Shown here: piece after piece, positions 1 through 64,000 of the stretch
Numbering within the stretch: position 1 is the stretch's first letter
How the letters are laid out: every line of letters starts with the position of its first letter
Source of the DNA: Microcoleus sp.
Lineage (GTDB): Bacteria > Cyanobacteriota > Cyanobacteriia > Cyanobacteriales > Microcoleaceae
Length of the DNA: 64,000 bases
Assembly (NCBI GenBank): GCA_042408215.1
Contig: JAYFMW010000005.1
Span: 224,001 to 288,000 of the forward strand
Direction of reading: 5' to 3'
Notes under the pieces: model-generated
Database searches by the model: none
What the model saw: only the letters and a program-made list of their open reading frames with translations
What the model was told of the DNA's origin: nothing
Program-made: the position numbers and the translations under genes

Positions 1-21
1 TGTAATCTAAAGAGGAAAAAG

Positions 22-1053
22 ATGATGAGCGGAAAAAGGCTGTTTAGGGCTGTTTTTGCTGGTGTCACAACTGGTTTGGCGATTCCCTTCGGGATAGCTT
101 CGCTTCACGCACTTTTGACACCAAAACCGCTGGTAGCACAGACTGAAGTGCCGATTACAGAAATTCGCTGGTTTAATTATTCTCCTAAAGATAGTTGGCA
201 ATCTATACAATTTATTGTCCCAAATGAAGACAATACTAAATCTGTTTCTGGCGGTAAATTGCGGTTGTATCACGTTCATATTGCTAGGATGTTTGAGATT
301 TCTCATTTTCTGTGCAATCGCGATCGCACTTCTGCCGGTTACGATTGGTCTTACGAGGTAGCCAATGGTAATATTGAGGTGGGAAAAATCAAAATTAGCT
401 GCAATCTCGCCCGCGAAATTGCCACAGCTTACGGGTTGGAAAAACCGCAACTTACAGTCATTCGCCGCAATTTCGACCTGAAAAACGGTCGCCCTTCTGT
501 GGAAGAAGAAAAATATTCAATTCCGACTTTGAACCTTACTGAAACAAAAATCTCGCAGTGGATGAATTTTGTCAAGCAGTTGACCCCTATCCGCGAGAAT
601 TCTGGTGCAAACAAAGCTCGCAGCCGTTTTCCTGCGGCTCAAATTTTTCAGCAGATTAAAGGCAAAACCAGAGTGGCAGTTTTTCTCCCCAGCAGGCTGC
701 CATTATCCGATATTCAGCAACTAGATTTTGATGTGAAAGCGGGTTCCCAAGGTTATATTATTGAAATGTATTTTGGCAAAGGATGCCGCGCCGATGATTG
801 TTATTTTGGCACAGTAGAAGCTCAAAGAGATGCACCTGTTTCGCCGCCTTCGCAATTGCCAAATGATACCTATAGAAGCATTCAATTAGCTGACGGAATT
901 AGAGGAACTTTTTTTAATATTTGCGGGTCTGATTGCACTGCTTTTGTTGAGTGGCACAATGGAGGGGTGCTGTACCGCATCACAATGAAAAATGGACGGC
1001 AGCAAGAAGTTGTCCAGATGGTTAATTCTGCAATTCAAGCAGGGACACGTTAA
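22..1053 (+). CDS. Hypothetical exported protein
   Basis: 343-aa ORF with a signal-peptide-like N-terminus; no family recognised. Confidence 0.7.
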   Translation: MMSGKRLFRAVFAGVTTGLAIPFGIASLHALLTPKPLVAQTEVPITEIRWFNYSPKDSWQSIQFIVPNEDNTKSVSGGKLRLYHVHIARMFEISHFLCNRDRTSAGYDWSYEVANGNIEVGKIKISCNLAREIATAYGLEKPQLTVIRRNFDLKNGRPSVEEEKYSIPTLNLTETKISQWMNFVKQLTPIRENSGANKARSRFPAAQIFQQIKGKTRVAVFLPSRLPLSDIQQLDFDVKAGSQGYIIEMYFGKGCRADDCYFGTVEAQRDAPVSPPSQLPNDTYRSIQLADGIRGTFFNICGSDCTAFVEWHNGGVLYRITMKNGRQQEVVQMVNSAIQAGTR

Positions 1054-1227
1054 TTTTTGATGAATATTGGAGGTGGGAGATCAATTTTATGTCTTCCTAT
1101 TCGATCATTTAAAATCGCTAACAAACATTTTTAAGTAGAAGGAAGAAGGAAGAAGGAAGAATGCTCATACAGCAAGCTTTTTAGCCACCTGTATCTTACG
1201 TTTAATTAGGTGGATTTACTTATTCAG

Positions 1228-1350
1228 TCACTCGGCGATTGAAATCCCTACTACACAAACGAAGTCCCTGCTGAGGGGGACTAAAGAATATCTGATTCTT
1301 TTTTCCCATCGGCATAGGAAGTAACGAGCTACATCAATAGCACTTTTCAT
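1228..1350 (-). pseudogene. N-terminal fragment of a Panacea/SocA (DUF4065)-like antitoxin
   Basis: MKSAIDVARYFLCR resembles the DUF4065 N-terminus, then diverges and stops after 40 aa. Confidence 0.45.
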
Positions 1351-1791
1351 AGTTTTAGCATGATAGTAATTTGATGGATTCACTTTGAATTGTAAGCTAT
1401 TCCGAGTGTTTGTACCAGTTGCGATCGCGAACATCCTCATAAAAATTCAGATCGCCGGCACTAAATATTTGCTCTGGGGGGTGAGTCGGCGGGGGGGATG
1501 TGAAAGTCAGCAGTAGCGGTTCCAAGTCGTGAAACTCGTCTGGCCAACCTGGTTCCTCCGAATCAACGCTCGGCCAATCATACATCGTCGGCAGCTTTTC
1601 CTTCGATCGATCGGCTCAGTTTGCTGGGCGGAATGGGTGATGGGAAACATCAGGTGGGCTGACTGGTAGTGGCGGTCAAAGTCTGATATTTATATTTTAT
1701 CCCCTGAATTATCCCAACCGCCGATTAAAGTCCCCACCTGCGGTAGGCTAGATCAGGTGAATATATTGGCTCATTTCAAGCGATCGATCTT

Positions 1792-2763
1792 ATGTCTCCA
1801 ACCGCATCTGCTCCCTCCCGAACCGTCCGCATCGGTTCCCGCAAAAGCCAACTCGCTTTAGTCCAAACACATTGGGTGCAAGCAGAGCTACAGAAACATT
1901 TCCCGCAACACACTTTTGAAGTCCACACGATGTCCACCCAAGGGGACATAATTCTTGATGTAGCCCTCGCTAAAATTGGTGATAAAGGGCTTTTTACCAA
2001 AGAGTTAGAAACGGGAATGCTGAACAATGAAACGGATTTTGCCGTTCATTCCCTGAAAGATTTGCCTACCAATTTGCCCGAAGGTTTAATTTTAGGATGC
2101 GTCACCGAACGGGAAAATCCCGCTGACGCCCTGGTAGTTCACGAAAAACACAAAGACAAGCAACTTGATACGCTGCCAGAAGGTGCGGTGATCGGCACTT
2201 CTTCCCTCAGACGACTTGCTCAACTGCGGCATCATTTCCCTCATTTTGAATTTAAAGATATTCGCGGCAATCTGAATACTCGACTGGCTAAATTAGATGA
2301 TGGCGGTTACGACGCGATTATTTTAGCAGTGGCGGGATTGGAAAGATTGGGTATGGGCGATCGCATCCACCAAGTTATCGCTCCCGAAATCTCCCTCCAC
2401 GCCGTCGGACAAGGTGCTCTGGGCATCGAATGCCGCGCCGGAGATCCAGAAATTCTGCAAGTGATTAAAGCTCTGGAACACTCTGAAACTGCCCAAAGAT
2501 GTTATGCTGAACGGGCATTTTTGCGGGAATTGGAAGGCGGCTGTCAAGTGCCGATAGGAGTCAATACCAACATCGAAAACGGTCAATTAACTTTAACCGG
2601 AATGGTATCTAGTTTAGACGGTCTGCGGTTAGTGAAAGATACTGTTAGTGGCGCGGCAGAAACTGCTGAACTGCTGGGAATTGACCTCGCTCACCGCTTG
2701 CGTGCACAGGGAGCAAGTGAAATTTTGGAGGAAATTTTCCTCGAAGTTCAGCGCGGTTCATAA
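1792..2763 (+). CDS. hemC: Hydroxymethylbilane synthase (porphobilinogen deaminase)
   Basis: [46 protein letters not shown] motifs. Confidence 0.98.
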
Positions 2764-2998
2764 AGCCGATCGGCCTCGGGGTTTTTTGACCAAAAAATCG
2801 CCTTTTTCTCAAAAAATCAGGGCGATCGCTTTTGAAAAATAGGTACGATAGCATTCTGGTTGTAGATTTTAAATGGGAATTTTAGATGATCAAATCCCCC
2901 GGTTCAAAAATATCCGAGTAATTGTCAACATACCCATCCAAAATCTACAATCAAACATCCAAAAATAATCAGCAATCTATTTCAGGAACAGGGAAAAA

Positions 2999-3826
2999 AT
3001 GAGATCTCAGGAAACTCAATTAAAGCTAGAATTGGCAAAAGTTAAGCAACTGTATGGCAAAATGCAAGCAGATCAGAAAGCTTTGCAAAAGCAATTGAAA
3101 GAGTTTAAAACTCAGGCAGGAAACTTTTCTGATGTAGTCGAGCAAGTTTTGCCGTCTGTAGTTTCAGTTTATGTGATGGATTGGGATACAGCCGAAGAAA
3201 TTTCTTCTGGCAGTGGTTTTTTTGTCTCCCCTGACATAATTGTCACTAACTATCACGTTGTCGAAGATATTGCCGATGAAGATTATTTCTACGAAGAAGA
3301 TGAAGTTGAACAGGTTTTAGTAGAAACTCAAGACGGAAAATTGAGACTCGCAGAGGTGGTTTTTACTGGCAATGCGGAAGAAGATTTGGCATTGCTTTTG
3401 ATTACTGGTTTTGTGATTGACCCGGCCACAGGGGAACAAGTAGAATCTCCTCAAGAATATCCTCCTTTAGAGTTGTCTTTTGATGTGAAAGTGGGCGATC
3501 GAGTAATTGCTGTGGGAAATCCTTTGGGACAGTTTGCTTCTACTGTAACTCAGGGGATTATTAGTGGAATTCGCGAACCGGATGAGTATGAGGAAGCTGA
3601 GGAAGATGAGGATGATATTGCGGAGGTGAAGGTGTTGCAAACTGATGCGGTGATTAATCCGGGAAATTCTGGTGGCCCGTTGATTAATATGGCTGGTCAG
3701 GTGGTTGGGGTGAATACGTGGGGATGGGAGGATGCTGATAGTCTTAATTTGGCGATCGCCTCGATCGCTTTGGATGACTTTTTAGCGGGTTTTGAGGAGA
3801 CTTTTGAGGATGATTCTAAGAATTAG
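2999..3826 (+). CDS. Trypsin-like S1C serine protease, acidic, no PDZ domain
   Basis: Catalytic triad motifs TNYHVV, EDLALL and INPGNSGGPL; coiled-coil-like N-terminus. Confidence 0.9.
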   Translation: MRSQETQLKLELAKVKQLYGKMQADQKALQKQLKEFKTQAGNFSDVVEQVLPSVVSVYVMDWDTAEEISSGSGFFVSPDIIVTNYHVVEDIADEDYFYEEDEVEQVLVETQDGKLRLAEVVFTGNAEEDLALLLITGFVIDPATGEQVESPQEYPPLELSFDVKVGDRVIAVGNPLGQFASTVTQGIISGIREPDEYEEAEEDEDDIAEVKVLQTDAVINPGNSGGPLINMAGQVVGVNTWGWEDADSLNLAIASIALDDFLAGFEETFEDDSKN

Positions 3827-3858
3827 TGGGTAGTTATTGGTAATTTTTGATTGGGGCG

Positions 3859-3879
3859 TTGGCGAAGCCCTCGAAGAGG
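3859..3879. repeat. 21-nt small dispersed repeat (SDR5-like) inserted in a HIP1 site
   Basis: GCG|TTGGCGAAGCCCTCGAAGAGG|ATCGC; removing the 21 nt restores GCGATCGC. Confidence 0.7.
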
Positions 3880-4326
3880 ATCGCTCTTTTTGTCACCGTA
3901 TATCCACGTAGATTGACGCGGATGGATGAAAAGGGCGATCGCTTTTTTAAATTACATTTCACTCATAGCAACTGGAATGGGTTGCAGAGAAATTTAGCAA
4001 ACAGATATCTCAAAGCTTTTTCCAGCTACTATAGACATTTAGGTGACAGTTGTCTGTTTTTACGCAGAATCTCAGCTTTTGTAACAAACATTTACGCGAT
4101 CGCTCTTTCTTGCCGCAGACGGTGACGCACAGATGGGGCGATCGCACTCTCATCCCAACGCCCTCTCATCCCAAAAAGCGATCGCACTCTTTTTAACCGC
4201 AGATTTCCCGACGCCGATCGGAGAATCGCGATCGAACATTATTTGTTTGCCACGGCCGCGTTAATAATGTGACGCTCCCATTTAAACTTAATCTAGACTA
4301 ATTACCTAAAGGAACGCACAAAAATA

Positions 4327-5766
4327 ATGCGAATTCTATTTGTATCGGCAGAAGCAGCACCCCTCGCCAAAGTGGGCGGTATGGGCGATGTCGTCGGCGC
4401 TTTGCCCAAATTCCTGCGACGCATGGGCCACGATGTCCGCATCTTCATGCCCTACTACGGGTTCATCCCCGACAAAATGGATGTTCCCAAAAAACCTGTT
4501 TGGGAAGGTGCCGCCATGTTCCAAACCTTCTCCATCTTTGAAACTGTTTTGCCGGGAACCGATGTTCCTTTATACTTATTGCAACATCCATCTTTCTTGC
4601 CCCGCCGCATTTACGGTGGCCTAGATGAAGACTGGAGATTTACTTTCTTTTCCAATGCTGCGGCTGAATTTGCCTGGAATCACTGGAAGCCACAAATCAT
4701 CCACTGTCACGACTGGCATACGGGGATGATACCTGTTTGGATGCACCAAGACCCGGATATTAGCACTGTTTTTACTATTCACAATTTAGCATATCAAGGG
4801 CCGTGGCGCTGGCGTTTAGAGCAGATGACTTGGTGTCCTTGGTATATGCAAGGTCACAATACAATGGCAGCAGCAGTGCAGTTTGCCGATCGAGTAAATA
4901 CAGTTTCGCCAACTTATGCCGAGCAAATCAAAACAGCAGCTTACGGGGAAACCTTAGAAGGTTTGCTATCTTTTCTGGGTGGCAAGGTATCGGGAATTTT
5001 GAATGGAATTGATACGGAATCTTACAACCCGGCTACTGATAAGTACATCCCTCAACAATTCACGGCTGATACAATTGAAAAGCGCCCATCGAACAAAATA
5101 GCCCTGCAAGAAGAAGTCGGTTTAGAAGTCAATAAAAATGCCTTTTTGATTGGCATTGTCAGCCGGCTGGTAGAACAGAAGGGATTGGATTTAATCATTC
5201 AAATGCTCGATCGCTTCATGGCCTATACCGACGCTCAATTTATTGTACTCGGAACGGGCGATCGCTACTACGAAACCCAACTCTGGCAAATGACTGCCCG
5301 CTATCCCGGCCGGATGTCCACCCAACTACTGTACAACGATGCCCTTTCTCGGCGCATTTACGCAGGCTGCGACACCTTCCTAATGCCGAGTCGTTTCGAG
5401 CCCTGCGGCATCAGCCAAATGCTCGCCCTCCGCTACGGCTGCGTACCAATGGTGCGCCGCACCGGCGGTTTAGTCGATACCGTCTCCCACAACGACCCGA
5501 TCAACAACACTGGTACGGGTTACTGTTTCGATCGCTACGAACCACTCGACTTGTTCACCTGCATGATCCGAACTTGGGAAGGTTTCCGCTACAAAGATAA
5601 GTGGAAAGAACTGCAACAGCGCGGCATGAGAGAAGATTTTAGCTGGCATATTTCTGCCAAGAAATATGTCCAGTTGTACGGCGATGTTTTAGGATTACCA
5701 CCGGAAGCAATCTGCACCAGAACAACCAGAATTGATCCTTGGCAAGGGTTAATGGGTAATCGGTAA
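4327..5766 (+). CDS. glgA: Glycogen synthase
   Basis: [32 protein letters not shown] motifs. Confidence 0.97.
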
Positions 5767-5853
5767 TCGGTAATTGGTAATTGGTAATCGGTAATTGGTA
5801 ATGGGTAATCGGTAATTGGTAATTGGTAATTGGTAATGGGTAATTGGTAATCG
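5752..5853. repeat. STRR heptamer tract (GGTAATT/GGTAATC)
   Basis: Tandem heptamers overlapping the glgA stop. Confidence 0.9.
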
Positions 5854-6026
5854 GCTTTCTTACCATCAATCTTGAAGTTTTAACCTCCAATTACCTTTCT
5901 CCCAATGCCCAATTCCCGATACTTCGACGGAGTTTATCCTGAGCCCTTCGGCGAAGCTGACGGGTCAACTCCGTCGCAGGGATCAGCACAAGTGCCCGAT
6001 GCCCAATTCCAATTCCCAATTCCTAA

Positions 6027-6476
6027 TTAATCAACAAATAAATCAAGAGGTAAATGACCATAAGTACCGGTAACTCCTGCTTCCTCAGCGGATTGGCACG
6101 ACACCAAAACGCCACGGTAAGTTCCGGGATAGCCCTCAACATAATACGACCCCTTCAAAGTATTAAATTTAATATAAACCGAACCCGCCAATGAAGAGAC
6201 AGCATTTGGTTCAAAAACAGGTTGATAGCCCAAAGCTTTTAAATAGGTTTCTAAAGCTAAAAAACCCTCATTTGTCGAAGATGCACAGACACCTAGCATT
6301 TGGTAATCTGACAAACTTGCTACCAGCAATATCGCTTCACGAAGCGCCTGTTTGTCTAATGGAGAAGCTACAGATTGCATATCTAGACAGGTGAAGTCTT
6401 TCAGGATTTGCTGTGCTTTTTCAACAGTTAAGTTAGTCAGATTTTGAGTAAACATGAATTGCTCTGATATTCCCAA
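6027..6476 (-). CDS. DUF1824-family protein
   Basis: SDYQMLGVCA, YRGVLVSCQS, TYGHLPLDLF; the true start may be near 6455. Confidence 0.85.
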   Translation of the reverse strand: MGISEQFMFTQNLTNLTVEKAQQILKDFTCLDMQSVASPLDKQALREAILLVASLSDYQMLGVCASSTNEGFLALETYLKALGYQPVFEPNAVSSLAGSVYIKFNTLKGSYYVEGYPGTYRGVLVSCQSAEEAGVTGTYGHLPLDLFVD

Positions 6477-6601
6477 AAATTACGATCGACACTTCCGCAC
6501 TCGTCAGCGGAACTCTGCCATTGCAAACCACAACCTTCCATCGACGGTGACAGTTGCACAGCTTCTAATTATACCATTGTGCGATCGAGCATTTTCTCTC
6601 T

Positions 6602-7681
6602 TTGTACCTTTGCAGTCAAATGTGCGATCGCCAGCATGACACAATCTACCTAGATTCTAAAGAGATCACAAAAATTTCCTCCCTATTGCTGAACTTGCCT
6701 CTATTAATGATAAACATAAATAGGACAAAAACCGAGGACGAGCCCATGAGCAACAACCAATTGCTAGAAAACGTAAAAATCTTGCGAAAATTTCTATTTC
6801 GCCTGCTACACAAAGCCAAACTTACCTACTTAATCCTGATCTTTGTCATCAGTTTAGGTATTTCCGGCTGGAGTAGAGAATCTGCTACTCTCAGAATTCC
6901 TATTATCGGCTTTCACGACATTATAGATGCTCAAAAAACAGCCGACTTGCCACCTCGCAGACCCGCCTTTGAAAATGACTACACCAAACAAGATTTGTCA
7001 GTGTTTTTAGAATATTTATTTCAACAAAACTATTGGTTTTTATCATCTCAAGACTTGTATGTCTATTTCATAGACAAGTCTCAACCCATACCAGAGCAAC
7101 ACCAGGGTCAAAAACCAATTATGATTACCTTTGACGACGGCTACAAAGGCGTTCATACCAATGCACTTCCCCTCCTGAAAAAACTGTCGCTGCTCTATAA
7201 AGAAAACGGTAAATTTGTGTTATTCGTCAATCCTCACTTCTTGGGTATTGCTATGGGCGGAAAATTTTTGCCCCACACTACTTGCAACGATTTAAGAGAA
7301 GGATATCAAAAGGGTTTTTATGACATTCAATCTCACGGTTTCACTCACAAAAACTTAACTGAACTCAATGGGCAAGATTTAGAGTTAGAAATTTCTAAAT
7401 CTAAATTAGCTTTGAGAAAATGTATGGGCGACTTAGACAAAAATAAAATTATCGGCGCTCATATAGCCTATCCCTACGGCGCATCAGACAGCGAAGTGGA
7501 AAAGATTTTGCCTAAATATCATTTAACTGGCTTTTTGTACAATGACAGATTTTTGAGAGTACAGCGCCTGAGAAATAACTATCGTATCTCTCGTATAACT
7601 ACTGACAGAAATACGTCCCCTAGAGATTTAATTCGGGTAGCTCAAAAGGCTTCAACTTTCAGACAAAAAAACTGGTTTTAG
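6602..7681 (+). CDS. Polysaccharide deacetylase family protein
   Basis: ITFDDGY, IQSHGFTH, AYPYG NodB motifs; true start probably downstream (about 6707-6746). Confidence 0.9.
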   Translation: MYLCSQMCDRQHDTIYLDSKEITKISSLLLNLPLLMININRTKTEDEPMSNNQLLENVKILRKFLFRLLHKAKLTYLILIFVISLGISGWSRESATLRIPIIGFHDIIDAQKTADLPPRRPAFENDYTKQDLSVFLEYLFQQNYWFLSSQDLYVYFIDKSQPIPEQHQGQKPIMITFDDGYKGVHTNALPLLKKLSLLYKENGKFVLFVNPHFLGIAMGGKFLPHTTCNDLREGYQKGFYDIQSHGFTHKNLTELNGQDLELEISKSKLALRKCMGDLDKNKIIGAHIAYPYGASDSEVEKILPKYHLTGFLYNDRFLRVQRLRNNYRISRITTDRNTSPRDLIRVAQKASTFRQKNWF

Positions 7682-7732
7682 TACAAAAAACTCGTTTTTG
7701 TACTAAACTACAGCGTATTCCAAGTTTATGAA

Positions 7733-7972
7733 GTAGGGACACTCCAGGAGCCCATTGGTGTCAACAACCAGCCTGAAAGCCTTGATAAATCTCGTTTTTA
7801 GCTGAGTCTAGATCCCCCTAAATCCCCCTTAAGAAGGGGGACTTAAAGAGGCTTCCTGTCCCCCCCTTCTTAAGGGGGGCTAGGGGGGATCTAGGCTTAA
7901 TAGTCAAACAGCAGTCTCTGACTGGGTTTGAAGTTAAGTTGACACAAAGAAGGGCTCTTGGAGTGTCCCTAG
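7733..7972. mobile_element. Composite element: GTAG-type REP shell containing a GGTGTCAAC...GTTGACAC MITE with CCCCCTTAAGAAGGGGG palindromes
   Basis: Outer inverted repeats TAGGGACACTCC/GGAGTGTCCCTA; homologous copy at 34153-34391. Confidence 0.75.
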
Positions 7973-8056
7973 GGTGGGGATAGATCGATCTGGGGTGTCC
8001 TTCATAAATGTGGAATCTGCTGTATGTCCGCCGAGTTTTTACGGATTTTTTCAAGT

Positions 8057-8752
8057 TTAAATGAGCCCGCGTTTTTTCAACTTTGCTAGTGCATCTTCCG
8101 CTGCATTTTTTTCAGCATCTTTTTTACTTTTACCTTTACCTTCTCCATAGGGTTTCTCTGCGACATAAACTTTAGCGAGAAATTCGGGAGCGTGAGGTGC
8201 ACCTCCTGCTTGGATTGTCACATATTTGGGAGGAGTTGTGTCACCGCTGGCTTGTACCCATTCCTGAAAGCGGTTTTTTGAGTCTACAAGGTTTTTTGGC
8301 CCAGTATCCGACTGAGGATAAACCATACTATTAGCCACTGGAATAAACAGCTTTTTAACAAAGGCGCGGACAGGTGTAATGGTTGAGTCGAGATAGTACG
8401 CACCAATAATCGCTTCAAAAGTATCGCAAAGCAAAGAGGGATTTTGGCGACCTTTATCTTGTTCTGCCCCTTTTCCCAGGCGCATTAACTTACCTATACC
8501 TAGTTGTTCAGCAAACTTTGCTAGCTGATTTTGATCGACTAATCCAGAGCGCAAGCGAGTTAATTGAGCTTCGGTAAAATCTTCATAGTGCTTATACAAG
8601 ATTTCGCCGACTAGATAACCTAGCAGGGCGTCGCCAAGGAATTCTAGTCGCTCGTTGTGTTCGCCTGCTTCTGGGTATTCGTTAACGTAGGAACGGTGAG
8701 TGAGCGCGTGAATGAGAAGTGATTCATTTTTAAATTTGGGAAGTTTGTACAT
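8057..8752 (-). CDS. rnc: Ribonuclease III with canonical catalytic residues and dsRBD
   Basis: ALTHRSY, NERLEFLGDA, CDTFEAIIGA, KNRFQEWVQ, GKSKKDAEKNAA. Confidence 0.95.
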   Translation of the reverse strand: MYKLPKFKNESLLIHALTHRSYVNEYPEAGEHNERLEFLGDALLGYLVGEILYKHYEDFTEAQLTRLRSGLVDQNQLAKFAEQLGIGKLMRLGKGAEQDKGRQNPSLLCDTFEAIIGAYYLDSTITPVRAFVKKLFIPVANSMVYPQSDTGPKNLVDSKNRFQEWVQASGDTTPPKYVTIQAGGAPHAPEFLAKVYVAEKPYGEGKGKSKKDAEKNAAEDALAKLKKRGLI

Positions 8753-8798
8753 TTTTATGTCTTGACTTGCTGGAAAATTAATGGCATCGAAAACCTGT

Positions 8799-10010
8799 CT
8801 ATATTAGCCGGAGTTTTTTTAGTGCGACTTCAGCAGCACGTTTTTCAGCTTCTTTTTTACTGCGACCACTACCTTTACCGTACACCTTACTATTTACGCG
8901 CACTTCAACAGCAAATTCTTTAGCATGATCTGGCCCTGCCTCCTGAATTGTGATGTATTGAGGGGTAATTGGCCCGATATTCTGCTGTACCCATTCCTGA
9001 AACCGATTTTTTGGGTCTACAAGAATGTTAGAGTCCGGTTCTGGCTGAGAAGAAATAATTTCTTCCACTACTGGCGTAAATAGCGGTTCTACAAAATCGC
9101 GGACTGCCTCAATGCCAGAATCCAGAAAATACGCGCCGATAATTGCTTCAAAAGTGTTGCTGAGTAAGGACTGCTTGGTTGTACCTCCACTTGTTGCCTC
9201 ACCCTTGCCTAACAGCATCCACTTACCGATATCCAAGTCGGCAGAAAACTTTGCCAATTGCTTGTCTTCCACCAATAAGGAACGCAGGCGAGTTAGTTCA
9301 CCTTCATTTTTATCTGAATAGTGGCGGTAGAGATATTCGCCACTTAGAAAAGTCAGCAAGGCATCGCCGAGAAATTCTAATAGCTCGTTGTCTTTGCTGA
9401 CTTTTCCAGGATTTTCGTAAAGGTAAGAGCGGTGAGTGAGTGCCTGATTTAGCAGATATGCCTCCTGAAAAGGCAGTTTTTTGAGGATTTTATCTAATCT
9501 CTCTTGAATGCGTTTTTCTTCACCAGGGGAGACAACTGAACCCTGGCGAGTTTCGTAACGGGTTTGCTCTTGAGACAAGATTCGCAGGACTTCTAGCTTT
9601 TGTTTTTCTATATTATCTGCCTGTTCTAATGCAGATACAGCCTTGAGGAGTATGGCAATACTGCCGAGAGCGCGATAGGTGTCTTCAGTGGAAAATAAGG
9701 AATTGTGTGCCCAGTTATTGCGGACTTCTATAAGTTCAAGCACTAGAGCTTTCTCACAAGGAGTTAAATGCTTTTTGAAGACATCATCCCACTGCTTTGA
9801 CACGACGGATAACAGGATCGAAATATCTTCACGCAGAATATTATCTATTTTTTTTATTTTGGGTATTTTATTGTTGGTCAAGCAATCTTGAGCCTTTGCC
9901 AGCCAGCGATCGCCGTGAACTGTCTGCATTTTCTGCTCGACATAAGGATACAATCCCTGACCTAGAATATTTAAAGCTTTGGTAACTCGTTCATGATTGC
10001 TAATAGCCAT
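8799..10010 (-). CDS. Swt1-like HEPN domain fused to ribonuclease III and dsRBD
   Basis: N-terminal MAISNHERV...EVRNNWAH...DTYRAL (Swt1-like HEPN, RxxxxH); C-terminal NELLEFLGDA, SNTFEAIIGA and dsRBD. Confidence 0.88.
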   Translation of the reverse strand: MAISNHERVTKALNILGQGLYPYVEQKMQTVHGDRWLAKAQDCLTNNKIPKIKKIDNILREDISILLSVVSKQWDDVFKKHLTPCEKALVLELIEVRNNWAHNSLFSTEDTYRALGSIAILLKAVSALEQADNIEKQKLEVLRILSQEQTRYETRQGSVVSPGEEKRIQERLDKILKKLPFQEAYLLNQALTHRSYLYENPGKVSKDNELLEFLGDALLTFLSGEYLYRHYSDKNEGELTRLRSLLVEDKQLAKFSADLDIGKWMLLGKGEATSGGTTKQSLLSNTFEAIIGAYFLDSGIEAVRDFVEPLFTPVVEEIISSQPEPDSNILVDPKNRFQEWVQQNIGPITPQYITIQEAGPDHAKEFAVEVRVNSKVYGKGSGRSKKEAEKRAAEVALKKLRLI

Positions 10011-10193
10011 CTGTTGTCTTTCCCGAAATTTCTTTATTTCTTGTTGCTACATTTAAAGTTGTGAGTTTTTCGGACACATAAGGAGTGTTGCTTAAGGATT
10101 GGCAAGAGATTAATATTTCCAAACAAATAAGATTAAAAAGTAGGCATTAATGCTACTTCTGATTTACTTATATCACAGTCCTGGATGCACTCC

Positions 10194-10584
10194 GCCAAAG
10201 AAACCGGGTTTTTTACAGAATCTGTGGATTGTAACGCGTCTTCTCGCAAAAACCCGGTTGCTGGGCCCCCGTACAACCAAAGAAACCGGGTTTCGACTTC
10301 GCTCAACCAGCAAGTTTTTTGCGGTTTTTGCCGACTTTAACCAAGTATTGTCGCAAAAACCCGGTTTCTGGGCCCCGGTACAACCAAAGAAACCGGGTTT
10401 CGACTTCGCTCAACCAGCAAGTTTTTTACAGAATCTGTGGACTGTAACCAAGTATTGTCGCAAAAACCAGGTTTCTGGACCCCGGTACAACCAAAGAAAC
10501 CGGGTTTCGACTTCGCTCAACCAGCAAGTTTTTTACAGAATCTGTGGACTGTAACCAAGTATTGTCGCAAAAACCCGGTTTCTG
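10194..10584. repeat. Tandem array of 107-bp hairpin units (AGAAACCGGGTTT...AAACCCGGTTTCT)
   Basis: Units start at 10274, 10381 and 10488, plus a shorter first unit at about 10194; single relatives at about 33367-33430 and 37629-37694. Confidence 0.9.
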
Positions 10585-10648
10585 ACTACCCGATCGCCCA
10601 CCTGAAAAAACCAAATGTAAAAATATGTTGCAAAATTTGTACAACTGT

Positions 10649-10666
10649 GTTAAGTTTAGTTACATA
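10649..10666 (+). promoter_or_regulatory. Putative HLR1 (RpaB-binding) direct repeat upstream of the hli gene
   Basis: GTTAAGTT-TA-GTTACATA resembles the (G/T)TTACA(T/A)(T/A)-N2 repeat; hli genes are known RpaB targets. Confidence 0.55.
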
Positions 10667-10694
10667 AGGTTGAAATTACACGAGGTTTCTGGTC

Positions 10695-10838
10695 ATGGAA
10701 AACAAAAACGCAAAAGTTGGCTTCACTGAGTTCGCTGAAACCTGGAATGGTCGTTTGGCAATGCTGGGCTTCGTTATTGGCCTAGCGACCGAATTCCTCA
10801 CCGGTCAAGGTATTCTCTCTCAAATCGGTTTGATGTAA
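10695..10838 (+). CDS. hli: High-light-inducible protein (Hli/SCP), 47 aa, absent from the ORF track
   Basis: MENKNAKVGFTEFAETWNGRLAMLGFVIGLATEFLTGQGILSQIGLM; ExxNGRxAMLG motif. Confidence 0.96.
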   Translation: MENKNAKVGFTEFAETWNGRLAMLGFVIGLATEFLTGQGILSQIGLM

Positions 10839-10913
10839 TCTGCTCAACTGCTAGATATTTAATCTATGAGGGCGATCGACCCCATCACAAACAAGTGCGA
10901 TCGCCCGCCAACC

Positions 10914-10945
10914 AGTCCCCTTCACTCAATCTGAAGGGGACTTTT
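10914..10945 (+). terminator. Intrinsic terminator of hli
   Basis: AGTCCCCTTCA / TGAAGGGGACT stem followed by T residues. Confidence 0.75.
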
Positions 10946-11030
10946 AAATTTTGTATGTAAAAACAAAGACGATCGCACCCGTAAAAATTCTTCCCGTCCC
11001 AACATTGAAATTTGAGACACACCGCACCAA

Positions 11031-11243
11031 TTAAGCAATTCCTACCGAATCCAAAACCCTCAATTTAGGAGTCAAAGCAGAGAGCTTAACCAAACTGTCG
11101 AGTTTGCGAGTCCGCCCGCTGTTACCTAAAACCATCTCCGACAAATCCGGCATTTCCTGCCAGCAATGCGGGCAGAACCAATAAACGCGATTTTGGCGAG
11201 CGTGGCGGAGTAATTGAGATGAGCAACAAGGGCAACTATTCAT
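11031..11243 (-). CDS. Small zinc-ribbon protein
   Basis: CPCCS...WFCPHCWQEMP, a typical small cyanobacterial hypothetical protein. Confidence 0.8.
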   Translation of the reverse strand: MNSCPCCSSQLLRHARQNRVYWFCPHCWQEMPDLSEMVLGNSGRTRKLDSLVKLSALTPKLRVLDSVGIA

Positions 11244-11350
11244 GATATTTTAAACCTTCTTTAAGATATGAATTAATGACCAATTCATTACACAGATTGA
11301 CTCATGCTCAGGCCGTATCAACTCCTGACACAATCATCAAAAAGCTGGTT

Positions 11351-11578
11351 TCACTCCCAACTTTCAGCGTCTTGCAAGTAAAAGTTTTGGAGACCCAACA
11401 GCAGTACCACAATCAGAAGCTGAACGCTCCAAGGGGCGCAAGAGAAACCCCAAATAAAACAACCAAGTCCGGCAAAAGCAAGCAGAACAAAAAGAGCTTG
11501 AGAGCTTTGCCAATAAACCCAAACTGCTGTCAGAGAAACTATCAGTAGTAAAATATAGGCTGAGGGCATAATCGTCAT
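11351..11578 (-). CDS. Small hypothetical membrane protein
   Basis: Hydrophobic 75 aa; APWSVQLLIVVLL. Confidence 0.65.
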   Translation of the reverse strand: MTIMPSAYILLLIVSLTAVWVYWQSSQALFVLLAFAGLGCFIWGFSCAPWSVQLLIVVLLLGLQNFYLQDAESWE

Positions 11579-11815
11579 CTCCCAAGGTATCTGCCAAAGT
11601 CAGGATTGATCCCTGACGCTGTGCTTAAACTTAAAACTAAAAACTGAAGATTTTATGAAGACCTGCAATTTGTCACAAAAATTAACATACTCCTACCAGA
11701 TTGTATTTGTCTGAAACACCCAGCAAAAATCAGGAGCAGGGGAGAGTGGGAGAGAACTAACTAAATAAAAAATTACCTGGACATCACCGGACAATATGCT
11801 ATAACAGAACAAGAG

Positions 11816-13501
11816 TTGAGGAAAAAGCTATTGTCAGGTACGTCCCACCCAAAGAAGCGTCGTCCATCCTTGGAGTCAACGAAAGAACTCTCCGACGTTG
11901 GGAAGAAGCAGGCAAAATCCAAGCGCTCAGAACACCGTCAGGACTCTGAAGGTATAACGTTGACAGGTTTGCAGCTCTCGCCACTAGAACCGACAACCGA
12001 ATTGCTGTTGTCTACGCCAGAGTCAGTAGTCGCACACAACAACCCGACCTCAACAGACAAGTCGCCCACCTTAGCAGTCTCTACCCGGAAGCCGAAATCT
12101 GTAGCGAAATCGGAGGCGGACTTAATTTCAAACGCAAAAAGCTTCTTTCCCTATTGGAACGAATCTTCAAAGGTGATGTCAGAATGGTTGTCGTTGCCCA
12201 CAAAGACCGATTGGCAAGATTCGGCTTTGACCTGTTCAAATGGCTCTGCGAGCAAAACCGGTGTGAACTCGTGGTACTCAACGAAACAAACCTTAGTCCA
12301 GAAGCAGAAATGGTTGAAGACATCCTCGCAATTCTCCACTATTTTAGCAGTAGATTGTACGGACTCAGAAAGTATAAATCTCAAATCAAAGAAGATCAGG
12401 ATTTACCCCACACCTGAGCTACACAAAGTTTGGCGTCAATGGCTGGCAGCCTGTCGTTATTGTTTCAATCAAGCAATAGCAATGCAGCGAAAAAAACGCT
12501 TAACCAAGTTAGAATTGCGTAACGAAGTTATGCGAGGTGATTTACCTGAATGGGTAAAAGAAACGCCTTGTCATATCAGGCAAAATGCTGTGTTTGATGC
12601 TCACAGAGCTTTCAAGGCAAGTTCAGACGCCAAGTTTCGTAGTATCAGAGATTACTCTCAAGCCATCAAATTTAACGATTCAAATTTCAGCTCATGCACT
12701 TGGTATCCTTCCTTAACCAAAGGATTAACATTTAAAGCTGCTGAAAATATTCCTGAATGCCAGCACGGGACTCAACTACTTTACTGCAAGGGTCGTTGGT
12801 TTGCGGTGTTTCCTGTACCAGTTACTGTTCACCCTACCGATGCAACTGGAATTATTGCATTAGATCCGGGCGTAAGAACATTTATGACCGGATTTGATGG
12901 CAATAAATTCATTGAGTTTGGAGGTGGTGACATGGGACGTATCACTCGTTTGTGTCAACACTTAGATGACTTAATGAGCCGAATATCTCAAGCCACGAAA
13001 CAGCAAAGAAAACGCATGAGACAAGCAGCTCATCGCATGAGAATACGCATTCGCAACTTAGTTGATGAGTGCCAAAAACAAACGGCTTGTTATCTAACTA
13101 GCAACTATCGAGTCATATTTCTTCCTACTTTTGAGTCTTCCCAAATGGTAGCCAAAGCACGAAGAAAGATTCGTTCAAAAACTGCTAGGGCGATGTTAAC
13201 TTGGGCCCATTACAGATTCAAGCAAACCATCAAACATCAGGCAAATATCAGAAACGCAAGCGTGATTGATGTAACTGAAGAATACACATCTAAAACTTGT
13301 ACCCATTGCGGTCACGTACATCATTCGTTAGGTGGTTCTAAAGTGTTTACTTGTCCTGAATGTGGCTACTCAATCCCACGGGATTATAATGGCGCTTTTG
13401 GTATTTTACTAAAAGCTTTGCGGGATACCGCCTCTATCTCTTATGAGGGCGATAGTGCTATCGTTACTTTGTCCGGTAATAGCCGGGTAAGTGTCGCGTA
13501 A
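11816..13501 (+). CDS. tnpB: IS607 TnpB, pro-Fanzor type (rearranged RuvC)
   Basis: ALDPGVR, IFLPTF, VTEEYTSKTC, CxxC...CxxC, RDYNGA; conserved core starts near 12380 (KKIRIYP); real start unknown. Confidence 0.9.
   Translation: MRKKLLSGTSHPKKRRPSLESTKELSDVGKKQAKSKRSEHRQDSEGITLTGLQLSPLEPTTELLLSTPESVVAHNNPTSTDKSPTLAVSTRKPKSVAKSEADLISNAKSFFPYWNESSKVMSEWLSLPTKTDWQDSALTCSNGSASKTGVNSWYSTKQTLVQKQKWLKTSSQFSTILAVDCTDSESINLKSKKIRIYPTPELHKVWRQWLAACRYCFNQAIAMQRKKRLTKLELRNEVMRGDLPEWVKETPCHIRQNAVFDAHRAFKASSDAKFRSIRDYSQAIKFNDSNFSSCTWYPSLTKGLTFKAAENIPECQHGTQLLYCKGRWFAVFPVPVTVHPTDATGIIALDPGVRTFMTGFDGNKFIEFGGGDMGRITRLCQHLDDLMSRISQATKQQRKRMRQAAHRMRIRIRNLVDECQKQTACYLTSNYRVIFLPTFESSQMVAKARRKIRSKTARAMLTWAHYRFKQTIKHQANIRNASVIDVTEEYTSKTCTHCGHVHHSLGGSKVFTCPECGYSIPRDYNGAFGILLKALRDTASISYEGDSAIVTLSGNSRVSVA
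11830..12417 (+). pseudogene. tnpA: IS607 TnpA (MerR-like HTH plus serine recombinase) with in-frame TGA at 11947-11949
   Basis: RYVPPKEASSILGVNERTLRRWEEAGKI..RTPSGL*RY..VYARVSSRTQ..GGGLNFKRK..HKDRLARFG; start codon uncertain (ATT assumed). Confidence 0.88.
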
Positions 13502-13663
13502 ATGTATCAGATGGGGACAATTGCGAAAATCTTGCTTCTTGCTTCTTGCTTCTTGCTTCTTGCTTCTTCCTTCAACATCTGACTCATGCCTCACCCTCGA
13601 TAATTAATCCGTGTATCCGTGTCAAAATCTCTGAGAGTGCCTTCCTTCTTCCTTCAACATCCC

Positions 13664-14056
13664 CTATTCTCGATCCCAGCCCAAAATTTGAGCCACCTGA
13701 GCAGCCAAATACATCGGTTCAAAAGGCTTAGCAATCACGCTCACCACCCCCAACTTGGCAAACATCTGCCTGTCGCTAGCCAGAGCCTTAGCCGTTAGTA
13801 AAATTACTGGAATGTGCTGCGTAGCACTATTAGCTTGCAACTGTTGAAAAGTCGTAGGCCCGTCTTGGTCGGGCATCATCACGTCCAAGAGAATAGCATC
13901 AGGCTGTTCCGCGATCGCCTTAGCCACACCCTCCTGACCCGAACTCGCTGTCAGCACCTCCCAGCCCCCAACCACCTGAAGGCTGATTTGAGCCACTTCC
14001 CGAATATCTGTCGCATCGTCAATCACCAAGATGCGTTTAGCAGTCGAAATTAACAT
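13664..14056 (-). CDS. Single-domain response regulator
   Basis: ILVIDD, LLDVMMP, LLTAK, KPF receiver motifs. Confidence 0.95.
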   Translation of the reverse strand: MLISTAKRILVIDDATDIREVAQISLQVVGGWEVLTASSGQEGVAKAIAEQPDAILLDVMMPDQDGPTTFQQLQANSATQHIPVILLTAKALASDRQMFAKLGVVSVIAKPFEPMYLAAQVAQILGWDRE

Positions 14057-14155
14057 CTTTTTTATAAATGAGAACTGCTCTCAGTCTAGAGCCGAGATGT
14101 GAATATTTTGTCAAGACAACTATTTTACCCGATCGCACTTTACCGGAGATTTGGG

Positions 14156-14825
14156 TAAAAGCCCCGTCCTTTTAGGACGGCTTTAATTTTTTCTGTTTGT
14201 TTCAGGCTTGAGATTGTGAGCGTCAACCGTAAAGATTCTTGAAACAGTCGATTTATAGCCACTGTCCGTAAACAGTGCTATAATAGTTCCATGATTGTAC
14301 TGGAGTTCGCGTTAAAAGGTAAGCCACAGCAATACCGGGTCGTAGACGAAATGAGCCACACAGCTCAGTTTGTCCGAAACAAAGCTCTTAGATACTGGAT
14401 CGACAATCAAGGAGTTAAACTATCCGACCTCTACAAGCAATGTGCCATCATGGCTAAAGAGTTTGAATGGGCCGGAAAACTTAACTCAATGGCACGTCAA
14501 GCTACGGCACGAACGATGCCCTTTTTGCTATCCTACGTTTTTTCTCGAATTGCAAAGCTAAGAAGCCAGGAAAAAAAGGGATACCCACAATTCAAAAAGC
14601 AGACTCGTTCCGTAGAATATAAGACTTCAGGTTGGAAGCTTTCCACTGATAAAAGATGTCTCACTTTCACAGAAAAGTTAATTAATTACGAATTACGAAT
14701 TACGAATTACGAGGGGATAATTCGTAATTCGTAATTTTTAATTCGTAATTCTAAGTGGTGACATCAACGGGCAAGCCGACTGATTGAACCAAGAATCCTC
14801 GGGCCTGTATGCCGAGGAGTGTCAA
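14156..14825 (+). mobile_element. Internally deleted IS200/IS605 (tnpB-only) element
   Basis: Left hairpin CCGTCC-TTTTA-GGACGG; right hairpin TCCTCGG...CCGAGGA followed by GTGTCAA; truncated tnpB between them. Confidence 0.8.
14291..14734 (+). pseudogene. tnpB: Truncated TnpB N-terminus without RuvC
   Basis: MIVLEFALKGK..QFVRNKALRYW..KGYPQFKK..SVEYKTSGWKL, then runs into an ATTACGA repeat palindrome. Confidence 0.85.
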
Positions 14826-17068
14826 GGCATTCCGATCGCAATCAAAGAATCGAACGGCAAACAGCTAGAATAACACTCCTCTTCCGATAACACCGCAATC
14901 AGCCGTAGTGACCAGTCCGGCATAATTTGCAAATCCGCCCAAGGTACTGCTACCTCCAAACATTTATCCAACCCAACTTGAGCACGGCTGATGCGGGGAT
15001 GCCATTCATCCCGTTCTCCAGCTTGCTGAAACCCAATCGTTTTAGTTAGCAAATTAATCTCTAACTGATGGTGGAATCGATAATTTAGCGGTGCTGTATC
15101 CGGCAAATCCGACAGCGGAATCAGGCTGTTGTGCATCGTGCGATCGGGATAAAACCACAACAAATTCAACTCCGGCGGACAATCAATTCCCGGCCGAATA
15201 CCCGCCTTAAAGTCGGCGCGAATGTAAAAATTCAAGTGATCCACCCCGTACCACAGGCGCTGAATTGCAGAACTGCGGTGCATTGTCCCCCTCGCTCCCC
15301 CAACTTCAATCCGACCAGCCTTGTCCCAATCCTGTTCATTACCAATACCGTCAATCACCGGGTGAATAAAGCTCATCGGTTGGTGGTCGCCTTGAACTTC
15401 GTGCACCTCTACTTGCCGGCGTACTTCCGGGGGTACGGGTTCGTTGAGAGCTTCATAAATTGCCGCTACGTGTTCCCGGAATAGCTGATCGAACATGGCA
15501 TCTTGGTTCGACGTGTGGCCTTCGCCAAACCACCAGAACCAGTCAGAACCTTCGGCCGCATCAAGTGCTTCCCAAGCTTCGGGATTAGTTTCTTCTGTGG
15601 CTTCTGGATGGTTGGCCAATACTTGCCTTGCAGCGCCTAACAAATCCCAAGCGCGATTTTTCGCTGGATCGCCGATCCAAGTTGTGAGAGAACCGTCAAC
15701 CCAAGAACCGGTGTGGAGTTGCGCTGCGGGAATTGTTTCTGTGGCTGGGAATTTGTCGAGAAATTCCGAGACTGTCACCAGTTTAATATCTGGGTCGAGG
15801 CTGAGAGTTTGATAGAGAGATTCTAGGAAGGGTTTGCCGTCTTGGGGATAGAATTCCCAGCAATTTTCGCCGTCTAGGGCGATCGTAACTAACCAGGGAT
15901 TTTCTAAGGATGTGCCACCACCAGACTGTCGGCGTTTGAGAGTTCGCGCGATCGCCTCTAAGTGTCCCACTAAATCAGATGCTGCTTTTTTCGGTTCCAT
16001 CGAACCGTAGGTAAATCCGATCAAATCAGACAATCTGTGGTCTCGAAATACGATCGCCAAATCACCAGCAGGCGTTTCTAAGCGATAAGGGCGATATAAC
16101 AATTCTGGTTCGCAGACATTCCCAGTCGCGTCGCGGTTAAAAAAGTGTTTAATTGTCCACCCCAAAACTGCTTCGTCCGAGACTATCCATTTAAACCCTT
16201 GTTTGGCAATGTAGGGCAAAATTTGCGGGCTGACTGCCTGTTCTGAGGGCCACAAACCACGAGGTTCGCAATGAAACCTATCCTCATACATTTCCCAGGA
16301 TTTTCTGAGGTGTCGGGGAATATCTTCTGCCCACTGAAACCGATGTTGTGGCAGCGTCATGTTAGGAATAGCTACGCGGCCGCCGTTGGTGTCTGCAAGC
16401 AGCGGTAAAATCGGGTGTGTATAGGGGGTTGTGGAGACTTCTAATTGTCCCTCAGCTTGCATCTGACGGTGCTGGGGAATGATTTGGGCGAGGATTTGTT
16501 TTTGTTTGGAGTAGATTTTATGGCGATCGGCCAAACTAAAATTTTGCCCTTGTTTCAGCCATCCTGCAATCTCCGGGTCATCCCAAAACAGCGGGTCAAT
16601 CCAAGCTAAATTGTGCCATGCCAATAAGTCGCTAAAATCATGCTGATTCCAATTTTCCAAACACCACTGAATGCCGTTTTCTTGCCGCTGAGTGTAGAGT
16701 TGAGCGTAGCGGGGATGAGGCTGAATCAGAGTGTGGTAATTGGCGTCAAAGAAGTGTTCTAAAATAAACTCTTGTTCTGGGATGTTTAAATCCTCGGTGC
16801 GCTTCAGAGCTACGGCTAAATATGGGTCTAATGCCCGGTCTGCGATGTAGTCTTCTATCTGTAAAATCAACGAAGGAACAAGGTTTACAGTTTGATGCAG
16901 CTTGGGATATTTTGCCAGAATTAGCACTAAATCCAAGTAATCTTTTACTCCGTGCAAGCGCACCCAAGGCAGTCGGTATTGAGCCTCTGTTGCGTTAGCA
17001 GATACTCTGGATTTGTACAGCGGTTGGTGTTGGTGCCAAATGAAGGCTACATAGAGGGGGTGAGACAT
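14822..17068 (-). CDS. Glycoside hydrolase family 57
   Basis: WHQHQP, PYTHPILPLL, GLWPSE, LDGEN, AEGSDWFWW. Confidence 0.95.
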   Translation of the reverse strand: MSHPLYVAFIWHQHQPLYKSRVSANATEAQYRLPWVRLHGVKDYLDLVLILAKYPKLHQTVNLVPSLILQIEDYIADRALDPYLAVALKRTEDLNIPEQEFILEHFFDANYHTLIQPHPRYAQLYTQRQENGIQWCLENWNQHDFSDLLAWHNLAWIDPLFWDDPEIAGWLKQGQNFSLADRHKIYSKQKQILAQIIPQHRQMQAEGQLEVSTTPYTHPILPLLADTNGGRVAIPNMTLPQHRFQWAEDIPRHLRKSWEMYEDRFHCEPRGLWPSEQAVSPQILPYIAKQGFKWIVSDEAVLGWTIKHFFNRDATGNVCEPELLYRPYRLETPAGDLAIVFRDHRLSDLIGFTYGSMEPKKAASDLVGHLEAIARTLKRRQSGGGTSLENPWLVTIALDGENCWEFYPQDGKPFLESLYQTLSLDPDIKLVTVSEFLDKFPATETIPAAQLHTGSWVDGSLTTWIGDPAKNRAWDLLGAARQVLANHPEATEETNPEAWEALDAAEGSDWFWWFGEGHTSNQDAMFDQLFREHVAAIYEALNEPVPPEVRRQVEVHEVQGDHQPMSFIHPVIDGIGNEQDWDKAGRIEVGGARGTMHRSSAIQRLWYGVDHLNFYIRADFKAGIRPGIDCPPELNLLWFYPDRTMHNSLIPLSDLPDTAPLNYRFHHQLEINLLTKTIGFQQAGERDEWHPRISRAQVGLDKCLEVAVPWADLQIMPDWSLRLIAVLSEEECYSSCLPFDSLIAIGMP

Positions 17069-17073
17069 TACTC

Positions 17074-17478
17074 TAGTCCTTAGTCATTAGTTAGCAGTCA
17101 TTAGTCCTTAGTCATTAGTCCTTAGTCATTAGTCCTTAGTCATTAGTTAGCAGTCATTAGTCCTTAGTCATTAGTCCTTAGTCATTAGTTAGCAGTCATT
17201 AGTTAGCAGTCATTAGTCCTTAGTCATTAGTCCTTAGTCATTAGTCCTTAGTCATTAGTCCTTAGTCATTAGTTAGCAGTCATTAGTTAGCAGTCATTAA
17301 TCGGCAGTCATTAATCGGCAGTCATTAATCGGCAGTCATTAATCGGCAGTATGATTTAGTCAGTCATTAGTTGCTTTATTTACTTGTTACTGATGACTTC
17401 AGACTAATGAATAAATTTAGTCGGTTAATTTCCTAATGACTGCTAACTAATGACTAATGACTACTGACTAATGACTAA
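17074..17478. repeat. STRR tracts (TTAGTCA/TTAGTCC, then inverted TAATGAC)
   Basis: Long tandem heptamer runs. Confidence 0.9.
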
Positions 17479-17718
17479 TTACATTACCTGTTCAACTTCA
17501 GAGATTTCTGGGATGGCTTCGCGCAGGCGACGTTCTATGCCCATTCTCAGGGTCATTGTAGAACTCGGGCAAGAGCCACAAGCTCCTTGCAGCCGCAGGT
17601 GTACGACTGGGCCGTCGATTTCTACCAGTTCCACGTTGCCGCCGTCGGATATCAGGTAGGGGCGCATTTCATCGAGAACTGTTTCGACGTTATCTCTTGT
17701 TAGTGCTAGTGTCGTCAT
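17479..17718 (-). CDS. NifU-like (Nfu) Fe-S carrier protein
   Basis: [23 protein letters not shown]. Confidence 0.95.
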
Positions 17719-17855
17719 ATTTCACCTTGTAGGTTATTTAGTACAATTGTCTTTGTTTAATCCTAGCGTTACTTGCTAGCAAATAAAGCTTGGTTTGGTT
17801 GGCTACGAATCATCCAAAAACCCGCTTCCTTAAATCAAACGGGTTTTTGCTGGCT

Positions 17856-18506
17856 CTACACTACTGCTGGTTCTAGCAGTTTGACGTTGGAGTAGTTGAA
17901 TTCGGTTGTTGTGAGTTGACCTTGTTCTTTCGATCGCACTACTTGCTTGGTCATAACATAATAGTCGCCTATTTTCTCAAAGGAATCTTCAAATTCGAGT
18001 TCTTTGATGATTTCATCAGTTTGGGGGTTGCGGAAAATCGCATCGTAGTGCGTCGCCAAAGAACCTTCGGGTGTCTCTAAGCTGTTGTGGGTGTCAATGA
18101 CAAAGGCCATACGCCCCATCACCCGGCTGACTTGACAAATTGACAGACCTCGGATTTTATAATTAGACCCCATTGAGTCGCCTTGCACTAAGATATCCAC
18201 AGCATCGGTGCTATCTTTCTCGCCAAGGGTGAAGTTGTTTTTCCCGTGGGATTTTTCAAAGGACGAGCGCTTGCGGTGGGTGACAATATCCCGCATTTGG
18301 GTGTAAGCGCTTTGCTGCACTTCCTCGTCTGCAATGCCACTCACTTCCACGGTCATGTCTGGTTTAATGGAAACATGACCCCTGTATACTTCGTCGCCTT
18401 GCTTGAGTTCGATGTCGGCACTGTAACCGGGAAAGTTGGAATCCCAAGTGTAGCGGTGTTCGTAGGCAGCGCGAAATAGGTCGCGAGCGTTGGCTGTCTC
18501 TGTCAT
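17856..18506 (-). CDS. DUF3386-family protein
   Basis: ARDLFRAAYEHRYTWD..FPGY; start placed at MTETAN. Confidence 0.85.
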   Translation of the reverse strand: MTETANARDLFRAAYEHRYTWDSNFPGYSADIELKQGDEVYRGHVSIKPDMTVEVSGIADEEVQQSAYTQMRDIVTHRKRSSFEKSHGKNNFTLGEKDSTDAVDILVQGDSMGSNYKIRGLSICQVSRVMGRMAFVIDTHNSLETPEGSLATHYDAIFRNPQTDEIIKELEFEDSFEKIGDYYVMTKQVVRSKEQGQLTTTEFNYSNVKLLEPAVV

Positions 18507-18871
18507 AAATCTCCCTTCTATGTACACCCATCTAGTTTAGCTTAACACCGGGAAGCCCCACACTGGTCGATCGGGCTGGTGTGCCGTAATTTACAGTTCG
18601 GTTTTCTCGCTTGCTACGATCTAAAAATACATAAAACTTAGGTAACACCCCCATTTTTGGGTGGCGCTTCACGAAGGATTACCCTAACAAACCCTATCAA
18701 TAGAGTCTCTGGGTAAGTCCCATTCGAGTTGAAAATTTATTGGTGATGGACAATTAGCCAGACAGGAGTGTTAATTTTGGGTTATGTTTAAGAAACAGGT
18801 GTCCGCTTGTTAAAACTCAGGTTGCGAAGAATTGCAGCCGATCGCAATTATAGTATTCCCCTGATGCTCAA

Positions 18872-20011
18872 ATGCTAGAAAAAATATTTCAATACCTGCA
18901 AACGTTGCAGGAACAAGCCAGCGAGTTGCCACCGGCACAACAGGCAATTTTCACAAATACTCTGGAAAATCTCTCTAATTCTTTGCAAGAATTGGCGGCC
19001 AGTCGCCAGTTTGAAAGCGCTACAAACAACGCAGATCGGGTGGTACAATTAGAAAAATCCCATCGCATTTTAGAGCGCACAGTGGCGAAACAAGCCTCTC
19101 GAATCCGACAGTTACAAGAACAGTTGCAAAAAGAAATCAGTCAGTACCGCCGGGATAATCAAGCACTCATTAAAAGTCAAGCAAAACTGCAAATAGTGCT
19201 GCGAAATTCTCCCGATATAATTAGCATTTTAGAGTCGGACGGGCGAGTTCGATACCACAGCGCCGCAGTGGAAAGGGTTTTGGGTTATAAGGCGGAATCA
19301 AGAATTGGTAAAGTTCACGGCGAGTTAATCCATCCTGACGATTGGCTGGCTTGGCAGGCATATTTTGGCTGGTTGCTGGAACATCCTGGAGTTGCTAAGC
19401 CGATCGAATATCGGGAGCGGCACGCTGACGGTTTTTGGCTATATATGGAAGCCGTTGGTAACAGTTTGCTTCAGGATTATAATGTCCACGGAGTTATACT
19501 TAATTCGCGGCCAATAGGGGAACGTAAGCAAGTAGAATTACAACTGCAACTCGCAGGCGAAGTGTTGCAAGCACAAATAGAATCTGCGCCACTGGCAATT
19601 AATTGTACCGATACCAAGGGCCAAGTAACTGTCTGGAACCGCGCGGCCGAAAAACTGTTTGGCTGGAGTGCTACAGAAGTTTTGGGTCAATATCCGCCTA
19701 ATATTCCAGAACGTGAACAGGAAGATTTTCACGACATACTGAAGTTGGTGTTCAATGGCAAAGCACAGAACGGTTGGGAAGTTTCTCTGTTGAAGAAAGA
19801 CGGTGGCTCGATCGATCTCTGGCTATTCGCCGCACCTGTGCAAGATGCCAGCGGCCGGATTATCGGCAGCATAAAAATATTTTCAGACCTTTCAGAACGC
19901 AAGCGCATAGAGTTAGAACGCCAAAAACTAGCAGGGCTGCAAAATATGGAAGAACCGTTTTGGGTGCGCTATGTCGCTCCTCCAAAAAGCAATAAAAAAG
20001 AGAGTAACTGA
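18872..20011 (+). CDS. Protein with two PAS domains and an N-terminal coiled coil; no output domain
   Basis: IHPDD and WNRAAEKLFGWSATEVLG PAS motifs. Confidence 0.88.
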   Translation: MLEKIFQYLQTLQEQASELPPAQQAIFTNTLENLSNSLQELAASRQFESATNNADRVVQLEKSHRILERTVAKQASRIRQLQEQLQKEISQYRRDNQALIKSQAKLQIVLRNSPDIISILESDGRVRYHSAAVERVLGYKAESRIGKVHGELIHPDDWLAWQAYFGWLLEHPGVAKPIEYRERHADGFWLYMEAVGNSLLQDYNVHGVILNSRPIGERKQVELQLQLAGEVLQAQIESAPLAINCTDTKGQVTVWNRAAEKLFGWSATEVLGQYPPNIPEREQEDFHDILKLVFNGKAQNGWEVSLLKKDGGSIDLWLFAAPVQDASGRIIGSIKIFSDLSERKRIELERQKLAGLQNMEEPFWVRYVAPPKSNKKESN

Positions 20012-20171
20012 TCGTTAAAGATTAATACTTGGGCACAGTTGATCTTGTTGGTTGTAGAAAACTCTAAGGGAGCGATCGAACTATGCGATCGGAAAAATTG
20101 CAATTTGGCGTGAATAACCCAGTTAAATGAACGGGTTATATCACGCCGGTTAATTGCTTATAAATCTTGTA

Positions 20172-20358
20172 CGGGCATGGGGCATGGGGCATGGGGCATG
20201 GGGCATGGGGCATGGGGCATGGGGCATTGGGCCTAGGTTATTTTTTATTAGAAAAACCACTAACCACTAACTACTAACTATTACCGATTACCAGTTACCG
20301 ATTACCAATTACCGATTCCCAACTACCAATTCCCCATTCCCAATTACCCATTCCCAAT
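20172..20358. repeat. STRR tracts (GGGGCAT, ATTACCG/ATTACCA, TTCCCAA)
   Basis: Tandem heptamers between convergent genes. Confidence 0.85.
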
Positions 20359-21404
20359 TATTAGTTTGTCAACAGCGGTTCTTGATAAAGTGGCACTGTG
20401 AAAGTAACGGTGGAGCCAAGTCCTTCCCCCATGCTGTAAAAATTTACTGTACCCCCCATTGCTTGTACCAGTTTTTGAGAAATAGCCAATCCCAAACCGG
20501 TGCCGCCATATTGCCTAGTACGATCGCCATCTACCTGAAAAAACGACTCAAATAATTTGTCTTGCTTTTCGAGAGAAACGCCAATCCCAGTATCAGCTAC
20601 TCGGATTTTTACCATCCCGGGGAACTGCTGTTGCTGAACTGTCACCTGTTTCTTAATAACTTCGACACTGATGCGAATTCCGCCTTCGCTGGTGAATTTA
20701 ATGGCATTTCCAGTCAGATTTAACAATACCTGAAGCAGGCGTTGGTAGTTAGCGTACAAGATAATTTCATCTTCAGTAGCGGGCTTTTGGATTTGGAATT
20801 TTAATCCCTTTTGCTGCAATTGGGCCTGTGTAAAACCCTCAACTTCCTGCAACAGTTCGTCGAGTTTGACAGGAGCAAAGTCTAACTGCATTTTGCCAGC
20901 TTCAATTTTAGCAATATCCAAGATATCGTTAATGACATTCAGCAAGTGCAGAGCCGATCGGTAAGCTTCGGCGATAAATTGACGAGCTTCTTCGGAATCG
21001 TCTGCCATCCCGTCCACCAGCAGTTTCAAGAAGCCGAGGATGCCGTTGAGGGGGGTGCGGAGTTCGTGAGAAGTATTAGCCAGAAACTGACTTTTGAGGT
21101 GGGAAAGGGCCACCGCTTCGGAGCGGGCCTCTTTGACAAAATACTCTAATTCTTGATAGAGGGTAGCGTGGGCGATCGCACTTCCGACTTGAGCAACTAA
21201 CTCGCTGGCCTCTTTGATAAAATACCCAAGTTCGATCTCGCTCCACCGAGGGGAATCTCCGCAGCGGTGCAAACAGATCAGTGCATTGGGTTCGTCTTGA
21301 TAGGAAGTAGCTGCTACCAGCACCGAGTGCCGCAAGAAGGGATCGCAAGGAGGGGAGGGGTAATCAACTGCTACTGGTTTGAGGGTAGGTGACATACTCC
21401 CACA

Positions 21405-22802
21405 TCAACCTGAGTACAGGTATGATGTGGGCTTCTTGGCAGCCCGATGAAGGGTATGCAAGATTTCCTTCGTGGTACTGTCATCCATAGTTCCTACTAC
21501 AGAAAGATTCCCGCTACGGCGTTTTATACTTGGGAAAATGTCCAACCCAAGTCTCTTTAAATTAATCGCGGCGTTGAGATCGCGGTCAACTATCAGAGAG
21601 TTTTGCTCATCCCAATAATCTCGGACACTGCAATCGGTGAAAATAATTTCATTCCGATAACTGAGAACCATTGAGGTATAAGCAGGTTTTTGTGGAACGA
21701 CGACTGATCCAGCTTTTTCGGCTATGTATTCCAGCGTCTTGAAAAATTGACCGAACGCAGCATCGAGCCAAGACTTGTTTAATCCTGATTTTGCTGATTG
21801 ACCATTGGGAAGATAATTGCCTTCATCATCTTGCTTAACTTTATTTCGTTTAGTTAAGCTTTTTAAATTTAAATCTTCGTGAAAGAAGAACTTAGCTCCA
21901 GACCTGACAAGTTTGTGGGCCGTTTTGTAATGAAAGTCTTGGCGAGAACGCGCTATTTTTTGGTGTTGTCTCGCTTCTTTTTTGGCTAATTTCCGTCGGG
22001 ACTTAGAGCCACGCTTCCGTTTGTTCCGCTTCTTTGAAATGCGGTCTAGCTTAGCTTGATTATTCCGAAGCGGTTTCAATGAAGGCAACTTTTCGCCTGA
22101 CGACGTTGCTAGGTAGACAGCTTCGTGTAGTACCGCGTCTAACCCAATTGAGTTGTCCCAGTTTGGGGTAATTTTATCAGGAATAAACTGCGGTACTGAA
22201 GCATCTTCAAGCATTATTTGGACGAACCAACCGTCAGCCTTTCTAGTTACACTAATTTGCTTGACGGCAAACCCATCAGGGATTGGACGGTGCATCCGAA
22301 CTTTTACGATACCTAACTTTGGCAGTCGGATATAAGACCAACTCTTGCGAATTAACCTAATCCAGTCGCTGTTAGCCGTACAAAAAGTCATCGTTCGATA
22401 ATCCGCTTCAGTCTTGAATCGGGGTTTACCCGATCTTCCACCCTTACTGTCTCCTATGATAAACCGCTCGAAAGCTTTGTCTACTCGCTTAGAAATATCT
22501 TGCAGAACTGTTGAATCTACCTGCTTGAAGTCTAAAAGTTCGCCACTGTGGAAGACTTTTACCAAGTCTTTTTTGATGACTGGCAGTTGCTGCTTCTGGG
22601 AGTAGTAGTTGGGCTTTGCGCGGGGCGCAGAGATGCTAGCAACCAATGGACAAGCATTTATAGCAGTACGGTTTCTTTCCCACCAATCAAATCTATCTCC
22701 CAATTGGCGATTGTACCAATAACGGCAAATTCTGAGCCATTGGTTAAGCGTTAGTTTTTGATTGGTGTCGGGATAGAATTGGTACTGGTAGGTTGCTTTC
22801 AT
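21405..22802 (-). CDS. tnpB: TnpB (IS605 OrfB) lacking zinc-finger cysteines
   Basis: YQYQFYP, IGLDAV, FHEDLN, DRDLNAAINL. Confidence 0.92.
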   Translation of the reverse strand: MKATYQYQFYPDTNQKLTLNQWLRICRYWYNRQLGDRFDWWERNRTAINACPLVASISAPRAKPNYYSQKQQLPVIKKDLVKVFHSGELLDFKQVDSTVLQDISKRVDKAFERFIIGDSKGGRSGKPRFKTEADYRTMTFCTANSDWIRLIRKSWSYIRLPKLGIVKVRMHRPIPDGFAVKQISVTRKADGWFVQIMLEDASVPQFIPDKITPNWDNSIGLDAVLHEAVYLATSSGEKLPSLKPLRNNQAKLDRISKKRNKRKRGSKSRRKLAKKEARQHQKIARSRQDFHYKTAHKLVRSGAKFFFHEDLNLKSLTKRNKVKQDDEGNYLPNGQSAKSGLNKSWLDAAFGQFFKTLEYIAEKAGSVVVPQKPAYTSMVLSYRNEIIFTDCSVRDYWDEQNSLIVDRDLNAAINLKRLGLDIFPSIKRRSGNLSVVGTMDDSTTKEILHTLHRAAKKPTSYLYSG

Positions 22803-22868
22803 TGCATCACAGGCGATACGCTTCAATTAGTGTTACTCGATCAGAGAAGACTGTTTAGTGTCAAGTAT

Positions 22869-23282
22869 ATGAGTAAAGATTTTATCCATAAAGCCAGAGG
22901 AGTTTCCGTTCTCAAGTGTCATTTAGTGTTGACAACCAAATATCGGCGAAAAGTTCTGACCGATCCAATGTTGTCTAGGCTTGAGGAGATTCTCAAGAAC
23001 TTGATGGAAAAATGGGAAGGAAGGCTGATAGAATTTAATGGTGAGCGTGACCACGTACACTTGTTACTTCAATACACACCGCAAACCCAACCAAGTAAGC
23101 CGATCAACAATCTTAAGACTGTATCTAGTCGTTATTTGCGGAAAGAGTTTGTAGATGAAGTTGAAAAAGTTTACTGGAAAGATGTTTTTTGGACAAATGG
23201 CTATTTTATTGCGACCTGTGGCGGTGTGACGGTTGAGCAATTAAAGAAGTATATTGAGGAGCAAGATAGACCTGTAGAATAA
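22869..23282 (+). CDS. tnpA: IS200-type Y1 HUH transposase
   Basis: HLVLTTKYRR, DHVHLL, LKKYIEEQ. Confidence 0.95.
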   Translation: MSKDFIHKARGVSVLKCHLVLTTKYRRKVLTDPMLSRLEEILKNLMEKWEGRLIEFNGERDHVHLLLQYTPQTQPSKPINNLKTVSSRYLRKEFVDEVEKVYWKDVFWTNGYFIATCGGVTVEQLKKYIEEQDRPVE

Positions 23283-23885
23283 GATTTGTTCGTCTCGTCA
23301 TCCATCTGTCCACTGCTCAAAGCTATGCCTTGAGATTGTGTGCAGATGGAATCCTCGTCTCACGCGCCTTTCATCCCACACTAACCGAAGCGGTATAGTG
23401 TGGGGATTCCCGTCTGTTTAGCTAAAGTTTGAATCCAGCCCGGCCGATCGGCTGCACGCAGTTCTAATCCCAGCATAGAACAGTAGGGTTCTTGGAAATA
23501 CCGAGGCCAATCTGTTGGTTTGTCAGACAGCAGCCGCCCGATCGCTAAGACTTTAACAGCTTGGCCGTTTGAGGCGACGATCGGAGCGACTGTTAAATCG
23601 AAGAGAAAATATTTTTCGGCTTGGCCAAATGGATAGCTGAACCGTTCTGGTTCGAGGGTTTCGATCGCCCGTCGCAGGCGATCGAAGTAAGGCGCTGGGG
23701 GAAGAGGTTGCAGCGTGTCGATCGCGCGGCGATCGACAATTTGTGCTTTAGTTAGATTGTATTGCTCAGCTTTTTGCCAGTAGAAAGATAGATATTGCCC
23801 AGAGATATCTTGGGTAAATACTAACTCTGCCCCTAACTCTTGGAAAAAGGCCTCAGAGTGTCGGCTCGATCGCCAGAAATCCATG

Positions 23886-24092
23886 TTAGAGTCCATCAGA
23901 GTAGGGGGGAGAAACAGCAATAGCAGTGGACAAACCCTGGGAAGACAGACACAAAGTTTTGAGTGCGTGCTCTTCGATCAAATACCGCTTCGTAACCCGT
24001 AGCTTTTGCACCGAAACCGGCCTCCCCAGCCAGCGGTTTCCCGAAGGACTATCGCCCTCTTCGATCAACTCTTCGACAACATCTGCCAGCAC
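23886..24092 (-). CDS. Hypothetical small protein
   Basis: 68-aa ORF from a GTG, in the same frame as the upstream gene; may instead be the kinase leader. Confidence 0.4.
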   Translation of the reverse strand: MLADVVEELIEEGDSPSGNRWLGRPVSVQKLRVTKRYLIEEHALKTLCLSSQGLSTAIAVSPPYSDGL

Positions 24093-24134
24093 TCTTCGAT
24101 CAACAACTGGGTACGGAAACAGGAGTGAAAGGCA

Positions 24135-24362
24135 TCAGTCGTTCCACTCGCCGCGGGGCGGGACTGGGGGGTTGCGGCGCAAGCTCAGAGCCAAATCGTC
24201 TTCGCGGCGCTCGCCTCTGAGCCACTGTCTGATTGCAGTTTCAATCACTTTGCTGGGGTCATTCGTCAAGTGCTTAATTTGATCTAGCAGTTCAGAATCT
24301 AGATGGATAGATACTTCCACTTTTTCAGAGGAACCGTGAGAGGATATGCTGGACTGGCTCAT
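24135..24362 (-). CDS. Small conserved cyanobacterial protein, ribbon-helix-helix/CcdA-like
   Basis: KVEVSIHLDSELLDQIKHLTNDPSKVIETAIRQWL...PPRGEWND; start placed at MSQS. Confidence 0.75.
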   Translation of the reverse strand: MSQSSISSHGSSEKVEVSIHLDSELLDQIKHLTNDPSKVIETAIRQWLRGERREDDLALSLRRNPPVPPRGEWND

Positions 24363-24619
24363 AGTTAAAAAAATCCTAGTTTTTTCTTTGATAACATTCT
24401 TAAGTTTCAATCTCTACAACTTGACTGGACTAGATATTTGAAGTCCATGTTTTACTCGCATCCTTTACACAACCGCTTTCTGTACAATGAGAGAGAGAAG
24501 TTTTTTCCCCTTGGGTGTCCTGGCTCGATCGGATGCGGTCGAGGATATGGACACTTTTGAGGTTGGCCTCACTTGTGGTTTCATCAAAAAAACCTTGTGG
24601 TGAGCGTAGTCGAATCCAT

Positions 24620-24872
24620 CGGTAAGTGGGAAACGAGCGCGGCCCAAGCAAGCGAGAGGGAGCCGAAGTGTTTAATTGCAGATGACAAAGCTCTTAACTA
24701 GCGTCGCATTCGCCCGGTGTCGTGACCCTTGGGACGGCTACCTATTTCTAGGTGGCGAAAGTCAGTACGGCTTGCTTCGATTACTCCGGCAGGTCCAGTC
24801 TATGAGAGGGCTGGATAACAGACCTCAATGCCCAGTAAGAGGTTTAAGCAAGCACTGTACTCTTGCTTGTGT
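24620..24872 (-). ncRNA. Candidate structured ncRNA or long 5' leader
   Basis: TATGAT -10-like box followed by successive hairpins; no convincing ORF; family not recognised. Confidence 0.4.
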
Positions 24873-24921
24873 AATCATACAACAAAAAGTATCCTTTGCC
24901 GATTAGGTCTTTGACAAAAAT

Positions 24922-26736
24922 ATGACTAACGTCCCTGTATCTCGGATTCGCAATTTTTCGATTATTGCTCACATCGACCACGGAAAATCGACTTTAGCCG
25001 ATCGCCTGTTGCAGGCGACTGGGACAGTACAAGCACGGGAGATGAAGGAGCAGTTTTTAGACAACATGGAGCTCGAACGCGAACGTGGCATTACGATTAA
25101 GCTGCAAGCCGCTAGAATGAATTATACTGCCAAGGACGGTCAGGAGTACGTGCTCAACCTGATCGACACTCCTGGACACGTAGACTTCTCCTACGAGGTG
25201 TCGCGATCGCTGGCTGCTTGCGAAGGTGCGCTGCTGGTGGTAGACGCATCTCAAGGTGTGGAAGCACAAACCTTGGCCAATGTCTACCTGGCCCTGGCCA
25301 ATGATTTAGAAATTATTACAGTATTAAATAAAATTGACCTACCGGGGGCGGAACCAGAACGGGTAAAAGGGGAAATTGAAGAGATTGTCGGACTCGACTG
25401 TAGCGACGCGATTCTGGCTTCTGCGAAGGAAGGTATCGGTATTGATGATATTTTGGAGGCGATCGTCGAAAAGGTGCCACCGCCCCAGGATACCGTCGAT
25501 AAACCACTCAGGGCGCTAATTTTTGATAGTTATTACGATGCTTATCGGGGGGTAATTGTTTATTTCCGGGTGATGGATGGTAGTGTCAAAAAGGGCGATC
25601 GAGTGTTATTGATGGTTTCGGGTAAGGAATATGTGATCGATGAATTGGGCATACTTTCACCCACTCAAATTCCAGTAGACGAACTACACGCGGGAGAAGT
25701 AGGTTATCTAGGCGCGGCAATTAAGGCAGTAGCTGATGCTCGCGTCGGAGATACGATTACTTTGGTCAAAAAGCCGGCACCGGAGCCTTGGCCTGGTTAT
25801 ACTGAGGCGAAACCGATGGTGTTTTGCGGCTTGTTCCCGATCGATGCTGACCAATTTCCAGACTTGCGGGAAGCCTTGGAAAAACTCGAACTTAACGATG
25901 CGGCCCTTTCCTACGAACCGGAAACATCGAGTGCGATGGGATTTGGTTTCCGCTGCGGTTTCTTGGGTTTGCTGCACATGGAAATTGTGCAAGAAAGACT
26001 GGAACGAGAATACAATTTGGATTTGATTGTTACGGCTCCTTCTGTGGTTTATCAAGTCACCACAATTAAGGGAGAAGTGTTAACAATTGACAATCCGAGC
26101 CACTTGCCAGATCCTCAGTATCGTGATAAAATTGAGGAGCCTTACGTGCAGGTGGAAATGCTATCCCCGGAAACTTATGTGGGGACGCTGATGGAATTGT
26201 CTCAGAATCGGCGGGGCATTTTTAAGGATATGAAGTATCTCAGTCAAGGGCGGACTACGCTGATTTATGAGTTGCCTTTGGCGGAGGTGGTGACGGACTT
26301 TTTCGATCAGATGAAATCGCGATCGCGCGGTTATGCGAGTATGGAGTATCACCTGATTGGTTATCGCGAAAATCCGTTGGTGAAATTGGACATTTTAATT
26401 AATGGCGATCCGGTGGATGCTCTGGCGATGATTGTGCACCGGGATAAGGCTTATAATGTGGGCCGTGGGTTGACGGAAAAACTTAAGGAGTTGATTCCTC
26501 GCCACCAATTTAAGGTGCCGATTCAAGCGACTATTGGCGCGAAGGTGATTGCTTCGGAGCATATTCCGGCTTTGCGGAAGGATGTGTTGGCTAAGTGTTA
26601 TGGCGGTGATATTTCGCGGAAGAAGAAGTTGCTGCAAAAGCAGGCGAAGGGTAAGAAGCGGATGAAGTCTGTGGGTACTGTGGATGTGCCGCAGGAGGCT
26701 TTTATGGCTGTGCTGAAGCTCGATCGGGATTCGTAA
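24922..26736 (+). CDS. lepA: Translation elongation factor 4
   Basis: [42 protein letters not shown]. Confidence 0.99.
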
Positions 26737-26750
26737 TCTGTATGTAGGGC

Positions 26751-26784
26751 TTTGTGGAACAGGCCGGAAAGCCTGTTCCACAAA
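26751..26784 (+). terminator. 14-bp perfect hairpin after lepA (terminator or REP-like)
   Basis: TTTGTGGAACAGGC-cggaaa-GCCTGTTCCACAAA. Confidence 0.65.
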
Positions 26785-26992
26785 CAGTCAGTTTTATTGT
26801 AGGTGTTTGTAGTCACCCGGCGGTTGAAACCGCGGCTACAAAAACAAAGTCCGCCTGCGCGGACTGAAGATTGGGATAACATTAGAGCCGAGTTTGTTTT
26901 GTAATTAATGGAAGTGAGATTAAGGGCGATCGCACTTGACCAAATAAATTGGTTGAGCTAAACTGAAATTTAGTTTAAATTGCTTATAGTAG

Positions 26993-27292
26993 ATGCACAT
27001 AATCAGCTACCGACGGGTGCGTGAATACAGCGAAACTCATGCTGATTGCGGGGAAACTTTGGATAACTGGTTTAAAATTGCTAGCAAGGCTAAATGGTCT
27101 AATTTAATTGAGGTACAATCTGTTTTTCCTAAAGCCGAAGCTGTTGGATGGTTTACAGTTTTTAATATCAAAGGTAATAATTATCGATGAATAGTTAGTA
27201 TTGATTATGAAAGCCAATTAGTTTATATCAAATATATTCTCACCCATGCTGAGTATGATAAGGAGAAATGGAAAAATGACCCTTACTTTTAA
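26993..27292 (+). pseudogene. higB: HigB toxin with in-frame TGA at 27188-27190
   Basis: MHIISYR..VFNIKGNNYR*IVSIDYESQLVYIKYILTHAEYDKEKWKNDPYF. Confidence 0.92.
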
Positions 27293-27680
27293 TCCAGATA
27301 AATACAAAGAGTTATTGTCTCAGTACCAGCCGAAAATAATTAGAAACGAAGCGGATAATGAGAAGGCTCTGGCTATGGTGGAAGAGTTGATGCACCAGCG
27401 CGATCGCACTCCTGAAGAAAATGAGTTATATGAATTGCTGATTGCATTGATTGAAAAATTTGAGCAGGAATATTACGCACCAGGAACTACAGCAACGCCT
27501 CGTTCAATATTGCTGTTTTTGATGGAACAAAGAGAGTTACAACCTGCTGACTTGGTGCCCGTTATGGGATCTGAAAAAAGAGTGTCTGAAGTCGTTAATG
27601 GCGATCGGGATATTGGTAAAGAGTTGGCATTGATTCTGGGGAGTTTTTTTCATGTAGAGCCGAGTTTGTTTTGTAATTGA
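27276..27680 (+). CDS. higA: HigA antitoxin (HTH)
   Basis: MTLTFNPDKY..LIEKFEQEYY..LMEQREL..VSEVVNGDR; overlaps the end of higB. Confidence 0.9.
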   Translation: MTLTFNPDKYKELLSQYQPKIIRNEADNEKALAMVEELMHQRDRTPEENELYELLIALIEKFEQEYYAPGTTATPRSILLFLMEQRELQPADLVPVMGSEKRVSEVVNGDRDIGKELALILGSFFHVEPSLFCN

Positions 27681-27736
27681 GGGAAGTGAGATTAAGGGCG
27701 ATCGGACTTTTGGACATTAAGGGCGATCGCACTTAA

Positions 27737-28291
27737 TTAACAAATAGCCGAAGCAGGCGCAATTTCGCGGAGTGGCATCAGGAATTCTTGCTTTTCTTCG
27801 GGGGTGATATAGCCGCCATTTAGAGCCATTTCCATGAGTTGTTCGACAAATCCCTTTAACTCTGTTATAACTTGAGTTTTATTCAGTTCAAAGTGTTTAT
27901 TTCTGGATTTTAGGGTAAACTGGTTTGGAGATAAATATCCAAATTCTTTGAAATTACAGCTAATTTTATCGTTGGTTAAGGGCTGCAATTCAAGAGTAAG
28001 GCACACACTTTCAACAAATTCTATTTTGATGGGTTTCCCTTGGGATAACTCACTAAGTTTTTTGGGGAGTTCATCTTCTAGGAGCATACAGATATCGGGG
28101 TCTAAAAAAACTTTTAGTTTTTCTTCACCGATTTCTATTGATACTAGATGGTCGCATTCAAAGCAAAATAGTTTCAGGCCTAATTCAAAATGCGAAAGTT
28201 CTCCTAATGAGTCCTCTGGTGGGTCAGCATATTGTTCGCCATTAGGTGCTTCTAGGTGGATGGTAAAATTGCTATATTTATTCATCTTCAT
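27737..28291 (-). CDS. Hypothetical acidic protein, probable immunity protein
   Basis: Overlaps the upstream toxin-like gene by 14 bp. Confidence 0.7.
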   Translation of the reverse strand: MKMNKYSNFTIHLEAPNGEQYADPPEDSLGELSHFELGLKLFCFECDHLVSIEIGEEKLKVFLDPDICMLLEDELPKKLSELSQGKPIKIEFVESVCLTLELQPLTNDKISCNFKEFGYLSPNQFTLKSRNKHFELNKTQVITELKGFVEQLMEMALNGGYITPEEKQEFLMPLREIAPASAIC

Positions 28292-28835
28292 CGCTCCTTT
28301 CTAATGAGGACAGCGTAGCATCATTGAGAACAGGATAAGCAGATTTGAATGTTCCATCTGGTTTCCTTCTAATAAAAGCATGGGTAACATTTTCAATTAT
28401 TGTTCCATCGGGATAGTGAACTTTCCCAATAGAACGCTTGAAATTTATAATGTAACAACCGGGATATTTCGGTGTCACTTGTTCAGCTTTTACCCAGTCT
28501 TGAGCATTTAGCCATTGGCCTTGAGGCTGATTTTTGGATGCTGCCCTGCCTCTAAAATTAAGGGGTTTCAGTTTTGGGCCATGATGGCGATCGATATGGT
28601 CGTAGGCTTTGATGGATTTTGGATTATGCCACTGAGGTTCTACTCCACTGCCTGTCCAGTCACAACCACTTCCTACTTCAATCGTTTGCTCTATTATATC
28701 CTGTTCTATAACTTCTGGAGTGTCTTCAGAAGTATCTCTGCCATTATTCAAAATAAGTGGTTTACTCCTAAATGGTATTTGATTAATGATTATACCATTA
28801 ACTGATTTTAGGAGGGCGATCGCACTTTTGGACAT
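28278..28835 (-). CDS. Polymorphic-toxin-like nuclease domain protein
   Basis: DHIDRHHG and KSAYPV motifs recall CdiA-CT RNase/EndoU-like toxin tips; start uncertain. Confidence 0.6.
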   Translation of the reverse strand: MSKSAIALLKSVNGIIINQIPFRSKPLILNNGRDTSEDTPEVIEQDIIEQTIEVGSGCDWTGSGVEPQWHNPKSIKAYDHIDRHHGPKLKPLNFRGRAASKNQPQGQWLNAQDWVKAEQVTPKYPGCYIINFKRSIGKVHYPDGTIIENVTHAFIRRKPDGTFKSAYPVLNDATLSSLERSDEDE

Positions 28836-28876
28836 GAAGGGCGATCGCTCTTATTAGTTTACAAAATATCCCTCAG

Positions 28877-31100
28877 CTACTGAACGAACAAATTACTTGC
28901 AGTCAAAGGAGCATCAGAGAAGACAGTAACTGCACCGCCCGAAGCAAAAGTAATTTTACCAGTGCTGTTGACTTGGCTTAAAACTGTGCTTGCAGTTAAC
29001 CCCGAACCCCGAATTTGAATGATATCTTTATCGGCGACAGAGAAAGAGTAGATGGTATCTTGTCCGATCAATACATCTTGAGTGGTATTAAAGTTGAAAT
29101 AGTCCTGACCAGCACCACCAATCAAGCTATCATTACCGACACCACCTTGAAGAAAATCATTTCCATCACCGCCAAAGAGTACATCATTACCTTCATTGCC
29201 GAATAGGTTATCAGCTCCTGCACCACCAATCAAGCTGTCATTACCGATACCACCGTCAAAAAAGTCATTGCCATCACCGCCAAAGAGCAAATCATTACCT
29301 TCATAGCCAAAGGCGACATCATCTCCACCTAAAAGATCGATCGTATCATTACCATCAGTACCAGTAAAATTGTCACGATTCTGGGTGGCGATCGGTGGTT
29401 TTGCTTGTGAGACATAACCAGCAAGGCTAGGAATTTCATAACCTTTATCCGCCAAGACTGCTAAATCCGCTCTTGTTGGGAATCGTCCACCAGCACCTGG
29501 TGACATAACTGCTGGTTGACCATCAATGCGGAAGTTTTGATCGATGTGAGGATTACCACCGGGCATAAATGGAATCGGATTACCACCATTAACATTCAGC
29601 GCATTAGGCCCCGTTCCTTGAGTGAAGGGATAAAAACCTAGTGAGTGACCAATTTCGTGTACGGCCACACTAATGAAATCATTTTGGGTTGCTGGAATAT
29701 CATTAACAGTTGTAGGTGTTGGGTCAAAAAACCAGTTAAGACTTGATTCAAAAGAGATGCTGCCAAAAATATCGCCCGGTTCTTGCTTGTCGAATGCTGT
29801 CATATCGAACTGTTTGACCAGAAACCAGTTGTCCTGCTGCGCTTGCGTTTGGATTACCAAAGACGGGAGATTGACCGCCGACGAACAGAACCATATCATC
29901 AATTTGGGAATCGAAGGTAACGTTTTGGTCTTGTCCCGTAATTGGATGGGTTATGGTGCCAGATATGCCAATAGGCGGATCGGGAAAATCGTTTTTGATG
30001 ACATCTTCCCAGATTTTACCTGCTGCTTCCAGCGCTGCTTTGCGACTAGGATCGTTAAAGAAACCAGTGGTATCGTAACGATAGTCGAACTTGATATTAA
30101 ATCCGTTAGGCGTAGGCGGGGTAGGCACTTGTGGTGTCACAGGTGTCGGAGTTGTTACTACAGGCGTCGGAGTTGTAACTACAGGTGTCGGAGTTGTTAC
30201 CGCAGGTGTCGGAGTTGTGACCACAGGTGTCGGAGTTGTAACTACAGGGGTCGGAGTTGTAACTACAGGCGTCGGAGTCGTTACTACAGGCGTCGGAGTT
30301 GTTACTACAGGCGTCGGAGTTATTGAAGGTGTCGGCGTCGGCGTCGGAGTTATTGAAGGTGTCGGCGTCGGCGTCGGCGTTATTGAAGGCGTCGGTGTCG
30401 GTGTTACCGCAGGCGTCGGAGTTGTCACAGGCTTCGGCGTCACAGTCTTAACCCCGCTAGCGTTAGCAATAGTCAAGTTTTTCTCACCCTGCAAAACTGC
30501 CAAATAATCGCCTGTCACCTGATCCTGAATAATCGTGTAGCCAGCATTAGCCCCTGTGCCCACATAAATATTGAGGTCATCAAAGGCAACATCGCTCCTT
30601 AACTGGATTACATCCTCACCGTCTGTATAATCAACGATCGAGTCCGCATCCGACAACTGAGGGCCCCCAGTATTTTTACCGATAAAAAAAGTGTCATTAC
30701 CACTCCCCCCAGTTAAGGTATCAGCTCCCTGGTCGCCATAGAGAATGTCATCCCCCAAGTTGCCTGACAGGCTGTCATTACCTTTGCCCCCTTGGATAGT
30801 ATCGTTACCTTTGCCCCCGTTTACGGTATCGTTACCCTCGCCGCCGTATAGCAAGTCATCGTCAGAGTCGCCAAAGAGTTGATCCTCTCCTTTGCCGCCG
30901 TACACACTATCATTACCCTTGCCGCCGTTAAGGGTATCAATGCCTTCGTTACCGTATAGCTTGTCGTCTCCTAAGTTGCCATAGATTAAGTCGTTTCCAT
31001 CACGGCCAAATACTAAATCAGAGCCTTGTTGTCCAAATATCGAGTCTGCATCGAGGGTGCCATTCAGAGTATCGTCAGCCAGCGTTCCATTAATGTTCAT
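28877..31100 (-). pseudogene. RTX Ca-binding repeat protein with Pro/Thr linker and zinc-metalloprotease domain, split by one frameshift near 29765-29810
   Basis: GGxGxD repeats at both ends, VVTTPTP repeats, AVHEIGHSLG; two overlapping ORFs. Confidence 0.85.
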
Positions 31101-31582
31101 GTTGCAATCTCAGTGTGAATACTAGATTTATGCTTATTCGAGCTAAAAGTCTTTCTCCATCTCTGAAAAAATGACTTGCTAGCCTGTATTTTTCTGTTGG
31201 GCGATCGCCCTAACTTTTATGCGAAGTCAGGGATTTGCGATGTAAGCAAAAGTCCTGCATAGCAAAGCTTTCGCAGCGATCGCACAGATTCCCAAGAAGG
31301 CCTGCTACAGCCTCCTGTTTATATATCAGGGCCACACCCACAAAATTATGCAAAACCCAGAAAATAAATTAAAAAAATTACCACAGTACCCGAAACTAGA
31401 GTCAAACCCAGAAAATTACCAAAATTTAGCCCTAATCCCTGTCGTAACACTAACTGTAATCAGTAATCACTCAAAAGCCCCGCCACAAAGGTTTTAACCT
31501 GTGACTCGCACCACTTAAACTTGAGCTTTCAAGTATATTAAGCCAAATAACACCGAGCATACACTTACATACATCAGGAATT

Positions 31583-32110
31583 ATGTTAGACTTCCATCAG
31601 GAACTTCACACGCATCTATTTATGGCATCCACAAACGATCGCTTCGTCGAAGCAGAAAGCCGCTGGGATCTAAAAACTCTGTATGCAGACTTGGCCGCCG
31701 TTAAGGGAAAGCCTCTCACCCCCGTAGAAAAGCTGCATCTGCGGGGGTTGCTTTGTGGCAACAGTCCCGCTGAAATCGCCGAAAAGCTGAAAAAGAATCC
31801 CAAAGGTGTGGAAACTGACCTGTGTGCCTCTATTTATAAATACGTTAAAGGCTTTGTGGGTAAAGGCATTGAAAAGATCGAAAACTGGAGAAATATTGCT
31901 GAATGGCTTGATGATGCTGGATATAAAACTCAGTCGTCTGCTAAATTCCCAGTCAAAGATTTATTACCGCAAAATTGTGTTGTTAATGTAACGAATATAA
32001 ATATAGATAAAAATCAAATAGTATTTTTTATAAACCTGCGAATACCGACTTCACCAGATTCAGAACTCTCAATAGAAAATCTAGACATCAACGATAACAA
32101 CGCTAACTAA
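31583..32110 (+). CDS. HTH-domain protein
   Basis: LTPVEKLHLRGLLCGNSPAEIAEKL, a cyanobacterial N-terminal HTH type; start may be 31622. Confidence 0.75.
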   Translation: MLDFHQELHTHLFMASTNDRFVEAESRWDLKTLYADLAAVKGKPLTPVEKLHLRGLLCGNSPAEIAEKLKKNPKGVETDLCASIYKYVKGFVGKGIEKIENWRNIAEWLDDAGYKTQSSAKFPVKDLLPQNCVVNVTNINIDKNQIVFFINLRIPTSPDSELSIENLDINDNNAN

Positions 32111-32307
32111 AATTTTGCCACAATTCAACTGATTGGTAGGGTGCAGCGACTAAAATCAGGAAGCGCGATCGCACTTTTACCTTGTCTCGCGGGGCGATCG
32201 CGGACGCAGAAACTTAACTTCATTATATTTGCCATTGTGCGATCGCTGGATGGTGTATAATAATTCTAGCCCAGATCTCCTCTTAGTAGCTCGAAAAAAC
32301 GCTCAGG

Positions 32308-32544
32308 GTGAACCAATCATTTATGAAAGAGAAACTTGGTATCAAATTATCGAGGAATCAAATGACTGAAGAAGAACTCCTTAAGTTATATGAAAAAATT
32401 GACGCAGGTGTGAAAGCAGCCATCGCCGAAGCAATTGAGAAACACCGCAGACTAGGACAATCAATTACTATCTGGCGTGATGGTAAAATCGTGACTTTAA
32501 CTGCTGCTGAGATTCCACCGCGATCGGATAGCGATACTGTATAA
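32308..32544 (+). CDS. Small hypothetical protein of the type usually paired with zeta-toxin/AAA genes
   Basis: AIAEAIEKHRRLGQSITIWRDGKIV; start may be 32323 or 32362. Confidence 0.65.
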   Translation: MNQSFMKEKLGIKLSRNQMTEEELLKLYEKIDAGVKAAIAEAIEKHRRLGQSITIWRDGKIVTLTAAEIPPRSDSDTV

Positions 32545-32603
32545 TTCTAATTACCATCATCTATTGTGCTACGATTAAATCGGAGCGTCAGTAACTAAAA
32601 AAA

Positions 32604-32702
32604 ATGGCAACAATTACCCTTCAAATTCCCGACGAATTGGCTCAACGTCTAGAACTAACTAAAAAGCCCACAACTATTTTAGATTTTAGCGATCGATTAT
32701 GA
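32604..32702 (+). pseudogene. Truncated antitoxin-like N-terminus
   Basis: MATITLQIPDELAQRLE, then unrelated sequence. Confidence 0.5.
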
Positions 32703-33010
32703 CCATCAAAGAACAACTTCTCCAAACCATTGAAACACTGCCTGATGACTTGCTTGCACAAACCCTGAAATTCGTCCAAACCCTTCAGCATCCCATTCAC
32801 AAAACTCCCGGAATTTGTGGCGGTGCAGCCCGAATTCGCGATACCCGCATTCCCGTCTGGACGATTGTTGCTTATCAACAACAGGGTGCAACTGAAGCCG
32901 AACTTCTCTATAATTATCCAGGACTCACCCTTCAAGATTTGCAAGCGGTTGCGAACTATTACGAACACAACCGAGAAGAAATCGAGCTGTGGCTTGCTGA
33001 AAATGAATAA
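32699..33010 (+). CDS. DUF433-family antitoxin
   Basis: KTPGICGGAARIRDTRIPVW..YPGLTLQDL. Confidence 0.92.
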   Translation: MTIKEQLLQTIETLPDDLLAQTLKFVQTLQHPIHKTPGICGGAARIRDTRIPVWTIVAYQQQGATEAELLYNYPGLTLQDLQAVANYYEHNREEIELWLAENE

Positions 33011-33016
33011 CTGCCG

Positions 33017-33267
33017 ATGCTAAAGTTTTACTCAAATGAAAATTTCCCGATCGCCATGGTTGATTTATATTAAATCCGTTAGCATCGGAATGATATAAAC
33101 GGAGGACACGGCACTGCCGTGTCCCTACAATTAATGGGGTAGGGACACGGCACTGCCGTGTCCTCGGTATCATTCCGATGCTGCGATTTCGGGTGATGAA
33201 ACAGAATCTTAAAGGCAGTCAACAGACATTTATACTTCAGGAATACCCAAAGTCTTCTTCAGAATAA
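33017..33267 (+). pseudogene. DUF5615 PIN-like toxin remnant with its middle replaced by a REP doublet
   Basis: MLKFYSNENFPIAMVDL, interrupted at about 33067; a plausible C-terminus QQTFILQEYPKSSSE* follows. Confidence 0.75.
33082..33181. repeat. REP doublet (REPIN-like) inside an outer inverted repeat
   Basis: Two GGACACGGCACTGCCGTGTCC palindromes; GCATCGGAATGATA/TATCATTCCGATGC outer arms. Confidence 0.8.
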
Positions 33268-33483
33268 TCGTGACTTTAACTGCTGCTGAGATTCCAGCGC
33301 GATCGGATAGCGATACTGTATAATTCTAATTCCCGTCGTCGCAGTTGGTTCATCGCGACTAAGGCCAAAGAAACCGGGTTTCTCTGAAAAATATTTGCTT
33401 TCTCAACTAGATATACAAAGAAACCCGGTCGATCGCCTCGACGCGCGTCAGCCCTGTTGATGTAAACTGGATTAACATTAAAC

Positions 33484-33789
33484 CTACTCTCCTTCATCAC
33501 CAGAAAAAATTGCTTCTAAATCTTGATAGCCACTCACCACCCGCACAATTTCAACTCCCTCACCAGCAGCCCGATAAAATATCAAGTAATTCTCTACCGG
33601 AAAACTCTGCAATCCCGGCTCAAAATCATCCTGATTTCGCCCCATATTTGGAAAATTAGCCAACAATTTGCACTGCTGCTTAATGGCTTGAGTGAGTCTC
33701 CTAGCAGAATCGGGGTTAAACTGACCAATATAGCGCACAATCTCCTTTATATCGCGCTTTGCTGAAGGTGATAAAATATACCGAACCAT
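33484..33789 (-). CDS. ParE/RelE-family toxin
   Basis: LSPSAKRDIKEI..FPNMGR..YLIFYR..VEIVRVV. Confidence 0.9.
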   Translation of the reverse strand: MVRYILSPSAKRDIKEIVRYIGQFNPDSARRLTQAIKQQCKLLANFPNMGRNQDDFEPGLQSFPVENYLIFYRAAGEGVEIVRVVSGYQDLEAIFSGDEGE

Positions 33790-34073
33790 TATCTAACCTC
33801 CTCCGTTGGTTGCATTTGAGCTTCTATGCGACAGATATCTGCCTCAATTTCATCAAATACCTCTTCGCCATCAATCCCTTCACCGCGATTCAACTCTTCT
33901 ATCCCGATTCTGATTTTTTGTCTCAACTCAGCAACACGCTTCTCTCGAATGCGATCGCGTTCCCATAACAACCGCAAAGATTCCCCTATCATCTCACTCA
34001 CTGAGGAATATCTACCTTTTTTTACCTGTTCTTGGATTAACTTTTCGAGCTCTGGAGTCAAAGATATGTTCAT
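33789..34073 (-). CDS. ParD-like ribbon-helix-helix antitoxin
   Basis: MNISLTPELEKLIQEQVKKGRYSSVSEMI; TAATG coupling with the toxin gene. Confidence 0.9.
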   Translation of the reverse strand: MNISLTPELEKLIQEQVKKGRYSSVSEMIGESLRLLWERDRIREKRVAELRQKIRIGIEELNRGEGIDGEEVFDEIEADICRIEAQMQPTEEVR

Positions 34074-34152
34074 AATAATTTGCTCAGCTATCGACGTAAT
34101 CTCTATGATATCGCTTTTAAGATAAATCGCCCCTCATTTTCTCAAAAAAGTA

Positions 34153-34391
34153 GTAGGGACACTCCAGGAGCCTATTGGTGTCAACTTAACGTCAAACCCT
34201 GTCACAGACTACTGTTTGACGATTAAGGCCAGATCCCCCCTAACCCCCCTTAAGAAGGGGGGGACAAGATTCCGATCAAAGTCCCCCTTCTTAAGGGGGA
34301 TTTAGGGGGATCTAGACTCAGGTAAAAACCAGATTTCTCAGGGCTTTTAGGCTGGTTGTTGACACCAATGGGCACGCTTGAGTGTCCCTAC
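34153..34391. mobile_element. Second REP-shell plus MITE composite, inner part inverted relative to 7733-7972
   Basis: GTAGGGACACTCC...GAGTGTCCCTAC shell; inner TTGGTGTCAAC...GTTGACACCAA. Confidence 0.75.
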
Positions 34392-34697
34392 GGGGATAGA
34401 TCGCATCACCAATCACAAATAACAAACAACCAATAACTATTAACTCAAAACGGAATTATTGTCAAGAGTATTTTTGCGGAAATATCAAATATTAAATAAA
34501 AAATTCCAGCTTGTACGATCGATCGCCCTCAGTTCAATGTATCTGAAAATGCCAACAGCATCAAACATTTCATTAATATTAACAATAAGTGTTTACATTG
34601 GCGATCGCAATTTTGTTATCCTATTAGCAAGTTTCACTCGATCGACTAAATTTTTGTACCACAGTCCTACCACCTAAACAGAACGGCAGTTTCCACC

Positions 34698-35636
34698 ATG
34701 AGAATTTTAGTCACAGGCGGTGCGGGTTTCATCGGTTCCCACCTAATCGATCGCCTAATGGCCCAAGGACACGAGGTAGTCTGCTTAGATAATTTCTACA
34801 CCGGGACTAAACGCAATATCCTCAAATGGCTGGACAACCCGTACTTTGAGCTGATTCGCCACGACATCACCGAACCGATTCGCTTAGAAGTAGATCAGAT
34901 TTACCATCTGGCCTGTCCCGCTTCCCCTGTACACTATCAGTACAACCCTGTCAAGACAATTAAAACAAACGTCATCGGCACGATGAATATGTTGGGATTG
35001 GCCAAACGGGTGAAGGCAAGATTCTTTCTCGCTTCCACTTCCGAAGTGTACGGAGATCCTGACGTCCATCCCCAAACAGAAGAATATCGCGGCAACGTTA
35101 ATTGTATCGGGATCAGATCGTGTTACGACGAAGGCAAGCGAGTAGCTGAAACCCTATCTTTTGACTACCACCGACAAAATGGGGTAGACATTCGAGTTGT
35201 CCGAATCTTCAATACCTATGGCCCGCGAATGTTAGAAAATGACGGCCGAGTTGTGAGCAATTTTATTGTTCAAGCTTTGCGAAACGAACCGCTGACAATA
35301 TACGGCGACGGTTCCCAAACCCGGAGTTTCTGCTACGTTTCCGATTTGGTGGAAGGATTTATTCGCTTGATGAATAGCGACAAAATCGGGCCGATGAATT
35401 TGGGGAATCCCGGCGAATATACTATCTTGGAATTGGCACAGAAAATTCAAAACATGATTAACCCAGGGGCGGAAATTATCTTTAAACCCCTGCCAGAAGA
35501 TGACCCAAAACAGCGACAACCGGATATTAATCGTGCTAAAACTTGGTTGGGGTGGGAGCCGACTATTCCCCTGGATAAAGGTTTGGAGTTGACTGTGAAA
35601 GATTTTCGCGATCGCATCGAGGGAAAAAAACAATAA
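34698..35636 (+). CDS. UDP-glucuronate decarboxylase (UDP-xylose synthase)
   Basis: [35 protein letters not shown]. Confidence 0.95.
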
Positions 35637-35687
35637 ATAAGGGGAGAGGAGGAGAGTGAGAAGGGAAGAGGGAGAGGAAAAGGGGCG

Positions 35688-35829
35688 TTCCCCAATTCCC
35701 AATTCCCCCCTTGGGGGGGGCGAGGGGGGGGTTCCCCAATTCCCAATTCCCAATTCCCAATTCCCAATTCCCAATTCCCAATTCCCAATTCCCAATTCCC
35801 AATTCCCAATTCCCAATTCCCAATTCCCA
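35688..35829. repeat. STRR tract (TTCCCAA) with an embedded C/G palindrome
   Basis: Tandem heptamers. Confidence 0.9.
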
Positions 35830-35858
35830 TCTAATTTATTTACTTTGAGGACATTTCT

Positions 35859-37247
35859 ATGCGTGTTTGCGTCATCGGTACTGGATATGTTGGCTTAGTC
35901 ACCGGCACTTGTTTAGCTCACATTGGACATCATGTAATTTGCGTAGACAACAACGAAGAAAAAGTCAAGTTAATGAAGTCTGGACAATCGCCAATTTTTG
36001 AACCCGGACTTTCTGAATTAATGTCTTCTGCATCTGCGTCGGGCCATCTAGAATTTACTGCGGATTTGGCCACAGGAGTTGCTCACGGAGAGATTTTATT
36101 TATTGCCGTTGGTACCCCTCCTTTGCCTACAGGAGAAAGCGATACTCGCTACGTGGAAGCGGTTGCGCGCGGAATTGGTGCTCACCTCGACGGCGACTAC
36201 AAAGTGTTAGTAAATAAATCGACGGTGCCCATCGGTTCGGGGGATTGGGTGCGAAGGATTGTACTCGACGGTTTGGCGGAACGTCAAAATTCTCAAAGTA
36301 GCGAAGGGGCTACAGGCGAAGAAGTAGCAGCAAAAACTGTTGCTCAATTTGATGTGGTTAGCAACCCGGAGTTTTTGCGAGAGGGTTGTGCTATTTTCGA
36401 TACGTTTAATCCCGATCGCATTGTTCTGGGGAGCAATTCTCAACGGGCGATGGACATGATGATCCAATTGTACAAGCCGATTGTCGATCGCAATTTTGCA
36501 GAAAATCCATCTTTACCACCGGTGCCTGTGGTGATCACTGATATCAGTTCAGCGGAGATGATTAAGTACGCTGCTAATGCTTTTTTGGCGACGAAGATTA
36601 GCTTTATCAATGAAGTGGCTAATATTTGCGATCGTGTCGGTGCAGATGTTACCCAAGTCGCCCGAGGTATCGGTTTAGATTCGCGGATTGGCGACAAGTT
36701 TCTGCAAGCAGGAATTGGTTGGGGCGGTTCTTGTTTCCCCAAAGATGTCTCGGCCTTAGTTCACACTGCTGACGATTACGGCTACGAGGCACATTTGCTG
36801 AAAGCCGCAGTGGCAGTTAACGAACATCAGCGATTGATTGCTATTGAAAAGTTGCAGCAAGTTTTGAAGATTCTCAAAGGCAAAACTGTAGGACTTTTGG
36901 GTTTGACTTTCAAGCCAGATACTGATGATTTGCGCGATGCTCCTTCTCTGAATTTAATCGAGAATTTGAACCGATTGGGAGCTAAAGTTAAAGCTTACGA
37001 TCCGATTGTTTCTCAAACTGGGATGCGTCACGGTTTGTCGGGAGTTTTGGTAGAAACTGACCCGGAAAGGCTGGCTGATAGTTGCGATGCTTTGGTGTTG
37101 GTGACTGATTGGGAGCAGTTTCGCAATTTAGACTATGAGAAAATGGCGAAGTTGATGAATCATCCGGTGATGATTGACGGCCGCAATTTCTTAGACAAGA
37201 AGGTTTTAGAAGCGGCTGGTTTCCAATATGTGGGAATTGGAAGGTAA
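35859..37247 (+). CDS. ugd: UDP-glucose 6-dehydrogenase
   Basis: [30 protein letters not shown]. Confidence 0.96.
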
Positions 37248-37292
37248 AGGGAAAGAATTAATATTACCCACCAAAGTCAGGACACGGCAATG

Positions 37293-37614
37293 CCCATAGG
37301 TGTCAACTTAACTTCAAGCCCAGTCAGAGACTGCTGTTTGACTATTAAGGCCAGATCCCCCCTAACCCCCCTTAACAAGGGGAGTAGGGGGTGGGACAAG
37401 AGTCGGATCAAAGTCAACCCCTACTGACACCCTACTCCCTGCTTAAGGGGGGGTAGGGGGCAAGCTAAGGGCGTGTTTTCAAACCCGGAGATCCCCCTAA
37501 ATCCCCCTTAAGAAGGGGGACTTTGAGAAGATTCCGGTCCCCCCCTGCTTAAGGGGGAGTAGGGGGCAAGCTAAGGGGGGATCGGATTCTATGCAGCTTC
37601 ATAAAAAATTGGTA
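37293..37614. mobile_element. Mosaic of MITE fragments (GGTGTCAAC left end, ...AAATTGGTA right end)
   Basis: Left part matches the 7733/34153 inner elements; right end is the reverse complement of the 43673 MITE end. Confidence 0.7.
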
Positions 37615-37735
37615 TTACGCACCTGACTAAAGAAACCGGGTTTTTTACCGAATCTGTCGGCTACAACAAGTCTTTCGTAAAAAACCCGGTTTCTCGGCCT
37701 TTATGGGTAAGTCCTGTATAATTCAAATGACACAC

Positions 37736-38330
37736 TTACCTATCATTTTCATTCTGCATCGGAAACACCCCCGACAAATCCAGAAACAAATCAGGGAAAC
37801 CAGGAATAACAACCGACTCATTAAGCAAAACAATTCGCTTCAACCGATAACCAAACTTATCTCGACTCTCCCGATAAGGCTCACTATAAACTTCCAGCCA
37901 ATTGCTGACTAAATTAAAAATCCAGTAATTAGAAATACCATCCTCAGCATAGATAGATAATTTCCTTACTTGGTCATAACTCAAAGTCGAATCAGAAATC
38001 TCAACCACCAACAAAATATCAGCAGGTTCTGGGTGAGAAGACAAATAATCATCAGCGCGATTTCGAGCAATAACTACATCCGGCTGAGGCTCACTATCAG
38101 CCGATAAAAATAATCGGTTCTTGTCCCCGCACGATCGCGCGATCGCCCAGTAGCCTAATTAAAATACGAACTAAACGGGTATTGCAAACTGAGTGAGGTG
38201 TTTTTTTAGTCGGCCTTTGAAGAATCTCTCCACGAATCAACTCAACCCGCTCATCCGGCCGAAAAAACCCCAATTCTGCGAGACGGTGATATTCACTTAG
38301 AGTAAAGGGTTTTGCAGTAACAGTAGTCAT
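37736..38330 (-). pseudogene. Uma2-family PD-(D/E)xK endonuclease with one extra base in the A5 run at 38106-38110
   Basis: FTLSEYHRL..VELIRGEI..QEPII / SEPQPDV..LVVEISDSTL..YWIFNL. Confidence 0.9.
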
Positions 38331-38426
38331 CTTTTTTCCTGTATGCGGTACTGACGTCAACTTTGAAACACTCACCGACAGTCAGTTTTGTAGGTGCTGG
38401 TGGCGCACCTTACGCTTAAAAACTCT

Positions 38427-38918
38427 TTAAAAATTCTCCATCAAATCTTTTTCTTGGGCGTAAACATCCCGTAGCTGTTGTAGCGCTGAAAGTGCAATTA
38501 CCGATTTAATAGTACCTACCAATTTTCCCCACTCAAGTAAGCTGTCAACTGAAACAGCATTTTTGAAATTGTAGGTATAGAATTGCGTCCAAAACTTAGG
38601 TGCTTGCTGGGTATTCCAGCGTTTGTACCATCCGGTAAAATCTTGAGATGTGGGGGGATTTACTTCTACAATTGGGGGGAAATCGGCGTAGCTGACAAAT
38701 CGGCTGATTCCTTGGGCGTGAACATACACCATGTAGTGACAACATTCGATCCGGTAAATCTGTTCGGGTGAGATGTTGAATAAGAGTGCAACTGTTTCTT
38801 CGGTGACAAATCTCGATCGCGGATTCACAACCGAGGTGGATTTGTGAAGAATTTTTGATGCGCCGATCGCCGAGGAGTTTGACTGATTTTCTGATATCAT
38901 GGTAGTGCATTGATCCAT
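38427..38918 (-). CDS. Hypothetical protein
   Basis: 163-aa ORF (QIYRIECCHYMVYVHAQGISRFVSYADF) divergent from an XRE gene. Confidence 0.7.
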   Translation of the reverse strand: MDQCTTMISENQSNSSAIGASKILHKSTSVVNPRSRFVTEETVALLFNISPEQIYRIECCHYMVYVHAQGISRFVSYADFPPIVEVNPPTSQDFTGWYKRWNTQQAPKFWTQFYTYNFKNAVSVDSLLEWGKLVGTIKSVIALSALQQLRDVYAQEKDLMENF

Positions 38919-39052
38919 TGTAAGTGTACAAGACAGAGACCATCTGTCCAGGTTAAGCTTAATAGGTCGTCAGGAATGAGTTTTCGAGACTTAAAGGCGA
39001 TCGGCTGTTTTAGATGCTATCATTATAAACGCAAGTACATAGTTTGTCAAGT

Positions 39053-39265
39053 ATGGGTTTAGTAAGAATCAAAGTTCGAGAACTAGCCGCCGAGAGGGGC
39101 TGGACATTTAAAGAGGTTGCCGATCGTTCTGGTGTAGTATACAGCACGATCACTACCTATGCGAGGCGATCGTCCATATCAATGGTAGATTTTACCGCCC
39201 TTCACAAATTAGCGCGAGCTTTTGATGTGATGATTGAAGATTTAGTGGAGATTATTGAGGAATAG
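39053..39265 (+). CDS. Cro/C1-type (XRE) HTH regulator
   Basis: MGLVRIKVRELAAERGWTFKEVADRSGV..KLARAFDV. Confidence 0.9.
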   Translation: MGLVRIKVRELAAERGWTFKEVADRSGVVYSTITTYARRSSISMVDFTALHKLARAFDVMIEDLVEIIEE

Positions 39266-39669
39266 GTCGATAGTCAGGAATCAGGAGTAAGATTCTTGTA
39301 GTTCAAAGGTTTTAGGAATCTGAGAGTCCTAACTGCCCTCTGCTATTGCTAGTATAGAAGATTTTCTATTCAGTTTTGGCCGCCTGGTAATTTTCTATGG
39401 AATCGGAGAAATTTGGGAGAGAAAAAAGCTCTAGCAGAAGGAAGAAGGAAGAAGGAAGAAGGAAGAAGTAAAATGCAATAAAATCAATCTTCTCTTAGAT
39501 ACCCGACAACTTCTGCGAAGTCGGGTATCAGGATATTCTGTTTTTTTAGGTGGGCTTACTTAGATCAAATCCTCTCTTCATCGGAATAGTAAATTCGAGT
39601 TAACTGTTAACAGTCAACCGTCAACCGTCAACCGTCAACAATCACCTGACGATGCAACCGGAATTGATA

Positions 39670-40188
39670 TTACCTGCTACCCATATCCTTCAAAACCTGC
39701 TCAAGCGTATTAGCTTCCTGAGTTTTTCCTTGCTTTCTAAATAAATCCCTCGCTCTTTTCACCGACTCTACAGCATCTGCCATCTTATTTTGTGCATAGA
39801 GCACTTGGCCTTTCATATAATAAAATTCTGGGACATCAGGCTTAATCCGAATTGCATTGTCAAAATTGGGAATTGCTTCTGCTAACTTGTTTTGATTAGC
39901 TAAAATGCTGCCCAAGTTAGCGTAAGCTTCGGCAAAATTGGGGTTAATTTGAATTGCTCTGCGAAAAGCTCCTTCTGCTGCTGCCATATTTTGTTGCGCC
40001 GAAAAAGTTAAGCCTTGCTGAAAAACTTCTTCGGCACCAGTATTTTGAACCAAAATATTTTTTACAGGTAACTCTGCTAGCCGCGCTGGTAAAGAGAAAC
40101 TTGCAGCAGATACTGGAGTAATTGTAAATATACTCGCGACAGTCGCAGCTAAAAACTCAATTATTTTGAACTCTTTCAACATTTCCAA
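39670..40188 (-). CDS. TPR-repeat exported protein
   Basis: AIQINPNFAEAYANLG TPR motif; signal-peptide-like N-terminus. Confidence 0.88.
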   Translation of the reverse strand: MEMLKEFKIIEFLAATVASIFTITPVSAASFSLPARLAELPVKNILVQNTGAEEVFQQGLTFSAQQNMAAAEGAFRRAIQINPNFAEAYANLGSILANQNKLAEAIPNFDNAIRIKPDVPEFYYMKGQVLYAQNKMADAVESVKRARDLFRKQGKTQEANTLEQVLKDMGSR

Positions 40189-40228
40189 GCAACCTAGATT
40201 TCAAATTAGGACTATATTTTTTGAGGGT

Positions 40229-41866
40229 TCAATTCGTGCCTTCCAAAAACGTCTGTACGCGACCATTTGGTCTCAAAACAACTCTAATTCTGGGGTTATT
40301 GCCATTAGAAACAGCAGAAACAAAAGGCTCGCCGACTAAAGGCATATTAGTGCGATCGATATAATCTCCTGCTGCTTTTCCCATCGGCATAATACTTTGA
40401 ATTGACCCTTTTTCATCGATCTGCACGCTGTACTCCAAAGTTTCTTGCATACCTTCGGTGGGCTTCCAGCGTTCCTCAAAATAAGCTCTAGCTTCCGAAA
40501 CCTGGGGGATAGTATCAAATAAAGTACGATTTTTTTGGTTCGCAGCCGCTTGCTGACTGTCTTCAGACTCAGCTTTTGGTTGAGCGTCCTCAAGGGTTGG
40601 CAGTTCGGTACTCCCAGGGGGAACGATCGCCCCGATGGGAGGAATAGCAGATTGTGGTTGGGGATTCTCCAGCCGGGAAGCAGACAGTGGTGGCACTAAA
40701 GGTGGCAGTAGCGGTGGCATTGGTGGGGCTACAGCGGGTGCGAGTCTCGGCGGCACGGGGGGGAGTCGATAGGGGACTGGAGGAGGCTGGGTGGCCGAAA
40801 TTGGGGCTTCTACGGGAGCAGGAATTGCGATCGCTTGCTCTTGAGAGGGCGGTGGGGCGATCGCTGGGCTGCCGTGACGCGGAAATAGCAAGGGCGGCTG
40901 CTGAATGGGGCTGGGCTTGTTAGTCCCAGGAGTTGAGGAGAGGGCGATCGGCGGCAAGCTGGGGCTGACGGATGCGATCGCGTCGATCGGCGGGGGTGGT
41001 AGGGGCGGCAAGGTGGGTGTGGCTGTGGGTGTGGCTGTGGGTGTGGCTGTGGCTGTGGCTGTGGGTGTGGGTGTGGCTGTGGCTGTGGGTGTGGCTGTGG
41101 GTGTGGCTGTGGGTGTGGCTGTGGGTGTGGCTGGGACAAGGGGGCTACCCGATGGGCCGATGGCTTGCTGTGCGGGGGCTGAGGCTGTTTGTGGCTCCCT
41201 GGGGGGTCCATCGAGCAATCTTGACTTAACCATTGTCAAGCCCACAATTGCCACAACCATCGCAGCCGCCGCCCCCAGCCAAGGTGCAGAAAATTGCTTT
41301 CCGGGCGATCGCATGAGCTTGGGTAGTGCCATCACCTCCGCAGCATATTCATCTAAAGCAGTCGCCAAGTCAAACAGTTGCAGGGTGCTTAAGGGCACTA
41401 CTGGCCCGGATTCTGCAACACTCAAAGAGCCTAAAAATAAGTTGTGGGCGAGTAAGCCGCGGGGTTCCAAGTGGGGATGAACCGGAAGGTAAGAAGTGTT
41501 CGGGGCCGAAGTTGCGATTTCATGGGGGTTGACGGCTTCGCCCAACATGACTGCGCTGCGGGTGGCCTGGGGCGAGTCGGCTTCGGAAACGGTATGGCTG
41601 ACTTCAGAAGTGAGGCTGCTTTCCCAAACGCGGGATTCCGTGAGAAAGTTTTGTACGTAGGTGCTGACAGCTTCGTGAAGGGCTTCTAGTTGAGTGCGAT
41701 CGCCCCTGAGAGTGACGTGTTCGGTTTCTGGTAGCCGCGGATCATCTAGTCGCAGCTCAAAACTTAAAGATTTCAACAGGGGTTGGCCCGCCCAGCGAGA
41801 TAGAGGCGAACTTTTAGCTGTAATTTCCAGCGTGCAAGTGGGGGGCGTGTACCGTTTCAGAACCAT
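40229..41866 (-). CDS. DUF4335-domain membrane protein with Pro/Thr-rich linker
   Basis: [41 protein letters not shown]. Confidence 0.85.
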
Positions 41867-41877
41867 AGCAAAGAAGT

Positions 41878-42286
41878 CTGTTGACTGTTGACTGTTGACT
41901 GTTGGCTGTTGGCTGTTGGCTGTTGACTGTTGGCTGTTGGCTGTTGGCTGTTGGCTGTTGGCTGTTGGCTGTTGGCTGTTGGCTGTTGGCTGTTAACTGT
42001 TAACTAATGACTAATGACTAATGACTAATGACTAATGACTAATGACTAATGACTAATGACTAATGACTGATGACTAATGACTAATGACCAATGACTAACA
42101 ACCAATGACTAATAACCAATGACTAATAACCAATGACTAATAACCAATGACTAATAACCAATGACTAACAACCAATGACTAATAACCAATGACTAATGAC
42201 TAATGACTAATGACCAATGACTAATGACTGATGACTAATGACTAATGACTAATGACCAATGACTAATGACTAATGACTGATGACTA
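41878..42286. repeat. STRR tracts (CTGTTGG/CTGTTGA, TAATGAC, and 17-mer variants)
   Basis: About 400 bp of tandem repeats. Confidence 0.92.
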
Positions 42287-42889
42287 ATTTTTAGCGCGGT
42301 CTAGGAGAGCCAGCCAGAGGCGGCGGTGGCCGTTGGGGCTGCTGTAAAATAGCAAATCGATCAGGAGTTTGAGAGCCAAATTAGTTAGTTCTTTGCCGGA
42401 TAAATCTTCTGCATCTTCCATGCGCGAGGCATAAAAATTGCTGAATTTGTCAATATAATCTCCCAACAAAGCGATTGTGTGAGGTTCGCGATTTTGCTCT
42501 GCCATTTGTTCCAGCAGAGCCACAGCACGGCGGATTAAAGCTTGGTGCCCCATTGCTAAATGGCAGCTAATTAACACGAGCGATCGAGCTTCTTCCACAT
42601 CCAGCTTTTTCCGTCCCCCTTGGCCTTTGCGGAGCGGGTTCGACTGGCGCAGTCGCCACAGAGCCACCCGATCGGCCACTATTGATTCTAAGTTAAGTTC
42701 GGCTGCTACCCGCAGCATAGCCTCTGAGCCAATTCCTGTCAGAGCTTCTAGAGCTAACAGCACTAAATCCAGTTGGGCTTTAATGTTGTCCAACTGGGTA
42801 GCTTCTGGTGCTTTTTGGGTCAATTCTTCCCAGTTGGGAGACGGGCCCGTTTCGTTTGTGGGAGCGGAGGGCTTTAAAGTCGAGCGCAT
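42284..42889 (-). CDS. DUF3038-family protein
   Basis: LDLVLLALEAL, DRVALWRLRQSNPLR, LLFYS..GHRRLW. Confidence 0.88.
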   Translation of the reverse strand: MRSTLKPSAPTNETGPSPNWEELTQKAPEATQLDNIKAQLDLVLLALEALTGIGSEAMLRVAAELNLESIVADRVALWRLRQSNPLRKGQGGRKKLDVEEARSLVLISCHLAMGHQALIRRAVALLEQMAEQNREPHTIALLGDYIDKFSNFYASRMEDAEDLSGKELTNLALKLLIDLLFYSSPNGHRRLWLALLDRAKN

Positions 42890-43164
42890 GGCTTCAGCAT
42901 AGGAAATTAATACAGGTTCAGGCTGGATATCTAACAGTATCCGGTGCTTTTGCTTGTGGCCAGCATAGCAAAAGCAACTCTGTTAATCTTGCTCCACAAC
43001 CATGAGCTTTGATTTCGGCAACTCTACTGCTGGACGGAATTGCGAGTTGAAAGTTGCGTTTTCAAGTTCGATCGGCCAAAGCAAAACCCATAACCAAAAT
43101 TTCCCCCCAACTATGGTACGCCACAACGTGACCGAAATCAAAAAAGATCCTCGCTGTCTCGAAT

Positions 43165-43209
43165 GCTACTCATAGTCTGTCGCTACTTATAGTCTGTCAG
43201 ATTATAGTT
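43165..43209 (+). promoter_or_regulatory. C-box operator for the R-M controller protein
   Basis: TACTCATAGTC, TACTTATAGTC and AGATTATAGTT boxes separated by TGTC-containing spacers, matching the GACTTATAGTC C-box consensus. Confidence 0.8.
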
Positions 43210-43234
43210 GTCTTTGCTTAATCTGGCGCAATCT

Positions 43235-43447
43235 ATGGATATTACGGAGCAATTTGGTAAAAAAGTTAGACATTTCAGAAAGCTCAGAAATCTTTCCCAA
43301 GATCAGCTTGCAGAACTATCTGAATTACATCGTACTTATATTGGCTCAGTTGAACGAGGAGAAAGAAATATAACGCTGCTTAATGCAAACAAAATAGCCA
43401 AAGCATTATCCGTTAGTTTAGCTGAACTGGTAACTGATGATGACTGA
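43235..43447 (+). CDS. R-M controller (C) protein, XRE HTH
   Basis: FGKKVRHFRK..SQDQLAELSELHRTYIGSVERGERNITL; overlaps the start of the endonuclease gene. Confidence 0.92.
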   Translation: MDITEQFGKKVRHFRKLRNLSQDQLAELSELHRTYIGSVERGERNITLLNANKIAKALSVSLAELVTDDD

Positions 43448-44155
43448 AAGAAAACTAGATCAAATTTTAGCAAAATACCAAAATTCATTTACCGATAAAG
43501 TTTACGCAGAAGAGAATGAAGAACACGATATTTTAATGAATGTGTTTGGTATCTCTCCCATAATAAAAAGAGAAAATAGGCAATATTGGGGGCGCGAGTT
43601 AGGTATGTGTTGGCAATTATTAGTTATTGAAACGTGCAAAGCATATTGCAGTAGTTTTCAGCCAGCATTTAATACCAGTTTTTTATGAGGCTGCATAGAA
43701 TCTGATCCCCCCTAACCCCCCTTAATAAGGGGGGAACAAGATTCTGCTCTTTCGTCAACCCCTACTCACACCCTACTCCCTTATTAAGGGGGATTTAGGG
43801 GGATCGAGATATATGCAACGACCCATTAAATTGGTATAAAGTCGGAAGCGATGAGCCGTGCGATCTGATTGTTGATGGGTACGCGATAGATACAAAATAC
43901 CGTATTGGCTCAGGAGATTCTGGAACACTGAAAAAATTCAAATCCTATGGTCCACTACTTCGTACTTATAATTACGAGCCAGTTATTTTAATACTTAGAC
44001 AAGATAATTTGCCCGCAGCTATTACAGCGTGCCAAGTAGGGACTTGGAGAGTTTATACTGGGGATGCTTCCTTTGAGTTCATACAAACAATAAGCGGATT
44101 TGATTTAAAGTCATTTCTTACTGAAAGAGTGGGAGAATTCCCTGTATACCGCTGA
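43437..44155 (+). pseudogene. Type II restriction endonuclease (ApaLI-like PD-(D/E)xK) interrupted by a MITE
   Basis: Removing 43673-43836 plus one TAA restores 183 aa: ..RELGMCWQ..PAFKVGSDEPCDLIVDGYAIDTKYRIGSGDSGT.. Confidence 0.88.
43673..43836. mobile_element. 164-bp MITE with a TAA target duplication
   Basis: Ends TACCAGTTT / AAATTGGTA; TAA at 43670-43672 and 43837-43839. Confidence 0.9.
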
Positions 44156-45059
44156 CATTATCAAGGCGCTTGTTGATAATCTCTATGTATTCAGGTACTA
44201 TTTCAATACCAACATACCTAATCCCAAATTCTTGCGCCGCCAGTAATGTAGTTCCAGATCCTGCGAAAGGATCGATGAGAATAGAATTTTCCAAACGCGG
44301 TACAAATATTTCGACCAGCTTTCTCATTAGAGCGATCGGTTTAACTGTGCAATGAACGTTAAACTCCTCGGTTTTTTCACGCTGTATACCTTCTAAAATA
44401 TTGGACTGAAAACCACCGAACTGATCTTTAGTATAAAATAGACCAGTACCATACTCCTGTAGAGTTTCCAAGTAATTATTGACCAGTGGTTTTTGAAGTA
44501 CGCAGATTGCTTCCCATTCATTCCTCAAACAACTGTGCCAACCATCCCATTTTTCGGGATTTTCATATCCTTTCTTCTCGAACTGTTGTTTGATATTGAC
44601 ACCTTTAGGGATACCACTCGATCTTTTATAAACAAGCATATCTCTCGCATAGAATCCAGCATTTTCAAGTGCTACTTGTACGTGAGCAACAGTTCGTGTG
44701 CTGTTGAAAACTAAAACTGTCGCACCCGGTTTGCAGATCCGAAAATGCTGCTCACCCCAATCAAGGCACCACTTCTCATAATCCAGAATGTTGTTACGAT
44801 TCCTTTGATACCATTTTTCGTTTCTGACTCCACCAGCTAAACCACTGCCATAAGGAATGTTTTTAACAAGGGTTTTATTTCCCTTGTCATTGACTCTTTC
44901 AATACGTCTTTGAATTTCTGAATCATCCCATTTATGACCAATAAATTCATAATTATAAGGTGGGTCAGTGATACACGCAGAAACATAATTTTCTGGCAAT
45001 GTCTTCATCACTTCACGACAGTCGCCAACCAAAACTTCATTTGAGGGAGTTTTTTTCAT
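44118..45059 (-). CDS. Site-specific DNA methyltransferase (N4-C/N6-A, beta class)
   Basis: TDPPY precedes HCTVKP and DPFAGSGTT. Confidence 0.95.
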   Translation of the reverse strand: MKKTPSNEVLVGDCREVMKTLPENYVSACITDPPYNYEFIGHKWDDSEIQRRIERVNDKGNKTLVKNIPYGSGLAGGVRNEKWYQRNRNNILDYEKWCLDWGEQHFRICKPGATVLVFNSTRTVAHVQVALENAGFYARDMLVYKRSSGIPKGVNIKQQFEKKGYENPEKWDGWHSCLRNEWEAICVLQKPLVNNYLETLQEYGTGLFYTKDQFGGFQSNILEGIQREKTEEFNVHCTVKPIALMRKLVEIFVPRLENSILIDPFAGSGTTLLAAQEFGIRYVGIEIVPEYIEIINKRLDNVSGIQGILPLFQ

Positions 45060-45118
45060 TAGTCAGGCAGTTACTCAAGTGGGAAATCAACTTTCAATCA
45101 TGCCACATTTGCAGTAGA

Positions 45119-45228
45119 TAGTGAATCTAAATGAGTCGTGAAACTCTCTTCTCTTTCCGAACTTCGCGTTCTTTGCGTCTTCGCGGTTCGTTGAAAACTT
45201 TTTTTCCACAACTCATTTATATTCGCTA
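45119..45228. mobile_element. Short MITE-like element
   Basis: Imperfect terminal inverted repeats TAGTGAATCTAAATGAGTCGTG / CACAACTCATTTATATTCGCTA. Confidence 0.65.
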
Positions 45229-45317
45229 TAGACAGTCTAAATCATATGTTCCTTGCGACTTGTTTTGCTGCATACAACTATACAATTACGAATCTACCGG
45301 AAATGTGTAAATCCTGA

Positions 45318-48005
45318 CTACTTCAAAAATGCGATCGTCACACCTCCACCTCCTTCCTTTTGACTAGCCAACTCATAGCGAGCAACCTGCGGATGAGTGT
45401 CCAGAAATTCGTGAATACCCCGCCGCAACTGTCCCGTGCCTTTCCCGTGAATTATCCACAGCACGCCATATTCAACAGCTTTGCTCAGAGCTCTGTCTAC
45501 TTCAATCTCAGCATCTGAGACTCTCGCACCCCGCAAGTCGATCGTATTGTTGGCAGTGCGAATTGCAATTTCGGGAGCAGATTTTGGCGATTCAGAGGGA
45601 GCTTGTTTAGCTTTCGCCGTCGCGATCGCTTGTGCCGCCGCCTTGGCTAATTGGGCTTTAGTTTCCGGTTTTTGACCGTCAAGAGATTCTATTTCTGCCA
45701 GTTTGACTGTCATTTTCATCATACCAAACCGCACGGTCAAATCTTCGTTGGCGTCTGGCCCACTCAGGACTTCAGCCGTTTGGCCCAAGCTGGGAATGCG
45801 GATGCGATCGCCCACTTTTGGCAGAAAACCCGGTTTGGGTTTGACCGGTGCTGTCCGCGAGGGCAAGTTTTTCTCGGCAATTTGATTCAAAGTTGCCGTT
45901 GCTTGTTGGGCATTTTGAGCTGTCTGGTTGCCCGACTGCAAGCGACGAATGATTTGAGCAATTTCGGATTTTGCCCCTGTTATCGCCTCATTTACTGCCA
46001 CTTCCTGAGCTATTTTTAGGTCTCGCTCCCGTTCTTGCAAAGCCGTCGCTTTTTGAGAAACTTCTCGGTGAAGCTGTTCTGTTTGTTGCAGCAGTTGAGC
46101 AGCTTCCCTGGCCTTAGTTTCCTGTTTCCGCCGCTGAGCTTCGAGTCCAGCAATCACTTGATTAACATCGGCAGAAGCACCCCCGACATAGGTTTGAGCT
46201 GATTCGACTATTTCTGCTAGCAAACCGAGTCTTTTAGCAATCGTGAGAGCATTGGAACGTCCGGGAATTCCCCACAGCAATCGGTAGGTGGGCTGCATAG
46301 AACTATCATCAAATTCCACTGAAGCATTTTCAAAGCGATCGTCTTGATATTTGAGAGCTTTGAGTTCGCCAAAGTGGGTAGTTGCGACTGTTAGCAGGGA
46401 ATGTTCGGCGAGGTATTGCAAAAGGGCGATCGCTAGTGCACTTCCCTCCGAGGGGTCTGTCCCCGCTCCCACTTCATCTAACAAAACTAAAGAATTGGGA
46501 ATTGGGCATCGGGAATTGGGAATTGGGAATGGGGAATTGGGAATTGGGAATGGGGAATTGGGAATTGGGAATTGGGCATCGGGAATTGAGTCTCCTGAGC
46601 GAAGTCGAAGGGTAGTGGAAGTATGGGGAATTGGGAGGTTTGAATCCTCTTCTCCTCCTTTTTTCAAGACTGCTAAAATACGACTGATGCGGCGTATGTG
46701 GCCGGAGAAAGTAGACAAACTTTGCTGCAAAGATTGTTCGTCACCAATATCAGCCAGAATATTGTCAAACCAAGGCAATTCTACAGGTTCGCGGGCGGGT
46801 ACAAACATTCCCGCTTTCGCCATCAGGGCGACCAATCCCAAGGTTTTGAGAGTAACTGTTTTGCCACCTGTGTTGGGGCCTGTGATGGCGACGACACGGA
46901 TGTGCGGCTGTATCGTTAGATCGATCGGCACTACTGGGAAACCTTGTTCGTATTGCTGCTGCCAGACTAATAGGGGATGTCGCAACTGACGCAAGGTGAT
47001 TTGCGATCGCAATTTGGGAATTTCTAATTGGCTGGTTTCCGACTTTTCCCCATCTAATTCTTCTCCATTTTTGGGTGTTAATTCTCTATTTTCTACTTCA
47101 ATAAATTTCGGCGGATTTGCTTCCAGCCATAAGCTGTAACGCGCTTTAGCACAAGCTAAATCTAAAATTGTCACCACAGCCAACAATCGGTCTAAATCAG
47201 GTTTGACAGCAGCAACTTCCCCGGTCAGGGTGCGTAGGACGGCTTCTACTTCTGCTTGTTCTTGCCTCAGCAATTGCCGCATTTGATTGTTGAGATTTAC
47301 TGTACTGTGGGGTTCTACATACAGTGTCGCGCCGCTGGCTGAGGAGTCGTGAACGATGCCCGGTATGGCATCTTTTTGGGGAGCTTTGACGGGAATAACA
47401 AAGCGCGAGTTCCTTTGGGTAATTACCTGTTCTTGAACGGCGTTGGATTGTCTCTGCAAAATCCCCTGTAATATTTGATAAATGCGATCGCGCAACTGTC
47501 GGATTTGAGTTCTAATTGTCCCTAATTTGGGAGTGGCTCGATCGGCTACTTGGGCGCGATCGTCTATGCAGCGGTGTATTTCTTGTTCTAATTCAGGATA
47601 AGTCCGCAATTGAGCTGCAAGTTCCTTGAGCGTCGGCACATCTGGCTGAGCATCAACGATCCGGCGCAATTGCCTTGCTCCCGCCAGGGTGGTAGCAATT
47701 GCCAGCAATTCTTCGCCACTAAGCAACCCTTGCAGTTCCGCTCGTTTCACAGAAGTGCCGATGTCTTGAATTCCTTCAAAAGTCAAGCCGCCGCTCAGCC
47801 TGCTCTCTAACTGATAAGCTTCCTGAGTTTGGGCCAGCAGTTCGGCCGTTTGAGCTGGAGTTGCCGGAATTTCGAGTTGGAGGGCGGCGGCGATGCCAAG
47901 TTTGGTGGCCGCGAAGGTAGCCAAGTGCTGACACAGGCGCGGCCATTCTAATAGTTCTAGGGTTTCGGCTTGAATCAAAGTTGAACGGTTGTTGGTAATT
48001 GGCAT
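45318..48005 (-). CDS. mutS2: Endonuclease MutS2 with an in-frame repeat insertion
   Basis: [28 protein letters not shown], Smr domain IIHGKGTG. Confidence 0.96.
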
Positions 48006-48182
48006 TCTCAGGCGTTGACCGAGAAGGTTAATTCACGATACTATGAATTAATTTTAAAGTTTTTTGGGTTTTTTGGGGGCGGTTATTGGTAATTTTTGGT
48101 AACATTTAATTATTTGAATTGTAAATATACAGGGATAATTCTGGCTGTTGTATCCTGAAAAGTAATTTGTGGAGCGGGTGTT

Positions 48183-49427
48183 ATGGGAAAGATTTTGGCG
48201 ATCGCCGATGCTATGACTTTCGAAGTCGTGCAACAGTTACTCTCAGGGGAGGGACATCAAGTGAGAGTCGCCCCCGACGCTAGGGAGGGTATGGATTTGG
48301 CTCGGCCAATGTCCCCGGATTTGATAATTTGTGATGGGACTTCCCCTCAAATCGAGTGGTTGGAGCTGTGCCGGTTGGTGAAGGCCGATCGAGCATTGGC
48401 CAAAGTGTATTTTATGCTACTGGCGACACCAGAGCAATTTAACAGGCAAACAGAATTGGATGAGTTGATTGACGATGTTGTGCTTAAACCAATAGTTAGG
48501 CAAGAATTATTAGGGAGAGTACGTGCAGGCTTGCGATCGCAGAGCTTGAAAATCGAGTTAGAGCGATCGCAACAAGAACTACAACTTGCTCGCGAGCGGA
48601 TGCTGTCACGGGAAAAAATGTCGAATTTAGGAGAGTTGGCATCGGGGATCGCTCACGAAATCAACAATCCTATTACATTTATTTACAGCAACTTGACTCA
48701 CGTACAAACCTATGCTAACGACTTAATAGAACTGCTGCGATTATATCAAAAACAGTTACTTAATCCCAGTCCTGAGATTCTGCAAAAACAGCAAGATATG
48801 GATGTAGAATTCGTCCTCGACGATTTATTAAAAATTGTGAGTTCGATGCGGACAGGGAGCGATCGCATTCGCCAAATTATCTTGTCAGTACAGGATTTTG
48901 CCCGGAGCGATCGTTCCGGGTGGCAATTATTTGATATTTCCGACGGTTTAGAAAACACTCTTTTGTTATTGCAGCACCGCTTACCGGCCCGCGAGGGAAG
49001 GCGGGATATCAAAGTAATTAAAGACTACGGAAATTTGCCACAAGTTGAGTGTTATGCCGGCCTGCTAAATCAGGCTTTTTTGAATACGATCAATTATGCG
49101 ATCGATACTTTAGAAGTATCCAGTCAAGAGTTGGCTCAGTCTGAATCCGTCAACTTTAGACCAGTGATTCAGATTCGCACTCAAGTAGTCGATTCCCAGC
49201 GAATATCTATAGAAATTTCCGATAATGGCATCCCCATAAATGAAGATATCAAAGCGCAAATATTCGACCCAGTTTTCATGTCAAAAACCACGGGGGAAGG
49301 AAGCGGGTTGGGACTAGCCATGAGCTACCTGATAGTTGTGGAGCAGCACAAAGGCGAATTGAAGTTTTTTTCCGAACCAGAGCAAGGCAATAAATTTCGG
49401 ATCGAAATTCCGCGGCGGCACACTTAA
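48183..49427 (+). CDS. Receiver-histidine kinase hybrid
   Basis: N-terminal degenerate receiver; AHEINNP, DNG, GSGLGL. Confidence 0.9.
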   Translation: MGKILAIADAMTFEVVQQLLSGEGHQVRVAPDAREGMDLARPMSPDLIICDGTSPQIEWLELCRLVKADRALAKVYFMLLATPEQFNRQTELDELIDDVVLKPIVRQELLGRVRAGLRSQSLKIELERSQQELQLARERMLSREKMSNLGELASGIAHEINNPITFIYSNLTHVQTYANDLIELLRLYQKQLLNPSPEILQKQQDMDVEFVLDDLLKIVSSMRTGSDRIRQIILSVQDFARSDRSGWQLFDISDGLENTLLLLQHRLPAREGRRDIKVIKDYGNLPQVECYAGLLNQAFLNTINYAIDTLEVSSQELAQSESVNFRPVIQIRTQVVDSQRISIEISDNGIPINEDIKAQIFDPVFMSKTTGEGSGLGLAMSYLIVVEQHKGELKFFSEPEQGNKFRIEIPRRHT

Positions 49428-49558
49428 TATCAACTGCGGTTAATTACCGATCGATTTCTCATTTTCCTCTCTTTCTCTGCGCCCTCTGCGCCCTCTGCGG
49501 TTCATTAAAAAAAATCTCATTCATACACAAAATAAAACTGCTACACCAACAGACTAAA

Positions 49559-49903
49559 ATGGAAGCGATAGCCAAAGTAACTGCAACTGAAACAGCCTTA
49601 AAATTAATAGACTACCTCAAAACCCAGCACGGACAATTAATGTTTCACCAAACCGGCGGCGGCTGCGAAGGTAGTTCCCCCATGTGCTTTCCAGATGGCG
49701 AATTCATAGTCGGCGATGCGGATGTATTGCTAGGCGAAATAGGTGGTTTTCCTTTCTATATCGGAACCCAGCAATACGAATACTGGCAGCACACGCAGTT
49801 AATTATAGACGTAGCATCAGGACCAGGAGGCAGCGATTTTTCCCTGGAAGGGCCGGAGGGAGAACGTTTTATTACTCGTTCTCGCTTGGCCAGTCAATGC
49901 TGA
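49559..49903 (+). CDS. DUF779-family protein
   Basis: LMFHQTGGGCEGSSPMC, QYEYWQHTQLIIDV, FSLEGPEG. Confidence 0.9.
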   Translation: MEAIAKVTATETALKLIDYLKTQHGQLMFHQTGGGCEGSSPMCFPDGEFIVGDADVLLGEIGGFPFYIGTQQYEYWQHTQLIIDVASGPGGSDFSLEGPEGERFITRSRLASQC

Positions 49904-49985
49904 TTAACTCTAATTTTTGTAACTAAGATATATTGTTATCTTGGATGCAATCTAGAGCCTTCTATCTCAGAAGTTGAAAAAACGG

Positions 49986-50822
49986 ATGAACGCTATAATT
50001 ATTGGTTGTGGCTATGTTGGAAGTGTCGTTGCTCAGCATTGGCAAAACCTGGGTCACGCAATCACTGCAACGACGACAACGCCAGACCGGATTGGGGAGT
50101 TACAGAAATTTGCCAACCAGGCGATCGTCCTGAAGTGCTGCGATGAAGAGACATTACAGACGATCTTGCAAAATCAAGATGTGGTCTTCCTGAGTGTCGC
50201 TCCTACAGCAAACCAACAAGTAGATGCCCTGATGTACGAGGAGACATACCTGCATACGGCCAACAACCTTGTTCTTGCCTTGAAGCATTTTCCCAACGTG
50301 AAACAACTCATATATACCAGTAGTTGTGCTGTCTATGGCAATAGTAATGGAGCCTGGGTGAGTGAAGTGTCACCTGTGGCACCAGCTAACAGACATGGAG
50401 AGATTTTACATGATACAGAGCAAGTTTTGCTGTCAGCATCCAGCCAAGATTTGAAAGTATGTATCTTTCGCCTTGGAGCAATTTATGGACCTGATCGCGA
50501 GCTCAAGAAACGGTTTACTAAGCTTGCAGGCACAACTCGCCCAGGCTCAGGCAATCATTTCACCAATTGGATTCATTTGGACGACATTGTATCAGCAAGT
50601 GAGTTTGCGCTCGATCGTCAATTACAAGGAATTTATAACCTGGTGAATGATGTTCCGATCGCTGCTCGTGAATTGTTTAAACAACTGTGCGATCGCTACG
50701 AATTACCTGAAGTAGAATGGGATTCATCGGATACCAAAACTCCCTCGAACGATCGGCGCATATCGAATCAGAAGCTCAAAGCAGAAGGATACCAGTTCAT
50801 TCATCCGAAAGTCGAAGTTTGA
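49986..50822 (+). CDS. Atypical SDR / NAD-dependent epimerase family protein
   Basis: IIGCGYVG, SSCAVYG, IYGPDR, NWIHLDDI. Confidence 0.9.
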   Translation: MNAIIIGCGYVGSVVAQHWQNLGHAITATTTTPDRIGELQKFANQAIVLKCCDEETLQTILQNQDVVFLSVAPTANQQVDALMYEETYLHTANNLVLALKHFPNVKQLIYTSSCAVYGNSNGAWVSEVSPVAPANRHGEILHDTEQVLLSASSQDLKVCIFRLGAIYGPDRELKKRFTKLAGTTRPGSGNHFTNWIHLDDIVSASEFALDRQLQGIYNLVNDVPIAARELFKQLCDRYELPEVEWDSSDTKTPSNDRRISNQKLKAEGYQFIHPKVEV

Positions 50823-50827
50823 GGCTG

Positions 50828-51682
50828 TTAAATGGCGAATACCTCAGCCTTTTGATCCGGTTTTTCGTAGATTAAAGTACAGCTTCGGGGGGTGTTTTGA
50901 GTATCTGGTGTCCAACGCATTGAGGCATAATAGGGAGTATTGAATCGATCGCTCGAAATCACAAACTCAATGGCATCTGGCAACTGGATTTGTAGAAAAT
51001 CGCCTTGTATTTCAATCGGTTGAGGAGGAACTGGCAATTGAGCCATTTCATCCAATGAAACATAGGTTCCGCCTGTCGCTTGAGCAGGAAGTTTGAGGCT
51101 GTTGACTCGATCGATCCTACAGTGATTTTGTTCAGACCACCAAGGTTTGGCTGTCTCTTCCTTGCTCTCTCTGAATAATGAAAATAGGTTGGGTTGAAGG
51201 CTATTATCGGGGGATTTGTAGTACATCACCACCACACTCGTTCTTTTGCCTGATGCCAGGAGGTAAGGTTCAAAATAGAATCTTGAACCTGTTCGATCGT
51301 GTCCAACCATTATGTCAGAAGAATGGGGATTAAAAAGCAGATAAGCCTCTGGATCAACCGGATGGATAATCAGCGGATTACCCAAGGTCAAAACCCATTG
51401 TTTCTGCGTTACTGTTTCTGTCATCCGACTCCTGAAGTCGAGGGAATGGGTGACAGTTTGCCGATCGTCAGAAGGAATGAAGCTGCGTACAGAATCAAGA
51501 ATATCGAGAACCTGCCCTGCGCCATCATATCTAACCAATATCCCTTGCCAACGTCCGCAGTGATGAGCCATCAAAGTTTCCCACTGCTTTTGAGCAGTCA
51601 AAGGTACTTTGGCGGTGATGGACAGTCTGTTCTCTGACATTGGCGTATCCCTATTTTCCCTATACATTAATGAAGAAGTCAT
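50828..51682 (-). CDS. DUF3598-like protein
   Basis: QWETL..GRWQG..RYD; start may be 51640. Confidence 0.65.
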   Translation of the reverse strand: MTSSLMYRENRDTPMSENRLSITAKVPLTAQKQWETLMAHHCGRWQGILVRYDGAGQVLDILDSVRSFIPSDDRQTVTHSLDFRSRMTETVTQKQWVLTLGNPLIIHPVDPEAYLLFNPHSSDIMVGHDRTGSRFYFEPYLLASGKRTSVVVMYYKSPDNSLQPNLFSLFRESKEETAKPWWSEQNHCRIDRVNSLKLPAQATGGTYVSLDEMAQLPVPPQPIEIQGDFLQIQLPDAIEFVISSDRFNTPYYASMRWTPDTQNTPRSCTLIYEKPDQKAEVFAI

Positions 51683-51825
51683 TAGTCATTAGTTATTAGT
51701 CATTAGTCATTGGTTCTTTGTTATTGGTTATTGGTTATTTGTTGGTTGCAATGCCCAATGCTCAATGCCCAATGCCCAATGCCCAATGCCCAATGCCCAA
51801 TGCCCAACTATTCTCCTTAACTACT

Positions 51826-52377
51826 TTAAGCTTTAGCAACTGTAATTAAAGCCAATTCAATTTTGTTGTCAGCGACTTGACTGACTTGTGCACGCAAACC
51901 AGGTCCAAAAAAAGTAGCTATTTTTTGCTGTTTTTCTTCCCAGATTTCGATTGGGATCAAGGGCGAGTTAAACTCTAAAATTAACCCATAAGCACCATCC
52001 ACAGCAACTTCCCGTAACCCTCGCAGCATGGGTCTTTCCTCATCTGTTGGGGCCAAGCCCAAGCGCTCCAGAGCATCATCTAAATGAGCAGTTTGACCGT
52101 AGCGAAATCGGGTTACATCTTTGCGGACTTGATTTTGAGTATCGGTGCCCTGCTGTTCCCGCAGAGCGAGAACTTCATCAGAAGTAGGTTCGGTGAAAAC
52201 TACCGGTTCGAGTTCGGCCGCTTTCAGGGCCAAACCTCCGAGCAACAGCGGAATTCCATAAAAAAAACCGGCCAGATTCAGAGTTGGTTGGTCTGTGAAG
52301 TAGGCACCGAACCCGACTGCTGCTATAATACCGCCCACAACTAAGGCTAGGTTTGCTAAAGAAATTTGACGCAACAT
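51826..52377 (-). CDS. DUF2854-family membrane protein
   Basis: FFYGIPLLLGGLALK, DVTRFRYG, FFGPG. Confidence 0.88.
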   Translation of the reverse strand: MLRQISLANLALVVGGIIAAVGFGAYFTDQPTLNLAGFFYGIPLLLGGLALKAAELEPVVFTEPTSDEVLALREQQGTDTQNQVRKDVTRFRYGQTAHLDDALERLGLAPTDEERPMLRGLREVAVDGAYGLILEFNSPLIPIEIWEEKQQKIATFFGPGLRAQVSQVADNKIELALITVAKA

Positions 52378-52771
52378 ATTAGTGAGGTAGTTAGCTAGAA
52401 TCAACAATATACTTTAATTATTATCTGTCAAGAAGTCTTGAATATAAAAAATATTCGATCGCACTCCCAGTAAAAAGTTTACAACCTACTCCCCGCACCC
52501 GAACTCTGCCGGATCACCTAAACAAATTGAGATTTTTTGACAAAAGACCTGCAAAAACTGCTAGCATCAATAAGCGCGGGAGAGGGGTGCATCCGTAATC
52601 TTGTCTCTAGCTTCAGAAAATTGTCCCGCCGACAGGAGTGTCCAACACCTATAAATATCGGTGTTCATGATGTGCCGTTAGTTCTAGAAGGCGATCGAGA
52701 TCGCCAGTATCATCAAAGTAGAGAGAGTGGCTCGCCATCGGCCCTCTTACCCTTTCAACCAATTTTCGGAC

Positions 52772-53032
52772 ATGATTAAAGACGAAGACAAACAAACTAC
52801 TGGAGCAAACAAATCGGTTCTAGAGCAGATTAACTCGCTCAAGCGCGAGGATGAAAGGCTTTATAACATCTTAGCCATAGATGTCTGGGCCCTAGCCAAG
52901 ACAATGGATGAATATCAACCGGGGTTTTGGGCGGCGTTTATGAAAAATCGCGAGAAAGCTCTGAAGCGATTTCTCGCGGAAATGATGAAAAACAAACCCG
53001 CAGCCACCAAACGTCCCCCTTTCCTGCGCTGA
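52772..53032 (+). CDS. Hypothetical protein
   Basis: LYNILAIDVWALAKTMDEYQPGFWAAFMKNR; start placed at MIKDED. Confidence 0.7.
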   Translation: MIKDEDKQTTGANKSVLEQINSLKREDERLYNILAIDVWALAKTMDEYQPGFWAAFMKNREKALKRFLAEMMKNKPAATKRPPFLR

Positions 53033-53160
53033 AGTTTTGGTCAAGTTTTTGAGAGGTATGTGTTCGGCGTTGAAATGAATTTGACCAAAACTGCTAAAAA
53101 TTGTTGCAGTTGGTCACAAAAGTTATATATTTTTGTTAAGAGTAGCAAAGGAGAGAGAAA

Positions 53161-53331
53161 ATGGATGCACAGACAATCAGAGAGCGCGTAGCAGAGATCG
53201 AGAGCAAGCGCGAATCCCTAGTGCGACTGTTAGACAGAACGGATTTGGGCACTCTCAGAATAGACGTAAATCAGGCGATCGAAGAAATTGACGACCTTTT
53301 AGAAGAATTCAAGCGCACTTTTTCTAATTAA
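53161..53331 (+). CDS. Small helical protein, 56 aa, absent from the ORF track
   Basis: MDAQTIRERVAEIESKRESLVRLLDRTDLGTLRIDVNQAIEEIDDLLEEFKRTFSN; AAAGGAG ribosome-binding site. Confidence 0.8.
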   Translation: MDAQTIRERVAEIESKRESLVRLLDRTDLGTLRIDVNQAIEEIDDLLEEFKRTFSN

Positions 53332-53440
53332 TGGGAATTGGGAATTGGGCATGGGGCATGGGGAATTGGTAATTGGGAATTGGTCATTGGTCATTGGTCA
53401 TTTGACTAATGACTAATGACTAATGACTAATGACTAATGA

Positions 53441-55621
53441 CTAATTCATAGCCATATCCATTAAAATTTGCTGAGAACTCACTTCCGGGAAATTAACAGG
53501 CGGCCGCCGTTGAGAATAGTGACCCCCAGACTGCAAGTCCCAAGCTTGGCGGTTATCCGCCAGCATCACACCCAAAATTTCTTGCAGTTCCTTAGCAATT
53601 GTTGGGTCTTCCACCCGCACAATCGCCTCAACTCGCCTGGTGAGGTTGCGCTGCATCCAGTCGGCAGAACCAATATAAACCTCCTCATCCCCACTGTTGA
53701 AAAAATAAAACATCCGAGAGTGCTCCAAAAAGCGGCCGATAATACTGATCACTTTGATATTTTCGCTAACGCCCTCAACGCCGGGACGCAAACAGCAAAT
53801 CCCCCGGATAATCAAATCAATTTTCACCCCCGCTTGGGAAGCTTCGTATAAAGCAACGATGATTTGAGGGTCAACTAAAGCATTCATTTTAGCGACAATG
53901 CGGCCACAGCTACCGCTGCCACTGTCAGTCTGCAAGCGGCAGAATTCAGCTTCGCGACGGATCAGGGCCAAAAATCGATCGCGCATATTGACCGGCGCCA
54001 CCAATAAGTTTCGATAAGACACCTGTCGCGAATAACCAGTCAAATAATTAAACAAATCCGTCAAATCTGAACCCAAATCTTCCCGGCAACTTAATAAACC
54101 TAAATCCGTATAAAGTCCGGCTGTTTTCGGATTGTAATTGCCAGTACCAATGTGGACGTAGCGACGGATGCACCCATCCTCCCGGCGCACAACCATGACT
54201 ACTTTAGTGTGTGTCTTCAGCCCCACCAAACCGTAAACTACATGAACGCCGGCTTGTTCCAACTTCCGAGCCCAGCCAATATTATTTTCCTCGTCGAACC
54301 TCGCCTTGAGTTCTACTAAAACGGCTACCTGTTTGCCATTTTGCGCCGCTTCAATTAAAGCGTTGACGATCGGCGAATCACCAGAAGTGCGGTATAAAGT
54401 CATCTTAATCGCTAACACGGAGCGATCGTGCGCCGCCTCAGTAATAAACCGCTGCACCGTCGCCCTAAACGAGTGATAAGGGTGATGTAGCATCAAATCC
54501 CCCCGGCGGATGACCGTAAAAATATCCTCACCATCGTCAGAATGGGACATCGATTCATCTAAATCCTTTCGGTCTGAGTTCCGCAAGCGCGGCGGCACTA
54601 CGGGCGTCCACAGGGGGTCTTTCAATTCCGGCACCGACAGTCCGACAAAAGACATTAAATCCTTGAGACCGAGTAACCCTTCCACCACATAAACATCTTG
54701 GTCGCAAAGCGCCAACTCCTCCACCAGCATTTCTCGCAGGCCACGGGGCATAATAGCTTGGACTTCCATCCGCACCGCAGAACCACCAAAGCGACGTTTG
54801 CGGAGTTCCTGTTCTATAGCCAGCAGCAAATCGTCTGCCTCATCCTCCTCCACCGTCAAATCTGCATTGCGAGTAATACGGAACGGATGATATTCCTGAA
54901 TGTCCATCCCGGGAAACAGCGCCTCCAAATTGTGAGCAATCACCTGTTCTAGAGGAACCCCAGTCCAAACAGCAGACTTACCTTTCTGTGGCCACTGCAA
55001 ATCCCCCGGTAGCGACAAAAACCTCGGCAGCACTTCCGGTACTTTGACGCGAGCAAACAATTCTTCCTGGCTGTCCGGGTCTCTGACTACTACTGCTAAA
55101 TTGAGACTGAGATTGGAAAGGTAGGGGAAAGGGTGGCTGGGGTCAACGGCTAGGGGAGTGAGTACCGGAAATACTTGTTCTTGAAAATAGCGGTGCAAGT
55201 AATTGCGCTGTTCTTGATTCAGGTCAATGTAGTCGAGAATGTAGATGCCACTTGTCGCTAATTTCGGTCGCAGGGTTTGCTCAAAATAGGAGTGCTGCTG
55301 AGAAACCATCGGCAACAGGCGCTTGCTAATGGCATCTAGCTGTTGTTGAGGTGTACTGCCGTCTGATGTCAATTTGCTGACTTGTGCTTCTACCTGCTGT
55401 TTGAGGGCCGCCACCCGCACCATGAAATATTCGTCTAGGTTGGAGCTGAAAATAGCCAGAAACTTCAGCCTTTCTAGCAGCGGAGTCCGGGGGTCGAGAG
55501 CTTCGTGTAGCACGCGGTTGTTGAATTCCAGCCAACTCAGTTCTCGGTTGAAGTAGTATTGGGGGTCGCTGAGGTTGATTTCAGTGTAATTTTTAGTGGT
55601 AGTCTTTTTTGGCTTGGACAT
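53441..55621 (-). CDS. ppk1: Polyphosphate kinase 1
   Basis: NRELSWLEFN, LHHPY, ELKARFDEENN, LKTHTK, GRFLEHSR. Confidence 0.98.
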   Translation of the reverse strand: MSKPKKTTTKNYTEINLSDPQYYFNRELSWLEFNNRVLHEALDPRTPLLERLKFLAIFSSNLDEYFMVRVAALKQQVEAQVSKLTSDGSTPQQQLDAISKRLLPMVSQQHSYFEQTLRPKLATSGIYILDYIDLNQEQRNYLHRYFQEQVFPVLTPLAVDPSHPFPYLSNLSLNLAVVVRDPDSQEELFARVKVPEVLPRFLSLPGDLQWPQKGKSAVWTGVPLEQVIAHNLEALFPGMDIQEYHPFRITRNADLTVEEDEADDLLLAIEQELRKRRFGGSAVRMEVQAIMPRGLREMLVEELALCDQDVYVVEGLLGLKDLMSFVGLSVPELKDPLWTPVVPPRLRNSDRKDLDESMSHSDDGEDIFTVIRRGDLMLHHPYHSFRATVQRFITEAAHDRSVLAIKMTLYRTSGDSPIVNALIEAAQNGKQVAVLVELKARFDEENNIGWARKLEQAGVHVVYGLVGLKTHTKVVMVVRREDGCIRRYVHIGTGNYNPKTAGLYTDLGLLSCREDLGSDLTDLFNYLTGYSRQVSYRNLLVAPVNMRDRFLALIRREAEFCRLQTDSGSGSCGRIVAKMNALVDPQIIVALYEASQAGVKIDLIIRGICCLRPGVEGVSENIKVISIIGRFLEHSRMFYFFNSGDEEVYIGSADWMQRNLTRRVEAIVRVEDPTIAKELQEILGVMLADNRQAWDLQSGGHYSQRRPPVNFPEVSSQQILMDMAMN

Positions 55622-55839
55622 GGTTTGATATCGATTCCGGTTTCACCGGAATGATTGTTGACAGTTGACAGTTGACCGTGAATCTAATATCTTATCAAAG
55701 AATGAAAATTTCGATTGTATTTGGTGGTCACTTAACTCGATTTTACCAGGACGATGAAGCGCGGAATAGACTTTATTTTATGAAGATGTTTATTTAAGAT
55801 TCAACTCATACTTTGAGATTTGTCTATTGTCAGATTTTA

Positions 55840-56860
55840 GTGACCTACTCCCACACTGAGTGAGTACACAGAGCCTGTGGGCTTCTTTGTAGTCCTCCAC
55901 CAGAGTGTGCAAAATTTCCTTCTGGTAGGCTCATCCATAGTTCCTACTACATAAAGATTCCCAATGGGCGCATTTTATACTGGGGAAAATGTCCAACCCC
56001 AGTCTTTTTAAGTCGATCGCTGGGTTAAGCTCGCGGTCAACCATCAAAGAGTTGTGTTCATCCCAATCATCTCGAATACTATAGCCTTTCTCAGTAACAG
56101 TGCGGTACTCTCGGATCTAGGGCATAATCTATTACGAATTAATCAATTACGAATTCCGAATTTAGGAATTCAAAAAATCAACTCGTAACTCGTAATTCGG
56201 AATTCGTAATTATTTACCCTAGGGCATAATCTATTACGAATTAATCAATTACGAATTCCGAATTTAGGAATTCAAAAAGTCAACACCAAGATTGAGAACT
56301 GCTATAGAATCGGTGAAAATTATTTTATTTCGATAACTGAGGATCGTTGAGGTGTCAGCAGGTTTTTGTGAAATGACGACTGCGACCGCTTGTTCGGCTA
56401 TGTATTCCAGCGTCTTGAAAAATTGACCAAATGCAGCATCCAACGAAGACTTATTTAGTCCTGATTTGGCTGATGCGACCATTTTAAAGGTAATTACCAT
56501 CATGTTTGAGTTTATTACGATTGGTCAAACCTTGGAGATGAAGGTCTTCGTCAAGAAAGAATTTAGCTCCTGCTTTGAGCAATTTATAAGCGGTTTTATC
56601 GTGAAAATTTTGACGAATAAGAGCAATCCGTTGATGTTGTTTTGCCTCTTGATTCGCCAATTTCCGTCTGGATTTAGAGCCTCGCTTGCGTTTGTTTCCC
56701 TTCGTTGCAATACCGTCAAGCTTAGCTTTATTTTTGCGTAACGGCTTGAGTTAAGGTAGTTTTTCGCCTTCAGACGTGGCCAGATATACATCTTCATGAA
56801 GCACTGCATCTTTTCAGCCGTTTGAGGGCCTGCTTCACCACCTTGACAAGGCTGGGACAC
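55840..56860 (-). mobile_element. Degraded IS605/TnpB remnant, same family as 21389-23421
   Basis: SAKSGLNKSSLDAAFGQFFKTLEYIAE; colinear nucleotide similarity; TCAC right end. Confidence 0.85.
56082..56304. mobile_element. MITE with TA target duplication, nested in the TnpB remnant
   Basis: TA|TAGCCTTTCTCA...TGAGAACTGCTA|TA; internal duplication of about 60 bp with ATTACGA-like repeats. Confidence 0.7.
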
Positions 56861-56980
56861 CATACCTCATTTACCACTATTTGAGCCTTAACTGAACCGT
56901 ATTGTGATATAAGTGGATTTACTTACTCATAACTCGATCGCCTATCTACTTTCAGTATTGTTTGTGAATAATTTAGAACT

Positions 56981-58525
56981 ATGGCTTTAGTCATTGCTGG
57001 TGAACGGAGTGGGGCGGGAAAGACTACTGTAACGATCGCCCTTTTAGCTTATTTAATCCGTCGTGGCTTGAATGTCCAATCTTTTAAGGTAGGCCCGGAT
57101 TACATCGATCCGATGTTTCATGCTTTTGTCACGGGCCGCCCCTGTCGGAATTTAGACGCGATATTAACGTCTGAATCTTACGTGCAGAAGTGTTTTTATC
57201 GTCATATTCAAGATGTGAATTATGCCCTTGTTGAAGGGGTGATGGGACTATTTGATGGCGTGAGTCGAAGGAAGAGGGGTTCGGCAGCGGATTTTGTAAC
57301 GGATGTAACGGATGTCAAGGATACAAGGAAGGCAGAAGGAAAAGAAGAATTCAATTATGATTTTTCTTTTGCTTCTACGGCTCATGTTGCGTCTTTGCTA
57401 AATTTGCCGATATTGTTAGTAATAGATTGCAGTCGGCTGTCTGGTTCTGTGGCTGCGATCGCACATGGTTTTCGCTCTTTTGACAAAAACCTTAATTTCG
57501 CTGGTTTGGTGTTGAATCGGGTGGCGAGCGATCGACATTTGGAATTGCTTCAAGATGCCCTAAAACCGCTCAATTTACCTGTTTTGGGGGTGCTGCGACG
57601 GGATGAGGCTGTGACTATTCCCGATCGCCATTTAGGCCTGATTCCTGCTGAGGAGTTGCCGCATCTTGATGCTGCGATCGATAAGTTGGCTGATTTGGCT
57701 GCTGTTGCTTTTGACTGGGAGCAACTTTTGCCAATGCTGACGACAACTTCTCATGGGGGGGGTGAGGGGTCTGAGCAACTTTTGGGTAGCCACAGTCTCC
57801 CTACGGTTATCTTAACACAAAAAAACGAGGCTGTCAACAGTTTGGTCGGAAAATTTTCGGGGCGAATTGCAGTGGCGCGCGATCGGGCTTTTAATTTTTA
57901 CTATCAGGATAATCTGGATTTATTGGAAGAGTTGGGTGCGGAGTTGGTATTTTGGAGTCCTCTTGATGATGCTGTGTTTCCCGACAATGTGCAAGGGTTA
58001 TATTTTGGTGGCGGTTTTCCCGAAGTTTTTGCTAAGGAATTGAGCGGTAATGTTTTAATTCGGGATGCTGTTAAAACTGCTATTTTGGCGGGAATGCCGA
58101 CTTATGCTGAGTGCGGGGGTTTGATGTATTTGTGTGATTCCATTGTAGACTTTGATGGCAATTCTTGGGAAATGGTGGGAGTGTTGCAGGCTACTGCTGA
58201 GATGGGAAAGCGTTTGACGCTGGGATATCGAGAAGCTGTTGCGGTGAGAGATAGTTCGGTGTTAGCTGCTCTTGATGAGGTTTGTGGCCATGAGTTTCAT
58301 CGATCGCACTTAACTGTGGAACCGATTAATCCAGTTTACCATAGTTGGAGGTACGGTAAGCGGGGGGAAGTTGAGGGAGTTGCTGGCGGTTGGGGGGTTT
58401 GTCAAGTTTATGCTTCTTATTTGCATTTGCATTGGGGTGCTCGCCCTGATATTCCGGCTCGGTTTTTGCAGTGGTGTGCTGAGTTTGATTGTAAGGGTGT
58501 TTTGGGCGATCGATTTACTAATTAG
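56981..58525 (+). CDS. cobB: Cobyrinate a,c-diamide synthase
   Basis: SGAGKTT, FKVGPDYIDP, EGVMGLFDG, AECGGLMYL, GHEFH. Confidence 0.95.
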   Translation: MALVIAGERSGAGKTTVTIALLAYLIRRGLNVQSFKVGPDYIDPMFHAFVTGRPCRNLDAILTSESYVQKCFYRHIQDVNYALVEGVMGLFDGVSRRKRGSAADFVTDVTDVKDTRKAEGKEEFNYDFSFASTAHVASLLNLPILLVIDCSRLSGSVAAIAHGFRSFDKNLNFAGLVLNRVASDRHLELLQDALKPLNLPVLGVLRRDEAVTIPDRHLGLIPAEELPHLDAAIDKLADLAAVAFDWEQLLPMLTTTSHGGGEGSEQLLGSHSLPTVILTQKNEAVNSLVGKFSGRIAVARDRAFNFYYQDNLDLLEELGAELVFWSPLDDAVFPDNVQGLYFGGGFPEVFAKELSGNVLIRDAVKTAILAGMPTYAECGGLMYLCDSIVDFDGNSWEMVGVLQATAEMGKRLTLGYREAVAVRDSSVLAALDEVCGHEFHRSHLTVEPINPVYHSWRYGKRGEVEGVAGGWGVCQVYASYLHLHWGARPDIPARFLQWCAEFDCKGVLGDRFTN

Positions 58526-58610
58526 ATTTTTTTTTTAACCGCAGAGGGCGCAGAGGGCGCAGAGGGGAGAGGGGAGAAAAGAGTGTCTGTGTTAGAATGT
58601 TTTTGATGCA

Positions 58611-59135
58611 ATGAGTGAGGGGATTTTGGGATTTATGAGTATATCTGTTTCTGTTAGGCAATTGTCGGCACAGTGGATAACACCGGAGATTTTTCGGGGT
58701 TACGGTCAAGTTATTTTTGCGAGTGTTGATGGCAAGTCTTTTGATGCTGAGGATGCTCAGTTAAATTTGCAAAATGGTATTCCTAGATTCTACATCATGC
58801 GGCTGCAAAATACAGGTCGCAAGTTTCGCAAAATTACGCGACACGTTCAATGTACTCAGTGTTTGGGTTCTCTGGAAGGGCAGGATTGGTTGATTGCTGT
58901 TGCTCCTCCTTCTGATGGCTACAAACCGAGTTTGGAGGATATTGTTGCTTTTCGGATTCCGGGTAATTGTTTTATTAAGTTGGAAGCGGGTACTTGGCAC
59001 GCTGGACCTTATTTTGATGCGGATTTTGTTGATTTTTACAATCTAGAATTGAGTGATACTAATGTTGTTGACCACTTCAGCTATGATTTTGTGAAACATC
59101 ACAAGCTGGAATTTGAAATAGTCAGCAGTCATTAG
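58611..59135 (+). CDS. Ureidoglycolate lyase-like protein
   Basis: ITRHVQCTQCLGSL, IKLEAGTWHAGP; start may be 58635. Confidence 0.85.
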   Translation: MSEGILGFMSISVSVRQLSAQWITPEIFRGYGQVIFASVDGKSFDAEDAQLNLQNGIPRFYIMRLQNTGRKFRKITRHVQCTQCLGSLEGQDWLIAVAPPSDGYKPSLEDIVAFRIPGNCFIKLEAGTWHAGPYFDADFVDFYNLELSDTNVVDHFSYDFVKHHKLEFEIVSSH

Positions 59136-59159
59136 CTATTGGCATAATCTGTACAGGTT

Positions 59160-59483
59160 TCACCGTGCAAGATGCCTGGTACTGTTTGGGTACGGAAAAT
59201 ATGTTGGATGTCGCTCACATGGCTGTTTGTTTTTGTCAGATGATGGGAATGGCTGAGATTTTCCCTGTTTTTAATATGGTGATTGTCAAGGATGCGAAAA
59301 CTCTCTAGTTGGGAGATGATAATTATGGGATAGATGCGGGAAAACCTGCAAATTTGATTGTGTTGAATACCGATGATTGTGATGATACAATTAGGATGTA
59401 CACTCTGGTTCAGGATTTGATTTCGCGGGGAAAGTTGCTGGCGGAAACTGAACCTTCTCAAATTATTTTTTATTCTATTTGAC
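59160..59483 (+). pseudogene. codA: Cytosine deaminase C-terminal remnant
   Basis: QDAWYCLGTENMLDVAHMAV..AKTL*LGDDNYGIDAGKPANLIVL. Confidence 0.75.
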
Positions 59484-59508
59484 AAACACTATTTGAAGCT
59501 GTTAAACT

Positions 59509-59817
59509 ATGAATCAAGGTGCTATTCCTGATGAGAGTCCGAGAAATTTGCCGGAGCAATTGCTCCTACAAGATGCTAAGGCTGGTAATTGCATAGTAAT
59601 TCATTGCGGTACAGATAGACTGTTGGGGGATGCACCGAGACTTGTTGCTCTTTATGGCGGGAATTCTCAATATTGGGATAAAATGACCAGTATTGAGGCT
59701 TTTGAAGTTAATGGATATTCTGTACAAGTCCATTGGTTTCGGAACAGTCAGACTCTTCAAGAGGTGGAGTTCAAGTTCAAACGACAATATCCTAAAACAG
59801 CCCCTAAAAATCTATAG
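59509..59817 (+). CDS. Stand-alone polymorphic-toxin-like domain
   Basis: PRNLPEQL..WDKM..VHWFRN..EFKFK pattern recalls RHS toxin tips. Confidence 0.55.
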   Translation: MNQGAIPDESPRNLPEQLLLQDAKAGNCIVIHCGTDRLLGDAPRLVALYGGNSQYWDKMTSIEAFEVNGYSVQVHWFRNSQTLQEVEFKFKRQYPKTAPKNL

Positions 59818-59828
59818 GTAATCAAGTT

Positions 59829-60281
59829 ATGAAAATTCGTTGTATTGCAAAGACTGGTGCATCTCTTCCTGAAAATTATATAGATCCCCCACGGGGTTAC
59901 ACTAGAACAGTTGAGTTATCACTAACTATAGGCAAGGAATATGTTGTTTACGCTATCCGAGAATGGAAAGGAACTATTTGGTACTATATCTGCGACGATA
60001 ATTACAGCTATTATCCCATCCATAATCCGGCACCGATGTTTGAAGTGGTTGACAGCCGAGTTTCTAAGTATTGGCGGTTTGAACTTTCGCCCAATGGATT
60101 GTTAATGATAGCTTTTGAGCAGTGGTTTACTGACCCTTATTTTTATGATAAGCTGACGGATCAGGAAGAGGCGGAGGTGGAAATTTTTGATAAGGTTAAG
60201 GAATTGATGGATGATGAGGATTTTGCTTTGCCTCCGCTGGATTTTGCAGTTGAAAAGTTGCGGGAAACTGTCAGTGTTTGA
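59829..60281 (+). CDS. Hypothetical protein, probable immunity protein
   Basis: LTIGKEYVVYAI..PAPMFEVVDSRVSKYW..FYDKL; acidic and aromatic; 11 bp after the toxin-like gene. Confidence 0.65.
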   Translation: MKIRCIAKTGASLPENYIDPPRGYTRTVELSLTIGKEYVVYAIREWKGTIWYYICDDNYSYYPIHNPAPMFEVVDSRVSKYWRFELSPNGLLMIAFEQWFTDPYFYDKLTDQEEAEVEIFDKVKELMDDEDFALPPLDFAVEKLRETVSV

Positions 60282-60449
60282 GTGGGAAACAAACATCGAA
60301 CCGGGCTGAATTTATGAAATATACTAATTAATCTGGCCTAAAAAATGTCAAAATAGTTGTATTCGTAGGGTGGCAATGCCCACCGGAACATTTGTAACTC
60401 ATGCTTTTACACCCCTGATATTTAACGGTACACGACCGCATCAAATTTT

Positions 60450-60938
60450 ATGAATGATAAATTTAAACCACTAGACCGCGATGATGATGTTTTGTTGTTC
60501 GATAACAATAATACATTTACAGTAGCGAAACTTAAGGATTTAGTGAGTCAAGAATTTAAAGAAAGGTTTTTAACAAGCTATCACAGCCAACCAATGTATC
60601 GCGGTGGTTCTACGGAACGTGTGGATATCAAATCAGATTTAAGCACGATTTCGTTCGAGTCAAAAGGTTTTATGTGCAGTGAAATTCAATGGAAATGTAG
60701 AAACTCAGTAAATTGTAAACTTCTAAAAGTAGGTTTTGGAGGATGGCAGGAAGGAAAATTGAGAGTGCAGGCAAGAGTCGTAAATTCATATTACGAAAAT
60801 AATGATTATAAAAAGTATAAGGAAGCTGTTATTGATATATGTATAGAATTCTGTCCCGATCGCCCAACTGAACCTATATCGCCTTTAGATGATATCAGAC
60901 AATCCGAGGCATACAAAAAACTGCTCGAAAATGACTGA
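60450..60938 (+). CDS. KGK-domain protein
   Basis: CKLLKVG..WQEGKLR..EFCPD..SPLDDIRQ. Confidence 0.88.
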   Translation: MNDKFKPLDRDDDVLLFDNNNTFTVAKLKDLVSQEFKERFLTSYHSQPMYRGGSTERVDIKSDLSTISFESKGFMCSEIQWKCRNSVNCKLLKVGFGGWQEGKLRVQARVVNSYYENNDYKKYKEAVIDICIEFCPDRPTEPISPLDDIRQSEAYKKLLEND

Positions 60939-61058
60939 CAGCCACCCGATCGCCCTTACAATACAATAATCGATCGCACTTATATCTGAACCTTAGATTT
61001 TCAACCGCAGATGAGGGCAGATGTACGCGGCTGAACGCTGATGTTTTTAGGATGGACT

Positions 61059-61235
61059 ATGATAAATATAGAAGAATATGTCGATCGCACCGCCGAACTG
61101 ATAAACTTACCCTTAGACCCAGAACATCGGCCCGGTGTTGTGGTAAACTTCGAGAGGATAGTGCGAATCGCCCAACTTGTTACCGAATTCCCTTTACCTC
61201 CAGAAATAGAAGCCGCGCCAGTGTTTGAACCTTAG
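61059..61235 (+). CDS. DUF4089 / AtzG-like small subunit
   Basis: PEHRPGVVVNFERI..FPLPPEIEAAPVFEP, directly upstream of the amidase. Confidence 0.85.
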   Translation: MINIEEYVDRTAELINLPLDPEHRPGVVVNFERIVRIAQLVTEFPLPPEIEAAPVFEP

Positions 61236-61259
61236 ATTTTAAACCGCAGATGAGGGCAG

Positions 61260-62732
61260 ATGAACACAGATGAACGCAGATGTTTTTTAGATAAGGCTGA
61301 TGCGGTTGCTACGGCAGCGGCGGTTAAATGTGGTAAGGTGACTGCTACAGCGTCGGTAAGTGCTGCTTTGGAACGGATTGCTGTTGCCGATCGAGCTTTT
61401 AACTGTTTTACTGTTGTTACTGCTGAAAGTGCACTTGCGGATGCAGCTCGAATCGATCGGGCGATCGCAAATAATGAAAACCCAGGCCCTTTAGCGGGTG
61501 TTCCCTTCGCCGTTAAAAACCTCTTCGACATCGGCGGAATTGTCACTCTAGCAGGCTCTAAAATCAACGCCGAACACCCTCCGGCTACGCGGGATGCGGG
61601 GGCGGTTGCCAGACTCAAACAAGCGGGTGCTGTGCTCCTAGGCACTCTCAACATGGATGAGTACGCCTACGGTTTTGTCACCGAAAATAGTCACTACGGG
61701 CCCACGCGCAATCCCCGCGATACTACCCGCATCGCCGGCGGTTCGAGTGGCGGTTCGGCTGCGGCGGTTGCTGCGGGTTTAGTACCTATAACTTTGGGCT
61801 CGGATACTAATGGTTCCATCCGCGTACCGGCTGCTTTGTGTGGGGTTTTTGGCTTTAAGCCTACTTATGGTCGTTTGTCAAGGGCTGGAACTTGTTTGTT
61901 TTCGGGCAGTTTGGATTGTGTGGGGCCGTTTGGGCGATCGATCCGAGATATTGCGACTCTGTATGATATCTTGCAAGGGCCCGATGCTGATGACCCGGTT
62001 TGCACCAAACGCCCGCCAGAACTTTGTTCGCCGCAGTTAGATCGAGGAATTGCGGGATTGCGAATTGCTGTTGCTGATGGGTATTTCGCTACGGGGGCCC
62101 AACCGGAAGCTATGGAGGCTGTAGAAATAGTTGCAAAAGCCTTGACAAATGTCCTCAAATGTGGTATGCAGACAGTAAAAACAACAACAAACCCCCCTAA
62201 AATTGGGGGGCTTGCAACTGTCAGCATCCCGGAATCCGATCGCGCGCGGGCTGCTGCATTTATCATTACCGCCTGTGAGGGGGCAAATTTGCATCTCGAC
62301 AATTTGCGATCGCGCCCTCAAGATTTCGATCCGGCGACGCGCGATCGTTTTTTAGCCGGAGCCCTGATCCCGGCGGCTTGGTACTTGCAAGCCCAGAGAT
62401 TCAGGCGGTGGTATCGCGATCGCCTACGCGAAATCTTCCAACAAACAGACATCATTCTCGCGCCCGCAACCCCGATGGCGGCCCCTCTAATTGGTGTCGA
62501 GAAAATGGTAATAGCCGGACAAGAAATCTTAGTGCGTCCCAATCTGGGACTGTTCACCCAACCCCTATCATTTATAGGCTTGCCCGTTCTTTGCGTACCC
62601 GTAAAGCGTCCAGGGGCTTTGCCCTTGGGGGTGCAAATTATTGGTGCTCCCTACAGCGAAGCGGTGATTCTCCGAGTCGCTGCGGTATTAGAATCCCAAG
62701 GAATTATATCTGCCGAATCAATTAGCCACTAA
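61260..62732 (+). CDS. AtzE-family amidohydrolase (amidase signature)
   Basis: FAVKNLFD, NMDEYAYGF, GGSSGGS, GSDTNGSIR. Confidence 0.92.
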   Translation: MNTDERRCFLDKADAVATAAAVKCGKVTATASVSAALERIAVADRAFNCFTVVTAESALADAARIDRAIANNENPGPLAGVPFAVKNLFDIGGIVTLAGSKINAEHPPATRDAGAVARLKQAGAVLLGTLNMDEYAYGFVTENSHYGPTRNPRDTTRIAGGSSGGSAAAVAAGLVPITLGSDTNGSIRVPAALCGVFGFKPTYGRLSRAGTCLFSGSLDCVGPFGRSIRDIATLYDILQGPDADDPVCTKRPPELCSPQLDRGIAGLRIAVADGYFATGAQPEAMEAVEIVAKALTNVLKCGMQTVKTTTNPPKIGGLATVSIPESDRARAAAFIITACEGANLHLDNLRSRPQDFDPATRDRFLAGALIPAAWYLQAQRFRRWYRDRLREIFQQTDIILAPATPMAAPLIGVEKMVIAGQEILVRPNLGLFTQPLSFIGLPVLCVPVKRPGALPLGVQIIGAPYSEAVILRVAAVLESQGIISAESISH

Positions 62733-62734
62733 TT

Positions 62735-62929
62735 CTAGGGTTTGTTGTTGCGGTGGAAGCGTCTCTTAGTTCTTCTGGCGATCGCTTTGCGCTTTTGCTT
62801 TTCCAACGGGGTTTCAAAGTGGCGGTGCTTTCTCATGTCGGGGAAAATTCCCGCTTTGGAAACTTGCCGCTTGAAGCGTCGCAGGGCTGACTCAATCCCT
62901 TCGTTTTCGCCGATTACAACTTGGGTCAT
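62735..62929 (-). CDS. rpsU: 30S ribosomal protein S21
   Basis: [27 protein letters not shown]. Confidence 0.96.
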
Positions 62930-63157
62930 TCTTTCTCCTTAGTGTTTGTTAGATCAAGTTTTATGATATCAAGGTTTCTGGCAGCGCGATCGCCCAAAAC
63001 CCTAAAATTATACCAAATCCGCTGCGATCGCAACTGTTCCTCTTCAGTCCGCGCACCATCGGGACTTGGGTTTTGGAGCATCGGAATTGATGCGGCTGGT
63101 TAATTCTGGACTTTGGTTGTGGAGCATCGGAATTTATTCGGTGGCTTAATTTTAGGC

Positions 63158-64000
63158 TTAATTTTCGACCAACTGATTTTCCTGGCGGAGGTAAGCTTGA
63201 ATAAACGGGTCTAATTCGCCATTCATCACATCGGCGATCGCCGTTGTTTCCACTCCAGTCCGCACATCCTTAACCATTTGATAGGGGTGAAAAACATAAT
63301 TACGAATTTGCTGGCCCCAAGCCGCCTCTACCATGTCGCCCCGAATTTCGGCAATTTCCGAAGCCCGCTGTTCTTTTGCAATCACCAATAGCCTAGATTT
63401 GAGTAATGCCAGAGCTTTTTCCTTATTTTGCAACTGACTGCGTTCCTCAGTACAGCGCACGGCCAAACCAGTAGGAAGGTGAACGATGCGGACTGCGGTT
63501 TCTACCTTGTTAACATTTTGCCCGCCCTTGCCGCCTGCGCGGGAAGTAGTGACTTCTAAATCCTTTTCTGGGATGTCCAACTGTACGGAGCGATCGAGAA
63601 TTGGCATCACTTCGACACCGGCAAAACTGGTTTGACGCTTGTCGTTAGCATTGAAAGGCGAAATTCTGACCAAGCGGTGAGTGCCTTTTTCCGATCGCAA
63701 ATAACCGTAAGCATAGCGACCGGCAATTTCCAAAGTCACAGATTTAATACCCGCTTCCTCTCCCTCAGAGATTTCGGTTAAATGTACTTTATAACCTTGA
63801 CTTTCTCCCCAGCGCGTGTACATCCGCAGTAGCATTTCTGCCCAATCTTGAGCATCAGTACCACCCGCACCGGCGTTAATAGTCAAAACGGCTCCGCCTT
63901 CGTCGTAGGGTCCCGATAGTAATTGTTGCAGTTCCCACTGGTCGAGGTCGCGAGTTAACTGAGAAAGGCTGGATGTGGCTTCTTGAAACAAGGATTCGTC
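63158..64000 (-). CDS. prfB: Peptide chain release factor 2 (5' end outside the window)
   Basis: [28 protein letters not shown]. Confidence 0.97.

Follow-up and report, generated by a model that had tools for sequence, protein, structure and literature searches.

A HEPN–RNase III–dsRBD fusion at an exchangeable slot of filamentous cyanobacteria, a candidate dsRNA-directed double nuclease

What is the task of a protein which carries a HEPN nuclease domain in front of an RNase III with its dsRNA-binding domain (dsRBD), and why does a second RNase III gene lie directly behind it? Such an arrangement is present in the window studied here, the whole stretch of 64 kb from Microcoleus sp. The preliminary description suggested a dsRNA-sensing defence or toxin–antitoxin system and knew of no described system with this architecture. 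The latter statement does not hold, since the HEPN–RNase III–dsRBD architecture of cyanobacteria is present in Anantharaman et al. 2013 (PMC3710099). The available text of that paper lists fusions of the Swt1 family, including those to ‘RNASEIII and DSRBD (Cyanobacteria), active’, and describes the Lyngbya protein gi 119489560 as a ‘two-headed RNase’ probably making multiple cuts in dsRNA. The fusion of our window fits this description, being cyanobacterial, with a Swt1-family HEPN located N-terminal to RNase III and dsRBD and with an intact motif; domain order and HEPN family are the same and it is likewise predicted to be active. However, the 2013 account, in its available text, is a prediction only and is silent on the tandem paralogue, on NYN as an alternative and on the retron around the slot. 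In the open literature, neither experimental work on the fusion nor a description of these three features was found; subscription papers, for example the 2015 cyanobacterial RNase survey cited by Gordon et al., and the supplement of PMC3710099 were outside the search and may hold some. The architecture is therefore known already, and our additions are the slot, its NYN alternative and its nesting in a retron. The comparative picture now gives a testable role to a fusion predicted in 2013.

Architecture of the locus

The fusion lies upstream of its partner on the same strand, 46 bp apart. The features of the locus are as follows.

4327-5766, plus strand: glgA, downstream edge of the slot (Pfam and comparative loci)
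6027-6476, minus strand: DUF1824 gene, downstream edge of the slot (Pfam and comparative loci)
6602-7681, plus strand: polysaccharide deacetylase, convergent, downstream edge of the slot (Pfam and comparative loci)
8057-8752, minus strand: stand-alone RNase III–dsRBD paralogue, the partner (P0002), 231 aa
8753-8798, no strand: spacer of 46 bp between fusion and paralogue, conserved among the tandem loci of the genus
8799-10010, minus strand: HEPN(Swt1)–RNase III–dsRBD fusion gene (P0001), 403 aa, from profile matches and open reading frame
8811-9014, minus strand: dsRBD of the fusion, aa 333-400 (PF00035, E 3e-21)
9051-9485, minus strand: RNase III domain of the fusion, aa about 176-320, with E209, E212, D216, E236 and E288 kept
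9633-9980, minus strand: Swt1-like HEPN domain of the fusion, aa 11-126 (PF18731, E 4e-33)
9705-9722, minus strand: HEPN RxxxxH motif RNNWAH (R97-H102), from the alignment; E92 upstream of it is also invariant
10011-11030, no strand: gap upstream of the fusion; relatives have WGR, SWIM and ncRNA of a type XIII retron here
11031-11243, minus strand: conserved 70-aa open reading frame, upstream edge of the slot in the genus (comparative loci)

The view that these are two co-oriented, paralogous RNase III genes was confirmed in all its parts by the open reading frames, their coordinates and their sequences. Fusion and partner are identical at 125 of 227 positions of the shared region (55%, E 9e-78) and have LTRLRS, TFEAIIGA and LVDxKNRFQEWVQ in common. 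Both match the dsRBD profile PF00035, and their scores against the NCBIfam RNase III equivalog TIGR02191 are 228.9 and 230.1, respectively, for a cut-off of 166.25. Three separately folded modules are seen in the AlphaFold model of the fusion (pLDDT 89, pTM 0.47), with weak linkers at aa 151-158 and 323-330. No terminator-like site was scored in the 46-bp spacer and a promoter scan gave an uninformative 1 site for 4.9 expected. Four metatranscriptome contig sets contain short, low-depth fragments of both genes, none of which spans the pair and for which DNA carry-over is possible.

Pfam analysis of the neighbours revealed no defence gene near fusion or partner and no defence island in the 64-kb window. 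PADLOC has no model for either protein and gave nothing for them at E 1. The 70-aa open reading frame has no Pfam match, and the gap upstream of the fusion contains only 107-bp genome-wide repeats (10195-10584). These repeats and the inverted repeats downstream were considered as parts of the system and rejected, as they occur throughout the genome, which is rich in inverted and direct repeats and has one 12-mer 1205 times. Two further RNase III-like loci are present in the genome, a canonical one on contig C20 (about 30% identical) and a degenerate one on contig C12, together with one HEPN_Swt1 only, that of the fusion.

HEPN domain and catalytic residues

The N-terminus of the fusion, earlier compared to Swt1-like HEPN domains, covers the whole Pfam HEPN_Swt1 model (PF18731, 1-115 of 115) with 114.6 bits against a cut-off of 27.5. 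RNNWAH is found at the position where it had been noticed, and it is kept in the relatives. Among 96 aligned homologues, which take in one non-fusion and one fragment, E92 and R97 are present in 96/96 and H102 in 94/96, and therefore the RxxxxH motif is not a chance occurrence. The best whole-domain structure matches of the HEPN model are the C-terminal HEPN of yeast Swt1 (4pqz; Z 8.7, 126 residues aligned, rmsd 3.4) and PbAbiF (8vz6; Z 7.5, 143 residues aligned, rmsd 3.7), with Z values that all lie within the background of helical bundles and proteins; the remaining matches are mostly helical hairpins of 50 residues. A Foldseek search with this model gave no match below E 0.001 and a profile sequence search against the PDB gave no significant match. 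Prediction of a two-copy HEPN complex (alignment A2) scored 0.33, 0.31 and 0.34 for a mark of 0.42, with controls at 0.11, 0 and 0, and counts neither way.

The closest named relatives of the fusion are Microcoleus proteins with ~72% identity in the HEPN region and the same flanking genes, and all named fusion matches are cyanobacterial. Nearest to its HEPN are the N-termini of DUF499 ATPases of about 1100 aa (PADLOC HmaC). A quick tree of 54 rows, rooted at its midpoint, unites all 24 fusion HEPNs in a single branch (SH-aLRT 99), which stands next to HEPNs of cyanobacterial HmaC and inside their group (96). The kinship to DUF499-type ATPases suspected earlier is thus seen in the tree, of which a single capture of the HEPN from a cyanobacterial HmaC would be the simplest reading. 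HmaC is part of type-1 BREX-related systems, and the available text of PMC12839542 proposes its HEPN as a last-resort or backup suicide effector. The HEPN of the Hma system is about 50% identical to that of the fusion, but Hma has an ATPase, a methylase and a helicase, which the fusion locus is without. In this genome no HmaC was detected by tblastn, and the neighbours of fusion and partner are unrelated to the Hma system. Viral contigs yielded no fusion; their confirmed loci (4/4) are HEPN–DUF499 ATPases.

A related HEPN fold and grouping (Abi2/Swt1) is also described for the AbiF/AbiD type III toxin–antitoxin in the available text of PMC13064643 (8vz6). In contrast to that system, the HEPN is here fused to RNase III and no upstream ncRNA is conserved across genera. 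An AbiF-like ncRNA upstream of the HEPN gene was rejected, because the 250-nt regions upstream of 26 fusion and 5 HmaC loci are alike only among close kin and contain no Rfam match near the gathering score; conservation of structure alone could escape this comparison.

Numbering of the E. coli enzyme was mapped onto fusion and partner by motif. The acids essential in E. coli according to the available text of PMC10037077, E41, D45 and E117 (with E38 and E65), correspond to E212, D216 and E288 (with E209 and E236) in the fusion and to E37, D41 and E113 (with E34 and E61) in the partner, which keeps all six acids (E34, E37, D41, E61, D110 and E113). Homologues of the fusion keep E212 in 94/95, D216 in 95/96, E236 in 94/95 and E288 in 94/95 cases. 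The position of E. coli D114 is occupied by D110 in the partner and by N285 in the fusion, and homologues have N there in 80 of 95 cases and D in 12. Table 1 of PMC10037077, as available, gives D114 as the one active-site acid of E. coli that tolerates change (fitness of D114G 0.99, cleavage 48% vs 69%). The idea that N285 makes the RNase III of the fusion a dead sensor was rejected, as N is tolerated in E. coli and present in the first RNase III domain of Drosha as well as in stand-alone members of the family, which carry D, S or N. With their motifs intact both heads of the fusion look active, and the RNase III, looking catalytically competent, would therefore not be merely a sensor. Among nine fusion alleles dN/dS is 0.39 for the HEPN, 0.18 for RNase III and 0.33 for the dsRBD.

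Partner gene, exchangeable slot and retron context

The catalytic domain of the partner is of sub-type B while its dsRBD is C-like, being 82-97% identical in windows to the sub-type C dsRBD; dsRBDs have thus been exchanged between RNase III paralogues. The RNase III tree behind these sub-types is a quick one, blurred by the swapping and with three short or broken rows left out. Members of this second RNase III family share 43-59% identity with the C-terminal half of the fusion; the family is present in most genomes of the order and was not found with this query in the sampled small genomes of picocyanobacterial type. Of 251 genomes in the phylum, 14 contain a full-length fusion and belong to a single order; in the family, 38 of 121 genomes have a fusion. 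Conservation of the pair is limited to part of one family: 24 of the 38 family fusions are in tandem, namely all 14 of this genus and 10 in three sister genera, and 14 have no adjacent paralogue; at phylum level a paralogue adjoins 4 of the 14 fusions and is missing beside the other 10. Within the genus (71 genomes) the partner type occurs in 14 genomes, always directly behind a fusion, and 14 of the 15 fusions have it.

The fusion does not need the partner, as is evident from fusion-only genomes. For nine of ten genomes chosen for a partnerless-looking fusion, the RNase III profile matches only the fusion and one lower-scoring gene of canonical type (assigned by score rather than by gene-by-gene reading), and the remaining one contains a separate extra RNase III copy. 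The loci of the sister genera form arrays, for example solo HEPN, NYN, fusion, RNase III and RNase III in this order, which are often decayed. Tandem duplication and recombination account for such arrays, with one to three RNase III copies and swapped dsRBDs. Internal stops are present in 3 of the 38 family fusions and more broken fusions occur in the sister-genus arrays, so the fusion gene is dispensable.

Among 71 genomes of the genus the same chromosomal position holds fusion with partner in 14 and fusion alone in 1, while 52 have a single sub-type C RNase III and 4 gave no match. A hypervariable NYN gene lies directly upstream of the RNase III in 51 of the 52 single-copy genomes, and one further NYN is located in a genome without an RNase III match. 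The NYN allele is present in 0/15 fusion genomes, and the two states never occur together (Fisher P 5e-14, which ignores kinship and is hence not relied on). Both states have the same flanks. They are interspersed when placed on a tree of glgA from 18 loci, where 7 changes are needed and several forks are unresolved; NYN and fusion states are therefore not clades. Identity within the genus is 54-94% for the HEPN and 35-76% for NYN, against 90-100% for the flanking sub-type C RNase III, DUF1824 and glgA (glgA 93-98%). Synonymous divergence of the slot alleles is 2-4 times that of glgA, with a dS of 0.55 vs 0.27 for the fusion and of 0.84 vs 0.19 for NYN, and hence the alleles either predate their flanks or were imported. 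The dN/dS of NYN is 0.49, compared with that of 0.39 for the fusion HEPN; values below 1 and fast divergence can also reflect relaxed constraint. In other families, too, NYN precedes the second-family RNase III, at 5 of 15 loci with a stand-alone gene. Fusions of NYN to RNase III occur in three separate 50% clusters (P0099, P0109 and P0117). The second RNase III family is repeatedly coupled to a second RNase.

In relatives the slot is surrounded by a retron. The neighbours at loci L008 and L117 are WGR, SWIM and RT of the PADLOC type XIII retron, and the order WGR, SWIM, ncRNA, cassette and RT is seen at L008, L117 and L256-L260 and partially at L264 and L267. SWIM is followed by a 220-nt element that has 72-94% identity between cyanobacterial loci and folds as a long hairpin. 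Its position and conservation are the grounds for regarding it as the retron ncRNA; it has no Rfam match. The RNase cassette thus lies between retron ncRNA and RT. Locus L256, of the same genus, has the gene order of the window and a whole retron around fusion and partner, and at L257-L260 and L117 the retron surrounds NYN and RNase III. Full-length type XIII RTs number 24 in the 121 family genomes, of which 19 are located within about 2 kb behind a second-family RNase III, 2 are not and 3 could not be judged. Compared with the type XIII retron of Mestre et al. 2020 (PMC7736814), WGR/HEAT, SWIM, ncRNA and RT surround the slot in relatives but are absent from this genome, in which no retron part was detected by tblastn or blastn; the available text of that paper does not mention RNase III or NYN. 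A linked RT is kept in 8 of 58 genomes of the genus. Of 80 type XIII loci from elsewhere, one has a second-family RNase III in front and one a canonical RNase III on the other strand. The fusion loci of Nostocales sit among housekeeping genes, with no retron seen.

Possible roles of the fusion

Two mutually exclusive RNase alleles which are older than their flanks and sometimes lie in a retron operon have the look of a defence locus. The conflict role proposed in the preliminary description is probable from the allele exchange and the retron context in relatives, and the comparative picture favours a defence at the RNA level over a toxin kept in check by an antidote. Our best reading, to which we give slightly less than even confidence, is an accessory dsRNA-directed double nuclease that serves in conflict with plasmids or phages. 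The HEPN would have been captured once from a cyanobacterial HmaC/DUF499 defence ATPase and fused to the second RNase III. From the biochemistry of RNase III and HEPN enzymes, the RNase III dimer with its dsRBDs would bind and cut an RNA duplex, presumably sense–antisense pairs of plasmids, phages and other mobile elements. The same dimer would hold two HEPNs beside the bound RNA, adding single-strand cuts, and the combined cutting would destroy the RNA rather than process it. The downstream partner would be a tandem, catalytically intact copy doing the ordinary job of the family and not an antitoxin. The conflict slot would have two interchangeable alleles, this cassette and a second one in which the same RNase III family is coupled to the NYN RNase. 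Against this reading stand the window free of defence genes, the missing PADLOC model, the loss of the retron here and in most of the genus, the small number of type XIII loci elsewhere with any RNase III nearby (2 of 80), the housekeeping context of the Nostocales fusions and the broken fusions of the sister genera.

A precedent may exist in Synechococcus PCC 7002, where, according to the available text of PMC5829567, A0061 processes rRNA and A2542, a non-rRNA RNase III, cleaves the counter-transcript duplex of a plasmid and keeps its copy number down. From published primers, the first six codons of A2542 fit the LPxF start of the second family, and the A0061 start resembles that of the C20 gene. 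A2542 is thus probably the second full-length RNase III of cyanobacteria, a weak link through six N-terminal residues that we regard as a lead. The second enzyme would there be an accessory RNase III–dsRBD protein next to a distinct and more divergent RNase III, as it is here next to that on C20, whereas in our genome it is tandem-duplicated and HEPN-fused. The comparative picture also bears on why a second RNase III is retained by many cyanobacteria.

A more ambitious reading, possible though doubtful, is that of an undescribed RNA-level immune locus in filamentous cyanobacteria. The second RNase III would be its dsRNA-recognising core, combined with an interchangeable, fast-evolving HEPN (as a fusion) or NYN (in an operon or as a fusion), and the alternative alleles would be nested in a type XIII retron operon. 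Binding of dsRNA would switch on the HEPN toxin, in a bacterial counterpart of the dsRNA-triggered RNase L. RNase L and Ire1 (KEN-HEPN) are listed in PMC3710099. The fusion would resemble them in being a HEPN nuclease whose dimerisation a fused module could drive; it differs from them in being without a kinase or ligand-binding domain. If dsRNA gates the HEPN, the fusion would sense dsRNA directly in bacterial immunity, and a nuclease triggered by dsRNA is useful as a tool as well. If it does not, the fusion would still be a natural case of an RNase III converted from processing RNA to destroying it.

It is rather unlikely that the fusion is a self-gated abortive-infection effector, in which invader dsRNA, if long or abundant, is bound by the RNase III–dsRBD half, or this half is hit by a phage factor, and the two HEPNs are thereby brought into an active dimer cutting host tRNA or rRNA in trans, with no part for the partner. 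The origin of the HEPN from HmaC, for which a last-resort suicide role is proposed (PMC12839542, available text), the structural kinship with the AbiF toxin, the retron context and the allele turnover are consistent with this, and the low-confidence linker at aa 151-158, which joins the HEPN in the model, would make gating possible. The available text of PMC5829567 also reports no cross-linked dimer for A2542, unlike for the other two enzymes, which its authors blame on structure or lysine position; RNA-dependent dimerisation would fit if A2542 is the orthologue. However, the RNase III is more constrained than the HEPN (dN/dS 0.18 vs 0.39) and so would be more than a clamp. Moreover, the fusion is the sole copy, in nine picked genomes, of a family with routine antisense work, and so has to encounter dsRNA every day without being lethal. 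As a mostly separate gene, NYN could not be gated in such a way.

Domesticated RNA turnover, in which RNase III and a single-strand RNase hasten the breakdown of endogenous antisense duplexes and of hairpins from repeats with no defence involved, appears less likely again. Its appeal lies in the housekeeping neighbourhood here and in Nostocales, the repeat-filled genome and the degradation of antisense duplexes by cyanobacterial RNase III enzymes stated in the available text of PMC10989914. It leaves unexplained the mutually exclusive, old and fast-evolving alleles beside neighbours of 95% identity, the patchy presence (14 of 251 genomes) and the retron context.

We find it improbable that the cassette is an accessory of the cyanobacterial type XIII retron, now orphan here, in which RNase III trims the retron RNA or the HEPN or NYN is an extra effector. 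The gene order in relatives and the 19 of 24 adjacent RTs suggest such a relation, but in most genomes the cassette is intact and under purifying selection without a retron, type XIII retrons elsewhere are without the cassette and the Nostocales fusion loci show no retron.

Still less credible is the pair proposed in the preliminary description, in which the short paralogue would heterodimerise with the fusion to leave one HEPN per dimer, silent until the partner is lost: position (14/14 genus partners directly behind a fusion, 14/15 fusions partnered), a spacer fitting one transcript, the 10 further tandem cases and an identity that makes heterodimers plausible favour it, but the obligate linkage of a type II toxin–antitoxin pair is not seen (14/38 family and 10/14 phylum-level fusions are without an adjacent paralogue, and there are fusion-only genomes), the active site of the partner is complete, it belongs to a family widespread alone in most genomes of the order, unlike a dedicated antitoxin, and its arrays are those which duplication and recombination give. 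The co-occurrence of fusion and partner within the genus is explained by their tight linkage, as it would be by functional pairing.

Domain architectures beside the HEPN fusion

P0099, P0109 and P0117, which span three 50% clusters, join an NYN domain to RNase III and a dsRBD, and this arrangement is encoded in L153:

L153, 2247-3362 (+): NYN–RNase III–dsRBD fusion

These fusions make up a second type of two-headed RNase, beside the HEPN fusion. A comparable NYN fusion with a degenerate RNase III is present in L156.

The RNase III part is missing or cut in some HEPN proteins. HEPN is joined straight onto the dsRBD in P0154 (247 aa), which has no RNase III, and a shortened fusion is encoded in L121:

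L121, 7413-8399 (-): HEPN fusion whose RNase III domain lacks its second half

Both forms are probably deletion products, and the proteins would direct HEPN onto dsRNA without RNase III activity.

P0108, P0115, P0133, P0153, P0155, P0157, P0173 and P0199, all among the top profile matches, each contain a pair of RNase III domains together with either one dsRBD or two. The window's own genome (G000) also encodes the following frame, adjoining vWA-, phosphatase- and kinase-like ORFs (assigned by eye):

G000, contig C12, 64675-65754 (+): frame of 360 codons encoding a pair of degenerate RNase III-like domains but no dsRBD

Gene neighbourhoods in relatives

The RNase cassette lies between the ncRNA and the RT of type XIII retron operons in the window organism's family (L256, on contig C65 of genome G343, L257-L260, L117 and L008); L264 and L267 show this arrangement in part. 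The putative retron ncRNA is present twice in L267 and likewise in L177.

A stand-alone HNH gene (75-78 aa) is located immediately 5' of the fusion in L002-L006, and such a gene also precedes stand-alone RNase III copies in L106, L111 and L264. In L123, a candidate pair identified by PADLOC is immediately 5' of a fusion without partner:

L123, 9579-11521 (-): HEC-01A/B candidate defence pair

Repeats and other genes of the window

Repeats flank the fusion and its partner:

7709-8024: nested inverted repeats (7805-7897 plus flanks)
10195-10584: 107-bp tandem repeats, three to four copies

The inverted-repeat family has several hundred genome copies and is plentiful among RNA-library contigs, and the motif underlying the 107-bp repeats occurs 1205 times genome-wide.

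Other genes in the window include:

11816-13501 (+): IS200/IS605-type TnpB gene
12081-12417 (-): short resolvase-like frames, apparently broken
14291-14734 (+): IS200/IS605-type TnpB gene
21405-22826 (-): IS200/IS605-type TnpB gene
28877-31100 (-): overlapping pair of ORFs, both containing RTX calcium-binding repeats
44118-45059 (-): solitary N6/N4 DNA methylase

The first TnpB gene occupies the place of a PAS histidine kinase in relatives and overlaps the resolvase-like frames on the opposite strand. The RTX ORFs are possibly a single gene split over two frames, and the methylase adjoins MutS2.
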